Under the pieces are notes generated by a model. It was not told where the DNA came from. It worked only from the letters and a program-made list of their open reading frames with translations, and ran no database searches. A stretch of 64,000 bases of DNA, from assembly GCF_003918875.1 (NCBI RefSeq), contig NW_025765814.1, positions 1,488,001 through 1,552,000 on the forward strand, read 5' to 3'. Shown one piece after another: positions 1 to 64,000 of the stretch (position 1 is the stretch's first letter; every line of letters starts with the position of its first letter). Origin of the DNA: Haliotis rubra. Taxonomy: Eukaryota. The translations under genes and the position numbers were made by a program.

Positions 1-2679
1 GAATCACAAATGTGATATACTGGAAAAACAACTTCAATGCTGCTGTCTACCTCTTTAATAACTCGTTCAAGCAGAAAGCCAATACTCCAAGTGTGCTTGT
101 ATGCATGCCACAACATTAAATAAGATTAACTCTTCAATTCCTGAGGTAAAAAAGTGCAAAGCAGGTGGTTACCGAGGGACGTGAACACAAGGACACATGT
201 GAAGAGGTGCACAGTGCACGTCTGCACAGTAAAACCATTCAGTGCATGCAGTCATTGCATATCGGAGGTTGAGCAATCAGTAACCAAGACAACATTCAAT
301 GAAAATTGTTAAGAAAGTCGGGTTGACCAGCATATTTCTCTATCAAAGTACAACAATTACTCAGAAAGGTGTTAACTGTACTTACATCCCATCACACCAG
401 CATGTCCAGTTGTGATCCTGAGTACTGTGAGATGGGCTGATGCTAACTTGAGACAACCCTATAAAAGTTGCCAATGCGACCAGGAGGACACTAGTCACAG
501 CTTGCCTTTACGCACATTATACTCACACACAAAACCTCCAAACAATCTTTTTCACTGAAAACCACAGCTTGAATTGATTGAAATGCCTACACAGGTTTAC
601 TTTGACATCTTGTCCTCATTCAAACAAATCCATCAACACGTCTGACACACCACATTGGCACAGCAAGATGACTACTGATGCAACCAGCAAAAGGATAATA
701 AATGAGATTAATCATGTTAATAACCATTCAATCTGACCATTTCTATGCAAAACATACAGATTTTTACAGTTTCTGCTGTCTGTTACATGCCCAATCATTC
801 GACTCGATCCCCAATCTCCATGTTTATACAGGGGGATTCAACTTGCGAAAGTTTCATTGGTTTTGTAAGCTATGCTTGAAGAAATTCAATGTTGGACAAT
901 TTTTTGGTCTGAAATAATCCGCATCTGTAGTGCTAGGAGATGCTTTTCTGGTATCAGATGTCATTAAATGTCAAGAACATGGTCATTTTTTGCCCATTTT
1001 GTCATCACCTCCGCACCAAACATTGAACACTAGCACATGAAAACTTGACAAATGGCTATTTTAGGTGAAAACAGTAACTTAAGGATTGTGAAGAATTTTG
1101 TGAGAAAAGCAATTGATCAGAAAAACTTAGCACGTCCCTGAAGCACACATGGACAGAATAACTCCTCCCCAAAAACTCCCATGTCTCTGTAACCTCTAAT
1201 TTGTAGCATACCTGTTTGCCCCAATGGTACAACACTGAAATTCATCACAAAGTAAACACAAGACATGTCAAGAAGGGCCAAATTAAAAAAAATGTTGTGG
1301 TTCCGATTACACCTCTTTAAAATTTAGGGAGGGTAGGTAGGATTTTTTTTTGAACATTTAAAAAAAAGAGTAAAGTACAAGCTAATAACCCATTTATCAA
1401 TGTATAATTGTTTATTCAATCAAGGTTTTGGGCCATCATGTTGACTTTCTCTATCAGAATGACCGATGTCCATCGGTGCCAGGGAAATAACAATGGAATT
1501 TTTTTAGGTCTAAGAAATCAACTGAAACCTAAACAGAACGAGGTCTTTGATAACTCCAAAAATACATTACGCATATCAGGCCACAGAGTATTAAATATTA
1601 GATTCCATACAAATTAAAAACTGTGAGAAATGTATTTAACATCTTGTATTTATTCTAAACAAACTGACTGACTGAGGGAGCATGAGTGTTTGATAGAAAT
1701 ATGTACATGGTACATTTCAATAAGTAATTAATTATCAATGCAGCTGAATCATGGAGACAATAAAAAACTGTACTTACATTTTCTGAATATGATCATGGAG
1801 ATGCCTACTTTTGTCAATATTTGGAGTTCAGTAAAACATTGTTGTCTGAAAGTTAAAGGGACCTACTTGAATACCTCAGGTTATCCAAAATACAAGACAA
1901 CCGAAAATCAATTTATAAAGAAAGCATATGAAGAGATCAACCATTTACTTCAAGACAACGATATGCTTGATACATCAAAGGTTGACACAACAGTGCTTGG
2001 CTGTATTCTAAGAGTATTATAAACACTGTATTTCAAGGGAGACAACACATCCCTCTTTTCATTCTTTCAGGGCAATCAGAACAGTCAACCAATCACTACA
2101 ATCTATGACCCATGGCCCAAGGTCTGAGACTTATCCATATTAATCGCCAAGCCAACACTATAGCTGCACTCTGTGCTACTGGGACCTGTTATGGCTTACA
2201 TATATCACTTAAGATATTACAGAAATTCTGTACTTCCTAAACAAACCTCTGCAAGGCAAGAAGGAATCTGTCACTGCATTAAGTTGGTATCACATCAACA
2301 AACCAGCAACAACGCTTCAGGAAAGAATTCAAAACCAAATAACAGCCAACTATTCCCTTATGTATTGGAGAAGAAAACTATTTCAAAATTATTTTGGTCA
2401 ATGTGTATCGAATTACTGCCGACCACCGGAGCCAGTCTGAACATTGTTTTTGTCGCTGTGTATATGCACAGCTTGGAGTGATTCCGTCCCAGATGGGACA
2501 ACGTCACATATTTACTGGAAGTAATGCATGCATGTCACATATACACTCGCAGTCAAGTGCTCTGTGCTGCATGAGAAGTATGCTGTATATTGTATTACCA
2601 TTGCAATGGATACGACACTGTTTTGAAGTACATATACCATTCTTTGGCAATTAACATGTTCACATTAAAAATACAAAGG

Positions 2680-3060
2680 CATCCTCTCCTTCCTCCCGTA
2701 TGTCCATCAATCTTTTCTCCCTCCCCTTCTTTTTCCTTCTCTCTCCTCCTGCCTTTCTTTCTCTCTCCTTCTCTCCCTGCCTTTCTCTCTCAAAGGCATA
2801 AAACCTTTCTCTGCCCATCCATTCTGTCCCTCTTCTCTCCCTCATTCTTTCCCTGCCTCTCTCTTTCCCGCCTCTCTCTCCCTCTTTCCTTCCCTGCCTC
2901 TCCCTACCTCTTCTCTCCCTCTTTCTTTCCCTGCCTCTCTCTCTTCTCTTCCTCTTTCTTTCCCTGCCTCTCCCTCTTTCCTTCCCTGCCTCTCTCCCTT
3001 CCTCCTCTTCTCTCACTCTTTCTTTCCTTGACTATCTCTCTCTCCTTTTTCTCTCCCTCT
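2680..3060. repeat. CT-rich low-complexity / degenerate (TC)n-(TCCC)n tract
   Basis: Almost pure pyrimidine on + strand; the overlapping S/L/P/F-rich and E/R/G-rich ORFs are by-products. Confidence 0.9.
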
Positions 3061-6000
3061 ATATCATTGGCACTCTCTCATTTATATATATTATTCATTG
3101 ATTAACTACTAATAATAACATTTCACTATTTAAATACACAAGGATATATGATTAGACCATTTGTTTAAACATAACAATCAGCATATAAAATTGAATGATT
3201 TCAGAACCATACCCCATAAAATCTAGTCCAAGATCAGTGATTACCTAAAAAGGCAAGTGAATTGATCCAATCCGGGCCAGTAAATGTATTATTGACAGTT
3301 GCAACATATATATCCGGCCGGCTGACGGGCGGGGGCAGCCACTTTCCCTGAATCAACACAGATACAATAGAGGGAATTCCTTCCCCACGAGACTGACGCA
3401 GGGTCCAAGGGTCCAAGCCTTGTGATCAGACGAGGAGTGGTTCGCGACTCACTGTTGGTATGATCAGCACAAAGAGAAATGCTTGAAACCTCACAAGTGT
3501 AACCATATCATTCATAATTTGTCCGTGCATGCTGTGAATGGGTGGGTAAGAAATATGTCAGGAGCTTGCGACAAGTTGCAGACTACAGGTGAGGATGAAG
3601 TGACACAGTTCAAATATGGCCTTCTTGATGGGAAATACATGATGGTGAACTGACATGGCAGATATCACAGAGCAACCTCTTGATGTACATTAAACACACT
3701 GAGTATGTAGACCATTCCCTTAGCCATTATTGGTGGCCCATCCTAGATGCCAAACCTTTCAGACCTTCCTACAAAGAAATAACCATTATGTTTTTCCAAA
3801 GTACAATTTTAATTTCAATGGTAAAGACTTTGAGTCAGAATCAAATTTTTGTTTACATAGTCCAATTCCTTTTAGAAAGAAAAGTAATCAACATGTAGTG
3901 GGTCATAACAAAAAACTACAAGTATGGCTGTAATATACACAGACTGTTCATGACCATTTAACTGCTTTACATTCTTAAAAGGTCCACTTTGTAAAAAATA
4001 TCTTCACAGCTAGTGAATACTAAAATCAAATCAATTCATCCGAATATCACAAGTTTAAATACTCTGACTCAAGTATTGTCGATGTGATGTTAAATATTCA
4101 TTCACTCACTCACTCACTAGCTCAAGTTGGCTCTTTTGACAAACATGTGCATATCTGACCCTACATTCTCAACAACAGTTTCACAGTTCAACATCATTTC
4201 CATCAGGAAACAAATAAATATGTGCCCAGATTAGGCATGTGGAAGTGCTGCTCCTTGTTTAGTCTGTCTCACAGTCCCTGAACCACATTAATTTCCCTAC
4301 TGCCAAGCCCTCTCTGCAGTGCTAAAGCCCTAAATAAAGCAAGTCTAGATTTCCTCAGGTTCTGAATCTCTGGTCTCCCTAGGGCTCCTTTTCAATATAA
4401 AGGGGCTTGTTTGTTACTATCAAAATTATATATATTCAGAGACTAAGCCTTAGTCTACTCCTTGTTTGGCTCCCTTCATCACCAGATGCTTGAAGTAGTC
4501 CACGCAGTGATAACGAAGGTGAGCCTGTATTGCATGAGGAACTCAGTCAGTGCTCACAGAAGTGTTGCTGATACAGTTCTCTAAGGTAATAAGTAATAGT
4601 TTAAATGATAATTTCTAAAAAATATAAATATCCCAATAACTGACTGGCATCCTTGTACTGTCCCCTTACCTAGACTTGCCATTTAAAGGAAAGAATTACT
4701 ATACATCCACGCATTCAGTACAGCCTTGGTTGTGACTGACGTGAACATTTTATAGATACTGTCTACAACAGAATATCTTCATTCATGTATGACATGCAGC
4801 TACCAGTCATGTGTCAAATGTTTTCCACTTTTCATTTAATTGTGATAATATACAATATTTGAGAAATACTTTCAACTAGTTCAACAGGGCTTATGCTGAA
4901 CAGCAAGTTCTTTCACAAGTTATTGTTTGTTGTTCAATGCCGCATTCAGCAATATTTGAGTTATATGAAATCAGTGTAAGAAATTGAATCTGGACCAGAC
5001 AATCCTGTGATTGGCACCATGAGCACTGATCCATGCTATTTGTGCACCAACTAAGTCAATGAGTCTGACCACAAACCCCTTAGGTCGCCTCTTACGACAA
5101 GCTTGGGTTCCAACCCATCATCTTTTGGGAAGTAATTTCCCATGTTATCCAATGCCACTGTGGTTGATCTTTCTTTCTGAAAGGCCATGGTTACTAAAAC
5201 TGATGAACATGGATTTCTAACATTTCTCAAGTTCAAATTAACATAGGAAGTGTCCATCATTCCAGTGACCTGAAACACACATACAGGTTGACATTCAATT
5301 GTTTCCTGATTTCCGTGTTTCCTGGGCACAACTCTATCCATGCTCCAAGGGTTATCATTAAAGCTGATTATCACTTTAATGTCCACACTGCATATATGTG
5401 TGGTCATTGTCAACTGGTTGACATATTTTCCTTCATGTTAGGCATATCATTGGACTGATACCGAGGAGACTGTATATTTTCGAAATTGAGCAAGTTTATA
5501 TAATTAACTATCTGATGCCAAAACAAGTAAAATATTAATAATAAAAAATTGTATTCAATTTAACTCTATGTAAAAGTACAGTCGAGCACCGTTGTCTCGA
5601 TATTCATGGACGATATCCGAACTTCGAGACTTGCGACCAGGGCATATCATCACTATGAAAGAAAACAAAATGCTGATTCGAAACTATAATCCGTTATCAG
5701 TAGTGTTAAGTCGTAACAGTGACTACTTCCTAATTAAATTCTTCTTATTTAATCCTAATTAAATAACAAACACGTGACACCTTCAACTCAATTAGCCCTA
5801 ATAAGTTTACGCTTCCGCATCCCTTTGATTCATGCCGCACCGTGTGGAAACGTGTGGAAAAACACTCACTTCAGAGGGATACTAGCCCATGAAAGGTAGG
5901 TGGATATCGAGTTTCTTTGCAAATATCGAGTTAAAAGGGTAATTTTGCTTGTTGGGACTATGAAATTATATATCGGCACACACTGGTACAAAACCTACCA

Positions 6001-7287
6001 CAAACACAGGGTTTGCAACATACACATAGACTCAAGGTGTTGGTTGGTGTTTCAGAAAGTCCTTATTACAGAACAATTCAGTTTTCAGGAGGTAGTCAGA
6101 ACATTTTAACAACTAGTCGGGTGACTCATGTCAACTCCAGGACTAACAAGTTGTCTACAGGAATTTGTTTCATCTTGAGTATCCAATTGGATTGTCCTGG
6201 CTTCTGGGAGGGGTCAACCACTGGACAGGTTCATTACCTGGCCACTCAGCCCTTTTCAATAGGCATCTCTCTTCTGTAGTGGCAGTGATAAGGCTCAGAT
6301 CTAAGCTGGGCTGCTGGACCACAACCTGGTGCAGGACAAGGTTCATGTAGCCTTGCTCCAACTCTGTATTGAATGATTAGTTCATAGATGTTCAGGAATT
6401 CTATCTGTACTATAAGACTAGGTAAGACATAGAGCCCTGACGTGCCCTGTTTTATCAGAAGTTGGACAGTAGAAGGTCTCCAGTCATTTATACAAACTAT
6501 TCGCTTCTGTAAACTCTCGAATACCAATTTAAAATCATAATCAAATCTAGGGTTGATGGTGCACATTTGTGTATCAAGAGGATTATGAATATTTCAGGAA
6601 TATCAGAGGCAAGTTCTCAAGTTTGATGTCTGATGAGACCTTATTCCTCAAGGTACTGTTCTCAAAATGCTTAATTCTGAAATTAATGAATTCCATTGTT
6701 TAATGGCCTCTTCTATCACACATGTTTGTCAGACATTATATGCTCTATTGAAAATCATTCATGGGGTTTCTACAGCACAGACAAACCCTGACAGTTTGTT
6801 TGTTTGTTGTTTTACACCGCACTCAGCAACATTCTGGCTAAATGGCGGAGGTCTGTAAATAAACAAGTCTGGACCAGACAATCCAGTGAGCATGAGCATG
6901 GAAAGACTGAGTGTATATAGTGACAACTCCAAACAGCATGTGAATGAAACTAGGATCAATTTAGTTTAGTTACTGCGAATAACACTGAGTAATCTGGCAA
7001 CATGATTGTGCCTGCTGGAAAACAGGGTCATTGACACAAACACTGCTACCCCATAAATAGACTGTCTTCCTTGAGACTAAGACTAAATCTGGTTCTCTTC
7101 ATATGCAAGTATCCAATCACCATGGTATGTGTGCTTGAATTTATCACAAACCAAATAAGAGTCAGAGAGGCAAATCAATGAGAGTTATGTCAGAATGTCT
7201 GGGTTGATCAGTGGTCACAGATGGTGGTGAATAAATGACGGAACACTGTCAGAACTTTCAGAGTCATTGGGACGAAGACGAAGAAGA

Positions 7288-7535
7288 GTGAGTGAGAGTG
7301 AGTTTAATTTTACGCCGCACTCAGCAATATTCCAGCTGTATGGCTGTGGTCTGTAAATAATCGAGTCTGGACCAGACAATTCAATTATTAACCGCATGAA
7401 CATCAATCTATGCAATTGGGATACGATGACATGTGTCAACCCAGTCAGCGAGCCTGACCACCCGATCCCATTAGTCGCCTCTTACGACAAGCATGGGTTA
7501 CTGAAGATCAATTCTAACCTGGACCTTCACGGGTC
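7288..7535 (-). mobile_element. SINE family F1 (non-tRNA structured head, about 250-265 bp), full copy
   Basis: Reverse complement of GACCCGTGAAG...GTCGTAAGAGGCGACTAA...GCTGGAATATTGCTGAGTGCGGCGTAAAA(CTCA)n. More copies or fragments at ~4925-5110(-), 6795-6900(-), 19100-19480(-), 20070-20365(+), 22675-22885(-), 24893-25081(+), 30545-30700(+), 34664-34750(-), 43368-43580(-), 45907-46137(+), 51676-51914(-), 60540-60795(-). Confidence 0.85.
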
Positions 7536-7770
7536 AGAAGAAGAAATATAGTTTATTTACTTGTCACATGCTGAAACTCCTGCCAAAAAGCAATACTACA
7601 AAAGGATGATCTAGTCTTTCAAAACACTTTGTAAACTATATACCTAGATACAAGCTGAGATTTCATGACCAAACTTCAAGAGATACAAAAGCCAAAACCC
7701 TACAGAAATGCTGAACTAACACAGCAACATCAATCTGCAGTGAAAACCCAACAGAAATCGGCCATGTAAA

Positions 7771-7905
7771 GGGGCGGTGGAGTAGCCTAGTGGTTAAAGC
7801 GTTCACTCGTCACATGGAAGACTTGGGTTTGATTCCTCACATGGCTACAATGTGTGAAGCCCATTTCTGCTGCAATATTGCTAAAAGCGGCGTAAAAGTA
7901 CTCAC
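7771..7905 (+). mobile_element. tRNA-derived SINE family F2 (tRNA-Asp-like head), partly deleted copy
   Basis: A-box TAGCCTAGTGG, degenerate B-box, tail AATATTGCTAAAAGCGGCGTAAAA shared with F1. Other copies at ~10610-10772(-), 20945-21085(+), 27325-27470(-), 33735-33890(+), 51927-52090(-). Confidence 0.8.
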
Positions 7906-9768
7906 TTGCCGCCATGAAATATTTTTAGTCTTTTACAAACATACAATTTGGAAGAAATATTAAAAAATTTCATCCTTCAGTATGTGCCACATTCCAATTT
8001 ACACATATGGAAAGTGCACAATCTCATAACGACGCCTGACTGTTTGTCTTGGACACATGTGCACTGTTTTATCAGAACTTGGATTCAGAATTCGTCAGTA
8101 AATAAACATGACAAAGGGAAATAAAGTAATTATGGCTGAAAACCTGAACATATGTTTAACAGAAAGTGCAGCATACGATTAACAATTTCAAGCAATTAAA
8201 AATGGGCTAAAAATGGGCTACACATGCTTAACAATTTCTAGCAATTTGGTCAACAAATGTCTGACAATTTCAAGCAATTTGGGCTACAAATGCTTAACTC
8301 TCGTCTCCAAACATACATCCTTACAATCATTGTGAGTTTGATGCCATAGCAAGACAGCCTGTTATCCAAAGTCTCTCCTGGAGATGACTGTAATCCCTAC
8401 GCAACTGTCAGGGATGGTGAGGTGGGCTTATTAGGCGTTCATGATAATTGCATTTACATAGTGACATGCATGCACATGTGTGTCTGGCTGCTTGGACTTG
8501 ACAGCTTGGGAGGAAAGCTTGAAGTGATGCAGTCTCAGATATTTACCATTATGTGAAACCCACAAGCAGTGGTTGGTGCAGACAAACCTAGAAACAATCA
8601 GGATTTGAACACAGGTTTCTTGCACGGCAAACAGACTCACATTGGCAGCGTGCACCATGGTGACTAATGACCACCCGTTATCTTCCAATATCACAATAAG
8701 AGTCATTGGCACTATTCTACACCAACACTCTGGTGTCATTGCATTCATGGACACTTTCTCAATTGAGTAGTTGCAGTTTTCTAACACTCATCAGGGGTGG
8801 AAATAACCCATTGCCCGACGTCCGAGTCCAGTGTTTTTTTCTGTCGGGCAAGCAAATTTGTACATCACGCTGTACCGGTGTCCAGTTGACTTTCCAATGT
8901 TAATAATGTTATTTATTTAAAAAATCAACAAGAAAACGGCCGGTATAGTGGTATAGTTTGAAGTTGTTTCAAACTGTTCGGTATCTCACAATATAGGTAC
9001 ATGTGGACCCAACTGTCTGACACAGAAGCTTCCCACCACCAGGAAGGTGGAGGTCACAGGTAGGGGTAGCTCTTAAAAGAAATGAAAATAAACCATTCCG
9101 CTGTTTTATGCAGTAGTTCTCCGCTACAAGGAGAGGAAGGAGGTAACAGGTAAGCTTTGCCCAGTTGCTGATTAGAACAAAGTATACCACTGTCTTAGAC
9201 AGTAGGCTTCCACTCCCGGGAGAGGAGGGTCACAGTAGCCAACTAGCTACCCAGGTGTGTCTACAGTAGCCTGCTGCAACCTGAGGAGAGGGGTGTGCCA
9301 TCAGGTGGCTGAAGCCTCAGAGGTCTGTTCTGGTCCAACAAGCAGGCCACATTCCGCGATTATCTTTCCTCTCATGTATAATTCATGGCCATTGGGAGGG
9401 TAATTCCCAGTAGCAAGTGCCCACAATGTCCTTCAACAGCAGTCACCAACTGTGACCAGAAAATGGGCATATCATCCATTGACTACACCACTAGATCCAG
9501 CGAGCACATCCAGTTTCACTATGTATAGGTATTTGCTTGTTAACTGCCCAGATTATGATTCTCTATTCACAGTGTCCTGGCCATATGGTGCACCCTTCAT
9601 ATATTCAACACCTAGTCTATCAGCTCTAGTACCTCACTTTGATAGGAGCAATACTTACTATCAACAATAGAGTGAAGTAGCATATTAAGGCTGTCCATGA
9701 AGATATTTTAGTTCATCTATCCTCCACACCTGGTACTTCAGAACAGGGTGGGTAGGTCAAAAGGAAGC

Positions 9769-9817
9769 AGGGCAGGGGGCAGGGCAGGGGCAGGGGCAGG
9801 GGCAGGGGCAGGGCAGG
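9769..9817 (+). repeat. (GGGGCA)n microsatellite, G-quadruplex-capable
   Basis: About 8 units of GGG(G)CA read directly. Confidence 0.85.
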
Positions 9818-9934
9818 CAAATGATCAGTTAAAACTATAATTCATTATTTGAAAATTGATTGGCTTCTATTTGACAACGATACACATCATTAAGCTTTCT
9901 ATGATTAAGATTCCATTTAATTTGGTTTGCATTT

Positions 9935-10200
9935 NNNNNNNNNNNNNNNNNNNNNNNNNNNNNNNNNNNNNNNNNNNNNNNNNNNNNNNNNNNNNNNNNN
10001 NNNNNNNNNNNNNNNNNNNNNNNNNNNNNNNNNNNNNNNNNNNNNNNNNNNNNNNNNNNNNNNNNNNNNNNNNNNNNNNNNNNNNNNNNNNNNNNNNNNN
10101 NNNNNNNNNNNNNNNNNNNNNNNNNNNNNNNNNNNNNNNNNNNNNNNNNNNNNNNNNNNNNNNNNNNNNNNNNNNNNNNNNNNNNNNNNNNNNNNNNNNN
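9935..10200. other. Assembly gap flanked by a ~110-bp direct duplication
   Basis: N run; ~9825-9934 is repeated (diverged) at 10201-10309. Confidence 0.95.
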
Positions 10201-13200
10201 TCAATTAAAAACTACAATTCATTATTGCAAAATGACTGGCATCTATTTGACAACAACACACATCATTAAGCTTTCTATGATTAAGATTCAATTTAATTTG
10301 GTTTGCATTTAAAGAAATCTAACAATCTTGTTATTTTCTTTACCCCAGTTGTCAAAACAAGTACATTGTACAAGTACATTATAAAAATTGGTCAGGAACA
10401 TGAGCCTAGTTAGACGCCGGGAAGTGGGTGAATACTGCACACAGCACTCTCCTAAGTTACAGATAAGTAGAGCAGTCAGCAACAAAAAGTTGAGACCATA
10501 CAAACAGGTGAGTAATAACCTGAGCAACGAACCACTGTGGAGGAACAAAACCCAACCTCCTCTCCAAAGAACTCATGGAGTATCGTGGACACAGAATGCA
10601 CAGTTGTCATGAGTGAGTGAGTCAGTTTAGTTTATTCTGCTTTTAGCAATATTCAAACAAAATCACGGCAGGGGACACTAGAAAAGGGGCTTCACACATT
10701 GCACCCATGTGGGGAAACGAACCCAGGTCTTTGGTGTGACGAGCGAACGCTTTAGCCACTATGCTACCCCCCTGCGACAACAGTTGTCGTGTCTTTCAGA
10801 TAAGACGTAACACGGTCAATAAAGCAATTACGCATGTGACATCACAGACAACCATTTGTATGACATGGAATAAGGTACATAGATGTTTCCAAACAATCTC
10901 ATGACAAGGCTTAAAGAGAAACAATTTTATATGTTTTGAAGATTAGCACAACCACAACATTGTTATTTATTTCAATGTCTCTGTTTCACTTCCGACAAAC
11001 CTAACAAAGATCAGCCAAGAAAAGCTTTAAGCAAATATGCAAATATAGCACTTTGTAATTGCTTGACGTTAGTGACATTTCCCCAACACTGCTTACCACA
11101 TGTTTATCAAACATTATTGATACCAGCATGTTGAATTTCATGTCATCATATCCTGCCATTGTTCAGTGTGGTATGACTGAAGTTTCAAACATAAATACTA
11201 TCTTCATCCTATTCACTTTGTACGCCTCACACAATGTTTGGCGGGCATGTCGAAAAACATTTTCAATTCTCTTTTCAGCAGCCAGAGAGTCATGTCAACA
11301 TTTATACAAGGGATTACACTCTAACCTGTTTTAAGGAGTCATTTCACGGATGTGTGGATATTGATGGGGATAATATGCTCATTTCAAGGCCATTGATCGG
11401 TGTGGTCAACCCATAAAAACACTGAGCCAGCCTGTTGACAGATATGACATCCCTTTGATTCCAACACTAGAAATATGTGCAGCATACAATCTCAACCATC
11501 AACGACAAAACTATCACAGTTCACACTCACAAACCAGGGTCAGGTAACCTTCACCTTCAGGTCATAAGGATCCTTCTGATAATATACTGTCCATTTCTTT
11601 ACATTCAATCACTGTGTATCATTTAAACAAAGAATTCATGATTTATAATTATATTTTCATAACTGTATGACTGATAACTGTCCTCTTGTTATCAAAAACA
11701 ATTAATGGCTACCTATGTATACAGTTCAACAGATGTTAAGAAACAGTTTTCTTTCATATTACTATCATCTGTCGTGGTTCTTAACTTCTTTTGAGAAATA
11801 TACATAGATAGGCAATAATTAACTGCATTCAGTAGTCAAGTATATAAGTGTTATTAGAATTGGGATTGGAAATAACATGAACACAGCTTTGGTGGATTAT
11901 CAGATCGTATTATTTGAAGTGTGTGATTAATTTAGCATAATTCACCAACTGCACTCTGTAACCGTCATATTGACTTCCTCATTCATGCTCTATCGATGAT
12001 AAGAAACTGATTAATGTCTTTAGGTAAGAGTTTACAAACATATTCTGAAAATAAAACCATTTCAAAAGAAACTAATCACATTCCAGCTTCTTAAGCCTAA
12101 CCCATAGACTGCTCCTTCACAGGCCCTTAATCCTCTTATCGTAGGTTATCAGCAAATTCAGCGAGAGAATTTCTAATATATGTAAACTAAAAGCTGCATT
12201 AACGTCAGTTAAAAAGATACCACATCAACATTAGCATATGTTAAAAAGACACTTTCTACAGCTCAGGAAAGCCACACTGTGAAAGTGTGTACACATGTAA
12301 CACTATCCGCCTACATCAGCTGATAGTACGGTGTGATACATGGCGGACCAGACCAACACAGGTATATTCTGTACTGGCCCATGGTTAATTACGCTAGTCA
12401 AACATAATTACCTTCTTGCTACAGGTAAGGTCTAGCAAAGAAGTAAACAGGTTGGTGCAGGGGGGTCACTCCGGATGATCCTCGTCTAAACACTTGCATG
12501 ACAGGCACTGAGAACCAACACGCTCTCAACTCTGACATTTACGCTGAGTTGGGGATAAACTCTATCACCTCGATCTTGCAGCCGATGCAACAATTACATG
12601 TTAATTTGTGGTCGTGTACGAGTTTAAATTAGATTACCTGTCTATTAGCACAACATTTGACAACTTTTTACCCATTTTTTGTAAGTAAATACTAGTGAGC
12701 AAATAAGTGTACTTTTCACAACAGTTTGATAAAAAAAAACCCAATGATTTCATTAAGAACAAATAAAAAAGTGCAACTGACCCTGAAGCAATACTTTGTT
12801 GACCAAACAAAGATTTCTGCATCTATTTTTCCACAAATGGAAGAAGATTTATGCCAAGTCCATTTTGGGGCAAGTGAAAAGGAAAATTAGGATACCCAAT
12901 TGAGATGAACACAAGCAAGTACATAACTCAATGACCCAAAAAGGTATCTGTAGCTCTGCATCTACTACAACACAGCTGCAGAACTGCCACACCATCAATC
13001 AATATACAGTGTATTTGCTTTCATTCTTAATGAATCATAATGAGAGCCATTCCTGCTCCCGCCCACAATATGTGACAAATGGCTGATTCAGCAAACATTT
13101 TCATGTTTGAAAGCTATAACGATCAAGTTTTTACCCACAAACATATTAACAAAACCACAGCAACAAAAAACACGAACATGTAAAGATTATCATGATTATA

Positions 13201-16200
13201 GAGTAAAAACATTGTTAGGAAGGGGATATCAATATTGTCAGTTGGGTAATTGGAAAAGAGACTGATTATGTGAGTCGAATCAATTCTGCCTGAACCATGT
13301 AATCATAACTGAATACTGCCCCATACTTACACTGACCATGCCTATCAATATCCACTGACCAATGTTTGCTGGAACCAATTCTAATAATCCACATATCAAA
13401 CTAACTCCAAGACAAACAAATTTCTAAAGGCCTAAATCTATACTGAGGCACTCAAGATAAGAACATCTTTTAGCCATACTTCAAAAGAATAGCATTCCAG
13501 CATGAAGCAAAAATGACAGTCAATACTGTCAGCGGTTCTGGTGATCCTGGAGCAGCAGCAGCAGCAGCAATAGATGGCCTCCTTGCCAGACACTGTGTTG
13601 ACAGTCAATGGCAATGGATTTTCAATGTGGAGACAATAGAACTCTTGTGTGTCTACAGTTCTGTCCACACAGCATGGCAGAGATATTGTGTTCTCCATAC
13701 ATGACGGTCCGCAAAACACATAGCTGTGCACCTGAAACCCCTGGCAGTCAATGCCCATGTTGGATGAGGCGACCCAAAGGTAAACCACCGCAACCTAATG
13801 CTGGATATTGGTCCGTCTGGTAATTCAAGGCACACTTCAGGATTGGTGAACAAATTTATCCGTACACTTTGCCGCACCTTTGAGCAATCAGAAAGTTTTC
13901 GCAAAAATTTGGATGCAAAATAAATTGAACTGCATCTCCACAAATGCAAATTTGTTTCCCTGACAAGGATCCCTTACAAGATGAAGTTCCAACAGAGACG
14001 GCCAGAGATATCACATGACCTGTGTCACGTGATTGCCCTGGTGTATCGACCTGACACTCACACTCAGACAAGACTGCCAACTCAGGGGAACTCTTAAAAA
14101 CCATTGAAATTAAAAAGACAGAATTGTTTTTGAATGTCTCTCTTATATTGAGTATTTCCATTAAAAGCATATAATTCCATGGCGAAATTCATTTGAACAC
14201 CTCATATACCAAACATAGAAACTGTCCGCTCAGTCTTCACTGCAAAAAAACATAACCATCCCCCCCAAAAAGAAAATATTCATGATTCCCTATTTTATTC
14301 AGGATATTAAAAAATGGACAATAATAACAATCCCATATTACATAGTAAGTGTACATGTACATGTTTGTGATATCGATCTCACAAAATAATTCTTTTGAAA
14401 TACATGAATGTATCCCAACCATTAAGTATGAAATTATGAACACAGTTGGTTTGGAAGGTGAAGCTGACACACTGCAACAAAACAATTAGTATTGCAACTT
14501 TTTTCGTAACATCTGGCAAATTGGACATGAAAATCAAATTATGTTGTTCAGTGTATTTAGACATGAGATAAACAATAATATCATTTGAATCTCGTTCAGT
14601 TTGTTCTGAGATTGAACTGAGCACAAACACAAATTTTTCAGATTTTAAGCTGACACTGCTTATGCATCCTCAGAGCGTTTCCAGACACTTTGATAAAACT
14701 TTTTCTCAACACAAGATATCTGCAGACAACAAGACTGCAACCAAGTCCTAACTCTTGAAATAAAGTGCTACCCGTACAGGTCATCAACCAACACTACATA
14801 TTTGCAAGCAACCTCTACCCACATCAACATTAGAACCACAATAGCTCCTGAGAAGACTACTGTTCGCTGAAAACATTCCGTCTTCAACAAAAATTCAAAC
14901 CACAACGCAGCACTAAACAGACAAGTTCTAAGCAGCATTGAACTACCTATTGAAGAAAATGGGTCAAACGGTGGAGCTTTAACAAGCAGTTTACCAATAC
15001 AGGTCCTCTAATCACTACCCACACAACACTGTCAACCAAGCCTGACAAGAACCCACTCCCTGGCTGTCGGCCACTCCGCGGACTCAGTTAGTTGTTATAT
15101 AAAGAGGGGAACACCTCACATAAGTATCTTACACAACACTTTATCATGTGTGACTGCACTCTGTTTTATTGTTTCTTGTATCCGTGAAACACTTGACTGC
15201 TTCTGACAAAACAGCTTACCATAACTAAACTACTCTTATGCATAAAGCGTGATAGAATGTTACAGCATAGAGTTCCTCTGTTCCCACTTTAGGACTCAAC
15301 CCTAACATTTTTAGGAACAGTTTTATCAATTACATGTAAACATGGCATTATTCTATGCACTGAAGGTGCTAAATTTGAGGTAATAATTACATTCCAAGGA
15401 CAATAAAAATTGGAAAAAAAATCATTTAAGTAACCTATAGTGTTTATGACCTATGGGACCTATCACTGTTAAGTTGACACACTCAGTATCCTATCTAGTA
15501 TCCAGCTACACTTTTCATGATATTTAGAACAAGCTGCATATAAATGCTTTTAAAACAATCTGGAATTTAACTGAATTTAATGGGAAATGTGTGACAGTTA
15601 GGCAAGTCTTGATGTCAGACTGGCAGCTCCTGATGTCCAATGTTGAAGCATGTCTGTGACAGTTACATTCAAGCAAGTCTGTTGAGAAGGAGGGCTATTG
15701 ATCTGGGACAGCAACCCTTCTGTAATTGATTAGCTTGAGGTATCGAGGAGGATCCATCAATATTTCATCCATTTAATGCAGTGATACGACAAAAGAGGCA
15801 TATTCTAAGACACTTTCTTGTATAGCCAAGGCTTTAATACGTGCAATGTAATCAAGTAGGATATTTTATTGATATTAAAAGGTTAAATGTTTTGGTTCTG
15901 TGAATCAAAATTTGATGTGTTTCACGTTTGGGGTTTTCCCTCTAATGGTCAGTGGTGCCATTAGTTGCTGGACACCGTTGAGTGTCTTTATACCTTATAT
16001 CATTATAAGCGTAACTGGTGACATTAAAGGCTGGTCACCTCAGTGTGACACAAGACAAGGGGGTCAGTGTTGATCCTAGGTTTTTGTTCTCCAGACATGA
16101 TCAGATGACACTTCAGGTTTAGCCCAAACAGGTCTTGGTAAAACAGTTTAAAACCCTAGACTCTCTCACAATGCAGAAAATACATCTCCTTCCCGCTGTA

Positions 16201-16784
16201 GTGTACACAGTCGCTGTCACACAAAACTGCATCATAGGACGACATGTGTGATTTTTCATATCAAAATACTGAGAGAAATTCAATACCTGAACATGTGTTA
16301 CTTCTATTGGCGTTATTGAATCTAATACGTTCATGCTCTGGTTCTCTGTCAACACTTGACTGGCCAATTACCTCTTTCACCTGTGCAAGACCACTTAATA
16401 TGAAGGGGTACCCCCTGTGTTATAGAGGTATGTGCAGTGATGCGCTAACTTGCTATCACTGGTGGAATGCTGGCTAGAATCTACTGTGCCGTCAACCCGC
16501 TACGCTCTCGCCCCATCTAAGCTGTTTGCCAACTTGGCACTGCTCTCAGTTCAACCGACGAACATCAAGACAAAATGACTGAAATCATCACATGTGATCA
16601 ATTGGACAATTCAGCAACAAATTTCAAATGTGTCATTTTGACCTCAGATGTGACATCATTCATGTCATTCAAATTATAGAAGGCGCGTAAATAAGACAAC
16701 CGTGAACTTTCTGTCCGATTTGTCACCATTCCAACTCAAGAGTCCCACGATTGCTAAAACACAAACCGAAAAGAGACAACTTAC

Positions 16785-16950
16785 CTCAGCAGTATATCCG
16801 TTCGCGTACTTCAATTTGCAATGATATTCCACGTGTTAGGTGCAACATGCACTATCCTTTCAGCCACACCTTCCAATTCAAGTCGTGTAGCGAGATCCGT
16901 ATCACTGAGTAATGGCTGGTCGTCTCACCTGTCGCAGACGGCTACCTGTC
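16785..16950 (-). other. Probable non-coding first exon of a minus-strand gene continuing leftwards out of the window
   Basis: Consensus donor CTGAG|GTAAGT (ACTTAC at 16779-16784); locally CpG-rich; only a short uORF (MLHLTRGISLQIEVRERIYC*); 1-16.7 kb looks intron-like. 5' boundary approximate. Confidence 0.5.
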
Positions 16951-16958
16951 AGTCGACA

Positions 16959-16973
16959 CAGCGCACCTAGCGG
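16959..16973 (-). promoter_or_regulatory. CTCF-like motif in putative promoter
   Basis: CCGCTAGGTGCGCTG resembles the CTCF core CCGCNAGGTGGCGC; sits just upstream of the candidate first exon. Confidence 0.35.
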
Positions 16974-17530
16974 CAAAAACGTAAACTATTTGCTGGGCGG
17001 TGCTGTGTGGGACATTCATACCTTGACCTGAGATAATGGGACAACGGAGAATGGCTTGCTTTGTGGCAGAGAAACCAAACTGTTTGCTAACCGCAAAAAT
17101 TGTATTTGTTTATTTTAAGCATAGGAGAAAGTGCGACATTATTATATTTGAACATGTCGTTGCAACATCGCGGTTTTTCAGTTGTTTGTACTTTTATTGA
17201 CATTTTTTCCAGGCTTGTAAGTGTATTCTAGATTATAACGGGACTTGATTTCATGTCTCTACTTTTATTTGCTTTACCGATAAAGAAATGTCATTTGGTG
17301 CATATTTAACTTCAAATTCGAATTTAATTGCGTCGTATTAGTTGTATGGCGATTTATCTGTTTAACTTAGTTTTGTGTAAATTTTTAACCAAAAATACCC
17401 ACATTTATGAGCGGAACAATATCAATTATGTTTTTCTATCTGGTGCCTATACGTTTTCGAAAGAAATCATTTTAAGAAAACAAGGTTACTGATTAAAAAG
17501 GAAAAATACGAAGTTGCTTTCCTCCGCGTG

Positions 17531-18673
17531 GACCCGTGAAGATCGAGGTTATATTGGTCTTCAGTAACCATTTAACAATTGTCGTAAGAGGCAACTAACG
17601 GGATCGGGTGGTCGGGCTCGCGGACTTGGTTGACACGTGTCATCGTATCCCAGTTGCGTAGATCGATGCTCATGATGTTGATCACCGGATTGTCTGGTCC
17701 AGACTCGATTATTTACAGACCGCCACAATATAGCTGGAATATTGCTGAGCGCGGCGCAAAACTAAACTCACTCACTCACTCACTTTACAAAACGTGATGC
17801 AAATAGATACTTGTAGAGGCGGCCGTAATACACCCGTGAAGATCTGGGTTAGAATTGATCTTCAGTAACCCATGCTTGTCGTAAGAGGCGACTAACGGGA
17901 TCGGGTGGTCAGCTTCGCTGACTTGGTTGACACATGTCACCGGTTCCCAGTTGCGCAGGTCGATGCTCATGCTGTTGATCACTGGAGTGTCTGGTCCAGA
18001 CTCGATTATTTACAGACCGCCACCATATAGCTGGAATATTGCTGAGTGCGGCGTAAAACTAAACTCACTCACTCACTCACTTTACAAAACGTGATGCAAA
18101 TAGATACTTGTAGAGGCGGCCGTAATACACCCGTGAAGATCTGGGTTAGAATTGATCTTCAGTAACCCATGCTTGTCGTAAGAGGCGACTAACGGGATCG
18201 GGTGGTCAGCTTCGCTGAGTTGGTTGACACATGTCACCGGTTCCCAGTTGCGCAGGTCGATGCTCATGCTGTTGATCACTGGAGTGTCTGGTCCAGACTC
18301 GATTATTTACAGACCGCCACCATATAGCTGGAATATTGCTGAGTGCGGCGTAAAACTAAACTCACTCACTCACTCACTTTACAAAACGTGATGCAAATAG
18401 ATACTTGTAGAGGCGGCCGTAATACACCCGTGAAGATCTGGGTTAGAATTGATCTTCAGTAACCCATGCTTGTCGTAAGAGGCGACTAACGGGATCGGGT
18501 GGTCAGCTTCGCTGACTTGGTTGACACATGTCACCGGTTCCCAGTTGCGCAGGTCGATGCTCATGCTGTTGATCACTGGAGTGTCTGGTCCAGACTCGAT
18601 TATTTACAGACCGCCACCATATAGTTGGAATATTGCCGAGTGCGGCGTTAAACAGCAAATCAACTAAACCAAG
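17531..18673 (+). mobile_element. F1 SINE tandem array (four SINE bodies, 297-bp period) inside one target-site duplication
   Basis: TSD TCCTCCGCGTG at 17520-17530 and 18674-18684; near-identical units at 297-bp spacing (track ORFs at 17785, 18082, 18379). Confidence 0.9.
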
Positions 18674-19300
18674 TCCTCCGCGTGTATTTTCCTGCATGGT
18701 TTTAATGGATTTCGATTTTCAGTAATTCGTTCATACCTCGCGCACGGTATAATTATGTTGATTACCCGAGGAGGGACAGCTCATACGTGCTGTAATTAAT
18801 TGTTAATTAAGACACGAGACACCTGGATCTGCAAAATATCTGTTCAAAATCAATTTTAAGACATAAACCAAACAGACGGTTTCTTTTGACTGTTTTCCTT
18901 TTGCTTTGTTCATTGTTTCCTGGTCTGGGGTTTGAGCTGTCAGACTGAACGCAGTATTTTTAATATAAAAATTAAAATACAGCAACAAAAGCTGTCTGCT
19001 AGTAGTTACAATTACAGGTTGTCATAGGGGAGGGTGATGAGTATGACTCAATGCAGCCACATGGACCGTCTGAATATTATGTTTTTTGTTTTGTTATCTG
19101 TTGGGTAGCGCCGCACTCAGCAATTTTCCAGGTAAGTGACAGCAGTCTGTAAATAATCGAGTCTGGAGCAGACAATCCAGTGATCAACAGCATGTGCATC
19201 GATCTACGCAGTTGGGATACGATGGTATATGTCAACCAAGTCAGCGAGCCCGACCACCCGATCCCGTTAGTCGCCTCTTACGACAAGCATGGGTTACTGT

Positions 19301-19461
19301 ACACAGGGGCTTGTCACACTTAGAAACAGAGTTAGAAAGACATAGGTATATAGACCCAAACTTAGTACTATATAAAAGGACCTTTTATATAGTACGAGGT
19401 TTGGGTCTATATACCTATATGTCTTTCTAACGCTGTTTCTAAGTGTGACAAGCCCCTGTGT
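19301..19461. mobile_element. Near-perfect 160-bp palindromic (fold-back/MITE) insertion within an F1 SINE
   Basis: ACACAGGGGCTTGTCACACTTAGAAACAG ... CTGTTTCTAAGTGTGACAAGCCCCTGTGT; SINE sequence GTTACTG repeated at both sides. Confidence 0.8.
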
Positions 19462-21394
19462 TACTGAAGACCAATTCATATACACTTCCCATGAAAACGT
19501 AAACAATGGTAGATGTTTGGTTTGTCGATATTTAGTAAGTGTTGGGTGGAAGTAGAGCGAGGAAGGTAATGTGAAGTGGAGTTTATTGTGCATCTGCGTG
19601 CGTGTCTGTGTCATCTGTCATGACGCCGGGGATCGAACCTCCGACTTCCGCTCTCCAGCAAACGCTCAACCCACTATGCCAAGGAAGCGGTTAGAGCGGG
19701 AGGAGGGTGGTATGTGGGGTGGATCAGGGCAGTCCACGAGGATGCTTAAACGTTACTGAGCCCGGGAGGGTAAGTGGTTACATGTTTGCTCTCCACAGAT
19801 GACCCTCAGTATATATGTTATGTACATATGCATTATCGCCACACCCATGTCTTCAACACAGCATGGGTGCACAGGCTATCATACACTCAAGAAGTGGGTT
19901 ATCTGCAGCTTGACTCCATATAGGTCAAGTCGGCATAAGCGCAGTTTTCTATATGCAGTATATACTTGGTTTAAACGAAACCAAAGGAGGTTGTAAACGT
20001 GAGTTCATTTTGCCTTCAGTTTAGTTTAAACCTGTGAAGATTTAATAGGATACATTAGAAGTAGCCTTCCTCCGTTAAAGATCCGGGTTAGAATTGGTCT
20101 TCAGCAACCCATGCTTGTCGTAAGAGGCAACTAACGAGATCGGGTGGTCAGGCTCGCTGACCTGGTTGACACATGTCATCGTATCCCATTTGCGTAGATC
20201 GATTCTCACGATGTTGATCACTGGATTGTCTGGTCAAGACTTTTTTTTTAATTTTTATTTTTTTTTGAATCTCAACCATCCAGGTCCAGACTTGATTATT
20301 TAAAGACCGTCGCCATACAGCTGGAATATTGCTGTGTGTGGCATAAAACTAAACTCACTCACCCACCCTTTAGGTTAAGATCTGGACGTTGTATTTTTGC
20401 TTGTACCAAACGTTACCGACTGCTGTACGGAGACGCGCACCGAACTACAACCTGTGCAGCAAACTGGTGAGTCCATCGGACAATGATAAGAAGAAAATAC
20501 ATTTCAAATTTAAAACACACGAATAAAAAAAATAAGAGTATTTATTAAATATACAGCAACAAGAGCATGCAGTACAGAGGCAGCTAAGATGGTTTACACG
20601 ATAGAACAGGACATGACATTAATGCAATATTTTTATTATTTCATATTATAGGATATTTATATAGCGCACATATCCACGCACTAGTGCATGCTCAAGGCGC
20701 TGGTATTTTATAGCAATGATTAAATTATAGCAATGATTATAAGAATATATCAAACTGATGACGTTGTGACGGAATTCATAATGTTTAATATTATACGTAC
20801 GTTTCAACATAATCACCAATTCTATTTACACGATATTCGATGAACCACTATTTTGAATGTGTATTTCAACAATTTGAGAATTTCAGGGAAAAATTTGTTT
20901 TTGGAGTTTTTGCGAGATAGTTAATTAGTATGTGTGTATGCATAGGTTATCTGGTGATCCTAGTGGTTAAAAGTCATACCTGGGTTCGATTCTCCAGTTG
21001 CGTCTGATGTGTGAGGCCCACTTCGTGTGTTCCCCGATTAGTATTGCTGGAATAATGCTAAAAGCGGGCTAAAACCCGATCACTCTCTCTGTACAACTGG
21101 GCTTGGCTACGCTTAACACAGTTCGTGTGTGATCATAATTCAGCTGTTATGTCATGAAAAAATATCTATACAATACGTCATGTTACATGAAGTACAACCG
21201 TAAAGATTTAATCACTTAGTTGTTACATGTACCTGCTTGTACGATTTGATAAGTTAAAGGTGTCCGGCCGCATTTGATTGTTCTAACCTGCCATAAACTA
21301 TACTAGGACAATAAAAAGTACATTAACACTGAATCCCCCCTACCTACAAACGCCCCCAAACAAAAGAAACACGCACAAAAAAAAAAACACCCCC

Positions 21395-21532
21395 NNNNNN
21401 NNNNNNNNNNNNNNNNNNNNNNNNNNNNNNNNNNNNNNNNNNNNNNNNNNNNNNNNNNNNNNNNNNNNNNNNNNNNNNNNNNNNNNNNNNNNNNNNNNNN
21501 NNNNNNNNNNNNNNNNNNNNNNNNNNNNNNNN
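21395..21532. other. Assembly gap in A/C-rich low-complexity tract
   Basis: N run flanked by (AAAAC)-like sequence. Confidence 0.95.
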
Positions 21533-23902
21533 AAATAAAACCACAACACAAAAACCCCAAAAGATTAAACAAAATTAAAACAAAAAAACAAAACAAAACA
21601 CACTAACCAAAACAACAAATACAAAAGAAAAAACAAAACTAAACGCACACACCCAAAACATATAGTATGGAAAAAACACCCCAAAAAACCACCCACCAAC
21701 AAAGCGGTTCATATGGAGCTTTTTTTATACCAACAAAGAAGGAAAACAATCCTTCTTACTTGCTTTAAGCCACGGTTTTACCATGTATTGACAGTCCATT
21801 ATCAGGTGGTGAGGGCCTGTGGCCATCCATGCCCTATGATTCAGCGTGATTGCGCTGTATCATCTTTGTTATTTATTATAATTAATTACAAAGATTGAAT
21901 CATAAGTGTCAATAATTATATATACCTTGAACAATAATAATAAAACAGTAATCACAGTAACCATCATCGTTATTATTGTTATTATTCCATTAAGATGAGT
22001 CTCCATGTTTCTGATGTTGTTCAACACAAATATCGGAGGTAGGGTTTAGCTTGCTACACAAATTTAAGATTTCTTTCTACAAAGTTTTCAACACGATTTC
22101 ACAGAAAGACGACACATTCCTTGTAGTCCTTAACATGCTTAATGGATAAAGTTATTAGCTGTCAAATTAACACCGCAGCGATGAGTGTGACTATTACAAA
22201 AGTTAATTTTTTGTGTGTTAAATATTTTAACCCCTCGCGAGGAGTTTGGCCACGCGTCAGCACAGCCTGGGGGTACAGCGCTGGGAGATAAGGAAGATAC
22301 TGCTTCGTCATGTCTGTGGTCTGTCATGTTCGTGCCTACACACTGTATTGCTGGCATTAAGCATGCAGGTGAACTGTCAGCATGTCAACACTTGCCGTAA
22401 GCAAAGAAGAATTTATGGCGAGACATTTTCACTGATTCGTTTTGCTCAATAACTCGTTAAGATGCCTTTCAACTTGATGAGCGTGACGTAAGCTTGGTCC
22501 ATGAGACATCACGTACATAGCGTATTCATGATAGGAATGCCAGAGTAAGAACTGTTTATTAAAAGACAGTATATACTTAAAATTGGATCTAATCAAATAA
22601 AGTACAAACGAGACAAGGGCTGAAAGGTCACAGAAACCAGGTCTGATTTAACCCAGGTAGTGACTGTACACTGTTGTTTTTTTGTTTAACGCCGCGCTCA
22701 GCTATATGGCGATGTTCTGTTAATAATCGAGTCTGGACCAGAAAATCCAGTGATCTACATCATGAGCATGGATCATAAGCATCGATACGATGACATGTGT
22801 CAACAAAGTTAGCGAGCCTGACCACCCGGTCTTACGACGAGCATGGGTTGCTGAAGATCAACTCTTACCCGGGTCTTTACGGATATACTATACATGGAAG
22901 CATGGGAACCGACTCTGGAAAGCCGTTTTTTTATATAAAATGGGAGCTTATGTGTATAATATATACTGAAAGGTATGTAGGTTCTTGTGGTTTGTTAACC
23001 CCGAACGATCTCCATTCGGAGCATATATTCCAATGGGAGTGACACAGCCTGGTCAAAGTAATGGTTCCAATGTTTGACTGCTTGACTGGTATCTCGTCTC
23101 TATATATGCATCAAGTTGTTTCTGATATAAACTGAAGGATTCATGTGTATTGACTCCAGACAGAGGACACCAACTGTTTGTTCCGTTCATAATTTAAACA
23201 TTTCCAAACATATAGATCTAAACATTTTCTTGACAACGAGAGGGATTTTCTAAGATGGATACTTGTTCCCAATCCTTTTCTTGAATGAATAAAATATGTT
23301 TAAAACAAACACACCACACCACCCCGTAACGTGCATCTAACGTAATTCTCCGTCCACTTGTCTCGTGACTGGACCAGTCTATCGATGCCCAGTGATGAGT
23401 ATAGGACTACGCAAGACATGTATCATGTATCATTTATGTTGGAAGAACGCCTCGTCTCTGTTTGATACAGACAAGTAACTTGAAAAGGAGTTCCAGTGAG
23501 CTCAGAGATTCAGAAGCTGGGGAAATCTAGACTTGCTTCATCTGGACATTTTGCAGGGACTGTGAGGCACTCTACATGATGGTTGACAAGCTTCTCATGA
23601 CAAGCCTAAGGTCTTAAAGTGATGTCTCGGACAATATGACCCCCTGTTGTCTTGATTGCATGCACGACTATAAATGATACCTCAATGGTTGTCCAAAACA
23701 AAATCCTAACGTCTAACCGTCTTGCCTGTGACGCACGTGTTAGATGCACACGTGTCATCGTACACGTGTCTCAATAGCGACGTGTTTAGAAACTCAGCCT
23801 TTATAACTGTTCTGCAGGGATTTTACTGTTTCATTCCACACAGTTTACACAGTAAGTACAGACGTGCATACACTCACTGTCACCATTTCTTACTTCATTA
23901 CA

Positions 23903-24437
23903 CCCGTGAAGATCTGGGTTATAATTGGTCTTCAGTAACCCATGCTTGTCGTAAGAGGCGTCTAACGGGACCGGGTGGTCAGGCTCGCTGACTTGGTTGA
24001 CACATGTCACCGGTTCCCAATTGCGCAGATCGATGCTCATGCTGTTGATCACTGGATTGTCTGGACCAGACTCGATTATTTACAGACCGCCGCCATATAG
24101 CTGGAATATTGCTGAGTGCGGCGTAAAACTAAACTCACTCACTCACTTTACAAAACGTGATGCAAATAGATACTTGTAGAGGCGGCCGTAATACACCCGT
24201 GAAGATCTGGGTTAGAATTGATCTTCAGTAACCCATGCTTGTCGTAAGAAGCGACTAACGGGATCGGGTGGTCAGGCTCGCTGACTGGGTTGACACATGT
24301 CATTGTATCCCAACCGTGCAGATCGATGTTCATGCTGTTGATCCCTGGATTGTCTGGACTCGATTTTTTAAAGACCGCTGCCATATAGTTGGAATATTGC
24401 TGAGTGCGGCGTAAAACTCAACTCACTCACTCACTCA
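23903..24437 (+). mobile_element. F1 SINE dimer
   Basis: Two F1 copies separated by the same ~48-bp spacer as the 17.8-kb array; CATTACA at 23896-23902 and 24438-24444 looks like a TSD. Confidence 0.85.
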
Positions 24438-24555
24438 CATTACAAAACGTGATGCAAATAGATACTTGTAGAGGCGGCCGTAAAATACCAACCCCAACAA
24501 TCTTGTGACGCTCAGATTGTTGGAGCTCGTCAGTAGGACTTGAAGACACTGTCAA

Positions 24556-24786
24556 CTATGGAATCCGAGAAGGGACATTGTCGCGTTGTCGCATTGTCGC
24601 CCTCTCAAAAACAAATAAAATGAGGCAAAACAAACCAAAACGCGATACGCGACATTGCGACAATTCGACAAATGGGCGAAATGTCGCGTTGTCGCGTTTT
24701 GGTTAATTTTGCCTATTTTGTTTGTATTTGAGAGGGACAACGCGACAATGCGACAACGCGACAATGTCCCTTCCAGGATTCCATAG
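24556..24786. mobile_element. Palindromic MITE with subterminal TTGTCGC repeats
   Basis: TIRs CTATGGAATCC..AAGGGACATTGTCGCGTTGTCGC / GCGACAACGCGACAATGTCCCTT..GGATTCCATAG; TCAA on both flanks. Confidence 0.8.
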
Positions 24787-25369
24787 TCAACACAGTTACT
24801 AGCTTTAATACTGAACGTCAGCAACAAGTGTTTTCCGAAGATAGACGGAGGATGTAAAATACATCCCACCTTTTTAGATTTATTACATGAATCCCGTGAA
24901 GATCCGGGTTAGAATTGATCTTCAGTAACCCATGCTTATTAAGAGGCGACTAACGGGATCGGGTGGTCAGGCTCGCTGTCTTGGTTGACACATGTAATCG
25001 TGTCCCAGTTGCGTAGATTGGTGTTCATGCTGTTGATCACTGGATTGTCTAGCCCAGGCGTCAAACTAAACTCACTCACTCATTTATTACATGAATATCA
25101 TACAAATGTTGCCAAACAAGTAAACAATTATTGTATTTCACTAACGATGAAACACACATGGATGAACGATTTCTTTATTATACATAATTAATAAATAACT
25201 GTAGAAGCGGAAATCTGATAGCAACAAGCCCATTCGTTAAATACATATACACATGTACCGTATTTTAAAGAAATATGAAATATGAACTGGAATGACTCTC
25301 TTCTTGTGTATATGGGTATGTAAAAACATTCTTTACAGAAAAATACGTCTACATCCGTCTATTTCGAAA

Positions 25370-25530
25370 TACCTAAGGTCCTCTGAACTGTACCTCGAAA
25401 TATCCTAGGTCATCTGTACTGCACTATGAAATATCGTAGGTCCTCTGAACTGTACCTCGAAATATCTTAGGCCCTCTGAACTCCCCCTTGAACTATCTTA
25501 TGCCCTCTGCACTGTACGTCGAAACATCTG
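25370..25530 (+). repeat. ~30-bp minisatellite, about 5 degenerate units
   Basis: Unit ~TAGGTCCTCTGAACTGTACCTCGAAATATC. Confidence 0.75.
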
Positions 25531-26386
25531 CATGCTCCAAGATTCCCTTATAAACAGTTTGTGGTTTATGTGATGTTGATGTGTTATAAAGTATTCCATG
25601 CCGGATGTTTCATTCCGAACCGATGGTTACACTAAAACATATTTATTCGATATATAGACATCCCGGGCAAAAGAAACTATACACAATTGTATTGACAAAC
25701 AATTACAAACGTCATCAAAACGTTACGCCTGAAAACATTCGAAGAAATAACACACACTGCCAGCTTAAGGTAAACTAGACTTTTCTACTTGTTTTCAGAA
25801 CAACTATATCTTGTTTGCTTCATTTTAACCTAACATGGGTATAAACCTTCCTTTGCCCCTCCAGCTAGTAACGACAAAGCTCTTTGAACACCCATACGGG
25901 AACCCTGATAAGTGCAGCGTTAGCTTTGTTTCTTTCCTAAACCAGATACTATTTAATTCAGAGGTGAAGCTCACAGATATCTAAGTCTATAGTTTGTTTG
26001 CAGTGAAAACGTACCGATGAATTTCACTTTAAACAAAGAAGTAACTCGAATAAAGTTAAATGAAGATCCTCATAACTTTACCTTGTCAATTGAACATTTA
26101 AATCTCATAATTTTATTCAACCTAGCATAACAGTTGTTTAACAAACGATCATAGATTCAAATCACTATTATTTGCTTGTATTACAAAGGGGTAAGCACAT
26201 TAAATGAAACACCGAGAACAAGTAGGGTTGGTCTAAGTTAACGCTTATCACGTACCGCACGTGAATTTGTTTCACTGTTCCAACTACTGCGCTTACCCCC
26301 TTGTAATACTTTTGACTGACAATGCTGCCAGTACAAATTTTTAAAGCACTTCATCTGGAGATTCTTGAGAGGCATTTAGAAGTTGG

Positions 26387-26546
26387 TGAATATATAAGAC
26401 GAGTATATGGATGACAACTTCTTGTTTATTGTATAACACACCGTTTCTGGGCTACTTCTTGCCCCTTCTTCAGGTGATTCAATCAGAAACGTTGTGTTAT
26501 ACAATAAACAAGAAGTTGTCATCCATATACTCGTCCCATATATTCA
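26387..26546. mobile_element. Inverted-repeat element resembling a Penelope-like terminal remnant
   Basis: ~60-bp arms (GACGAGTATATGGATGACAACTTCTTGTTTATTGTATAACAC and its reverse complement) around a loop containing a hammerhead-like core on the minus strand. Confidence 0.55.
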
Positions 26547-26842
26547 TCTCTGAGTCAAACCGTCCTCTATACACGATACAAATCATATGACCGAGGCACT
26601 TGGAACCAAAAGGTGCAAAATGGGGACATACAGCATGACCATGTTTCCAGGATGTGCACACATTCACTTGTTGATACTTAAATTAAGTGATAGATTTTGA
26701 CAGATAGAGGATATACAAAAGTCTGTCCTGACCTTCAAAGGCCAAGGTAGACAGTCTTTGCATACATTACTACACCTAGCAGGGCACAACAGTCTTCAGA
26801 GTCATCATTGCCATAGGTGACATATCTTGTATAGTTCTTCAG

Positions 26843-27063
26843 GGGGCGGTGGGGTAGCCTAATGGTTAAAGCGTTGGCTCGTCACGCCGAAGACCCGGGT
26901 TCGAATCCCCACATGGGTACAACTGACTGACTGAGTTTAGTTTTACGCCGCTTTTAGCAATTTTCCAGCAATATCACGGGGGACAGCCCATTTCTGGTGT
27001 CCCCGCCGTGACGATGTTGCTGGAATATTGCTAAAAGCGGCGTAAAACCAAACTCAGTCAGTC
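26843..27063 (+). mobile_element. F2 tRNA-SINE with internal inverted copy of its own tail
   Basis: Intact A/B boxes; ~26923-26985 is the reverse complement of the 3' tail; AGTTCTTC on both flanks. Confidence 0.8.
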
Positions 27064-27503
27064 AGTTCTTCGGATAAGGAGGAATCATAACACGTGATTC
27101 ATATCAGATCTTGCCTGAGACACAATTTCCCATCGGTGGGTTGGCCATTGGTATAATTGCTTGCTCATTACGATTCAACTGGTTCTAATGCTCACATATG
27201 TGTGCACAAGTGTTTGTGTTGCAGTATAGCCTTTGTCTCCCCAGTTCCATCCACATTATAAACTAGTAATATGAATGGAAAAGTCTTCATCTTTATGAGC
27301 GATGACCAGAAAGTTTAGGTCCAGAGTGAATGAGTTTAGTTTTACGCCACTTTTAGCAATATTCCAGCAATATCACGACCTGGAAATGGGCTTCACACAT
27401 TGTACCCATGTGGGGAATCGAACCCGGGTCTTTGGCATGACGACCGAACACCTTTACCACTAGGCTACCAGAGTCCAGAGACACTCAGTAGTGTCTGGCC
27501 GTA

Positions 27504-28823
27504 TCATTTATGCTGACCTTCAGTGTCTGGTATATCATACCTTCTGAGGTAGTTGCAGGTTCTGAGAAATTCCCACCACTGGGACACCTCCCCATCCTCC
27601 TCCCCTACCTCCTCCAGCGCCATCTGGCGGGCACGCAGCTGCTGAAACATCGGCACCGTCTTCATCCACTTCTCGGCCTTGAAGCGACATCTATCCAGTT
27701 CCGTCTTTCCTTCGTCTGTTTCCGGTTTACTTTCCTTGTCGCCATCTTGTCCAGGCTTCGCCAAAGAAGATTCTTTCTTCCCGAAGGTAAATGCCTGGTT
27801 CCTTTCTTTGTTTGCAGTCTGCCACTGTCCCGGGTCAGTGTATCTCAGTGTCAGATCATGTGACGCTCGCACTACGAGCGAGGACCGCGACTGGCCATGC
27901 TGCCCTCTCTGGTAGATCATGGCAGTCTTTATCAGTCTCTCAACTGGCTTCGTTTCGACAGAGGCAGCTTCAAGACGCCTGATCTGGTCAATGTATTCAG
28001 CTGGATTTTCTTTCACGTGTCTCAAATACTCCGTTACAGCCTTGTGTGCGTTCTTATTGAAATCGTCCTCCATCTTCCTTCTAGCCAGTTTGGTTTTTGA
28101 TGGAAGAGGTCTTCCCTTGCCGTCGTTCGTAGCAGGAGAATTAGGCCTTGATCCGTCATGAATCTGTTTATCCTGACCGTCTTCGGTTTGAGTTATGACG
28201 ATTTCAGGCAATAATATTTCACTCTCGTCGCACTTCGAAATGACGGACACTTTCCTTTCACTGACAACACTGTCCCGTCTAATGTCTTTTAAGTCACTCT
28301 TTGTTTGGCGCTTGGGTTCCTGTTTCTTGGAAGATGTGCCTGTGTCATATCCTGCATCCTTCAGGGCCTTGTCATGGCAGTTGAAGAAACTCCGTCGTGG
28401 GAGGAAGGCGCTGAGTTCTTCTTTGGTGAATTTAAAGGACGCGTCCCAGTTGTTGTTAGAGGACCTCCTGGGACATGTGTACATTTCCGATTCCTTCAGA
28501 GATTGTCGTCTGCCTCTTCCACGTCCCCTGCACGCCATGTTTCTTGCAGAATCTGGTAGAGTCATCTCACCATCAAAACGCCCGTGCGTTGACGCTTCAG
28601 ACAGACGCTCCTGGACACAAAGCTCACACGGCGATACATTACCGGTTGAGCCACCCGTCAAGTCTGAGACACTCTGGTCGAGATTTATACATTTACCTAA
28701 TCTATGCCTGATTATGTTTCTAAGTTTCGTCTCAGTATCTACTTCTAACAACTGGGGTACGTCCAAGTATGCTCCAAGCCGACCATTGGTAGATATAGCA
28801 GTTCTATCAGCTATGGTATCCAT
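27504..28823 (-). CDS. Intronless uncharacterised protein, 439 aa from first ATG; C-terminal WWxxLxxCxYLR motif
   Basis: 1.38-kb open frame (track ORF 27504-28883 starts at GTG; first ATG at 28823, MDTIADR...); GC-richer than flanks; charged, likely disordered, several RRxS sites; no family recognised. Confidence 0.75.
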   Translation of the reverse strand: MDTIADRTAISTNGRLGAYLDVPQLLEVDTETKLRNIIRHRLGKCINLDQSVSDLTGGSTGNVSPCELCVQERLSEASTHGRFDGEMTLPDSARNMACRGRGRGRRQSLKESEMYTCPRRSSNNNWDASFKFTKEELSAFLPRRSFFNCHDKALKDAGYDTGTSSKKQEPKRQTKSDLKDIRRDSVVSERKVSVISKCDESEILLPEIVITQTEDGQDKQIHDGSRPNSPATNDGKGRPLPSKTKLARRKMEDDFNKNAHKAVTEYLRHVKENPAEYIDQIRRLEAASVETKPVERLIKTAMIYQRGQHGQSRSSLVVRASHDLTLRYTDPGQWQTANKERNQAFTFGKKESSLAKPGQDGDKESKPETDEGKTELDRCRFKAEKWMKTVPMFQQLRARQMALEEVGEEDGEVSQWWEFLRTCNYLRRYDIPDTEGQHK

Positions 28824-31027
28824 CGTGAGGGTGACTTCAATATCACAAACACTACCACAGCATAACCAGGTATGTATCGACACAATATGAATGAATATGC
28901 CTTGTCTTTGTAGTGACCTTTGTTGGGTAGTGTTTGTCTGATAGGGAAGAGTCCAGTTACGCCATGTTTACATATCCTGTCACACCATGGCGTGACCGAC
29001 TAACATCGCACATGAGTGTTCGCTGGCCCACATCAACTACTATTATATTACAGAATGGTTTACCTTTCATGTAGTGTAATTACAACACTAGACCCAAGGA
29101 GGCCCTCGGGGAACGTTGATAGCCATTAGTAAATACTTGAACAGGCATATATGTAGATTATGGACTTGGAGAAACTCCGTGATAATGTTCGAGTGACATA
29201 CTATAGTATACTCATATCAGCACTCCAGCTTGACTTGAACAGTGTGTACACTGGCACAGAACACGGGTTCACTCTGCAGGATTTGCTTGTCCAAAATGGC
29301 TTGGTGGAATGTCCTTGGGTGAATACCGTTGTCAATAGCCCAGACTGTAACGTGATATGCTGAAAAGATTCAGTAAGGCAATAAGTTCCTTACGTAAACA
29401 TTGTGTCAATCATGTCTTCAAAAAACACACAAGTTTCATACAATATATACCATAAAGCGTGGTCGTTATTCTGTTTAACAATGTCTTCTGCTTTGTCGTC
29501 TGCGTCACTCAAATTCGTATGACTGTTGTTTCGGCAAGAGAGCCAATACTTCTGTCTCAGTCGCCTTTTCATGAGATGTCCCTCAGTTGTGGCAGTCCAG
29601 TGATCCGAATGAGTAACAGTCAACTTTTACCAACAATAATGGAACCCTCACTCACAATCAAACCATTTATCCAAGTCGTGTGCCTCTACCACTGAGATGA
29701 CTTTTGTGGTATAACTCCCATCTTCACCAAACTATGTACTTCAGTCTACCCCTGGCTTCACAACTGTGGCGTCACTTCTACTCAACCACAGAGAACAGAC
29801 GCCAACACCAGCCGAATGTGCACTGACTGAGATAGGAGCCGTGACTCTAGATAAGGACAGGAGTTAAGTGGCCAGGGCATCAACAGTGTTTACCTTGCAT
29901 GTATTATCAATCCCCGGAGACGTATGAGCATATCTCACATGGATCTTTCAGTGATTCAAAAAGCTGTGATTGATAGTAACAGTAGTTAAAGCTGTGAACG
30001 CACTTTGGTTGTGTACCGTGTTTGGCAGGGGTCATTGAGAGTGATGAGGGCTGCTTGCACGCCATGCCCTGATCAAATGTGTCATAATGTGCCACCTTTT
30101 ATTCTTCAATGGCACAAAACAATGTCGTGGGCTGCTAGCGCAAGGCCTGAGCAGGTTATGGATACAAAACTTGCAGCTCGAGTTACCCCTTATGAACCTC
30201 CTTCGTTCTAAATGTCTACTGGGAGACCCAATTTACAATCTCCAACCCTATCCCACTATTGAATAGTTTTACAGCGGCGTAACTATGGTTTTATAAAAAA
30301 AGTGGTGACAAATCTGTCTAAACCGGGTTTGCGTGCAACCGGGGTTTAAAGTTAGGGGGTAATTTTCTATGTTTGTTGAATGATTCGCTTATTTACTGTA
30401 ATTTTGTAATTGAGCTGTTAATACTTTGTAATTGTTAATGCTTATGTAGTGCTGCTACAATATTGAATATTTCAGTCTAAGTCTAAGGTATCAGAATTTT
30501 GGTGACAGAATCATATGATCGTCGTTCGAATCCGACAGTTTCGGGTGGTTGACACATGTTATTGTTTCCCAGTTGCGTAGATCGATGCTCATGCTGTTGA
30601 TCACTGGGTTGTCTGGTCCAGGCTCGATTCTTTACAGACCGCCGCCATATAACTGGAATATTGCCGAGTGCGGCGTATAACTAAACTCACTCACTCACTC
30701 CACATATCAACAGGTACCCTGTTACTACTTGGGATATTCGATGAAATGAACTGACCGTAAAGTATATTTCATGGACAATCAACGTGGGATAGCTGTAATA
30801 TTGCTGTTCATTTCGTCAAAAAGCACCACTCACCTACTGCCAGAGTCGATCTCGGGTTTACTTCATCCAGAATACAGGATATACCCTCAAGACCCTCCAG
30901 TTAAGCTTAGTACCAGTTCTTTCAGTTTTCATTTTATTTTCATTGTTGTATCACGTTTTGATTTCTTAAAATGTACATGCCTTTGATTAGTAAGGTAATA
31001 ACGATAATAAGTATATGCAGTTATTGT

Positions 31028-32390
31028 ATTCAACATGCATCCATTTCATTCAACATGCATTTATCTCATTCAACATGCATTTATCACATTCAACATGCAT
31101 TTATGCCATTCAACATGCATTTATATCATTCAACATGCATTTATGCTATTGAACATGCATTTATATCACTCAACAAGCATTTTATGCAACAACATGCATT
31201 TATATGCCATTCAACATGCATTTGCATTTATGCATCTATATAATTCAACATGCATTTATGCATTTATATTTGCATTATGCCATTCAACATGCATTTATAT
31301 CATTCAACATGCGATTTATATCATTCAACATGCATTTATGCCACTCAACATGCATTTACATCATTCAACATGCATTTATGCCATTCAACATGCATTTATA
31401 TCACTGAACGAGCATTTATATCATTCAACATGCATCTATATAATTCGACATGCATGTTGAATGGCATAAATGCAATTCAACATGCATTTATATCATTCAA
31501 CATGCATTTATATAATTCAACATGCATTTATATCATTCAACACGCATTTATATCATTCAACATGCATTTATGCCACTCAACATGCATTTATATCATTCAA
31601 CATGCATTTATATCATCAACATGCATTTATATCATTCAACATGCATTTATGCCATTCAACATGCATTTATGCCATTCAACATGCATTTATATCACTCAAC
31701 AAGCATTTATATCATTCAACATGCATCTATATATACATTCGACATGCATTTATACTATTCAATGACATCTATGCATTCAATGCATTTATGACTTTTATGC
31801 ATTTATATCATTCAACATGCATCTATATCAACATCAACATTCAATGCATTTTATGCCATTCAACACGCATTTATATCATTCAACATGCATTATGCCACTC
31901 AACATGCATATATATTATTCAACATGCATTTATGCCATTCAACATGCATATATATATCATTCAACATGCATTTATATCATTCAACATGCATTTATGCCAT
32001 TCAACATGCATATATATTATTATTCAACATGCATTTATATAATTGCAACATGCATTTATGCCATTCAACATGCATATATATATCATTCAACATGCATTTA
32101 TATCATTCAACATGCATTTATGCCATTCAACATACATTTATATCATTCAACATGCATTTATCCATTCAACATGCATTCAACATGCATGTTATGCCATCAA
32201 CATGGCATACGGCATGCATTCATCATCTATATTCAGCATGCATTTATCCAGCATTCAGCATGCGTTTATCCCATTCAACATGCATTTACCATGCATTTAT
32301 CCCATTCAACATGCATTTACCAGATTCAACATGCATTTATCCCATTCAGCATGCGTTTATCCCATTCAACATGCATTTATCCCATTCAGA
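31028..32390. repeat. 20-bp minisatellite (CATTCAACATGCATTTAT[AT/GC]), roughly 65 units
   Basis: Read directly; accounts for all H/S/T/C/I/Y-repeat ORFs in the track. Confidence 0.95.
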
Positions 32391-32901
32391 GCACAATTTA
32401 TTGGTTCCTCTGTGATTATGGTCAATTAAATGTACGTTTTACAGAGTTTTATTCTAAGGAAAATACGCCCTGAAAATACAAAGTTTTTGAAAAAAGTGGT
32501 TTGTGCGAGGTATAACTCTACTAGCGTTGGCTTATAGAGGGTTGGCAGACAGCACCAACCTTCACCGTTGCCGTGTGCTATGCAGTGTAGTTGTGTTAAA
32601 GATTAGAGCAATGCTTAACTCCATTAAACCACAGCGATTTAGGCAGAAATAAATCGATGGAATCGATACAAGTTTGTTTACAGGTCACATTAGTCCTCAT
32701 TGACCCGGGCACACGGCAATACCCATATACCCGTGAGACGTGGGGCTACCCAGGGGGAGGTCATGTCGTGTCTACGTGTCTAGGTAACTTGTAAATCTTC
32801 AGGGAATATAGGTCCGATGAACACAGAAAATATATGCAATGCTCAGAAATACATACTCCTCGATAAAAACCCCGCTTGCCCTAAAATTAGTTTTACATGT
32901 A

Positions 32902-33657
32902 TACTATCCAAAAAAAGAAACGCATAGGCCAGAAATCTGTTGCGAAAATGTTGTATTTTCAAACATGTATAACTCGTCCACATATAGACGTTAGTGCATG
33001 AATTTTTACACCAGTTTAGAAGAAGGTAATGTCTATACAACCAAGTGCATACTTATAGATAACGGAGACGTTGAGCGCGATGGTGACGACGTAGCATGAC
33101 TCTTAGTCCAATCTCTTTCAACCTGTTCCGTACAGTTTGACTGGATATCATCCGAAGTCCAGGCACCCTGGCTGCTGTGCTCTCACCCATGGTAGTACGG
33201 TCATGCAAATGTAGTACCCGGATGTACCGATCTTGGGCTGCAGTGGTGATTCGAGGTCTGCCTGTACGGGGACGGTCATTTGTTATACCTGTTTGGTTGT
33301 AACGCGCTGCAAGCCGTGATATCGTGCTCAGACTAACATTCAGACGCCTGGCAACAGAAGAATGCCAATTTCCGAAAGTAATCTGGATTTTTATTGCCAG
33401 ACAGTGCATGCTCTTTGCTGCACAATTTCAACTGGAAGGTGATTTCTGTTGCGTTGTGGCGATGCCATTTTAATCCTTGTAAGAAATCTCATCAAAATCA
33501 ACATTTTCAGATAAAATCGATTTTTTACTTGTGCAATTGTGTAAAATCATGTTTTCAACACTTTTGTTAAATATTTTGACGATTGTTTGAACACAATAGG
33601 TAAGAAATAGATTTTAAAAAATACAAATCACCTATGCGTTTCTTTTTTGGGATAGCA
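32902..33657 (-). mobile_element. Internally deleted Tc1-family DNA transposon
   Basis: TIRs TACTATCCAAAAAAAGAAACGCATAGG / CCTATGCGTTTCTTTTTTGGGATAGCA with TA flanks; ORF 33053-33409 encodes a Tc1 N-terminal HTH region (VARRLNVSLSTISRL...RPRTGRPRITT...SQTVRNRL). Confidence 0.88.
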
Positions 33658-34469
33658 TAGTTTATGTCATCAGTTTTAAAGTAACAGATAGAAATGAAGG
33701 TATTTTTTTATATATACTTATTTAGGCATTAAAAAGGTGGTGGGGTAGCCTAGTGTTTAAAGCGTTCGGTCTTTACGCCGAAGACCCGGGTTCGATTCCC
33801 CCACATGGTACACTGTGTGGAGCCCATTTTCTTTATCCCGCCTTTTCTGGAATATAGCTAAAAGCGGCGTAAAACTAAATCTACTCACTCATTATTGAAA
33901 TATGAGATATAACAGTAATAATAACTGGACCTATTGACTGCAGTATCAATATAACAATGTTAATTTAGTTCATGAAGATATAGTGATAACAAGTCAGGTC
34001 TTTGAAGCCTTATTGTTACATTTAACAATGCTACACGACACATTTCAGAAGAACTGGTGTAGATGTTCCAATGCTAAGCTGATGCTATAGATGCTTTAGG
34101 TGGGACTCAGATCAGTGAATAACTAATAAAAAATAAAATAAAAAATGGCCGGTGTCTTACTTAAGTAATGGTTGTCATTTTATTTTTTTATTTAAATGGA
34201 AGCAAAAGACGACCATTTGTGCCTTACTTTAACACAGACTTTCAACAGTTTTACACTAAGGCGGGTTTGTATAGTATTCCCAGACATTATTGAGAATATT
34301 TATTTAATACATGTATATAAACTATAGAAGTTTTACTTAATTGAATATGTTGAAATATGATTCTCTTACAGTCTAAGTGTCTTTTCAGTACTTTGTGAGA
34401 CCTCCTTGCCATGCGATACACGACTGAATGCACCTAGGTACACTACCGATCAAAGTTTGTAGAAAATCT

Positions 34470-34652
34470 AAGTCCTGTTTTGGTTTATTCTGTCCTTCAT
34501 TAGTCCCCACACATTCTCAATAGGGTTTAGATCCCGGCTGTAGCTGGGTCAGTCTTAAACGTGAACATTTTCGTCCGACAACCACTGTTTTGTGTAGCCC
34601 GCAGTGTGTTTTGGGTCGTTATCATGCTGAAAAATCCAATTATCTTCATACA
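34470..34652 (-). mobile_element. Tc1 transposase DDE-domain pseudogene fragment
   Basis: Manual translation [43 protein letters not shown] matches the Tc1 FQQDNDPKH...WPSxSPDLNPIENLW motifs, with two stops. Confidence 0.85.
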
Positions 34653-34801
34653 GTTCAGTACTGGAGTGAGTCTAGTTTTACGCCGCACTCAGCAATATTC
34701 CAGCTATGTGGCGGCGGTCTGTAAATAATCGAGTCTGGACCAGACATTCTGACATTCAAGGGCAAGTCCATTCAACCTCTCCCGCCCTACACATTTCTCA
34801 A

Positions 34802-35160
34802 GACCGCCTCCGTGGTGTAGTGGTTAGAGCGTCCGCCCGGAGAGCGGAAGGTCGCGGGTTCGATCCCCGACCGCGTCATACCAAAAGACGTTAAAATATG
34901 GTACTTGTTGGTCTCTGCCTGGCGCTCGGCATTAATGGGTACAACAAGGACTGGTCGGCTCGGAGTCAGTATAATGTGTCTGAGTGGGGTATTCATGCTT
35001 CACTGCGGCATGGTATCTCAGTGGGCTAGCACTATAAAACCAGCTTAAGTCTGGGCTAGTACAAGCAGCCGCACGTACACATACACACGCATGCACGTCG
35101 TCATATGAGCGAAATATTCTCAAGCACGACGTTAAACCCAATTTCACCTCACCTCACCTC
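34802..35160 (+). mobile_element. tRNA-derived SINE family F3 (about 360 bp), intact
   Basis: A-box TGGTGTAGTGG, B-box GGTTCGATCCC, central GTCATACCAAAAGAC...GCCTGGCGCTCGGCATT domain, (CACCT)n tail; 13-bp TSD ACACATTTCTCAA at 34789-34801 and 35161-35173. Confidence 0.88.
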
Positions 35161-35917
35161 ACACATTTCTCAATACACTTAAGATCAGTGTCTGTGGATA
35201 TTTCCAGTGAACTGGGTACAGATCCTAGCACATATCTGACCGCTTACACGACCGGCACTAATCACAGGGCTATTGCAGATCAGGCTAGTGGTCCATGTGA
35301 TGGCGTTAGCCAGTTGAAAGCCAAATGCTTATGCGACCATATTAATACGACAAAGTGTCCACGGGGGGATTTCATTCTTGTTTGGAATGCTATTCATCAA
35401 ATGGGACTGTAAAATGGGGAATAGGTGATTAGGAATTAGGAATTTAGGATTTCGGATCGGGGATTTGGGATGGTCAAGAATAATACTAATAAGAGAAAAT
35501 AACCCGACAACTATTTTTCATATCGTCCATTCCATACACCATGGTGACGTCATTGATATGCCTGATATACTGTACACATTAATCACAGGTATATTGTCGT
35601 GAATGGTAGTGAACGTTTATTGCATAAAGCGTGAAATGTTAAACGAAGAAAGACACTAAACTCTGTGCAACAAAACTGGCAATGATTCCGACTGTCCAAA
35701 CTGCATTTATAGCCCCCGACAATTGGTCACTTTTGAGCACCATGCATCCGATTGTCTCAAACCACATGTTGATATCATGTGGTCAAAAAGAGTAGTCATT
35801 ATGTCAGTGTGTCAAACCCTGTTAAAAATTCTCGGAGAACTCCTAACATTGCAAGCCAACAGCAGAATGAAACCATCCCTTTAACACTGGCGCATCACAC
35901 TCTTTATATGACGTCAA

Positions 35918-37342
35918 TCAACCTAGGGTTACGCACGCTCCCGTTCCTGACAAGACTCTCGCGAGACCGTTCCTTTTAACGGCAGCAAACGTCATTCTTT
36001 GCCTCCATCTGAACAGTTGACGTTCTCGCTCCTTGTCCTCTTCCTTGGAGCGCCTCACCAGCTGCACGGCGTCACGTGCTGTAACGGCACGTGGGGTCCC
36101 GCTCTCTGATTGGTCAGATACCCAGGTATCATCGTCTTTGGCACTGGTGTCAATGTACATGTCCCTCGGGGTACTATCATAACTCTTTCGGGTTCTGTTC
36201 ATGATGACATCACGAGGTGTGGCTAATGCATTAAGAAAGGACTCCTTAAACCTCCTGTTGTCTTTACCATCCTGGGACATGGTACATGCGGATGAATTCC
36301 GCCTTTTTCGTGCCTCTACCTTGACGAGCTTGACGCCATCGTGCCCAGGTACAACGTCCTTGTCGTCTGCTAGATCAGCATCCACAGCAGACTTTCCCGC
36401 CTCACCATATATGCCGCCGTTCCGGTCCTGCGCACTTGTCACTTCCACCTTGCACAGTCTCGCTCGTCTGTCTTCTGCTTTACGCATGATTTCACTTACA
36501 GTTATTCGTTTGGAAGGAAGACCCATCAGCGACTTCTGAATTGCAACCAAATTATTAATCTTCAGATCGGACGAGAGTGTCGGGGACTTGAAGGACGTCT
36601 TCTGTCTCACGAGCGCTATTTTCTCTTTGTAATCTGCAGGTCGACTGGTATCTCCCTTCGTCGCAGAAGCAGCCCCTGAGTTGGCCATCGCAGCGTGCTT
36701 CAGAACAAACTTGCCGTCTTTATTTTGCAGCTTGATGTTAACCTCTCCAGCAAGAAGTTTGGAGAATGCTATCGCATGCATTCGGAGCTTACGCTCTCGT
36801 GTGTGCTGAGTTTTCTGATCCATGACACCATCGAAAGGGTCCGACGCCACAGAGTGGTGGACGGAGGAACGTCGGCGTGGGTAGGATAACCGTCTCTTCA
36901 TGTTGACCTCTTTGGAGTAGTCTGCTACAGTGGACGGCCTGTTGGGAGGGTGAGGTACAATGACTGGTTGTCTTTTGGCGCACATTCCAGCAGTCTGGGG
37001 TCTGTAACTTGTCACGAAGCCTCCTTTTCTTGACCCCAAGCGAGAAAAGATGGCACTTATTGTGTCACCCATGAGGCTCTCTTGATCAACATCTCGTCCA
37101 ATATGACTTCCAGTATTTTTCTGACTCTGTAACTGTTTCAGCTGCTGTTTAATGGAATCCTCCTCTTGGAAATAGTCGCCCATCGTTACAATGAATTCTT
37201 TGTAAATCCTTCCACATTCAGTCTTATACTGTCTCTGACTGGCGGCAGACGACACTAGGCCGCCGTCGGGAACAGTTATGTCGAGTCCGAAGTCCCGAGC
37301 CACGTACGACGTCTCAAATGTTGGCAATTTGACCTCCGCCAT
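35918..37342 (-). CDS. Intronless uncharacterised basic protein, 474 aa from first ATG
   Basis: 1.45-kb open frame; ATG at 37342 in context ACCATAATGG (MAEVKLPTFETSY...); AATAAA (TTTATT at 35616-35621) downstream; many RRxS sites; no family recognised. Confidence 0.75.
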   Translation of the reverse strand: MAEVKLPTFETSYVARDFGLDITVPDGGLVSSAASQRQYKTECGRIYKEFIVTMGDYFQEEDSIKQQLKQLQSQKNTGSHIGRDVDQESLMGDTISAIFSRLGSRKGGFVTSYRPQTAGMCAKRQPVIVPHPPNRPSTVADYSKEVNMKRRLSYPRRRSSVHHSVASDPFDGVMDQKTQHTRERKLRMHAIAFSKLLAGEVNIKLQNKDGKFVLKHAAMANSGAASATKGDTSRPADYKEKIALVRQKTSFKSPTLSSDLKINNLVAIQKSLMGLPSKRITVSEIMRKAEDRRARLCKVEVTSAQDRNGGIYGEAGKSAVDADLADDKDVVPGHDGVKLVKVEARKRRNSSACTMSQDGKDNRRFKESFLNALATPRDVIMNRTRKSYDSTPRDMYIDTSAKDDDTWVSDQSESGTPRAVTARDAVQLVRRSKEEDKERERQLFRWRQRMTFAAVKRNGLARVLSGTGACVTLG

Positions 37343-38580
37343 TATGGTGGCACAGACACAACCAGCCACCGTGTAATATCAAAATATTGTTCAGTTTCCA
37401 AGTGATCAGGTATCAACAGAGTGCATTTTTACAATTAGGTTACCTCTTCTTTCAAGCAGGATCAAGTGTCATGAATCCAAAGCGGACAATAATTACCACT
37501 CTGTATCCTCCAGATTCCACACTTCACCAGATTGCTTCCTAAACGACTCGCACCATCTTTGTAACGTAACACCAAGGTTGTTTCCATGGGATAAGAACAA
37601 CGTTGAAACTGCCACCCACTCCCACAGCAATCAGTATTTCTGGATTGAGCGATTTTTCCAACTGCACTCAACTTTTTCACAACGCTCTTTTTCACAACAA
37701 CTCCAGCTGCGCACCTGTTCCTAGTCAGCAAGCGTCTGACCATGATCCACAACGGTCCACCAGGTCCATATCATATCCTACTATTGTCCCTATGAGCGGA
37801 TTATCAGCTGAAACGCGATTACAGCCAAAAAGGAGTCGCTAATCCAATGGCGAGATTTCCCTGTTACTTCAGATCGGTACAATATATCCGAGATTCACTT
37901 GACCGTTCGTTATTGCAGCACAGTAGACGTCACCCAAAGGTTTCTAAGTCGTGTTTGTGAGGTTTGTTAGATAACTATTAACGAGTCAGGGTCAGCTTGA
38001 CCACAGTCCGAAAACAAAGATTAAGAGCCACATCATATCCGATTCCAAAAACATGTTGATGTTTGTGTTGGTGAACTATGGCCATGCACAACATGTAGGG
38101 GAAAATCCATGTGTCAGTACCATTGGCTTCTTCAGTCTAATTATGAAATATAAAGGTTTTTTAATAAATAAGTAAACTGGCAAGTGACTGAGAGTTTAAC
38201 GCCACTTCGAGTAGTATTTCAGTTCTACTAGGCTTGTCTATTAATGTGGGGGAAATCCGAAACGGTGCAGGTCTAACATATCTACCACCTTGGCAAATGA
38301 GTGAGTTGTTCCGTTTAACGCGGCTTGGAACAGTATCAAGCGTTCCTATTTATTTCTTTGAGTGGCATATTTAGAAGTTGGTCTGTATCGAAACGTCGCA
38401 TCACCCGAATAAAGAAGTTGTTCATCCGTGAGGTTCGTTTGTATTAATGTGGAAGGAATTCCGAAGCGATGAAGGGAATCGATCCACAAAGCGTTCGTAA
38501 CGTTACGACCTGTCGTAACTCTATAGGTTATCATAGGCTTACGAATGTCGTAGCACTACGAACGTTTTCTGGACCTGCAG

Positions 38581-38883
38581 GGCCTAGATTTTCGAAGCTC
38601 TGTTAGCGCAAAGATAGTCGTAACTGACATACATTAACATTAACTTACGACTATCTTAGCGCTAAGAGAGTCTTCGAAAATCTAGGCCCAGGGCCCCGTT
38701 CCACAAAGTGATCGTAGCGCTAAGATGATCGTAACTCGTAAACTCGTAAACGATAGCTTTGAGGAATTGGGCCCTGGGCCTAGATTTTCGAAGCTCTCTT
38801 AGCGCTAAGATAGTCGTAAGTTAATGTTAATGTATGGCACTTACGACTATCTTAGCGCTATGAGAGCTTCGAAAATCAAGGCC
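38581..38883. mobile_element. Three stacked palindromic PIF/Harbinger-type MITEs
   Basis: GGCC...GGCC elements 38581-38688, 38692-38773 and 38777-38883, each bounded by 3-bp CAG/CTG; related fragment at ~38480-38565. Confidence 0.8.
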
Positions 38884-39593
38884 CTGGTCATATGTGTTTA
38901 CCACATGTATGGGGTTTAGTCCGGTGTATAAGGTGTCAAAACAAACTGTGCTTGTTGTAATGTGGTTGTTGACTTACTCGCAAAAACTGGAGTCATTAAA
39001 GTTTTTCAGAGACCCATTCTTTCACCACCATTTTGTCATGGTCGGCAAATGATTCGACAGATTATTCTCTGGCGTTGACGCCTGACATATATACTTCAAG
39101 CCTGTGTGTAAAATAGGTACTATTAACAAAAGGTTTTTATTTGAAAGAATTAAATAACAAACAGTTAACGAAAATACTATGTTCTTACGTGAGTAACTAT
39201 CAGATGAATAGCTTCAGTCGGACTTCAGAGTGTTTCTCTAATCAAGTGTAACGGTCGCTTGACTCCTAAGTCGGTATAACTCCTAATCTTTAACACTGAC
39301 TTCCGACATCCGTGGCGTTAAAATCGCTTTGTGGAACCAGGAGGTCACATGGATCAGATTACATCATAACCAGACATTTTTCTACAACAGAAAAATACAG
39401 TCCTAAATACCCAGAAAATATGAAAAATGCTCAATGCCGGGAGCTTCCTTACGTGCACAATTCTAAAGACACCACTTAAAATAGCTCTTCAATGAACAGG
39501 AAGGGATGGATGTGCGTGTCTGTTGTGTGGGGGTTAGGGGTCGGGTTAGAGAACTGATCGAAATACGACAAGGAAGATCGAAGTTTCCGTTCC

Positions 39594-42500
39594 TCAGCAG
39601 CTCACACCAAACGTATACGATGTCGTCTGCCGGTATGTCTCCCCCGGACGTAGAACGGTGTTGGGAAAACTTGGCTGAAACAGATGGAGACGTGGTGGAG
39701 CTGCTGTATGTTGTGTTAATATAGAGTAACAACTTCTCTGTGACCGTTGTTGGTAGGCTGTCAGTTAACGGTAACCAAGTTAGAGTTAACTTATTCACCT
39801 CGCCTTGATCATTGTTCAACAGACTGATTGAAACCGTCACTCACTCATTCACCTTAAAACTTGCCCCTTAAACAGTGCTCCTTTTGTTGTCAGTGTAGTG
39901 CTGACAAACCATTTAAATACTCTGGGGGGAGTGCTGACCCTTCTGATTGATGCTGTCAGGGTAGTGCTGACCCACATGATTGATGCTGTCAGTGTAGTGC
40001 TGACCCACCTGATTGATGCTGTCAGGGTAGTGCTGACCCACCTGATTGATGCTGTCAGGGTAGTGCTGACTGTCCAGTGTAGTGCACCTGATTGATGCTG
40101 TCAGGGTAGTGCTGACCCACCTGATTGATGCTGTCAGGGTAGTGCTGACCCACCTGATTGATGCTGTCAGGGTAGTGCTGACCCACCTGATTGATGCTGT
40201 CAGTGTAGTGCTGACCCACCTGATTGATGCTGTCAGGGTAGTGCTGACCCACCTGATTGATGCTGTCAGGGGGTAGTGCTGACCCACCTGATTGATGCTG
40301 TCAGGATAGTGCTGACCCACCTGATTGATGCCCACCTGATGTCAGGGTAGTGCTGACCCACCTGATTGATGCTGTCAGGGTAGTGCTGACCCACCTGATT
40401 GATGCTGTCAGGGTAGTGCTGACCCACCTGATTGATGCTTGTCAGGGTAGTGCTGGACCCACCTGATTGATGCTGTCAGGATAGTGCTGACCCACCTGAT
40501 TGATGCTGTCCAGGATAGTGCTGACCCACCTGACTGATGCTGTCAGGTAGTGCTGACCCACCTGATTGATGCTGTCAGGGTGTGCTGACCCACCTGATTG
40601 ATGCTGTCAGGGTAGTGCTGACCCACCTGATTGATGCTGTCAGGGTAGTGCTGACCCACCTGATTGATGCTGTCAGGGTAGTGCTGACCCACCTGATTGA
40701 TGCTGTCAGGGTAGTGCTGACCCACCTGATTGATGCTGTCAGGGTAGTGCTGACCCACCTGATTGATGCTGTCAGGGTAGTGCTGACCCACCTGATTGAT
40801 GCTGTCAGGGTAGTGCTGACCCACCTGATTGATGCTGTCAGAGTAGTGCTGACCCACCTGATTGATGCTGTCAGGGTAGTGCTGACCCACCTGATTGATG
40901 CTGTCAGGGTAGTGCTGACCCACCTGATTGATGCTGTCAGGTAGTGCTGACCCACCTGATTGATGCTGTCAGGGTAGTGCTGACCCACCTGATTGATGCT
41001 GTCAGGGTAGTGCTGACCCACCTGATTGATGCTGTCAGGGTAGTGCTGACCCACCTGATTGATGCTGTCAGGGTAGTGCTGACCCACCTGATTGATGCTG
41101 TCAGGGTAGTGCTGACCCACCTGATTGATGCTGTCAGGGTAGTGCTGACCCACCTGATTGATGCTGTCAGGGTAGTGCTGACCCACCTGATTGATGCTGT
41201 CAGGGTAGTGCTGACCCACCTGATTGATGCTGTCAGGGTAGTGCTGACCCACCTGATTGATGCTGTCAGGGTAGTGCTGACCCACCTGATTGATGCTGTC
41301 AGGGTAGTGCTGACCCACCTGATTGATGCTGTCAGGGTAGTGCTGACTCACCTGATTGATGCTGTCAGGGTAGTGCTGACCCACCTGATTGATGCTGTCA
41401 GGGTAGTGCTGACCCACCTGATTGATGCTGTCAGGGTAGTGCTGACCCACCTGATTGATGCTGTCAGGGTAGTACTGACCCACCTGATTGATGCTGTCAG
41501 GGTAGTGCTGACCCACCTGATTGATGCTGTCAGGGTAGTGCTGAGCCTCCAGACAGAATCCTCCATACTGGGAGTAGTTGGCACCTCCCTTTCCTGCCAT
41601 GTCCTGCAGATAGAAGCTGGTGTAGAACTGCACCCCTGGCTCTGTGGTGTGGCACTCCATCCACCTCCCACTCGGCGGGTGCTCCACTCTGTTGGCACAA
41701 CGCATCATGTATGTTGGCATAGGACCTTAAGAAAACTCTTAAGTGCATTTCAGATGACACACGTCGTGTTATTCTGACTTGTTATACTCAAACGCTGGCC
41801 AGTTTTACTTGAGAGGCCATAAATGCTTTTGCAAGATGACGCCCATGAAAGAAATGCTTCATAGCGACGGAAAGTTTATCATATCCTAGTGAAACTGACA
41901 CTGTTGTTATCCCGTGACCGGATTTACCCGCTGGAAAGATTTGTATCATTTTCACACTTCCCACCTTGCTGCTAGACGCCTTTCTCCAGACAGGGACAGA
42001 TTGAAGTTGTGGTCGAACCCCTTCCCACCGGGCACCTGCCCAAGCCGGTCTCCAAGACGTACGGGGGACCTCAGGTCCCATTCCGTTCCCCCCACTTTCC
42101 GGATCTCACCTGGAACAGACAAAACGCCCAATGACGTCATCACCATGGGATTCATGGTTGCAGTCGGTGCCTGTCACGTATGGTCATCGTAGGATGAGAC
42201 TATATGGAACTGATTGGTTTGATCATTGTTCAAAATATCAATGACGTAATTGTCCAGATGTGATTTAGTTACAGGCTCGCTGCGTGCGACGTTAAACAAC
42301 AACTGACAGTCGTCATGGTGATGTCAGTATGTACCACAGGCAGCACGAACCTTACCTGTTGGAATCGCGTAGTCATCCACAGGTAAGAAAGATTCTGCAT
42401 TGAGTTGAACAACATGGTCATGAACCTTCCCAGAGCCCTGAGAACATAAATATGCAACATGACTGTCACACATCCCCTTTGGAGAAAGGGTGTAATGTAT

Positions 42501-45500
42501 GATTGAAGGGGGGGATCTGAAAATAATCCATACAGTGTAAGCATGTGTTACTGTGCTGACCTTGTATGTGTTCAGATGAAACTACCATGTGTATATTGCG
42601 GTCATTTAACTTAGGATAATAAATATACAGGACTCTATTTTTTTGTTACATTAGCACTATAGATATTGATATTGTGTCGTATTGTGTTATTTGTATTGTG
42701 TCTTTCTAAACTTGTGAAGTAAACATGCATGCTTCCATGGGGCTTGTGTTCAGATATAGTCTGACACTTTGACCGCGCTGCTAACATCCTTGACCACGGG
42801 ATTGTTTCTTATCTTTAGACTCGATAAATAATACAACACGCCAATCTCCAGAATCCTCAGATATTTTCCCCATCTCAAGTTTCCCCAGTTCGAAGTTTCC
42901 ATGGCAACTCACATGGCCTCCAAGGTTAAAGTAACCGTGGCTGCTGAAGTTGACAGGTGTTGCCTTGGTCGATGTTGCCGTGTAGTCAATGATCAGCTCA
43001 TTCTCATCAGTCAGTTCGTATGTGACTGTCAGAGTTACCTCCCCTGGGTAGTTCTCCTCACCGTCAGGACTGATGTATTTAAGGCTCAGTCTGTTTCCTT
43101 CAACCTTGGCCTCCCAGAATCTCTAGAACAGAGATGAGATTAGGGATAAGATGAGTGAGTGAGTTTAGTTTTACACCGCACTCAGCAATATTCCATCAAT
43201 ATGGCGGCGGGATAAGATGAATACTGGGCGTACGAATTACCTGACGTTTAAAGTCAGCTCAGTTATCAGACTGTTTGAGGAAACTTAAGTGACTCAGATT
43301 GTTTGTCAGTCATATTTAACTCTGCAAAATAGTTCATGCTATTTGATAGCGTTCTGTAAACAGTCGTGAGTTAGTGAGTTTAGTTTTACGCCGCACTCAG
43401 CAATATTCCAGCTATATGGCGGCGGTCTGTACTATAATCGAGTCTGGACCAGACAAGCGAGTGACCAACAGCATGGGCATCGATCTACAATTGATATAAG
43501 ATGACATGTGCCAATTAAGTCAGCGAGCCTGACCACCAGATCCCGTTGTCGCCTCTTACGACAAGCATGGGTTGCTTGGACCAATAGTTTTTGGACATGG
43601 TCCGTCATAGTTGGCATCATAATCCAGACAGCACCGACCTTCCCGAATCCTCTTGTTCCTCCATGCAGACTGTTGGGTCCATCGTTGACAACCAGAGAGT
43701 AGGAAGTGCCATCGAGACTGAACTGTCCACCAGCGATCCTGTTAGCCACCCGACCGATCAGAGCACCAACGTACCCGCTCTTAGCATAGCCTCACATCAT
43801 GAAAAAATATACAATAGATAAAATATGTTTTGTATACAGCTTCACCCTATGTGTGAGGGGCATTTTGTTTAATATGGATTGGATTCTCAGCCATTAACTG
43901 AAGCAAAAGTCTTGATATATACATGTCTTGCCCACCTTCCATGTCATCAAAGCCGAGGCTTATGTCCTCCATCTTGCCGTCCCTGTCGGGGACGATGATG
44001 TCAGTGATGATGCCGCCATAGTCCAGGACTCTCACGATGGCGTTGTTCTTGTTCTTGAAGGTGTATCTGCAATAAAGAAACATGTCATGATTTTGTTGTT
44101 CTTGGTCTGGAAGGTTTATCTGAAACGAGGAAAACACATTCTTGGTCTGTGACGTGTATCTGAAACTTTGGCACGTGTACAATCTCCATGGTAACATGCA
44201 TGATCCGGCAGGCCAAGCGCTAGGATACCAGTTGCAACCGTTTACATTTACGTTACCAATTTACAAAATCACAACTTTCAGTGTGCCAGGAGATGCATCG
44301 CGTTTGGATATATCCTGTGAATATCAAAATAATTGACAACAAAATGTGTTTAACACTTGTACATTTTCCTTTAGGGCATTACATATTGTAACAAAATGGA
44401 AGCACAAACACGTCCAATATTATCTAGCAAAGCTGTGGCCCCTTGCCTAATGCAAGTAGGATGTGGTGGTAAGGGTTCGCTTCAATTCCCAAATGAGTAC
44501 ATTTTGTGAATATCTCAGATTGGAAGATTAATTTATACCGAGACAATCACTTCAACATTAAAAACATATATGTATAATAATGTTGCCTGTATATGTCGAT
44601 ATTTAACATGTAATTTGTCTCGTTCCAGAGAATGCATATGCAGAACCTGACCAATAGGTAAGGAATATCAAGGTAGAATGGTTTAGACACGCTGTAAAGT
44701 GTCATTCAGTTGATATATCATTCAAGCGATGGGGCTATATCGGATCATGTGTTATTGGCACTCTCTATATAAGAGAAATAAAAGAATTAAACGCCATTTC
44801 CATGATCATAAGGCATGTCTTTTCACAGCTGTGTAGACTATATGATTCTGACTATATCATGAGCATGTGTTTATGAGTGAGTGAGTGAGTTTTTGGTTTT
44901 ACGCCGCTTTTAGCAATATTCCAGAAATATCACGGCGGGGGACACCAGAAATGGGCTTTACACATTGTACCCATGTGGGGAATCGAACCCGGGTCTTCGG
45001 CGTGACGAGCCGACGCTTTAACCACTAGGCTACCCCACCGCCCCGCATGTGTCTATGAATTGCTATAAAAAATTGAAGGTGACTGTCCTGTCAAAAAACA
45101 CGCTAATGATGATCATTTGGTAACAGTGAGTGACTCGGCCGACATTTGCCGACGGCAGCCACCGATGTTCAGTCTAACACAGACATGCTCGACAATTTCC
45201 GAGTCATCGGTATAAAGCTGGGTCCCGATCCACAAAGCGTTCGTAGCGCTACGACATTCGTAAGCCTATGATAAACTATAGAGTTACGACAGTTCGTAAC
45301 GTTACGAACGCTTTGTGGATCGGGCCCCTGGACTAGTTCTGATTGCGGCACAAAACAACAGTCAGTTATTTTACACGACAATACAGGTAACTCGATACAA
45401 GTTTGACTGTCGTAGGGATCTGTTCTACAAATAGATGCTACAATGACTGTTGTAAGGCTAGGTTTATGCAAAGCTATTACAGTCGTCTTAAAAACTGGTT

Positions 45501-45723
45501 TCACTGGGATATAGTATGTACCAAGCTCTATTTTGGTTTCTCTGTGCGATAACAAAGTCCTTGACCCTGTTCAACAGCCTAGAGCTCCAGGATTTGACTT
45601 CAAAGTAAGATCGCTACATACAAACACCCTCTGAACCTCTGAACAAATCAATCCCTTCTCATGTCACCTTGTAACTTCCTCCCCTTCTGTAGTTTTACCA
45701 AATACATCCTTGGAGATCGGCAT
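39594..45723 (-). CDS. GALM: Galactose mutarotase (aldose 1-epimerase), paralog A, 8 exons, 342 aa
   Basis: Exons 45668-45723, 43936-44066, 43639-43790, 42913-43122, 42356-42437, 41965-42109, 41517-41688, 39594-39674; all GT-AG, phases consistent, total 1029 nt. Motifs GRVANRI, NSLHGG, GEENYPG, HGYFNL, GFDHNF, VQFYT, GFCLEAQ. Confidence 0.93.
39931..41544 (-). repeat. 33-bp minisatellite = exon 7 end + splice donor (GALM-A intron 7), about 49 units
   Basis: Minus-strand unit CAGCACTACCCTGACAGCATCAATCAG|GTGGGT; first unit is the real exon end. Confidence 0.97.
44875..45044 (-). mobile_element. F2 tRNA-SINE, full length, in GALM-A intron 1
   Basis: A/B boxes, GTCACGCCGAAGACCCGGGTTCGATTCCCC (tRNA-Asp-like), near-identical TSD GCATGTGT(T/C)TATGA. 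Confidence 0.88.
45221..45327. mobile_element. Palindromic Harbinger-type MITE
   Basis: GGTCCCGATCCACAAAGCGTTCGTA...TACGAACGCTTTGTGGATCGGGCCC with CTG on both flanks; similar element at ~59708-59823. Confidence 0.8.
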
Positions 45724-47235
45724 GGTTGTGTCGAGAGACAGACAGTTGATACACGCCTTATCAGTCATGAATAGCGTGCGGCAGTTATCTTCCCTTGTGA
45801 CCGTAGGGTTCATCTCAAAACATTTCTATCATATTTTATGATAGACTCTTTGTTTACTGCCGAATAACTAACATACTCCTACTCGAGAAATGTTGACAGT
45901 TATACAGCCGTGAAGATCCAGGTTAGAATTGATCTTCAGTAACCCATTCATGTCGTTAACGGCGACTAACAGGGATCGGGTGGTCAGGTGACTTGGTTGA
46001 CACATGTCGTCGTATCCCAATTGCGTAGATCGATGCTCATGCTGTTGATCACTTGGTTGTCTGGTCTAGGTTCGATTTTTTTACAGACCGACGCCATGTA
46101 GCTGGAATATTGCTGAGTGCGGGGTTAAACAAACAAAACATATCCGATACAGAAATACAGTATAATCATGTCTCACAGGTGAATGTTTATTTTATTATTA
46201 TTATCATTCTTGCATGTCACAACACAGGACCCTTGAGTGAGTGAACACTCAATACATCCACAGAATGTCTGAGCATATTTGACGATTGAGCACCTTTTCA
46301 GAAGTCACTGGTAACCTGTCTGAAAAATTACTCTCGTATAACAAAGTTCTCTTTGGCCGTCTGCAATGTTTATCAAACGAGATGCACGAACTTCCATTGT
46401 CAGACTGTGAGAAAAGCCATCTGTAGTCTTACTGTTCTGAACATATCTGACAACATAAAAAAATTACGAACCACGTGTAGACAGACTGAAACGTTCATGT
46501 TTGTTTACATCTTGTTTCAAGGTCATGATCACTGTCAAGAGTAAAGATCGAGTCTCTCTTATTACAACTTACCATACATCGGTAAAGTAAGAGTGAGTGA
46601 GTTTTTTTACACTCCTTTAAGCAATATTCCTGCAATATCATCGCCAGAAATTGGTTCATACATGGTACCTGGTAAAACAAGAACAGGAACACACTTCCGG
46701 ACACATACACACGTTGTTACATTCCGCCGACATGCCGATACGGTAACATATTAGTTAAAAAAACAAAACAAACACCAAGACAATCCAAAATAACTGTAAT
46801 TGTAATGCTTTGGTCGGATCTACAAAGTCTTAACTATCATAAAAGCCAGTTGACGATGTCATTAAAGATATACAAGATGTTTTTAAAATTTTTAAAATTC
46901 ATTGCATGTAAATATAACAATTGTTCTTCTTTTCTGAAGTGGTTTCCACTGTGTAACTTTTGAAGGATGTGCCGATTAGTTGACATATTGACGAGTGAGG
47001 TGCGTCTATATATGTGAAGTATTCGTAAAAGCTATACCTTTGTCCATTGCCCCAGCCGATAGAAAGAATTCATGCTGCTTGAATTAGGACATATAACAGT
47101 TGAATCAGGTTCCAGAGGTCAAGAAGACCAAATAACAACCAAATATTGAATTATCATAGACCCAGGTATTCAGTATCAGTGTGGTAGGAGCATCGTTGAT
47201 CGCAATACGACAAGGAAGGTCGAAGTTCACGTTTC

Positions 47236-50200
47236 TCAGGTGCTGACTCCAAACGTATACGATGTCGTCTGCCGGTATATCTCCCCGGGACGTAGTACGG
47301 TGTTGGGGAAACTTGGCTGAAACATGTAGAGTAAAATCTTAAAAAGCGGGCAGCTGTGGAATACATATGAACAAGAGCCAAGATAAGTATTGATGAAAAA
47401 CATCCTTTTGGAAATGGTTTGTTTGTACAACACCATTACGTGTTTTCTTTACGTGTTTTTCATTTACGTGTTTTTCTTTATTGTTTTTTTTCTGTATGAC
47501 CTGAAGTCAGACGAGGCTATATTTTAAATCTGCTTTTGTTTTCATCATTAAGAATCAGTTGGACAACGATGTCGGAGAACAGTTTGGAGACAGAGGAATC
47601 TTTGTGCATTAAGATTTTTTGTTTTACTTTTGTATACAAGTGATTTGTGCATATTTGCCGCATTACAAAGAAAGATAGAAGCTTTTATTAATTTTTGCCT
47701 TAAAAGTCATAGATTAGACTGATATTTTAGTTTTCAGAAACGGTAGAAAACTGAGAAAAAATAAGAACTTGAAGCTTGGTGACGTGTCTTGTTAAGTGTC
47801 CTCATATTCTAGTTATCTCGGTATATTGATTTCCAATAGATTCTGTTGTCTCAAAGCTAATAAGGCTACCATACCAGCCACCATAATATTACTCCTATAG
47901 TCTTGTTTAGAATATTTGATTTTCAGTGCTGACCCACCTGATTGACGCTGTCAGGGTAGTGCTGACCCACCTGATTGATGCTGTCAGGATAGTGCTGACC
48001 CACCTGATTGATGCTGTCAGGGTAGTGCTGACCCACCTGATTGACGCTGTCAGGGTAGTGCTGACCCACCTGATTGACACTGTCGAGGGTAGTGGTCAGG
48101 GTAGTGCTGACCCACCTGATTGATGCTGTCAGGGTAGTGCTGACCCACCTGATTGATGCTGTCAGGGTAGTGCTGACCCACCTGATTGATGCTGTCAGGA
48201 TAGTGCTGACCCACCTGATTGATGCTGTCACGGTAGTGTCGACCCAACTGATTGACGCTGTCAGGGTAGTGCTGACTCACCTGATTGATGCTGTCAGGGT
48301 AGTGCTGACCCACCTGATTGATGCTGTCAGAGTAGTGCTGACCCACCTGATTGATGCTGTCAGGGTAGTGCTGACCCACCTGATTGATGGTGTCACGGTA
48401 GTGTCGACCCAACTGATTGACGTTGTCAGGGTAGTGCTGACTCACCTGATTGATGCTGTCAGGGTAGTGCTGACCCACCTGATTGATGCTGTCAGGGTAG
48501 TGCTGAGCCTCCAGACAGAATCCTCCAAACTGGGAGTAGTTGGCACCACCTTTCCCTGTCAGGTCTTTAATGAAGAACCCGGTGTAGAACTGCACCCCTG
48601 GCTCGGTGGTGTGGCACTCCATCCACCTCCCACTCGGCGGGTGCTCCACTCTGCAATCAGTTTATGTAGCAAAATACAAGTCTCGTTTTAACAACTACAG
48701 CAGACCTGTCATACGGAACACCAATCTTTTCGAATAAACCAATTCGTTCGAGACAAACAGAGTGCGGGTATTAAGTCTTAAACGAAGACATCACAGTATT
48801 CGTCTCCGGAAATATCAGAATATATTTCTAACAAAACCATGAGATACAAGCCTCTGCTTGGATGTCTGGTTTCTCCGATTCTTTGAAAGGTAGATTAGGA
48901 AGGGTGGCTTCTCTGCCGTACAAATACGGACAGGCAAACGGTTTATCATTATTGTTGGGGGTGATGAATGGTTGTTACGACAGCAGTTGAAGAAGCCTGA
49001 CAAGCTTATCTATTTACGCATCACTATATCATAGTTGATACCATCACCATATTGAAACATCCCGTTAACCTACGTAAACTACGTTCATACCGAACACGCT
49101 TGTAACGAACCGACGGATATAACGAACTGTTTCTTTCGCTACGGCCACTAGCTTCATATTTTACTCGAAGCGGTTGTACCGAACTGCTGTTATAATGAAC
49201 TAAAATTATTGGTCCCTTTAAGTTCGTTTTCACCGTATGTTACCGTATTAATCCATTGTGAAATATTGGCATCATGTCCAACGTCCCAACCTTGCTGCTA
49301 AGCGCCTTTCTCCAGACACAGACAGATTGAAGTTGTGGTCGAACCCCTTCCCACCGGGCACCTGCCTAAGCCGGTCCCCAAGACGTACAGGGGACCTCAG
49401 GTCCCATTCCGTTCCCTCCACTTTCCGGATCTCACCTGGAACAGTCCAGACACTTCAGTATGATGAGGTAATAACAGGTAGAATTTCAAAAAATTGCCTG
49501 TATATCTTCACCACACGTCGTTAACCAGTAGTTACTGATTTACCTGTGGGAATCGCGTTGTCATCCACAGGTAGGAAAGACTCTGAATTGAGTTGTACAA
49601 CGTGATCATCAACCTTCCCTGAGCCCTGGCAAAAGACAACAAACAACATGATTTAATCGCGTCACGAACAGCTTGAGTGCATGTTAGTGTGATAGTTGAT
49701 TTAAAACCTAATGTTTGATGACATTCTAGAAGTAAGTGAGATTATTGCATACAGCGAGGTTTCGGTGTAGATTGTTACACCGTTTTCAAGCTTAAAACCG
49801 GTGTAAGACTCCCTTGACCCCATCGGTTCCTGTAGTTATTCATTGGTGCATGGTCATTACATAGTCAAATACCGTTGTGCCGAAGTTGTGTCGAGACCTA
49901 TATGTAATTACTTCGAGTTATCCGAAGTTCGACACAAACGCAAAATAATGACTAAGGAAGGAATAAGCAGTGACCACGCAGGCTTTTGCCTCGAGATTAC
50001 CGTAAATTCGACACAACGGTGTTTGTACCAATCAATTCACAAACATATCATTTTGACATCTGGCTTGTCCTGAAAGTTTAATGAAACGTGGCAACTCACA
50101 TGGCCTCCCAGGTTGAAGTAAGCATGATTGGTGAAGTTGACAGGTGTTGCCTTGGTCGATGTTGCCGTGTAGTCAATGATCAGCTCATTCTCATCAGTCA

Positions 50201-53183
50201 GTTCGTATGTGACTGTCAGAGTTACCTCCCCTGGGTAGTTCTCCTCACCGTCAGGACTGGTGTATTTAAGGCTCAGTCTGTTTCCGTCAACCTTGGCCTC
50301 CCAGAATCTCTAGACATGTTGCAATATCGAATTAAATATATAGGACACGGCATAAGTCTTTGCATAAAACCACACTCTTCAGAACTGATTTCAAAGATTA
50401 TGGCAGGGAAGCTTTTTCTGTCGTTTTGTGGGGACAATCTATAGTGATATTTATCATATTTGTTGAACACCTGACATTTTCCTCTACCTGTAATTAAGAA
50501 ACATGACGAGTGTTTTCCCACAGCTTCGACACAATCAACAGACCCAGACGTATTTCCTTCATCACAATACCAATTGAGAGATGGCTTTGACAAGGGATGC
50601 TATCAGGTGCATCGTTGTGAAGCCAAACACAGTTGGAGACTTAAACCCACCTTGTCAAATCCTCTCTTTCCTCCATGCAAACTGTTGGGTCCGTTGTTGA
50701 CAAACAGGGAGTAGGAAGTGCCATCAAGACTGAACTGTCCACCAGCGATCCTGTTAGCCACCCGACCGATCAGAGCACCCATGAATCTGCCCCCGGCATA
50801 GCCTTGTGACGTGGAGGAAATTATGAACAGAAGATGATCTCAAATCATTACAGGTCGTCGGTGGTTGTTTTCATTGTCTATAAGTATATTGTACAAGGGA
50901 AAATATACTGTCACTGTAATTGTTTGAGAATAAAGTTATCGAGAATCACGTATGTTGCTATTCGTCCTCACCTTCCATGTCATCAAAGCCGAGGTTGACG
51001 TCCTCCATCTTGCCGTCCCTGTCGGGGACGATGATGTCAGTGATGATGCCGCCATAGTCCAGGACTCTCACGGTGACGTTGTTTTTGTTCTGGAAGGTGT
51101 ATCTGCAATAAGGAAACGTGCTACTATGATGTTGTTCTTGGTCTGGAAGGTTTATTTGAAACGAGGAAAACACCTTACGGTGACGCTGTCCTTGGTCAGT
51201 GTCGTGTTCTTAAATAGTGGAACTTTGGCTATAAAAGGCCAGAACACGTATTCAAACTGCATGATCTGACAGAACAAACGCAATAATGTCAACTGTACAC
51301 GTCTAAGACGGTACAGCTTTGCTAGTTACAGAAGCACATGTCATGAAAGTTGGCTAGTGTCGCATGTTCCTGGTGTTTGCTGTGCAGTTGCACATTCCGG
51401 TAGTCTGTGCAATCTGCTGGGTAGTGCGGCATTTGTCACTGCGCACCAAGAACACCCATTAGGTTAGATTGGTATACTATGGAAAACTGATAGCAACAAC
51501 ATTGTGTAACTGGGTAATATTGTCAGTTCATCTAAATTATTTAAATAACCGAACCTGGTCGACACACTCGTGGGTGATATCATGAGGAACATTATTCATT
51601 CGAGTGGGCTCGAACGGGTTCTGGGATCTATTGACCTTAGTATGCTTACAGGGCTGACCAGAAGGAATACTGATGTTAGTGAGTTTAGTTTTACGCCGCA
51701 CTCAGCAATATTCCAGCTATATGGCGGCGGTCTGTAAATAATCGAGTCTGGACCAGACAATCCAGTGATCAACAGCATGAGCATCGATCGCATCGCAATT
51801 GGGAACCGATGGCATGTGTCAACCAAGTCAGCGAGCCTGACCACCGTTAGTCGCCTCTTACGACAAGTATGGGTTACTGAAGGCCAATATTCTAACGCGG
51901 ACCTTCACGGGTCAATCCTGATGTTAATGAGTGTGAGTGAGTTCAGTTTTTACGCCGCTTTTACCATTATTTCAGCAATATCACGGTGGGGGTCACCAAA
52001 AATGGGCTTTACACATTGTACCCATGAGGGGAACCGATCCCGAATTTTCGACGTGACGAGCGAACGCTTTAACCACTAGAATACCTCAACGCTCGACAAA
52101 TGTTGAAGGGCCATCAAGCATTACGGCTGCAGGAGAACGTTAGGCCTGGATTGCAACAGCTGGTAACATATATATCTTCTCCAAATCACATATCGCCTAG
52201 AGTATCAGGTGTTATGTTGGCTAGAAAGTAGGCAGATATGCATGCATTGTTACCGATCTTTTCCTGTCCTTGGTAAGCACGTAGGATGCACTCACATGTC
52301 TATATAGGTGATGACGATGAGTGAGTGAGTGTATGGTTTTACGCCGCATTTAGCAATATTCCAGCAATATCACGGCTAGGGACACCAGAAATGACGTAAT
52401 TCTTGTTCTGGAAGGTGGGGAATCGAACCCGGGTCTTCAGTATGAGCAGCGAACGCTTTAACCCCTAGGCTACCCCACCGCCCTGATGACGATGAGTGAG
52501 TGAGCGAGTTGGGTTTTACGCCGCTTTTAGCAATATTCCAGCAATATCACGGCGGGGGACACCAGGAATGGGCTTCACACGTTGTGCCCAGGTGGGGAAT
52601 CAAACCCGGGTCTTCAGTATGAGCAGCGAACGCTTTAACCCCTAGGCTACCCCACCGCCCTGATGACGATGACCATGTACATGCTAAACAACTTCAGTAA
52701 ACTACTTTTATTACGAACACTATTACGAACTAACGGATGTAACGAACTATTTTAGAAACCACCACTGGCTGTATATTTTGGTCAAAATGAATGTAACGAA
52801 ATACAGCTACAACGAGCTAAAAGTAGTGGTCCCCTTGAGTTTTCTATAACCCTAGCTTCATGTTCATTCTGTATAAACGGCTGTGTTGGCTCAAGCTCAT
52901 TCATATGCAGGGCTAGTGGTCAGTTCACTATCTGTCGTATTAGGGTCGTATACAGAGGAGCCTGTACAAATTATAACGTGACAATAGCGTCCCAGATTCT
53001 CGGTGAGCATCAGCAGAGATAACACCCTCTCTGACCCCATTAAATAACTCAAGTATATAACTGCTCACAGTAAGATGGCCATCAGTGACCATGTTGTTAC
53101 ATATGGTCAACATTAACACCATCTCACCTTGTGACTTCCTTGCCATCTGCTGTTTTACCAAATGAATCCGTCGAGATCGGCAT
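47236..53183 (-). CDS. GALM: Galactose mutarotase (aldose 1-epimerase), paralog B, 8 exons, 342 aa
   Basis: Exons 53128-53183, 50972-51102, 50651-50802, 50100-50309, 49544-49625, 49291-49435, 48479-48650, 47236-47316; same exon lengths as paralog A; TNHAYFNL and GFCLEAQ retain catalytic His and Glu. Confidence 0.93.
47925..48506 (-). repeat. 33-bp exon-end/donor minisatellite (GALM-B intron 7), about 17-18 units
   Basis: Same unit as in paralog A, with variant units ([10 protein letters not shown]) recurring at 165-bp spacing. Confidence 0.97.
52318..52660 (-). mobile_element. Tandem pair of F2 tRNA-SINEs in GALM-B intron 1
   Basis: Two copies, with TGATGACGATGA present three times (before, between, after). 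Confidence 0.85.
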
Positions 53184-53311
53184 GGCTGGTTGTGACAGAC
53201 ACCGACTGTGATACACGGTGATACAAATCAGAGGAGGTCGGGACAGTTATCTTCTCTTGTGACAGCGGGGCTCGTCTCAAAACATTTGTCGCATTTTATT
53301 ACTTTAAATGA

Positions 53312-53480
53312 CTGACTGACTGACACGGTTTGGTTTTACGCCGCTTTTAGCAATATTCCAGCAACATCACGGCGGGGGACACCAGAAATGGGCTTCACAC
53401 ATTGTGCCCATGTGGGGATTCGAACCGGGTCTTCGGCGTGACGAGCCAACGCTTTAACCATTAGGCTACCCCACCGCCCC
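53312..53480 (-). mobile_element. F2 tRNA-SINE, full length, just upstream of GALM-B
   Basis: 12-bp TSD TACTTTAAATGA at 53300-53311 and 53481-53492. Confidence 0.88.
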
Positions 53481-54289
53481 TACTTTAAATGAACAATCAG
53501 TACTCGCGTTTCACAGTGAGCTTAATGGCGTGCACACAGTGAAATGGTGTTTTAAAACATTTCCCTGCGTGTAAAACAACTACTTGTATTTTATCCTGTA
53601 TTGCACGTGTGTGTACGCGTCTTGCGTGTTTACAGGTTCAGTGAGCGAGTGTTTGTACATCAACACTCTCTGGAGCAGGCACATCAGAATATAATTGCTG
53701 AGTGTACAGGCTAGCTTGTTATTATACGCTGCAGTGGGTCCGACAATTTAGTGATTGACATAATGAGCAACTTGTTAACTAATACGTAGAGATGATGACA
53801 TGCAGTAAGCTGTGGAACCGAGCCGGACCAGGTGGCCTCAGACCACAATCATTTTCCTTCTTTGCTATCTACAGTGACATGCCAGTGCACCATAATTAAT
53901 ATCGGTCGTAGGCTGTTCTCCTGTTGCATGCTTACCAACCTGCCACTTGTCACTTAACCGGCAAAATATGGGCCTGGATCGACCATGGCAATTTTGCTGT
54001 ATCCACTGTAAACAATGGTCACCGGAAGTTACGAGCCGAAACACACTAGACAGCCTTGAACTTTGGGTCAAATCATGGAAGGCTGGTGTCAATACCATGT
54101 GTAGATTGTGGACCAAAAACATTTTGCAATAAAGTACAGTGTCTTACCTTTCATTTAAGCTATCACAAGTCACCCTGAAAAAATAAGCACACACAGAACA
54201 GCCCATTTCAACAAGGCACTATATTCTCCTATTTTCCTTCCGGGTCATGGTAAAAGTTAATGGGGGTAACTGTGGTCTGAGGCCAGGTC

Positions 54290-55200
54290 CATAAGTGGAG
54301 TATCCCCAAAAGGTTGAGTATTTGGTTGGAGGTTGGAGGATCTGGAACTAGGCTGATATTGGCAATTGGTTGTTGACGTGTGCAGTTGACGCAATTTTTG
54401 TGCTATCTGCCTGAAGGAGTCCATTCCGTGGATGGAATCTTGCCCGGACGAGATAGAGCGTCGGCAAAGATACTGATCTTCCCTGGGATGTCTCTGTTAG
54501 AAATGTTGCACTCCAGACTGTCAGGCAGGTCGTCACGTTCTCTCGTGAGAACTATGAGGACTTGAGAGTGGGTTCCTCAGAGACTGTTGATGTTGGCTAC
54601 TACCATAGAATTGTCCGTGGCGACAGGTATAGAAGGGTGCTGGACAGCTGGAATAACTGCCTTCATCTCCAAAATGGACTGGAGAATCCTCCACCCAGAG
54701 ACCTGATGTCGTCTTGTTGTCGATATGAGCACCCAGTCCATGTGAGTAATGCATCCATGAACAGTTGACGATCTGCTTGGGGCATCCTGATTGGAGTCCC
54801 GTGGACAGCATTGTCTGGAATGTTCCACCATGCGGGGTCCATGAACGCTAGCGCCGTGGGTAATATGATAGAGTCCAGCTCCGTCCCTCGATGAGGGTTG
54901 ATCAAATCGTGTATGTACCTGGGATGGAGACGGCCTCTGGATGTAAGATCCTGCATGGAGGTCTGAGTGGTCAGTGTGGATTGTGAGGGCTAAGATACGT
55001 CTACCGCTTGCAGTCGTGAAGCGCTCCTTGAAGCGGGAGTTGTGGTCCATAACTTGAATGTCTGGGAAGACTTCTGATGAAGTGATGGTATTTAAAGCTG
55101 CGGGTCGTGACCAAGGCTGCAGGCCAGCTTTACTGGAGGCGATACATGCTGATCGCTAGGGTTGTCTTGTGATAGAGCCGAGATCCGATCAGCAAGTCCC
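54290..55200 (-). mobile_element. Degenerate DIRS1-type retrotransposon fragment (RNase H region and flanks)
   Basis: Across frameshifts: GRLHPRYI..WW..LFMDA..GLGAH..SGLW, ILEMKAVI..ATDNSMVVANIN, DIPGKISIFADALSR..STEW; these match DIRS RNase H motifs TDAS/GWGA, INxLE, SDN, HIPGxxNxxADxLSR. Confidence 0.8.
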
Positions 55201-55207
55201 TCTGATA

Positions 55208-55650
55208 TTAGTGCCATAGATGGAACTGACACATTGTCCCCGTGTTTCTAGTGCCATAGATGGAACTGATACATTGTCCCCGTGTTTCTAGTGCCATAGA
55301 TGGAACTGATACATTGTCCCCGTGTTTCTAGTGCCATAGGTGGAGCTGATACATTGTCCCCGTGTTTCTAGTGCCATAGATGGAACTGATACATTGTCCC
55401 CGTGTTTCTAGTGCCATAGATGGAGCTGACACATTGTCCCCGTGTTTCTAGTGCCATAGATGGAGCTGAGCTAGACACATTGTCCCCGTGTTTCTAGTGC
55501 CATAGACATGGAGCTGATGACATTGTCCCCGTGTTTCTAGTGCCATAGGTGGAGCTGATACATTGTCCCCGTGTGCCATAGGTGGAGCTGACAATTCAGG
55601 CATTGTCTCTGTCCCCGTTATTGTGCCATATCTGAACAGTCCCCGTGTTT
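55208..55650. repeat. 40-bp minisatellite, about 10 units, decaying rightwards
   Basis: Unit TAGTGCCATAGATGGAACTGATACATTGTCCCCGTGTTTC. Confidence 0.93.
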
Positions 55651-56584
55651 AAATGGACTTATACTTGCTGGAACTTACTCGTGAGCCTGCCAATTCCAAA
55701 AGTGACATGAAGGCCTGACATTCAATCAGCTGATCTGTGACAAAAGCAAAGGCAAACTGTCTTTTTCATGCAGTTTAATACATTTGTAAAACATACTGCC
55801 GTCATGGATCTATAACTCTCCATAATCTCTCAATAAAATATAGACATTTCTTACAAAATATTTCCATGGCACTAAGTGCAATGTATACTTGACAAACTTA
55901 ACAACTTGTGCTCAATTATAAACACCTACTTCCATTCCATGGAATGACTCATCTAATAAAACCTATCATCCACAACATCTGCACAAGGTAGTTGACTCGT
56001 GCATTCTGTTTCCCTCATTACCATTCACACTAATTAACTAGCCTCAGTTTATTCATATATTACTTGGCCGGGCATAGAACAAGTTGGGCCAATGGTGTGT
56101 CCCTCAGCTGCCATGCTCTGGTGATACAACATAAGTGAGTGAACTGGATTTAAGACTACTTTTAACTGTATTCCATTAAAAGCCCATAATGATCAATATT
56201 TTGACAACATCACGGCGCAGTTGGAAATGGGCTTCACCATTCCGCCCATGTACTGTCAAACCTAGAAAAATAATAGATCAAGCTTGAGTGAGTATGGCTT
56301 ACGCTGCTTTTAGCAATATTCCAGCAATATCACGATGGGGGTTTTGACAAGTGCAGTTGGTGACACCAAAAATCATGAGATGCAAACCTTGGAAAATAAT
56401 AGATCATGGAGTGAGTGAGTTGACATTGCTCCCAATGATTCCCAAATCAGAACAAGAGTCCTTGTTTTTCCCCAAAATCATGAATGCTATGTGTTATGGG
56501 CAGGCAGGGCCCCAAACAAACAACAGTCGTTTTTCCCCAACTTTTTATTCTTTAATACCGCTTGGTATCAAGCTACTGACTTTC

Positions 56585-57160
56585 CACTCTATTCATAAAT
56601 GCCTTACCGACCAAGGAGGCGGATGATATAAGATTGAGAGTCAGCAATGTTTCAGCCATATCAAAGCTCTCATAATGACCTGGACTTGCAGAAACATGGG
56701 CAATAACCCTTGTAGGTCAACAACCAAATATGAGACATGCTGTTCAAAGTGATGCCAACACAACTCACTCACTCACTGTTCAACGATACAACGCATAACC
56801 TCATAATTTCTAATATAGCCTCGGCCATACAAAGACAGAGGAGCAAGAGATTGGCATCAACAAAATATTTTCTCAGTACTCGACTAAATGCAACACAAAA
56901 CCCAGTATAAAGGTTCTTGTAAAACGACACAACTCTAAAGAAGTTGCAAACTAACTGATATTACTATACACTCTATTCATAAATGCCTTACCGACCATGG
57001 AGGCGGGTGATATAAGATTGAGAGTCAGCAATGTTTCAGCCATATCAAAGTTGTCATAATGACCTGGACTTGCAGAAACATGGGCAATAACCCTTGTAGG
57101 TCAACAACCAAATATGAGACATGCTGTTCAAAGTGATGCCAACACAACTCACTCACTCAC
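56585..57160 (+). repeat. ~190-bp direct duplication (56585-56776 and 56969-57160)
   Basis: Near-identical copies, both ending in a (CTCA)n SINE-type tail. Confidence 0.85.
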
Positions 57161-58035
57161 CACCACGAGGGTGAGATTCTATTTATCATCCAAAGTCACT
57201 CTTCATTAATTTTCAATGAAAAATGTACATCTCTGAACTTTTTACTGCCATTAGACTTGCAGTGCAGCGATGTCATAGCATTGTGACGTCATCAAGTACA
57301 TGACGTCATAGCATTGTCAGGGCATTGTACAAAATCTACTGTCAAAACGATATCTCCTAGGAGATATCGTTTGATCTCACACAAGCGATATCTCCTGTGG
57401 AACACAGTTTTGGATGATAAAGTTAGTTATTACACCATGAAGGGGGATAGCATCAACAGGTAATGCTATTTCTATAGCATTACCTCCTTCACCATCACTC
57501 AGGTGATGAATTACTTAACTTATGCTTGAATTAAACAATATTTCAATATATTTGGGAGTGTGTTTTCTCAGTCCACAAAATCCACCTTAAGGGCTAGACA
57601 TTGCACAATGTAGTCCATTATCAATCTTTTCAAACATCATCGGTTTTGACAATCAACTCAAATGAAAAACAAATCTGCATCTGTAACATCGCTGATTGTG
57701 TTGGTATCTAAGATGCTGAGAACGTAATTGGCTCTCTCAACATCCTTCAACATCATGTGAATCAACACACCAGAGTTTTTTAAAAACATGGACTCTCATA
57801 TATTATTTAAGCTTGTATAACCAATAACTGCTGTAAAGTACAAAAACCTCCCTATGAGTTGTGGCTGCCAAGAAAATCGAGACAATCAGTCGCACATCAT
57901 TAAGTTGCTACTTCTTCATAAGATATCCCAAGACCTCCCTCTATATGAAGACTTTTTTAGACTGGCAGTAGTCTATCAATGTGCCCAGTAAAGTTGGTTT
58001 GCATTTTGAAAAGGAAAATGTTTCAGCTGTAGAGT

Positions 58036-60409
58036 TTAGCTGCTGATGCCAAACTTGTAAGATGTCGTCTGTCTGTAGGTTTCCCCATCACGCAAAACAC
58101 AGTTCGGGAAACTTGGCTGAAACAGAAACAAACGTAATCAGATTTTGATGAATTGTCATCACAGATTCATATGTGTTGAACACTGATATCTTGAACTGGT
58201 CTTCAGATCGGCCATCAGACAAATACATCCCCATATCGTTACTGTCTGGGTAATGCTGATCTACTTGACTGACCCACCTGATTGATGGTGTCAGGGTAGT
58301 GCTGACCCACCTGATTGATGGTGTCAGGGTAGAGCTGACCCACTTTGATTGATGCTGTCAGGGTAGTGCTGACCCACCTGATTGTTGCTGTCAGGGTAGT
58401 GCTGACCCACCTGATTGATGCTGTCAGGGTAGTACTGACCCACCTGATTGATGCTGTCAGGGTAGTGCTGACCCACCTGATTGATGCTGTCAGGATAGTG
58501 CTGACCCACCTGATTGATGGTGTCAGGGTAGTGCTGACCCACCTGATTGATGGTGTCAGGGTAGTGCTGACCCACCTGATTGTTGCTGTCAGGGTAGTGC
58601 TGACCCACCTGATTGTTGCTGTCAGGGTAGTACTGACCCACCTGATTGATTGTCTCAGGGTAGTGCTGATCCACCTGATTGATGGTGTCAGGGTAGTGCT
58701 GACCCACCTGATTGTTGCTGTCAGGGTAGTGCTGACCCACCTGATTGATGGTGTCAGGGTAGTGCTGACCCACCTGATTGTTGCTGTCAGGGTAGTGCTG
58801 ACCCACCTGATTGATGGTGTCATGGTAGTGCTGACCCACCTGATTGATGGTGTCAGGGAAGTGCTGATCCCCCAGATCGATGGTGTCAGGGTAGTGCTGA
58901 CCCACCTGATTGATGCTGTCAGGGTAGTGCTGAGCCTCCAGGCAGAATCCTCCGTACTGGGAGTAGATGGCCCCTGCTTTCCCCACCACATCCTGCAGAT
59001 AGAAGCTGGTGTAGAACTGCACCCCTGGTTCCGTGGTGTGGCACTCCATCCACCTCCCACTTGGCGGGTGCTCCACCCTGTCGGCATAAAACACTCTCAC
59101 TGACTTCATCACAGGCAGTTCAGAGATTCAAAAAGAATGCCTCGGGTACTTATGTAAGCTTTATGGAAAACTTTCCTCGTATGCTGGTGTTATACTTATA
59201 TTGGAATATGTCGTCAATCACAATTAAAAATCTTCACTCAACCTTGCTGCCAGACGCTTTTCACCAGACAGAGACAGGTTGAAGTTGTGGTCAAACCCCT
59301 TCCCACCAGGCACCTGCCCAAGTCGGTCCCCAAGACGTACAGGGGACCTCAGGTCCCATTCCGTTGCCTCCACTTTCCGGATCTCACCTGGAAAATGTGT
59401 GTAATAGGTACACATTGAGAATTATGATTCAATTAAGACAAGTTCAGAAATGCAATGAAGGATAAAAAAGCAAATTCCTGAAGTTTTGAGACTTGTTACT
59501 GTTGCCTCTCAAAACATATTTCTGAAAGTTTCTTGTAATACTTAAAAACATACTGTCATGAAGCATGATTTACACATATTAGGTACAGGTGAAATCTGTG
59601 ACAGATCAGTATCACCATTGTTCAAAGGGAGCAGCACAGGTATACAATTTCTGTAGCTAACACGAAGCCAGTTACTGTAATCAGTTGTCACAATGTCTAC
59701 AATATAGGGGCTCCTTTCACGAAGCAACCTTTACTAAGGTTAACCTTAACTCCCATTCTTTAACATTGCACTAAGGTTACCTTAGTGACTTACGAACACC
59801 TTAGTGCTTTGTGAAAGGAGGCCCTGCTACCCAATGCAGATCACATGAGAGACTTGTACCTGTAGGTATAGAGTTATCATCCAGAGGCAGGAAATGTTCT
59901 GCATTGATCTGCACACGATGATCATCGATCTTCCCTGATGCCTGGAAACAGATTTTGTAAATTCATGTAAAACACATGGATCTCTATTTGAGCAATTATT
60001 GGTCGAAACATGACAATTCAGTATCTCTTTATCTTTGTTGTCTAAAGTCACATTAAACAATATTCCTATATGAGTCTCTCATTTTCATGTTAAGTTTCCA
60101 TCTTGGATATCTAATTCAACAGTGATACTTGTCCGATTTAACATCTGTGATGCCAAGTTTGACTACAATCATCTGAAACACAAATACCAGAACTCACATG
60201 GCCTCCCAGATTGAAGTAAGCATGGTTGGTGAAGTTGACAGGTGTTGCCTTGGTCGATGTTGCCGTGTAGTCAATGATCAGCTCATTCTCATCAGTCAGT
60301 TAGGTTATGTGACTGTCAGAGTTACCTCCCCTGGGTAGTTCTCCTCACCATCTGGGCTGATGTATTTAAGGCTCAGTCTGTTTCCGTCAACCTTGGCCTC
60401 CCATAGTCG
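58036..60409 (-). pseudogene. GALM: GALM paralog C, exons 4-8 only in window; +2 frameshift/stop in exon 4 (pseudogene or assembly error)
   Basis: Exons 60198-60409 (212 nt vs 210), 59860-59941, 59243-59387, 58906-59077, 58036-58116; in-frame TAA at 60305-60307; exons 1-3 not found up to 64000. Confidence 0.75.
58269..58933 (-). repeat. 33-bp exon-end/donor minisatellite (GALM-C intron 7), about 20 units
   Basis: Same unit, more diverged (DSIN/DTIN/DSNN variants). Confidence 0.96.
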
Positions 60410-60999
60410 CTATAGAGGTGAAATATAGTTCCGCTGTTATTATCACCAAAGCAGGGGTCATAATACACCAATAAGAGTGTTGGCTATTATTCTTTTGAAA
60501 AGTGAGTGAGAGAGCAACAGATTCAGTGAGTTGTGTTTAGTGTGAGTGAGTGAGTGAGTTTGGTTTTACACCACACTCAGCAATATTCCAGCTAAATGGC
60601 AGCGGTCTGTAAATAATCGAGTCTGGACCAGACAATCCAGTGATCAACAGCATGAGCATAGATCTGCGCAATTGGGAACCGATGACATGTGTCAACCAAG
60701 TCAGCAAGCCTGACCACCCGATCCCGTTAGTCGCCTCTTACGACAAGCATAGTCGCCTTATTGTGGCAAGCATGGGTTGCTGAAGACCTATTCTACACCA
60801 GATTGAGTTGTGTTTAACACAGCTTTTGACAGTATTCTTGTTATATCCCAGTCAGTGTCAGCTTGTTGTGGAAGGAGAGCCCAAAATGATGTAGGCTTCA
60901 GATGTTTACTAATCTGGCAATATGTGGTGCCGTGTGGTCCTGTGCATAGAGCTCAGGTCACAATTCAGTTGAAGTTAAGCAAAGTTGAGCGGGGAGAGT

Positions 61000-61325
61000 C
61001 CTTGGATGTGTGACCGGGTTTAGCAATTTGACTCCTGAGAGTTTCTTTGACTTCAGTCCTGCCCCACAACAAACATGTGACACATGTGGTCTCACCTTAG
61101 GCAAGTGAGTTTGTTCAAAATTGCCTCTGTTCATCCAGCAGAAAAATGGGTACCCGGTGGGATAAGTCATGTGACTATAACCTTCTAGCGCCTAACAGGC
61201 AGCTTGGTTTATCCAGGGTAATAATGTGCTGTGCTATGAGCAGATCGTCATTGGCAGTGCTATGAGCATACTTAGTGTGGAGTTTGGCGCTATATAAATG
61301 GAAACATTATTATTATTATTATTAA
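61000..61325 (+). mobile_element. Old CORE-like SINE remnant with GCGCTATATAAAT...(ATT)n tail
   Basis: CCTTAGGCAAG...CATCCAGCAGAAAAATGGGTACCCGG core-like segment; similar tail on minus strand at ~20634-20705. Confidence 0.45.
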
Positions 61326-61763
61326 TCCACAACATGTCTATGGTGCTGACAGTCCCGGAACTATAACTGATAGCAAGGACCAAGACTTCAAATATCCAAC
61401 ATATGTAAGGTCAAATAAACATGTATCAAAGGACAAGTCCCTGGAACCCTGGGCTCAGTTCGACAAAACCATACACTGATTTATCAAAAGTTGACACACT
61501 CTTTAGCGATTCCTATTGCTGACATAATGAAGCTTAAACATATATAGAATTAGTTTTCAGGCAATGGCCTTTGACAATGATAGAAAATGGGCAGGCACCA
61601 TCTTTTTTTGCAACCTTTGAAAGGACCTACCTAAAATATTCCTTCATAAGTACAATACAATACTTTATCCCTTTATCCAATTTAAAGCAGCTTGTGGTGG
61701 TTACCATGGTAACTCTTCAGGCAGGACCCCCAAACTTTCATACAGTTGTATTCACAGAACTCA

Positions 61764-61963
61764 TACTATCAAAAGGAACTCAACCTGATAGTACACTTTA
61801 TACAATCAAAAGGAACTCAACCTGATAGTACACTGTAACGGTACTATCAAAAGGAACTCAACCTGATAGTACACTGTATACTATCAAAAGGAACTCAACC
61901 TGATAGTACACTGTATACTATCAAAAGGAACTCAACCTGATAGTACACTGTATACTATCAAAA
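61764..61963. repeat. 37-bp minisatellite, about 5 units, each with internal 8-bp inverted repeat
   Basis: Unit TACTATCAAAAGGAACTCAACCTGATAGTACACTGTA (TACTATCA/TGATAGTA). Confidence 0.9.
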
Positions 61964-62439
61964 GCACAAACAATATGTTTAAGCATTGAAGCTAGTTAGC
62001 CTACTGTGTGTGTATACATAACAGATACACATGTTTTTATAGTTTATGGACACCTTTGCTAAATTAACAAACAGATACAACAGTTTACAGGGTATTCTAC
62101 GCTATCTCCAGTCTTTGACTACTATTTGACCGCCAGTGTGCTTTTCTTCGAGTGGGTTTCACAACATGAAGTTGTTCTCTTAAGCACATAAAACCAGAAA
62201 TACTCAACAAATCCGAACTGCAGTATACACATTTGTGTTTTATTTTCCTATCTGGCAGTTAAGTGTTCATTGTATATCTGGACTTACACTAATAATGCAT
62301 TACAATAATTTAATTCAAGATGTTACTCAGTTTTCGCTACATTAATTTTGATGAAATCGTATATTGGAAGATCAGTAAATTGTACCATTGCACCAACTTT
62401 CGTTGAAATGACTATTAGTTAAAATGACTATTAGATATA

Positions 62440-62720
62440 GAGAATCTCACCCTCGTGTCTTTTGATATCAAATATATCATCAAGAGTTGATAAAGTCACA
62501 AACATCCGAGGCTTGCCGAGGATATTTGTACTTTTATCAACGAGTGTTGATATATTTGATATCAAAAGACACAAGGGTGAGATTCTATTTTTCATAAAAA
62601 ATCATTCTTCTTTAGTTTTCAATGAAAAATGTACATCTCTGAACATGGTACTGCCATGAGACTTGCAGTGTAACGATGTCATATGATTGTGACGTCATCA
62701 AGTTAATGACGTCATGGCAC
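62440..62720. mobile_element. Palindromic non-autonomous element (arms around CCGAGGCTTGCCGAGG) plus flank shared with ~57165-57320
   Basis: AGAATCTCACCCTCGTGTCTTTTGATATCAAATATATCA ... TGATATATTTGATATCAAAAGACACAAGGGTGAGATTCT. Confidence 0.65.
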
Positions 62721-63730
62721 TTGTTTTGAAATGTGACCATTTTTAGAATATTATGCAAGACTTTCGTTTTATCAGTATCTTCTGTTAGCGGTATGTTATC
62801 TAGTGTAGGGTGGGAGTTATCTCCCTTTTTTGAACGAGCTTTTCGTGTTGTGTTAGCACTGACAAAGACCGCATGGTGTGCCGAGATGCACTGCAGGTTG
62901 ATGGAAGCTGTGTTTTGTATAGAGGCGGAAAATTCACTCTTCAGGTACATATATTCATTTCTTTATAGTCTAAATGCACTGTAAAGTAGTATTTCCTACA
63001 TAGTCATAATTACAGGTAATTTTAAGTACTTTTTGAAGATTGTTTTCATTCATGCTTCACGGAAGATTGCATTACACCTAAAGGGTAGATTATTTGTTTA
63101 CTTCATTACCCATGCCAAAATATATTGTATCATTGAGTAATTCAGTTAAATATTTAGTGTATTATAATGTCATGTAGGAATGACGAAAGTGTTTTCGGTT
63201 AATTTCTCCATATTTTCATCTCTGTATTTTATGGAAGAGTTCATTATTTCCATAGGGGTTACATTTTGCCATGTGCTTTTGAGCAATAATTTGAAATAAC
63301 TATAGGAAATATTTTCAAGATATTGATACCTTTTTTCACGTGAAGTGATAATGATATTGGCAATGTATTTTCAGTACTGTATTTTGCATTTGAGAGTTAT
63401 TTCCATTTTGGGAGAGTCCATTATTTAATGGGTATTATTGTAGACTAAGTGTATTTGTGGATCAGGACCAGGGTTGTAAGAGTAATATTGATTGTACTAT
63501 TGTTGTGTTATCAATGCAGTGTGTATTTATTTCTACATTTGTTCAATTTGCAGAATCTGTCAACTTTATTTAATAAAGGACTTATTGGAAGAATTCCGCC
63601 TTATTTAACCATTGTTCATTCAAAACAAATTTCTGAAGAATGAAGAGTTACAGAGTGTCGATGTATGGACAACAAGTGAAGAGTGTCGATGAATAGACAA
63701 TTTAAAGGTGACATTAAACTTTGTTGATGA

Positions 63731-64000
63731 ATGATGGCTACACAAGATTTCATTCTGCAAGAGGTTGAAGCTGAAATTCATAGTATGGATGAGGAGAGGA
63801 GGTTCCAGGAAATGGATGAGAGGGAAAGAGAGGTACGTCAGAAGAGAAAATTATACAGAGCAAAGATAACAAGAACAATTAATCGATTATTATTGTCAAT
63901 GACAACCAGGAAACTTACTCCACGGAGAGCTGAAAGAGAACTAGATGATCTGCGAACTGATTACAAACAGACTTTATTGTTGAATGCAGAATTGTACAAC
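63731..64000 (+). CDS. Open frame truncated by window end; possibly BEL/Pao LTR-retrotransposon gag N-terminus
   Basis: 90 open codons MMATQDFILQEVEAEIHSMDEERRFQEMDEREREVRQKRKLYRAKITRTINRLL...; helical KRKxxRAKITRxxN pattern recalls BEL/Pao Gag; absent from the ORF track because it has no stop. Confidence 0.4.
   Translation, partial: MMATQDFILQEVEAEIHSMDEERRFQEMDEREREVRQKRKLYRAKITRTINRLLLSMTTRKLTPRRAERELDDLRTDYKQTLLLNAELYN

What the first reader, a model, noticed from the sequence alone, without database searches (positions are those of the whole stretch)
39931..41688. Splice-donor ladder: exon 7 end plus 5' splice site amplified as an in-frame 33-bp array in all three GALM paralogs
Seen: the unit is exactly the last 27 nt of exon 7 (QHYPDSINQ) plus GTGGGT, so each intact unit is a phase-0 donor CAG|GTGGGT. 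Splicing from unit n to exon 8 would insert n x [11 protein letters not shown]. Arrays occur at the same junction in A (~49 units), B (47925-48506, ~18) and C (58269-58933, ~20), even though the rest of intron 7 has diverged. The frame stays open for about 17 units in A and C and about 12 in B. Knowledge: the repeated peptide begins two residues after the catalytic Glu of the GFCLE motif; donor-spanning VNTRs are known in isolated human genes such as CBS. Inference: either a length-tunable isoform generator or splicing rheostat conserved across a gene family, or a mutational process that amplifies exon-intron junctions.
Basis: partly seen in the sequence, partly recalled or inferred. Interest (0 to 1): 0.85.

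Follow-up and report, generated by a model that had tools for sequence, protein, structure and literature searches.

The report
Splice-donor minisatellite in abalone GALM introns
Intron 7 of each abalone galactose-mutarotase gene is largely built from tandem copies of the preceding exon's last 27 bases plus its splice donor. The arrays are real and old, but this is a known kind of junction-spanning minisatellite and is most likely spliced out whole from the first donor, not used to make protein variants.

Summary
Three tandem GALM paralogs (minus strand; Haliotis rubra by exact match to RefSeq proteins) each carry a 33-bp array. Its unit is the last 27 nt of exon 7 plus GTGGGT: about 48, 18 and 20 copies.

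I found the same array at the same junction in all 13 GALM genes of four Haliotis species, with 2 to 49 units. It is absent from the homologous intron of Patella and Lottia.

Downstream units show no constraint:
- variants are not depleted at the donor GT or at codon positions 1 and 2;
- 14% of units carry indels;
- one array is full of ATGGGT units.

Complex unit variants and an identical exon-7 tail are shared between paralogs, which points to gene conversion. Eleven of 13 RefSeq models join the first donor to exon 8. RNA contigs show the exon end running into non-array sequence at 6-9 times the depth of unit-to-unit words.

This is the architecture of the human F7, CBS, IFI6, LMNB2 and PDGFA minisatellites and the amphioxus "mirages". 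This scan has already noted such donor arrays on other DNA of this genome. A mutational by-product is the best reading; a selected isoform ladder has no support. In H. cracherodii gene A the first donor is mutated, which offers a natural test.

The parts
41517..41688 (-). Gene A (GALM paralog) exon 7. Its last 27 nt (41517-41543) are unit 1 of the array. The authentic donor CAG|GTGGGT cuts after 41517.
   Evidence: tblastn and splice-site reading. The intron-6 joint 41688->41965 is seen in an RNA run. Exact match to RefSeq protein P0124.
39926..41544 (-). Array A: about 48 units of 33 bp (27 nt of exon end plus GTGGGT). Units 1-18 are in frame. The distal third is degenerate, with indels.
   Evidence: TRF; unit parsing.
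39675..39925 (-). Non-repeat remainder of intron 7 of gene A (251 nt), ending in the acceptor tttcag.
   Evidence: No similarity to the same part of B or C.
39594..39674 (-). Gene A exon 8 ([26 protein letters not shown], then stop).
39364..39381 (-). Alternative terminal coding exon (KNVWL, then stop) of RefSeq isoform X2 of gene A. It is joined to the exon-7 donor and skips exon 8.
48479..48650 (-). Gene B exon 7.
   Evidence: Matches P0132.
47925..48506 (-). Array B: about 17 units with a higher-order repeat (66/165 bp). Units 2 and 7 carry GTGAGT; units 3 and 8 carry TTGGGT.
47236..47316 (-). Gene B exon 8.
58906..59077 (-). Gene C exon 7.
58269..58933 (-). Array C: 20 units. Unit 2 has lost its donor (CTG|GGGGAT).
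58036..58116 (-). Gene C exon 8.
44032..44166 (-). A second junction duplication in gene A: the intron-1 end plus exon-2 start is repeated 2-3 times with a 53-nt period. The same is seen in gene B at 51067-51197.
   Evidence: the repeat finder; offset blastn hits.

Best explanation
This is a junction-spanning ('mirage'-type) minisatellite.

Origin (inferred). A 33-bp tandem duplication across the exon 7 / intron 7 boundary arose in an ancestral Haliotis GALM gene. This happened after the split from patellogastropods and before, or spreading during, the gene triplication.

Turnover. The arrays have since expanded and contracted by slippage and unequal exchange. They are homogenised within each array and, by gene conversion, between paralogs. 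The exon copy (unit 1) cannot be lost, because it encodes the conserved QHYPDSINQ next to the catalytic Glu and carries the working donor. It therefore anchors and reseeds the array. That keeps the unit consensus almost identical across paralogs and species without any selection on the downstream units.

Splicing (inferred). The most upstream donor is chosen, as shown experimentally for the human F7 array with its identical gtgggt intron hexamer. The whole array is removed as intron. The downstream donors are silent, or nearly silent, pseudo-sites.

Shown here: the anatomy, the conservation, the turnover, the lack of constraint, and the exchange between paralogs.
Inferred: first-donor choice and the origin scenario.
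For: Anatomy and reality of the arrays.

Distribution. The array is present in all 13 GALM genes of four species with very different copy numbers:
- gene A: 47-49 (rubra), 36 (cracherodii), 26 (rufescens), 2 (asinina);
- gene B: 16-18, 12, 30, 5;
- gene C: 20, 46, 16, 16-18;
- the duplicate C' in rubra: about 15.
Patella and Lottia have the same intron position without any repeat.

No constraint on 224 downstream units:
- distinct variant types per site are 4.8, 5.6 and 3.8 at codon positions 1, 2 and 3;
- 5.5 at the donor GT and 6.25 at +3 to +6;
- 32 units carry indels;
- ATGGGT units dominate part of the H. cracherodii C array.
Higher-order repeats occur in rubra B and rufescens C.

Exchange between paralogs:
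- complex variants are shared by the A and C arrays of H. cracherodii;
- the last 81 nt of exon 7 are identical in A and C of cracherodii and rufescens;
- dS between rubra A and B (0.22) is lower than between-species paralog dS (0.39-0.49), and is 0 in the last 16 codons of exon 7.

Splicing:
- 11 of 13 RefSeq models read INQ|PSFPN;
- no ladder proteins were found;
- in an RNA run, the unitig that covers the exon-7 end (depth 70.9) runs 5 nt into non-array sequence; unit-to-unit words have depth 8-12 and deep-array 29-nt variant units depth 3. This fits about 1% pre-mRNA multiplied by copy number.

Precedent: F7, LMNB2 and PDGFA use only the authentic donor, and stronger downstream pseudo-sites do not compete (PMC1557585). 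Amphioxus mirages do not disturb splicing (PMC3087553).

Other donor arrays are noted in this genome.
Against: - The array has never been lost in any of 13 genes, despite dS up to about 0.4-0.5 between the lineages. A pure birth-death process should sometimes end at one unit; H. asinina A is down to two.
- The unit consensus differs by only 0-3 of 33 nt between species whose introns are 70-82% identical. The donor hexamer GTGGGT is invariant in 12 of 13 genes, while the other donors of these genes vary between paralogs. This fits anchoring plus conversion, but selection is not excluded.
- Array words are present in the RNA run.
- Human IFI6 and CBS do use the two nearest pseudo-sites.
- All RNA evidence here comes from contigs and from Gnomon models, not from counted junction reads.
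Confidence: 0.72

Rival explanations
1. Selected isoform ladder or rheostat. Several of the identical phase-0 donors are used. This gives GALM isoforms with 1 to about 17 extra [11 protein letters not shown] units next to the active site, and array length tunes the mixture.
For: - The unit is 33 nt, has no stop codon in the exon frame, and is in frame for 12-18 units.
- In the model of P0002 the insertion point lies in a lower-confidence stretch between the catalytic strand and the last strand (pLDDT about 66-68 there, 93 overall), so short insertions might be tolerated.
- IFI6 and CBS use two pseudo-sites.
- Array words are present in an RNA run.
Against: - No depletion of variants at GT or at codon positions 1 and 2 in 224 downstream units; 14% of units have indels.
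- Copy number runs from 2 to 49 among orthologues.
- Donor 2 of rubra C is dead, and many cracherodii C units are ATGGGT.
- No RefSeq isoform has +11n residues. The one read-through model, P0130, belongs to a damaged copy.
- Nothing was found in two searches of 5.8 billion proteins.
- In-frame perfect units are the automatic result of recent amplification of a 33-nt unit.
Confidence: 0.07
2. The array works at the RNA level. One version: it is a row of U1-binding sites that strengthens definition of exon 7, protects the intron, or slows splicing. Another version: it is a reserve of spare donors that buffers loss of the first one.
For: - Most units keep a good U1 match (CAG|GTGGGT, some GTGAGT).
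- In H. cracherodii gene A the first donor is CAG|ATGGGT. The otherwise intact gene is modelled with a GT 21 nt further on, which keeps the frame.
- In F7 minigenes the next pseudo-site takes over when the first is destroyed.
- The array persists in 13 of 13 genes.
Against: - No constraint on the GT of downstream units.
- H. asinina gene A does with two units.
- The cracherodii rescue donor is a new GT created inside unit 2, not a reiterated one, and the reiterated donor 2 would shift the frame by 32 nt. That model is a prediction.
- No special RNA structure (z = -0.48).
- Similar arrays sit in many unrelated genes of this genome, which speaks for mutation rather than gene-specific regulation.
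Confidence: 0.12
3. Assembly artefact: the arrays are collapsed or inflated repeats of a long-read assembly and do not exist as such.
For: - The H. rubra scaffold carries indel-type damage nearby: a 2-nt insertion in exon 4 of C and a disrupted exon 8 in C'.
- The exact copy numbers, and the 32/34/35-nt units in array A, could therefore be partly consensus errors.
Against: - The same arrays stand at the same junction in four independent assemblies, with orthologous array ends, for example the shared last unit of cracherodii B and rufescens B.
- Array word depth in a DNA run is 418-671, against 13 for single-copy sequence.
Confidence: 0.01

Closest known systems
Human F7 intron-7 37-bp minisatellite (Borensztajn et al. 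2006, PMC1557585)
   Same: - The first monomer spans the exon 7 / intron 7 boundary, so the authentic donor is followed by identical pseudo-donors.
- The intronic hexamer is the same, gtgggt (F7: TGG/gtgggt; here CAG/gtgggt).
- The array is polymorphic in length.
- In F7 only the most upstream donor is used, and the next one takes over when it is mutated. That second point parallels the situation expected in H. cracherodii gene A.
   Different: - F7 has 5-9 copies of a 37-bp unit (4 exonic plus 33 intronic nt), out of frame, in one gene of one lineage.
- Here there are up to about 49 copies of a 33-bp in-frame unit (27 exonic plus 6 intronic nt), in 3-4 paralogs of four species.
- Donor choice was not measured here.
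Human IFI6 (6-16) and CBS intron-13 junction minisatellites (as summarised in PMC1557585)
   Same: A donor-spanning array with many pseudo-sites: 25 in the 6-16 gene, and 15-20 repeats in CBS.
   Different: [quoted passage not shown] No such transcripts or proteins were seen here, though low levels are not excluded.
Human LMNB2 (100-bp unit) and PDGF (81-bp unit) junction minisatellites (PMC1557585)
   Same: A junction-spanning array of 10-18 units in which only the authentic donor is used. This is the behaviour I infer here.
   Different: Their units are much longer, and paralog-wide conservation is not reported for them.
Amphioxus 'mirage' minisatellites (Adh3 and globin genes; PMC3087553)
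   Same: - Tandem repeats spanning exon-intron boundaries, at both 5' and 3' junctions.
- Length instability and concerted evolution within clusters.
- Regular splicing is not disturbed.
- They recur in several genes of one genome. Here a donor array and an exon-2 acceptor duplication sit in the same gene.
   Different: A different phylum. Persistence across paralogs and species and exchange between paralog arrays are shown here; I did not see them described in the passages I read.
Other donor-seeded arrays noted by this scan in the same H. rubra genome (s1-341740 sulfatases, s1-333071 LRRK2-like, and six more)
   Same: The same architecture, exon end plus donor amplified into the following intron. 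In the sulfatases it is also present in all paralogs.
   Different: Different genes and unit lengths (a 41-nt unit is noted, so not all are multiples of 3). I did not inspect those sequences.

Membership tests
Junction-spanning minisatellite (F7 / CBS / IFI6 type; amphioxus 'mirage') | A tandem array whose first monomer spans an exon-intron boundary. | tested here: met
   Unit 1 is the last 27 nt of exon 7 plus GTGGGT in A, B and C, and in 10 further genes of four species.
Junction-spanning minisatellite (F7 / CBS / IFI6 type; amphioxus 'mirage') | The exact splice-donor sequence is reiterated in the intron. | tested here: met
   CAG|GTGGGT stands in 44 of 47 parsed units of A, in most units of B and C, and in the consensus of all arrays with at least 10 usable units.
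Junction-spanning minisatellite (F7 / CBS / IFI6 type; amphioxus 'mirage') | Length instability (variable copy number) and concerted evolution within the cluster. | tested here: met
   2 to 49 units among orthologues; 20 versus about 15 between the 95.7%-identical copies C and C'; higher-order repeats; array-specific variants. Polymorphism within a population was not tested.
Junction-spanning minisatellite (F7 / CBS / IFI6 type; amphioxus 'mirage') | Regular splicing from the authentic, most upstream donor, with the pseudo-sites silent or nearly so. | tested here: inconclusive
   11 of 13 RefSeq models use donor 1, and RNA contigs favour it.
Aldose 1-epimerase / galactose mutarotase (Pfam PF01263) | Full-length similarity to solved mutarotases, with conserved catalytic residues. 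| tested here: met
   P0124 (gene A) against human GALM 1SNZ: E 1.3e-101 over residues 18-355. PF01263 is listed for all hits. H105, H175 and E306 are invariant and D243 nearly invariant in 61 sequences. The model has pLDDT 93.
Alternative 5' splice-site ladder that makes in-frame protein isoforms (IFI6-like use) | Transcripts or proteins that differ by whole repeat units. | tested here: not met
   No protein covers more than the exon part of an exon-7-plus-array query among 5.8 billion proteins at two length ranges. No RefSeq isoform has +11n residues. The absence is from assemblies and predictions, so rare forms could be missed.

The most novel reading that the evidence does not exclude
Abalone genomes harbour a lineage-specific mutational process that preferentially amplifies 5' splice-site junctions, perhaps tied to the GGTGGG-type donor motif that is also found in the human F7 array.

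Under this reading the resulting donor arrays:
- persist for the whole Haliotis radiation;
- act as conversion hotspots that keep paralog exon ends identical;
- occasionally supply replacement donors, as in H. cracherodii gene A, so that they shift exon ends and shape gene structure.
Probability: 0.3. Interest if true: 0.6.

Novelty: new member of a known kind. Interest (0 to 1): 0.4.

Why it matters
This locus gives 13 natural alleles of one experiment: identical 5' splice sites in tandem, from 2 to 49 copies, some with stronger (GTGAGT) or dead (ATGGGT, TTGGGT) internal sites, and one gene whose first donor is destroyed.

That makes it a ready-made, non-mammalian test of the 'most upstream donor wins' rule established on human F7 minigenes.

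It also shows that a junction minisatellite can outlive speciation and gene duplication, because its first unit is a selected exon end. It shows as well that such arrays travel between paralogs by conversion.

Together with the other donor arrays noted in this genome, it suggests that mirage-type repeats are a general feature of abalone gene structure. They can mislead gene prediction: two of the 13 RefSeq models here are distorted by the array.

Tried and rejected
I followed the tool's own advice and laid the part with about 10 units. Exon 8 was then outside the stretch, so donor-to-exon-8 joints could not be seen.
2. The look-up of sequencing runs offered no run on record as RNA and no raw-read run. 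X2 and X3 held only array words and no exon, probably low-coverage DNA, and were uninformative.
3. Two protein searches for ladder isoforms were blank: the 383-aa exon-7-plus-array ORF and a 112-aa version. The collection also holds no Haliotis transcript-derived fragments, so this blank is weak.
4. RNA structure that might mask the downstream donors: 163 nt fold no better than shuffles (z = -0.48). The small CCUGA/UCAGG hairpin is present at every donor, the first included.
5. A gradient of unit divergence away from the exon, as simple reseeding from unit 1 predicts, is clear only in rubra A and weakly in cracherodii B. Reseeding alone is therefore not enough, and conversion between paralogs is needed as well.
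6. My first global alignment of paralog introns was too crude. blastn confirmed that similarity is limited to exons, short flanks, SINE-like repeats and the arrays.
7. The 394-aa RefSeq model that reads three units into an array (P0130) looked like support for the ladder. It belongs to a duplicate copy, C', outside the window, whose exon 8 is disrupted, so it is a rescue by the gene predictor.
Full report
**What is there.** The window carries three tandem galactose-mutarotase (GALM, aldose 1-epimerase) genes on the minus strand, in the order C (58.0-60.4 kb), B (47.2-53.2 kb), A (39.6-45.7 kb). Each has eight coding exons (tblastn and splice-site reading).
- Gene A matches RefSeq protein XP_046564968 of Haliotis rubra residue for residue at both ends. 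Gene B matches XP_046564977. The window is therefore blacklip abalone or something very close to it.
- Gene A aligns with human GALM (1SNZ) at E 1e-101, and the catalytic Glu of GFCLE is conserved.
- Exon 7 of A (41688-41517) ends with CAGCACTACCCTGACAGCATCAATCAG and is followed by GTGGGT.
- Tandem Repeats Finder reports a 33-bp array from 41544 down to 39926 (48.4 copies). It reports the same unit at 47925-48506 (about 17.6 units) and 58269-58933 (20.1 units).
- Parsing unit by unit confirms that the unit is exactly 27 exonic nt plus the first 6 intronic nt. Nearly all units keep CAG|GTGGGT. The exon frame stays open for 18, 12 and 17 units in A, B and C.
- Exon 8 lies 251, 608 and 152 nt beyond the arrays. 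Those remainders share no similarity.

**How old and how widespread.**
- I fetched the orthologous loci of H. cracherodii, H. rufescens and H. asinina, and a further H. rubra copy (C', about 80 kb upstream of the window, 95.7% identical to C).
- All 13 genes have the array at the same junction. Unit numbers are A 47-49 / 36 / 26 / 2, B 16-18 / 12 / 30 / 5, C 20 / 46 / 16 / 16-18, and C' about 15.
- A protein tree puts the Haliotis paralogs in one clade apart from Patella and Lottia, with type A a supported group that contains all four species.
- Patella caerulea and Lottia gigantea have the intron at the same position, but it is 583 and about 180 nt long with no repeat.
- Orthologous introns of rubra and asinina are still alignable, with blastn hits at 66-91% identity, and dS is 0.22-0.27. 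Paralog introns are not alignable at all.
- The array is therefore at least as old as the radiation of these four species, and probably as old as the triplication.

**Is it constrained?** The consensus unit is the same, or differs at 1-3 of 33 positions, in every array. That is far less than the neutral divergence around it. Within the arrays, however, I find no sign of selection.
- In 224 downstream units, distinct variants per site are 4.8, 5.6 and 3.8 at codon positions 1, 2 and 3. They are 5.5 at the donor GT and 6.25 at +3 to +6.
- 32 units carry indels.
- In the C array of H. cracherodii, many of the first 27 units read CAG|ATGGGT. In rubra C the second unit has no donor. In rubra B units 3 and 8 read TTGGGT.
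- Higher-order periodicities (rubra B, rufescens C) are those of unequal exchange.

Conservation of the consensus is better explained in two ways.
- First, unit 1 is the selected exon end and donor and cannot be deleted. In a birth-death process of units it is the only immortal lineage.
- Second, paralog arrays exchange sequence. Complex variants (three substitutions; a deletion plus a substitution) are shared by the A and C arrays of H. cracherodii.
- The last 81 nt of exon 7 are identical in types A and C of cracherodii and rufescens, but not in rubra or asinina.
- dS between rubra A and B (0.22) is lower than between-species paralog dS (0.39-0.49). It falls to zero in the last 16 codons of exon 7.

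**Which donor is used?** This I could test only indirectly.
- Eleven of the 13 RefSeq models read ...INQ|PSFPN..., which can only come from donor 1.
- One exception, P0130, reads three units into the array. It belongs to copy C', whose exon 8 is disrupted.
- The other exception, P0002 (H. cracherodii A), is discussed below.
- Searching the 5.8-billion-protein collection with exon 7 plus 30 units, and with exon 7 plus 5 units, found no protein that extends into the repeat.
- The run search offered only contig-level runs.
- Run X1 is RNA of a rufescens- or cracherodii-like abalone. Intron 6 is cut out (joint 41688 to 41965, GT..AG on the gene strand) and has zero depth. The exon letters are those of that lineage.
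- In X1 the unitig that covers the exon-7 end has depth 70.9 and runs five letters into something that is not the array. Unit-to-unit words have depth 8-12. Contigs with the 29-nt variant unit, which lies deep in the arrays of those species, have depth about 3.
- About 1% unspliced RNA, multiplied by dozens of copies, explains this. Average use of downstream donors up to roughly a tenth of transcripts cannot be excluded.
- A DNA run gives 418-671 for array words against 13 for single-copy intron, so the arrays are real.
- RNA folding shows no structure that would hide the later donors (z = -0.48).

**A natural knock-out.** In H. cracherodii gene A the authentic donor reads CAG|ATGGGT.
- Unit 2 has a 1-nt deletion, so the reiterated donor 2 would add 32 nt and shift the frame.
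- The RefSeq model instead uses a GT created by a C-to-T change inside unit 2 (ACA|GTATCA). This adds seven residues (MGQHYPT) and keeps the frame.
- A structure model of that protein (pLDDT 93) places the insertion in a lower-confidence stretch (pLDDT about 66-68) between the catalytic strand and the last strand.
- Whether that splice is real needs RNA from that species.

**Comparison with what is known.** Borensztajn et al. (PMC1557585) describe the same architecture in human F7: a 37-bp unit, 5-9 copies, donor TGG/gtgggt.
- They show that only the most upstream donor is used.
- The next functional pseudo-site takes over when the first is destroyed.
- Stronger downstream sites do not compete.
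- They list IFI6 (6-16) and CBS, where the two nearest pseudo-sites are also used, and LMNB2 and PDGF, where only the authentic one is used.
- Ebner et al. (PMC3087553) describe 'mirages' in amphioxus. These are tandem repeats that span exon-intron boundaries at either end of an exon. They are unstable, evolve in concert, and do not disturb splicing.

Genes A and B here also carry a 53-nt duplication of the exon-2 acceptor junction, which is a second mirage in the same gene.

This scan has already noted donor-seeded arrays on other DNA of this genome: five sulfatase paralogs, an LRRK2-like gene, TEX11, PGRP4, METTL27, a P450 and others. I did not check those. As leads they favour a genome-wide mutational tendency, and one of them has a 41-nt unit, so multiples of three are not the rule.

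**Verdict.** The locus is a new, unusually large and unusually long-lived member of a known kind. Its value is as a natural series for testing 5' splice-site choice, and as an example of how a selected exon end and gene conversion can keep an intronic minisatellite 'conserved'.

Noticed in passing
window 58036-60409; L004, L005: Gene C in the window has a 2-nt insertion in exon 4 (212 versus 210 nt, so the frame is split), and exons 1-3 are not found up to 64000. RefSeq joins its exons to a first exon about 70 kb upstream, across caspase genes (P0127). A 95.7%-identical copy C' outside the window has exons 1-7, its own array and a disrupted exon 8 (P0130). These could be pseudogenes, a segmental duplication or indel errors of the assembly.
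   Followed up: partly
window 44032-44166 and 51067-51197: The exon-2 acceptor junction (end of intron 1 plus start of exon 2) is repeated 2-3 times with a 53-nt period in genes A and B. This is a second, older junction duplication in the same genes.
   Followed up: yes
L006 9075-9140 (H. cracherodii gene A): The authentic exon-7 donor is CAG|ATGGGT. The RefSeq model uses a new GT 21 nt downstream inside unit 2, which adds MGQHYPT.
   Followed up: partly
window exons of A and B (e.g. 43934-44065, 42913-43122, 41517-41564): Synonymous divergence between paralogs A and B is very uneven: dS is 0.08-0.15 in exons 2, 4 and 6, 0.3-0.5 in exons 1, 3, 5 and 8, and 0 in the last 16 codons of exon 7. 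The introns are unalignable. This suggests short exon-limited conversion tracts.
   Followed up: partly
window 44868-45044, 43366-43576, 43150-43211; 51675-53480; 60532-60750: SINE-like repeats, with a translated motif such as ...[19 protein letters not shown]..., lie scattered in the introns and spacers of all three genes, with four copies upstream of gene B.
   Followed up: no
window 31028-32388; 55209-55574; 61763-61964; 17532-18653: Other tandem arrays: 20 bp x 67, 40 bp x 8.9, 37 bp x 5.4 and 297 bp x 3.8. I did not examine whether any derives from a splice junction.
   Followed up: no
P0135, P0136 (ENA, unknown mollusc): Gene calls that read through the same exon end (...QHYPDSVHQ then VGQVG...) show that a GTGGG-type donor, followed by a near-copy of itself, also exists in another, unidentified relative.
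   Followed up: no
runs X2 and X3 on window 41220-41549: These two runs, guessed to be RNA, hold array-like words (including a variant unit with ...GGTTAATG...) at depths up to about 90-140, but none of unique exon 7. They are probably low-coverage DNA of related species in which only multi-copy sequence was assembled.
   Followed up: no
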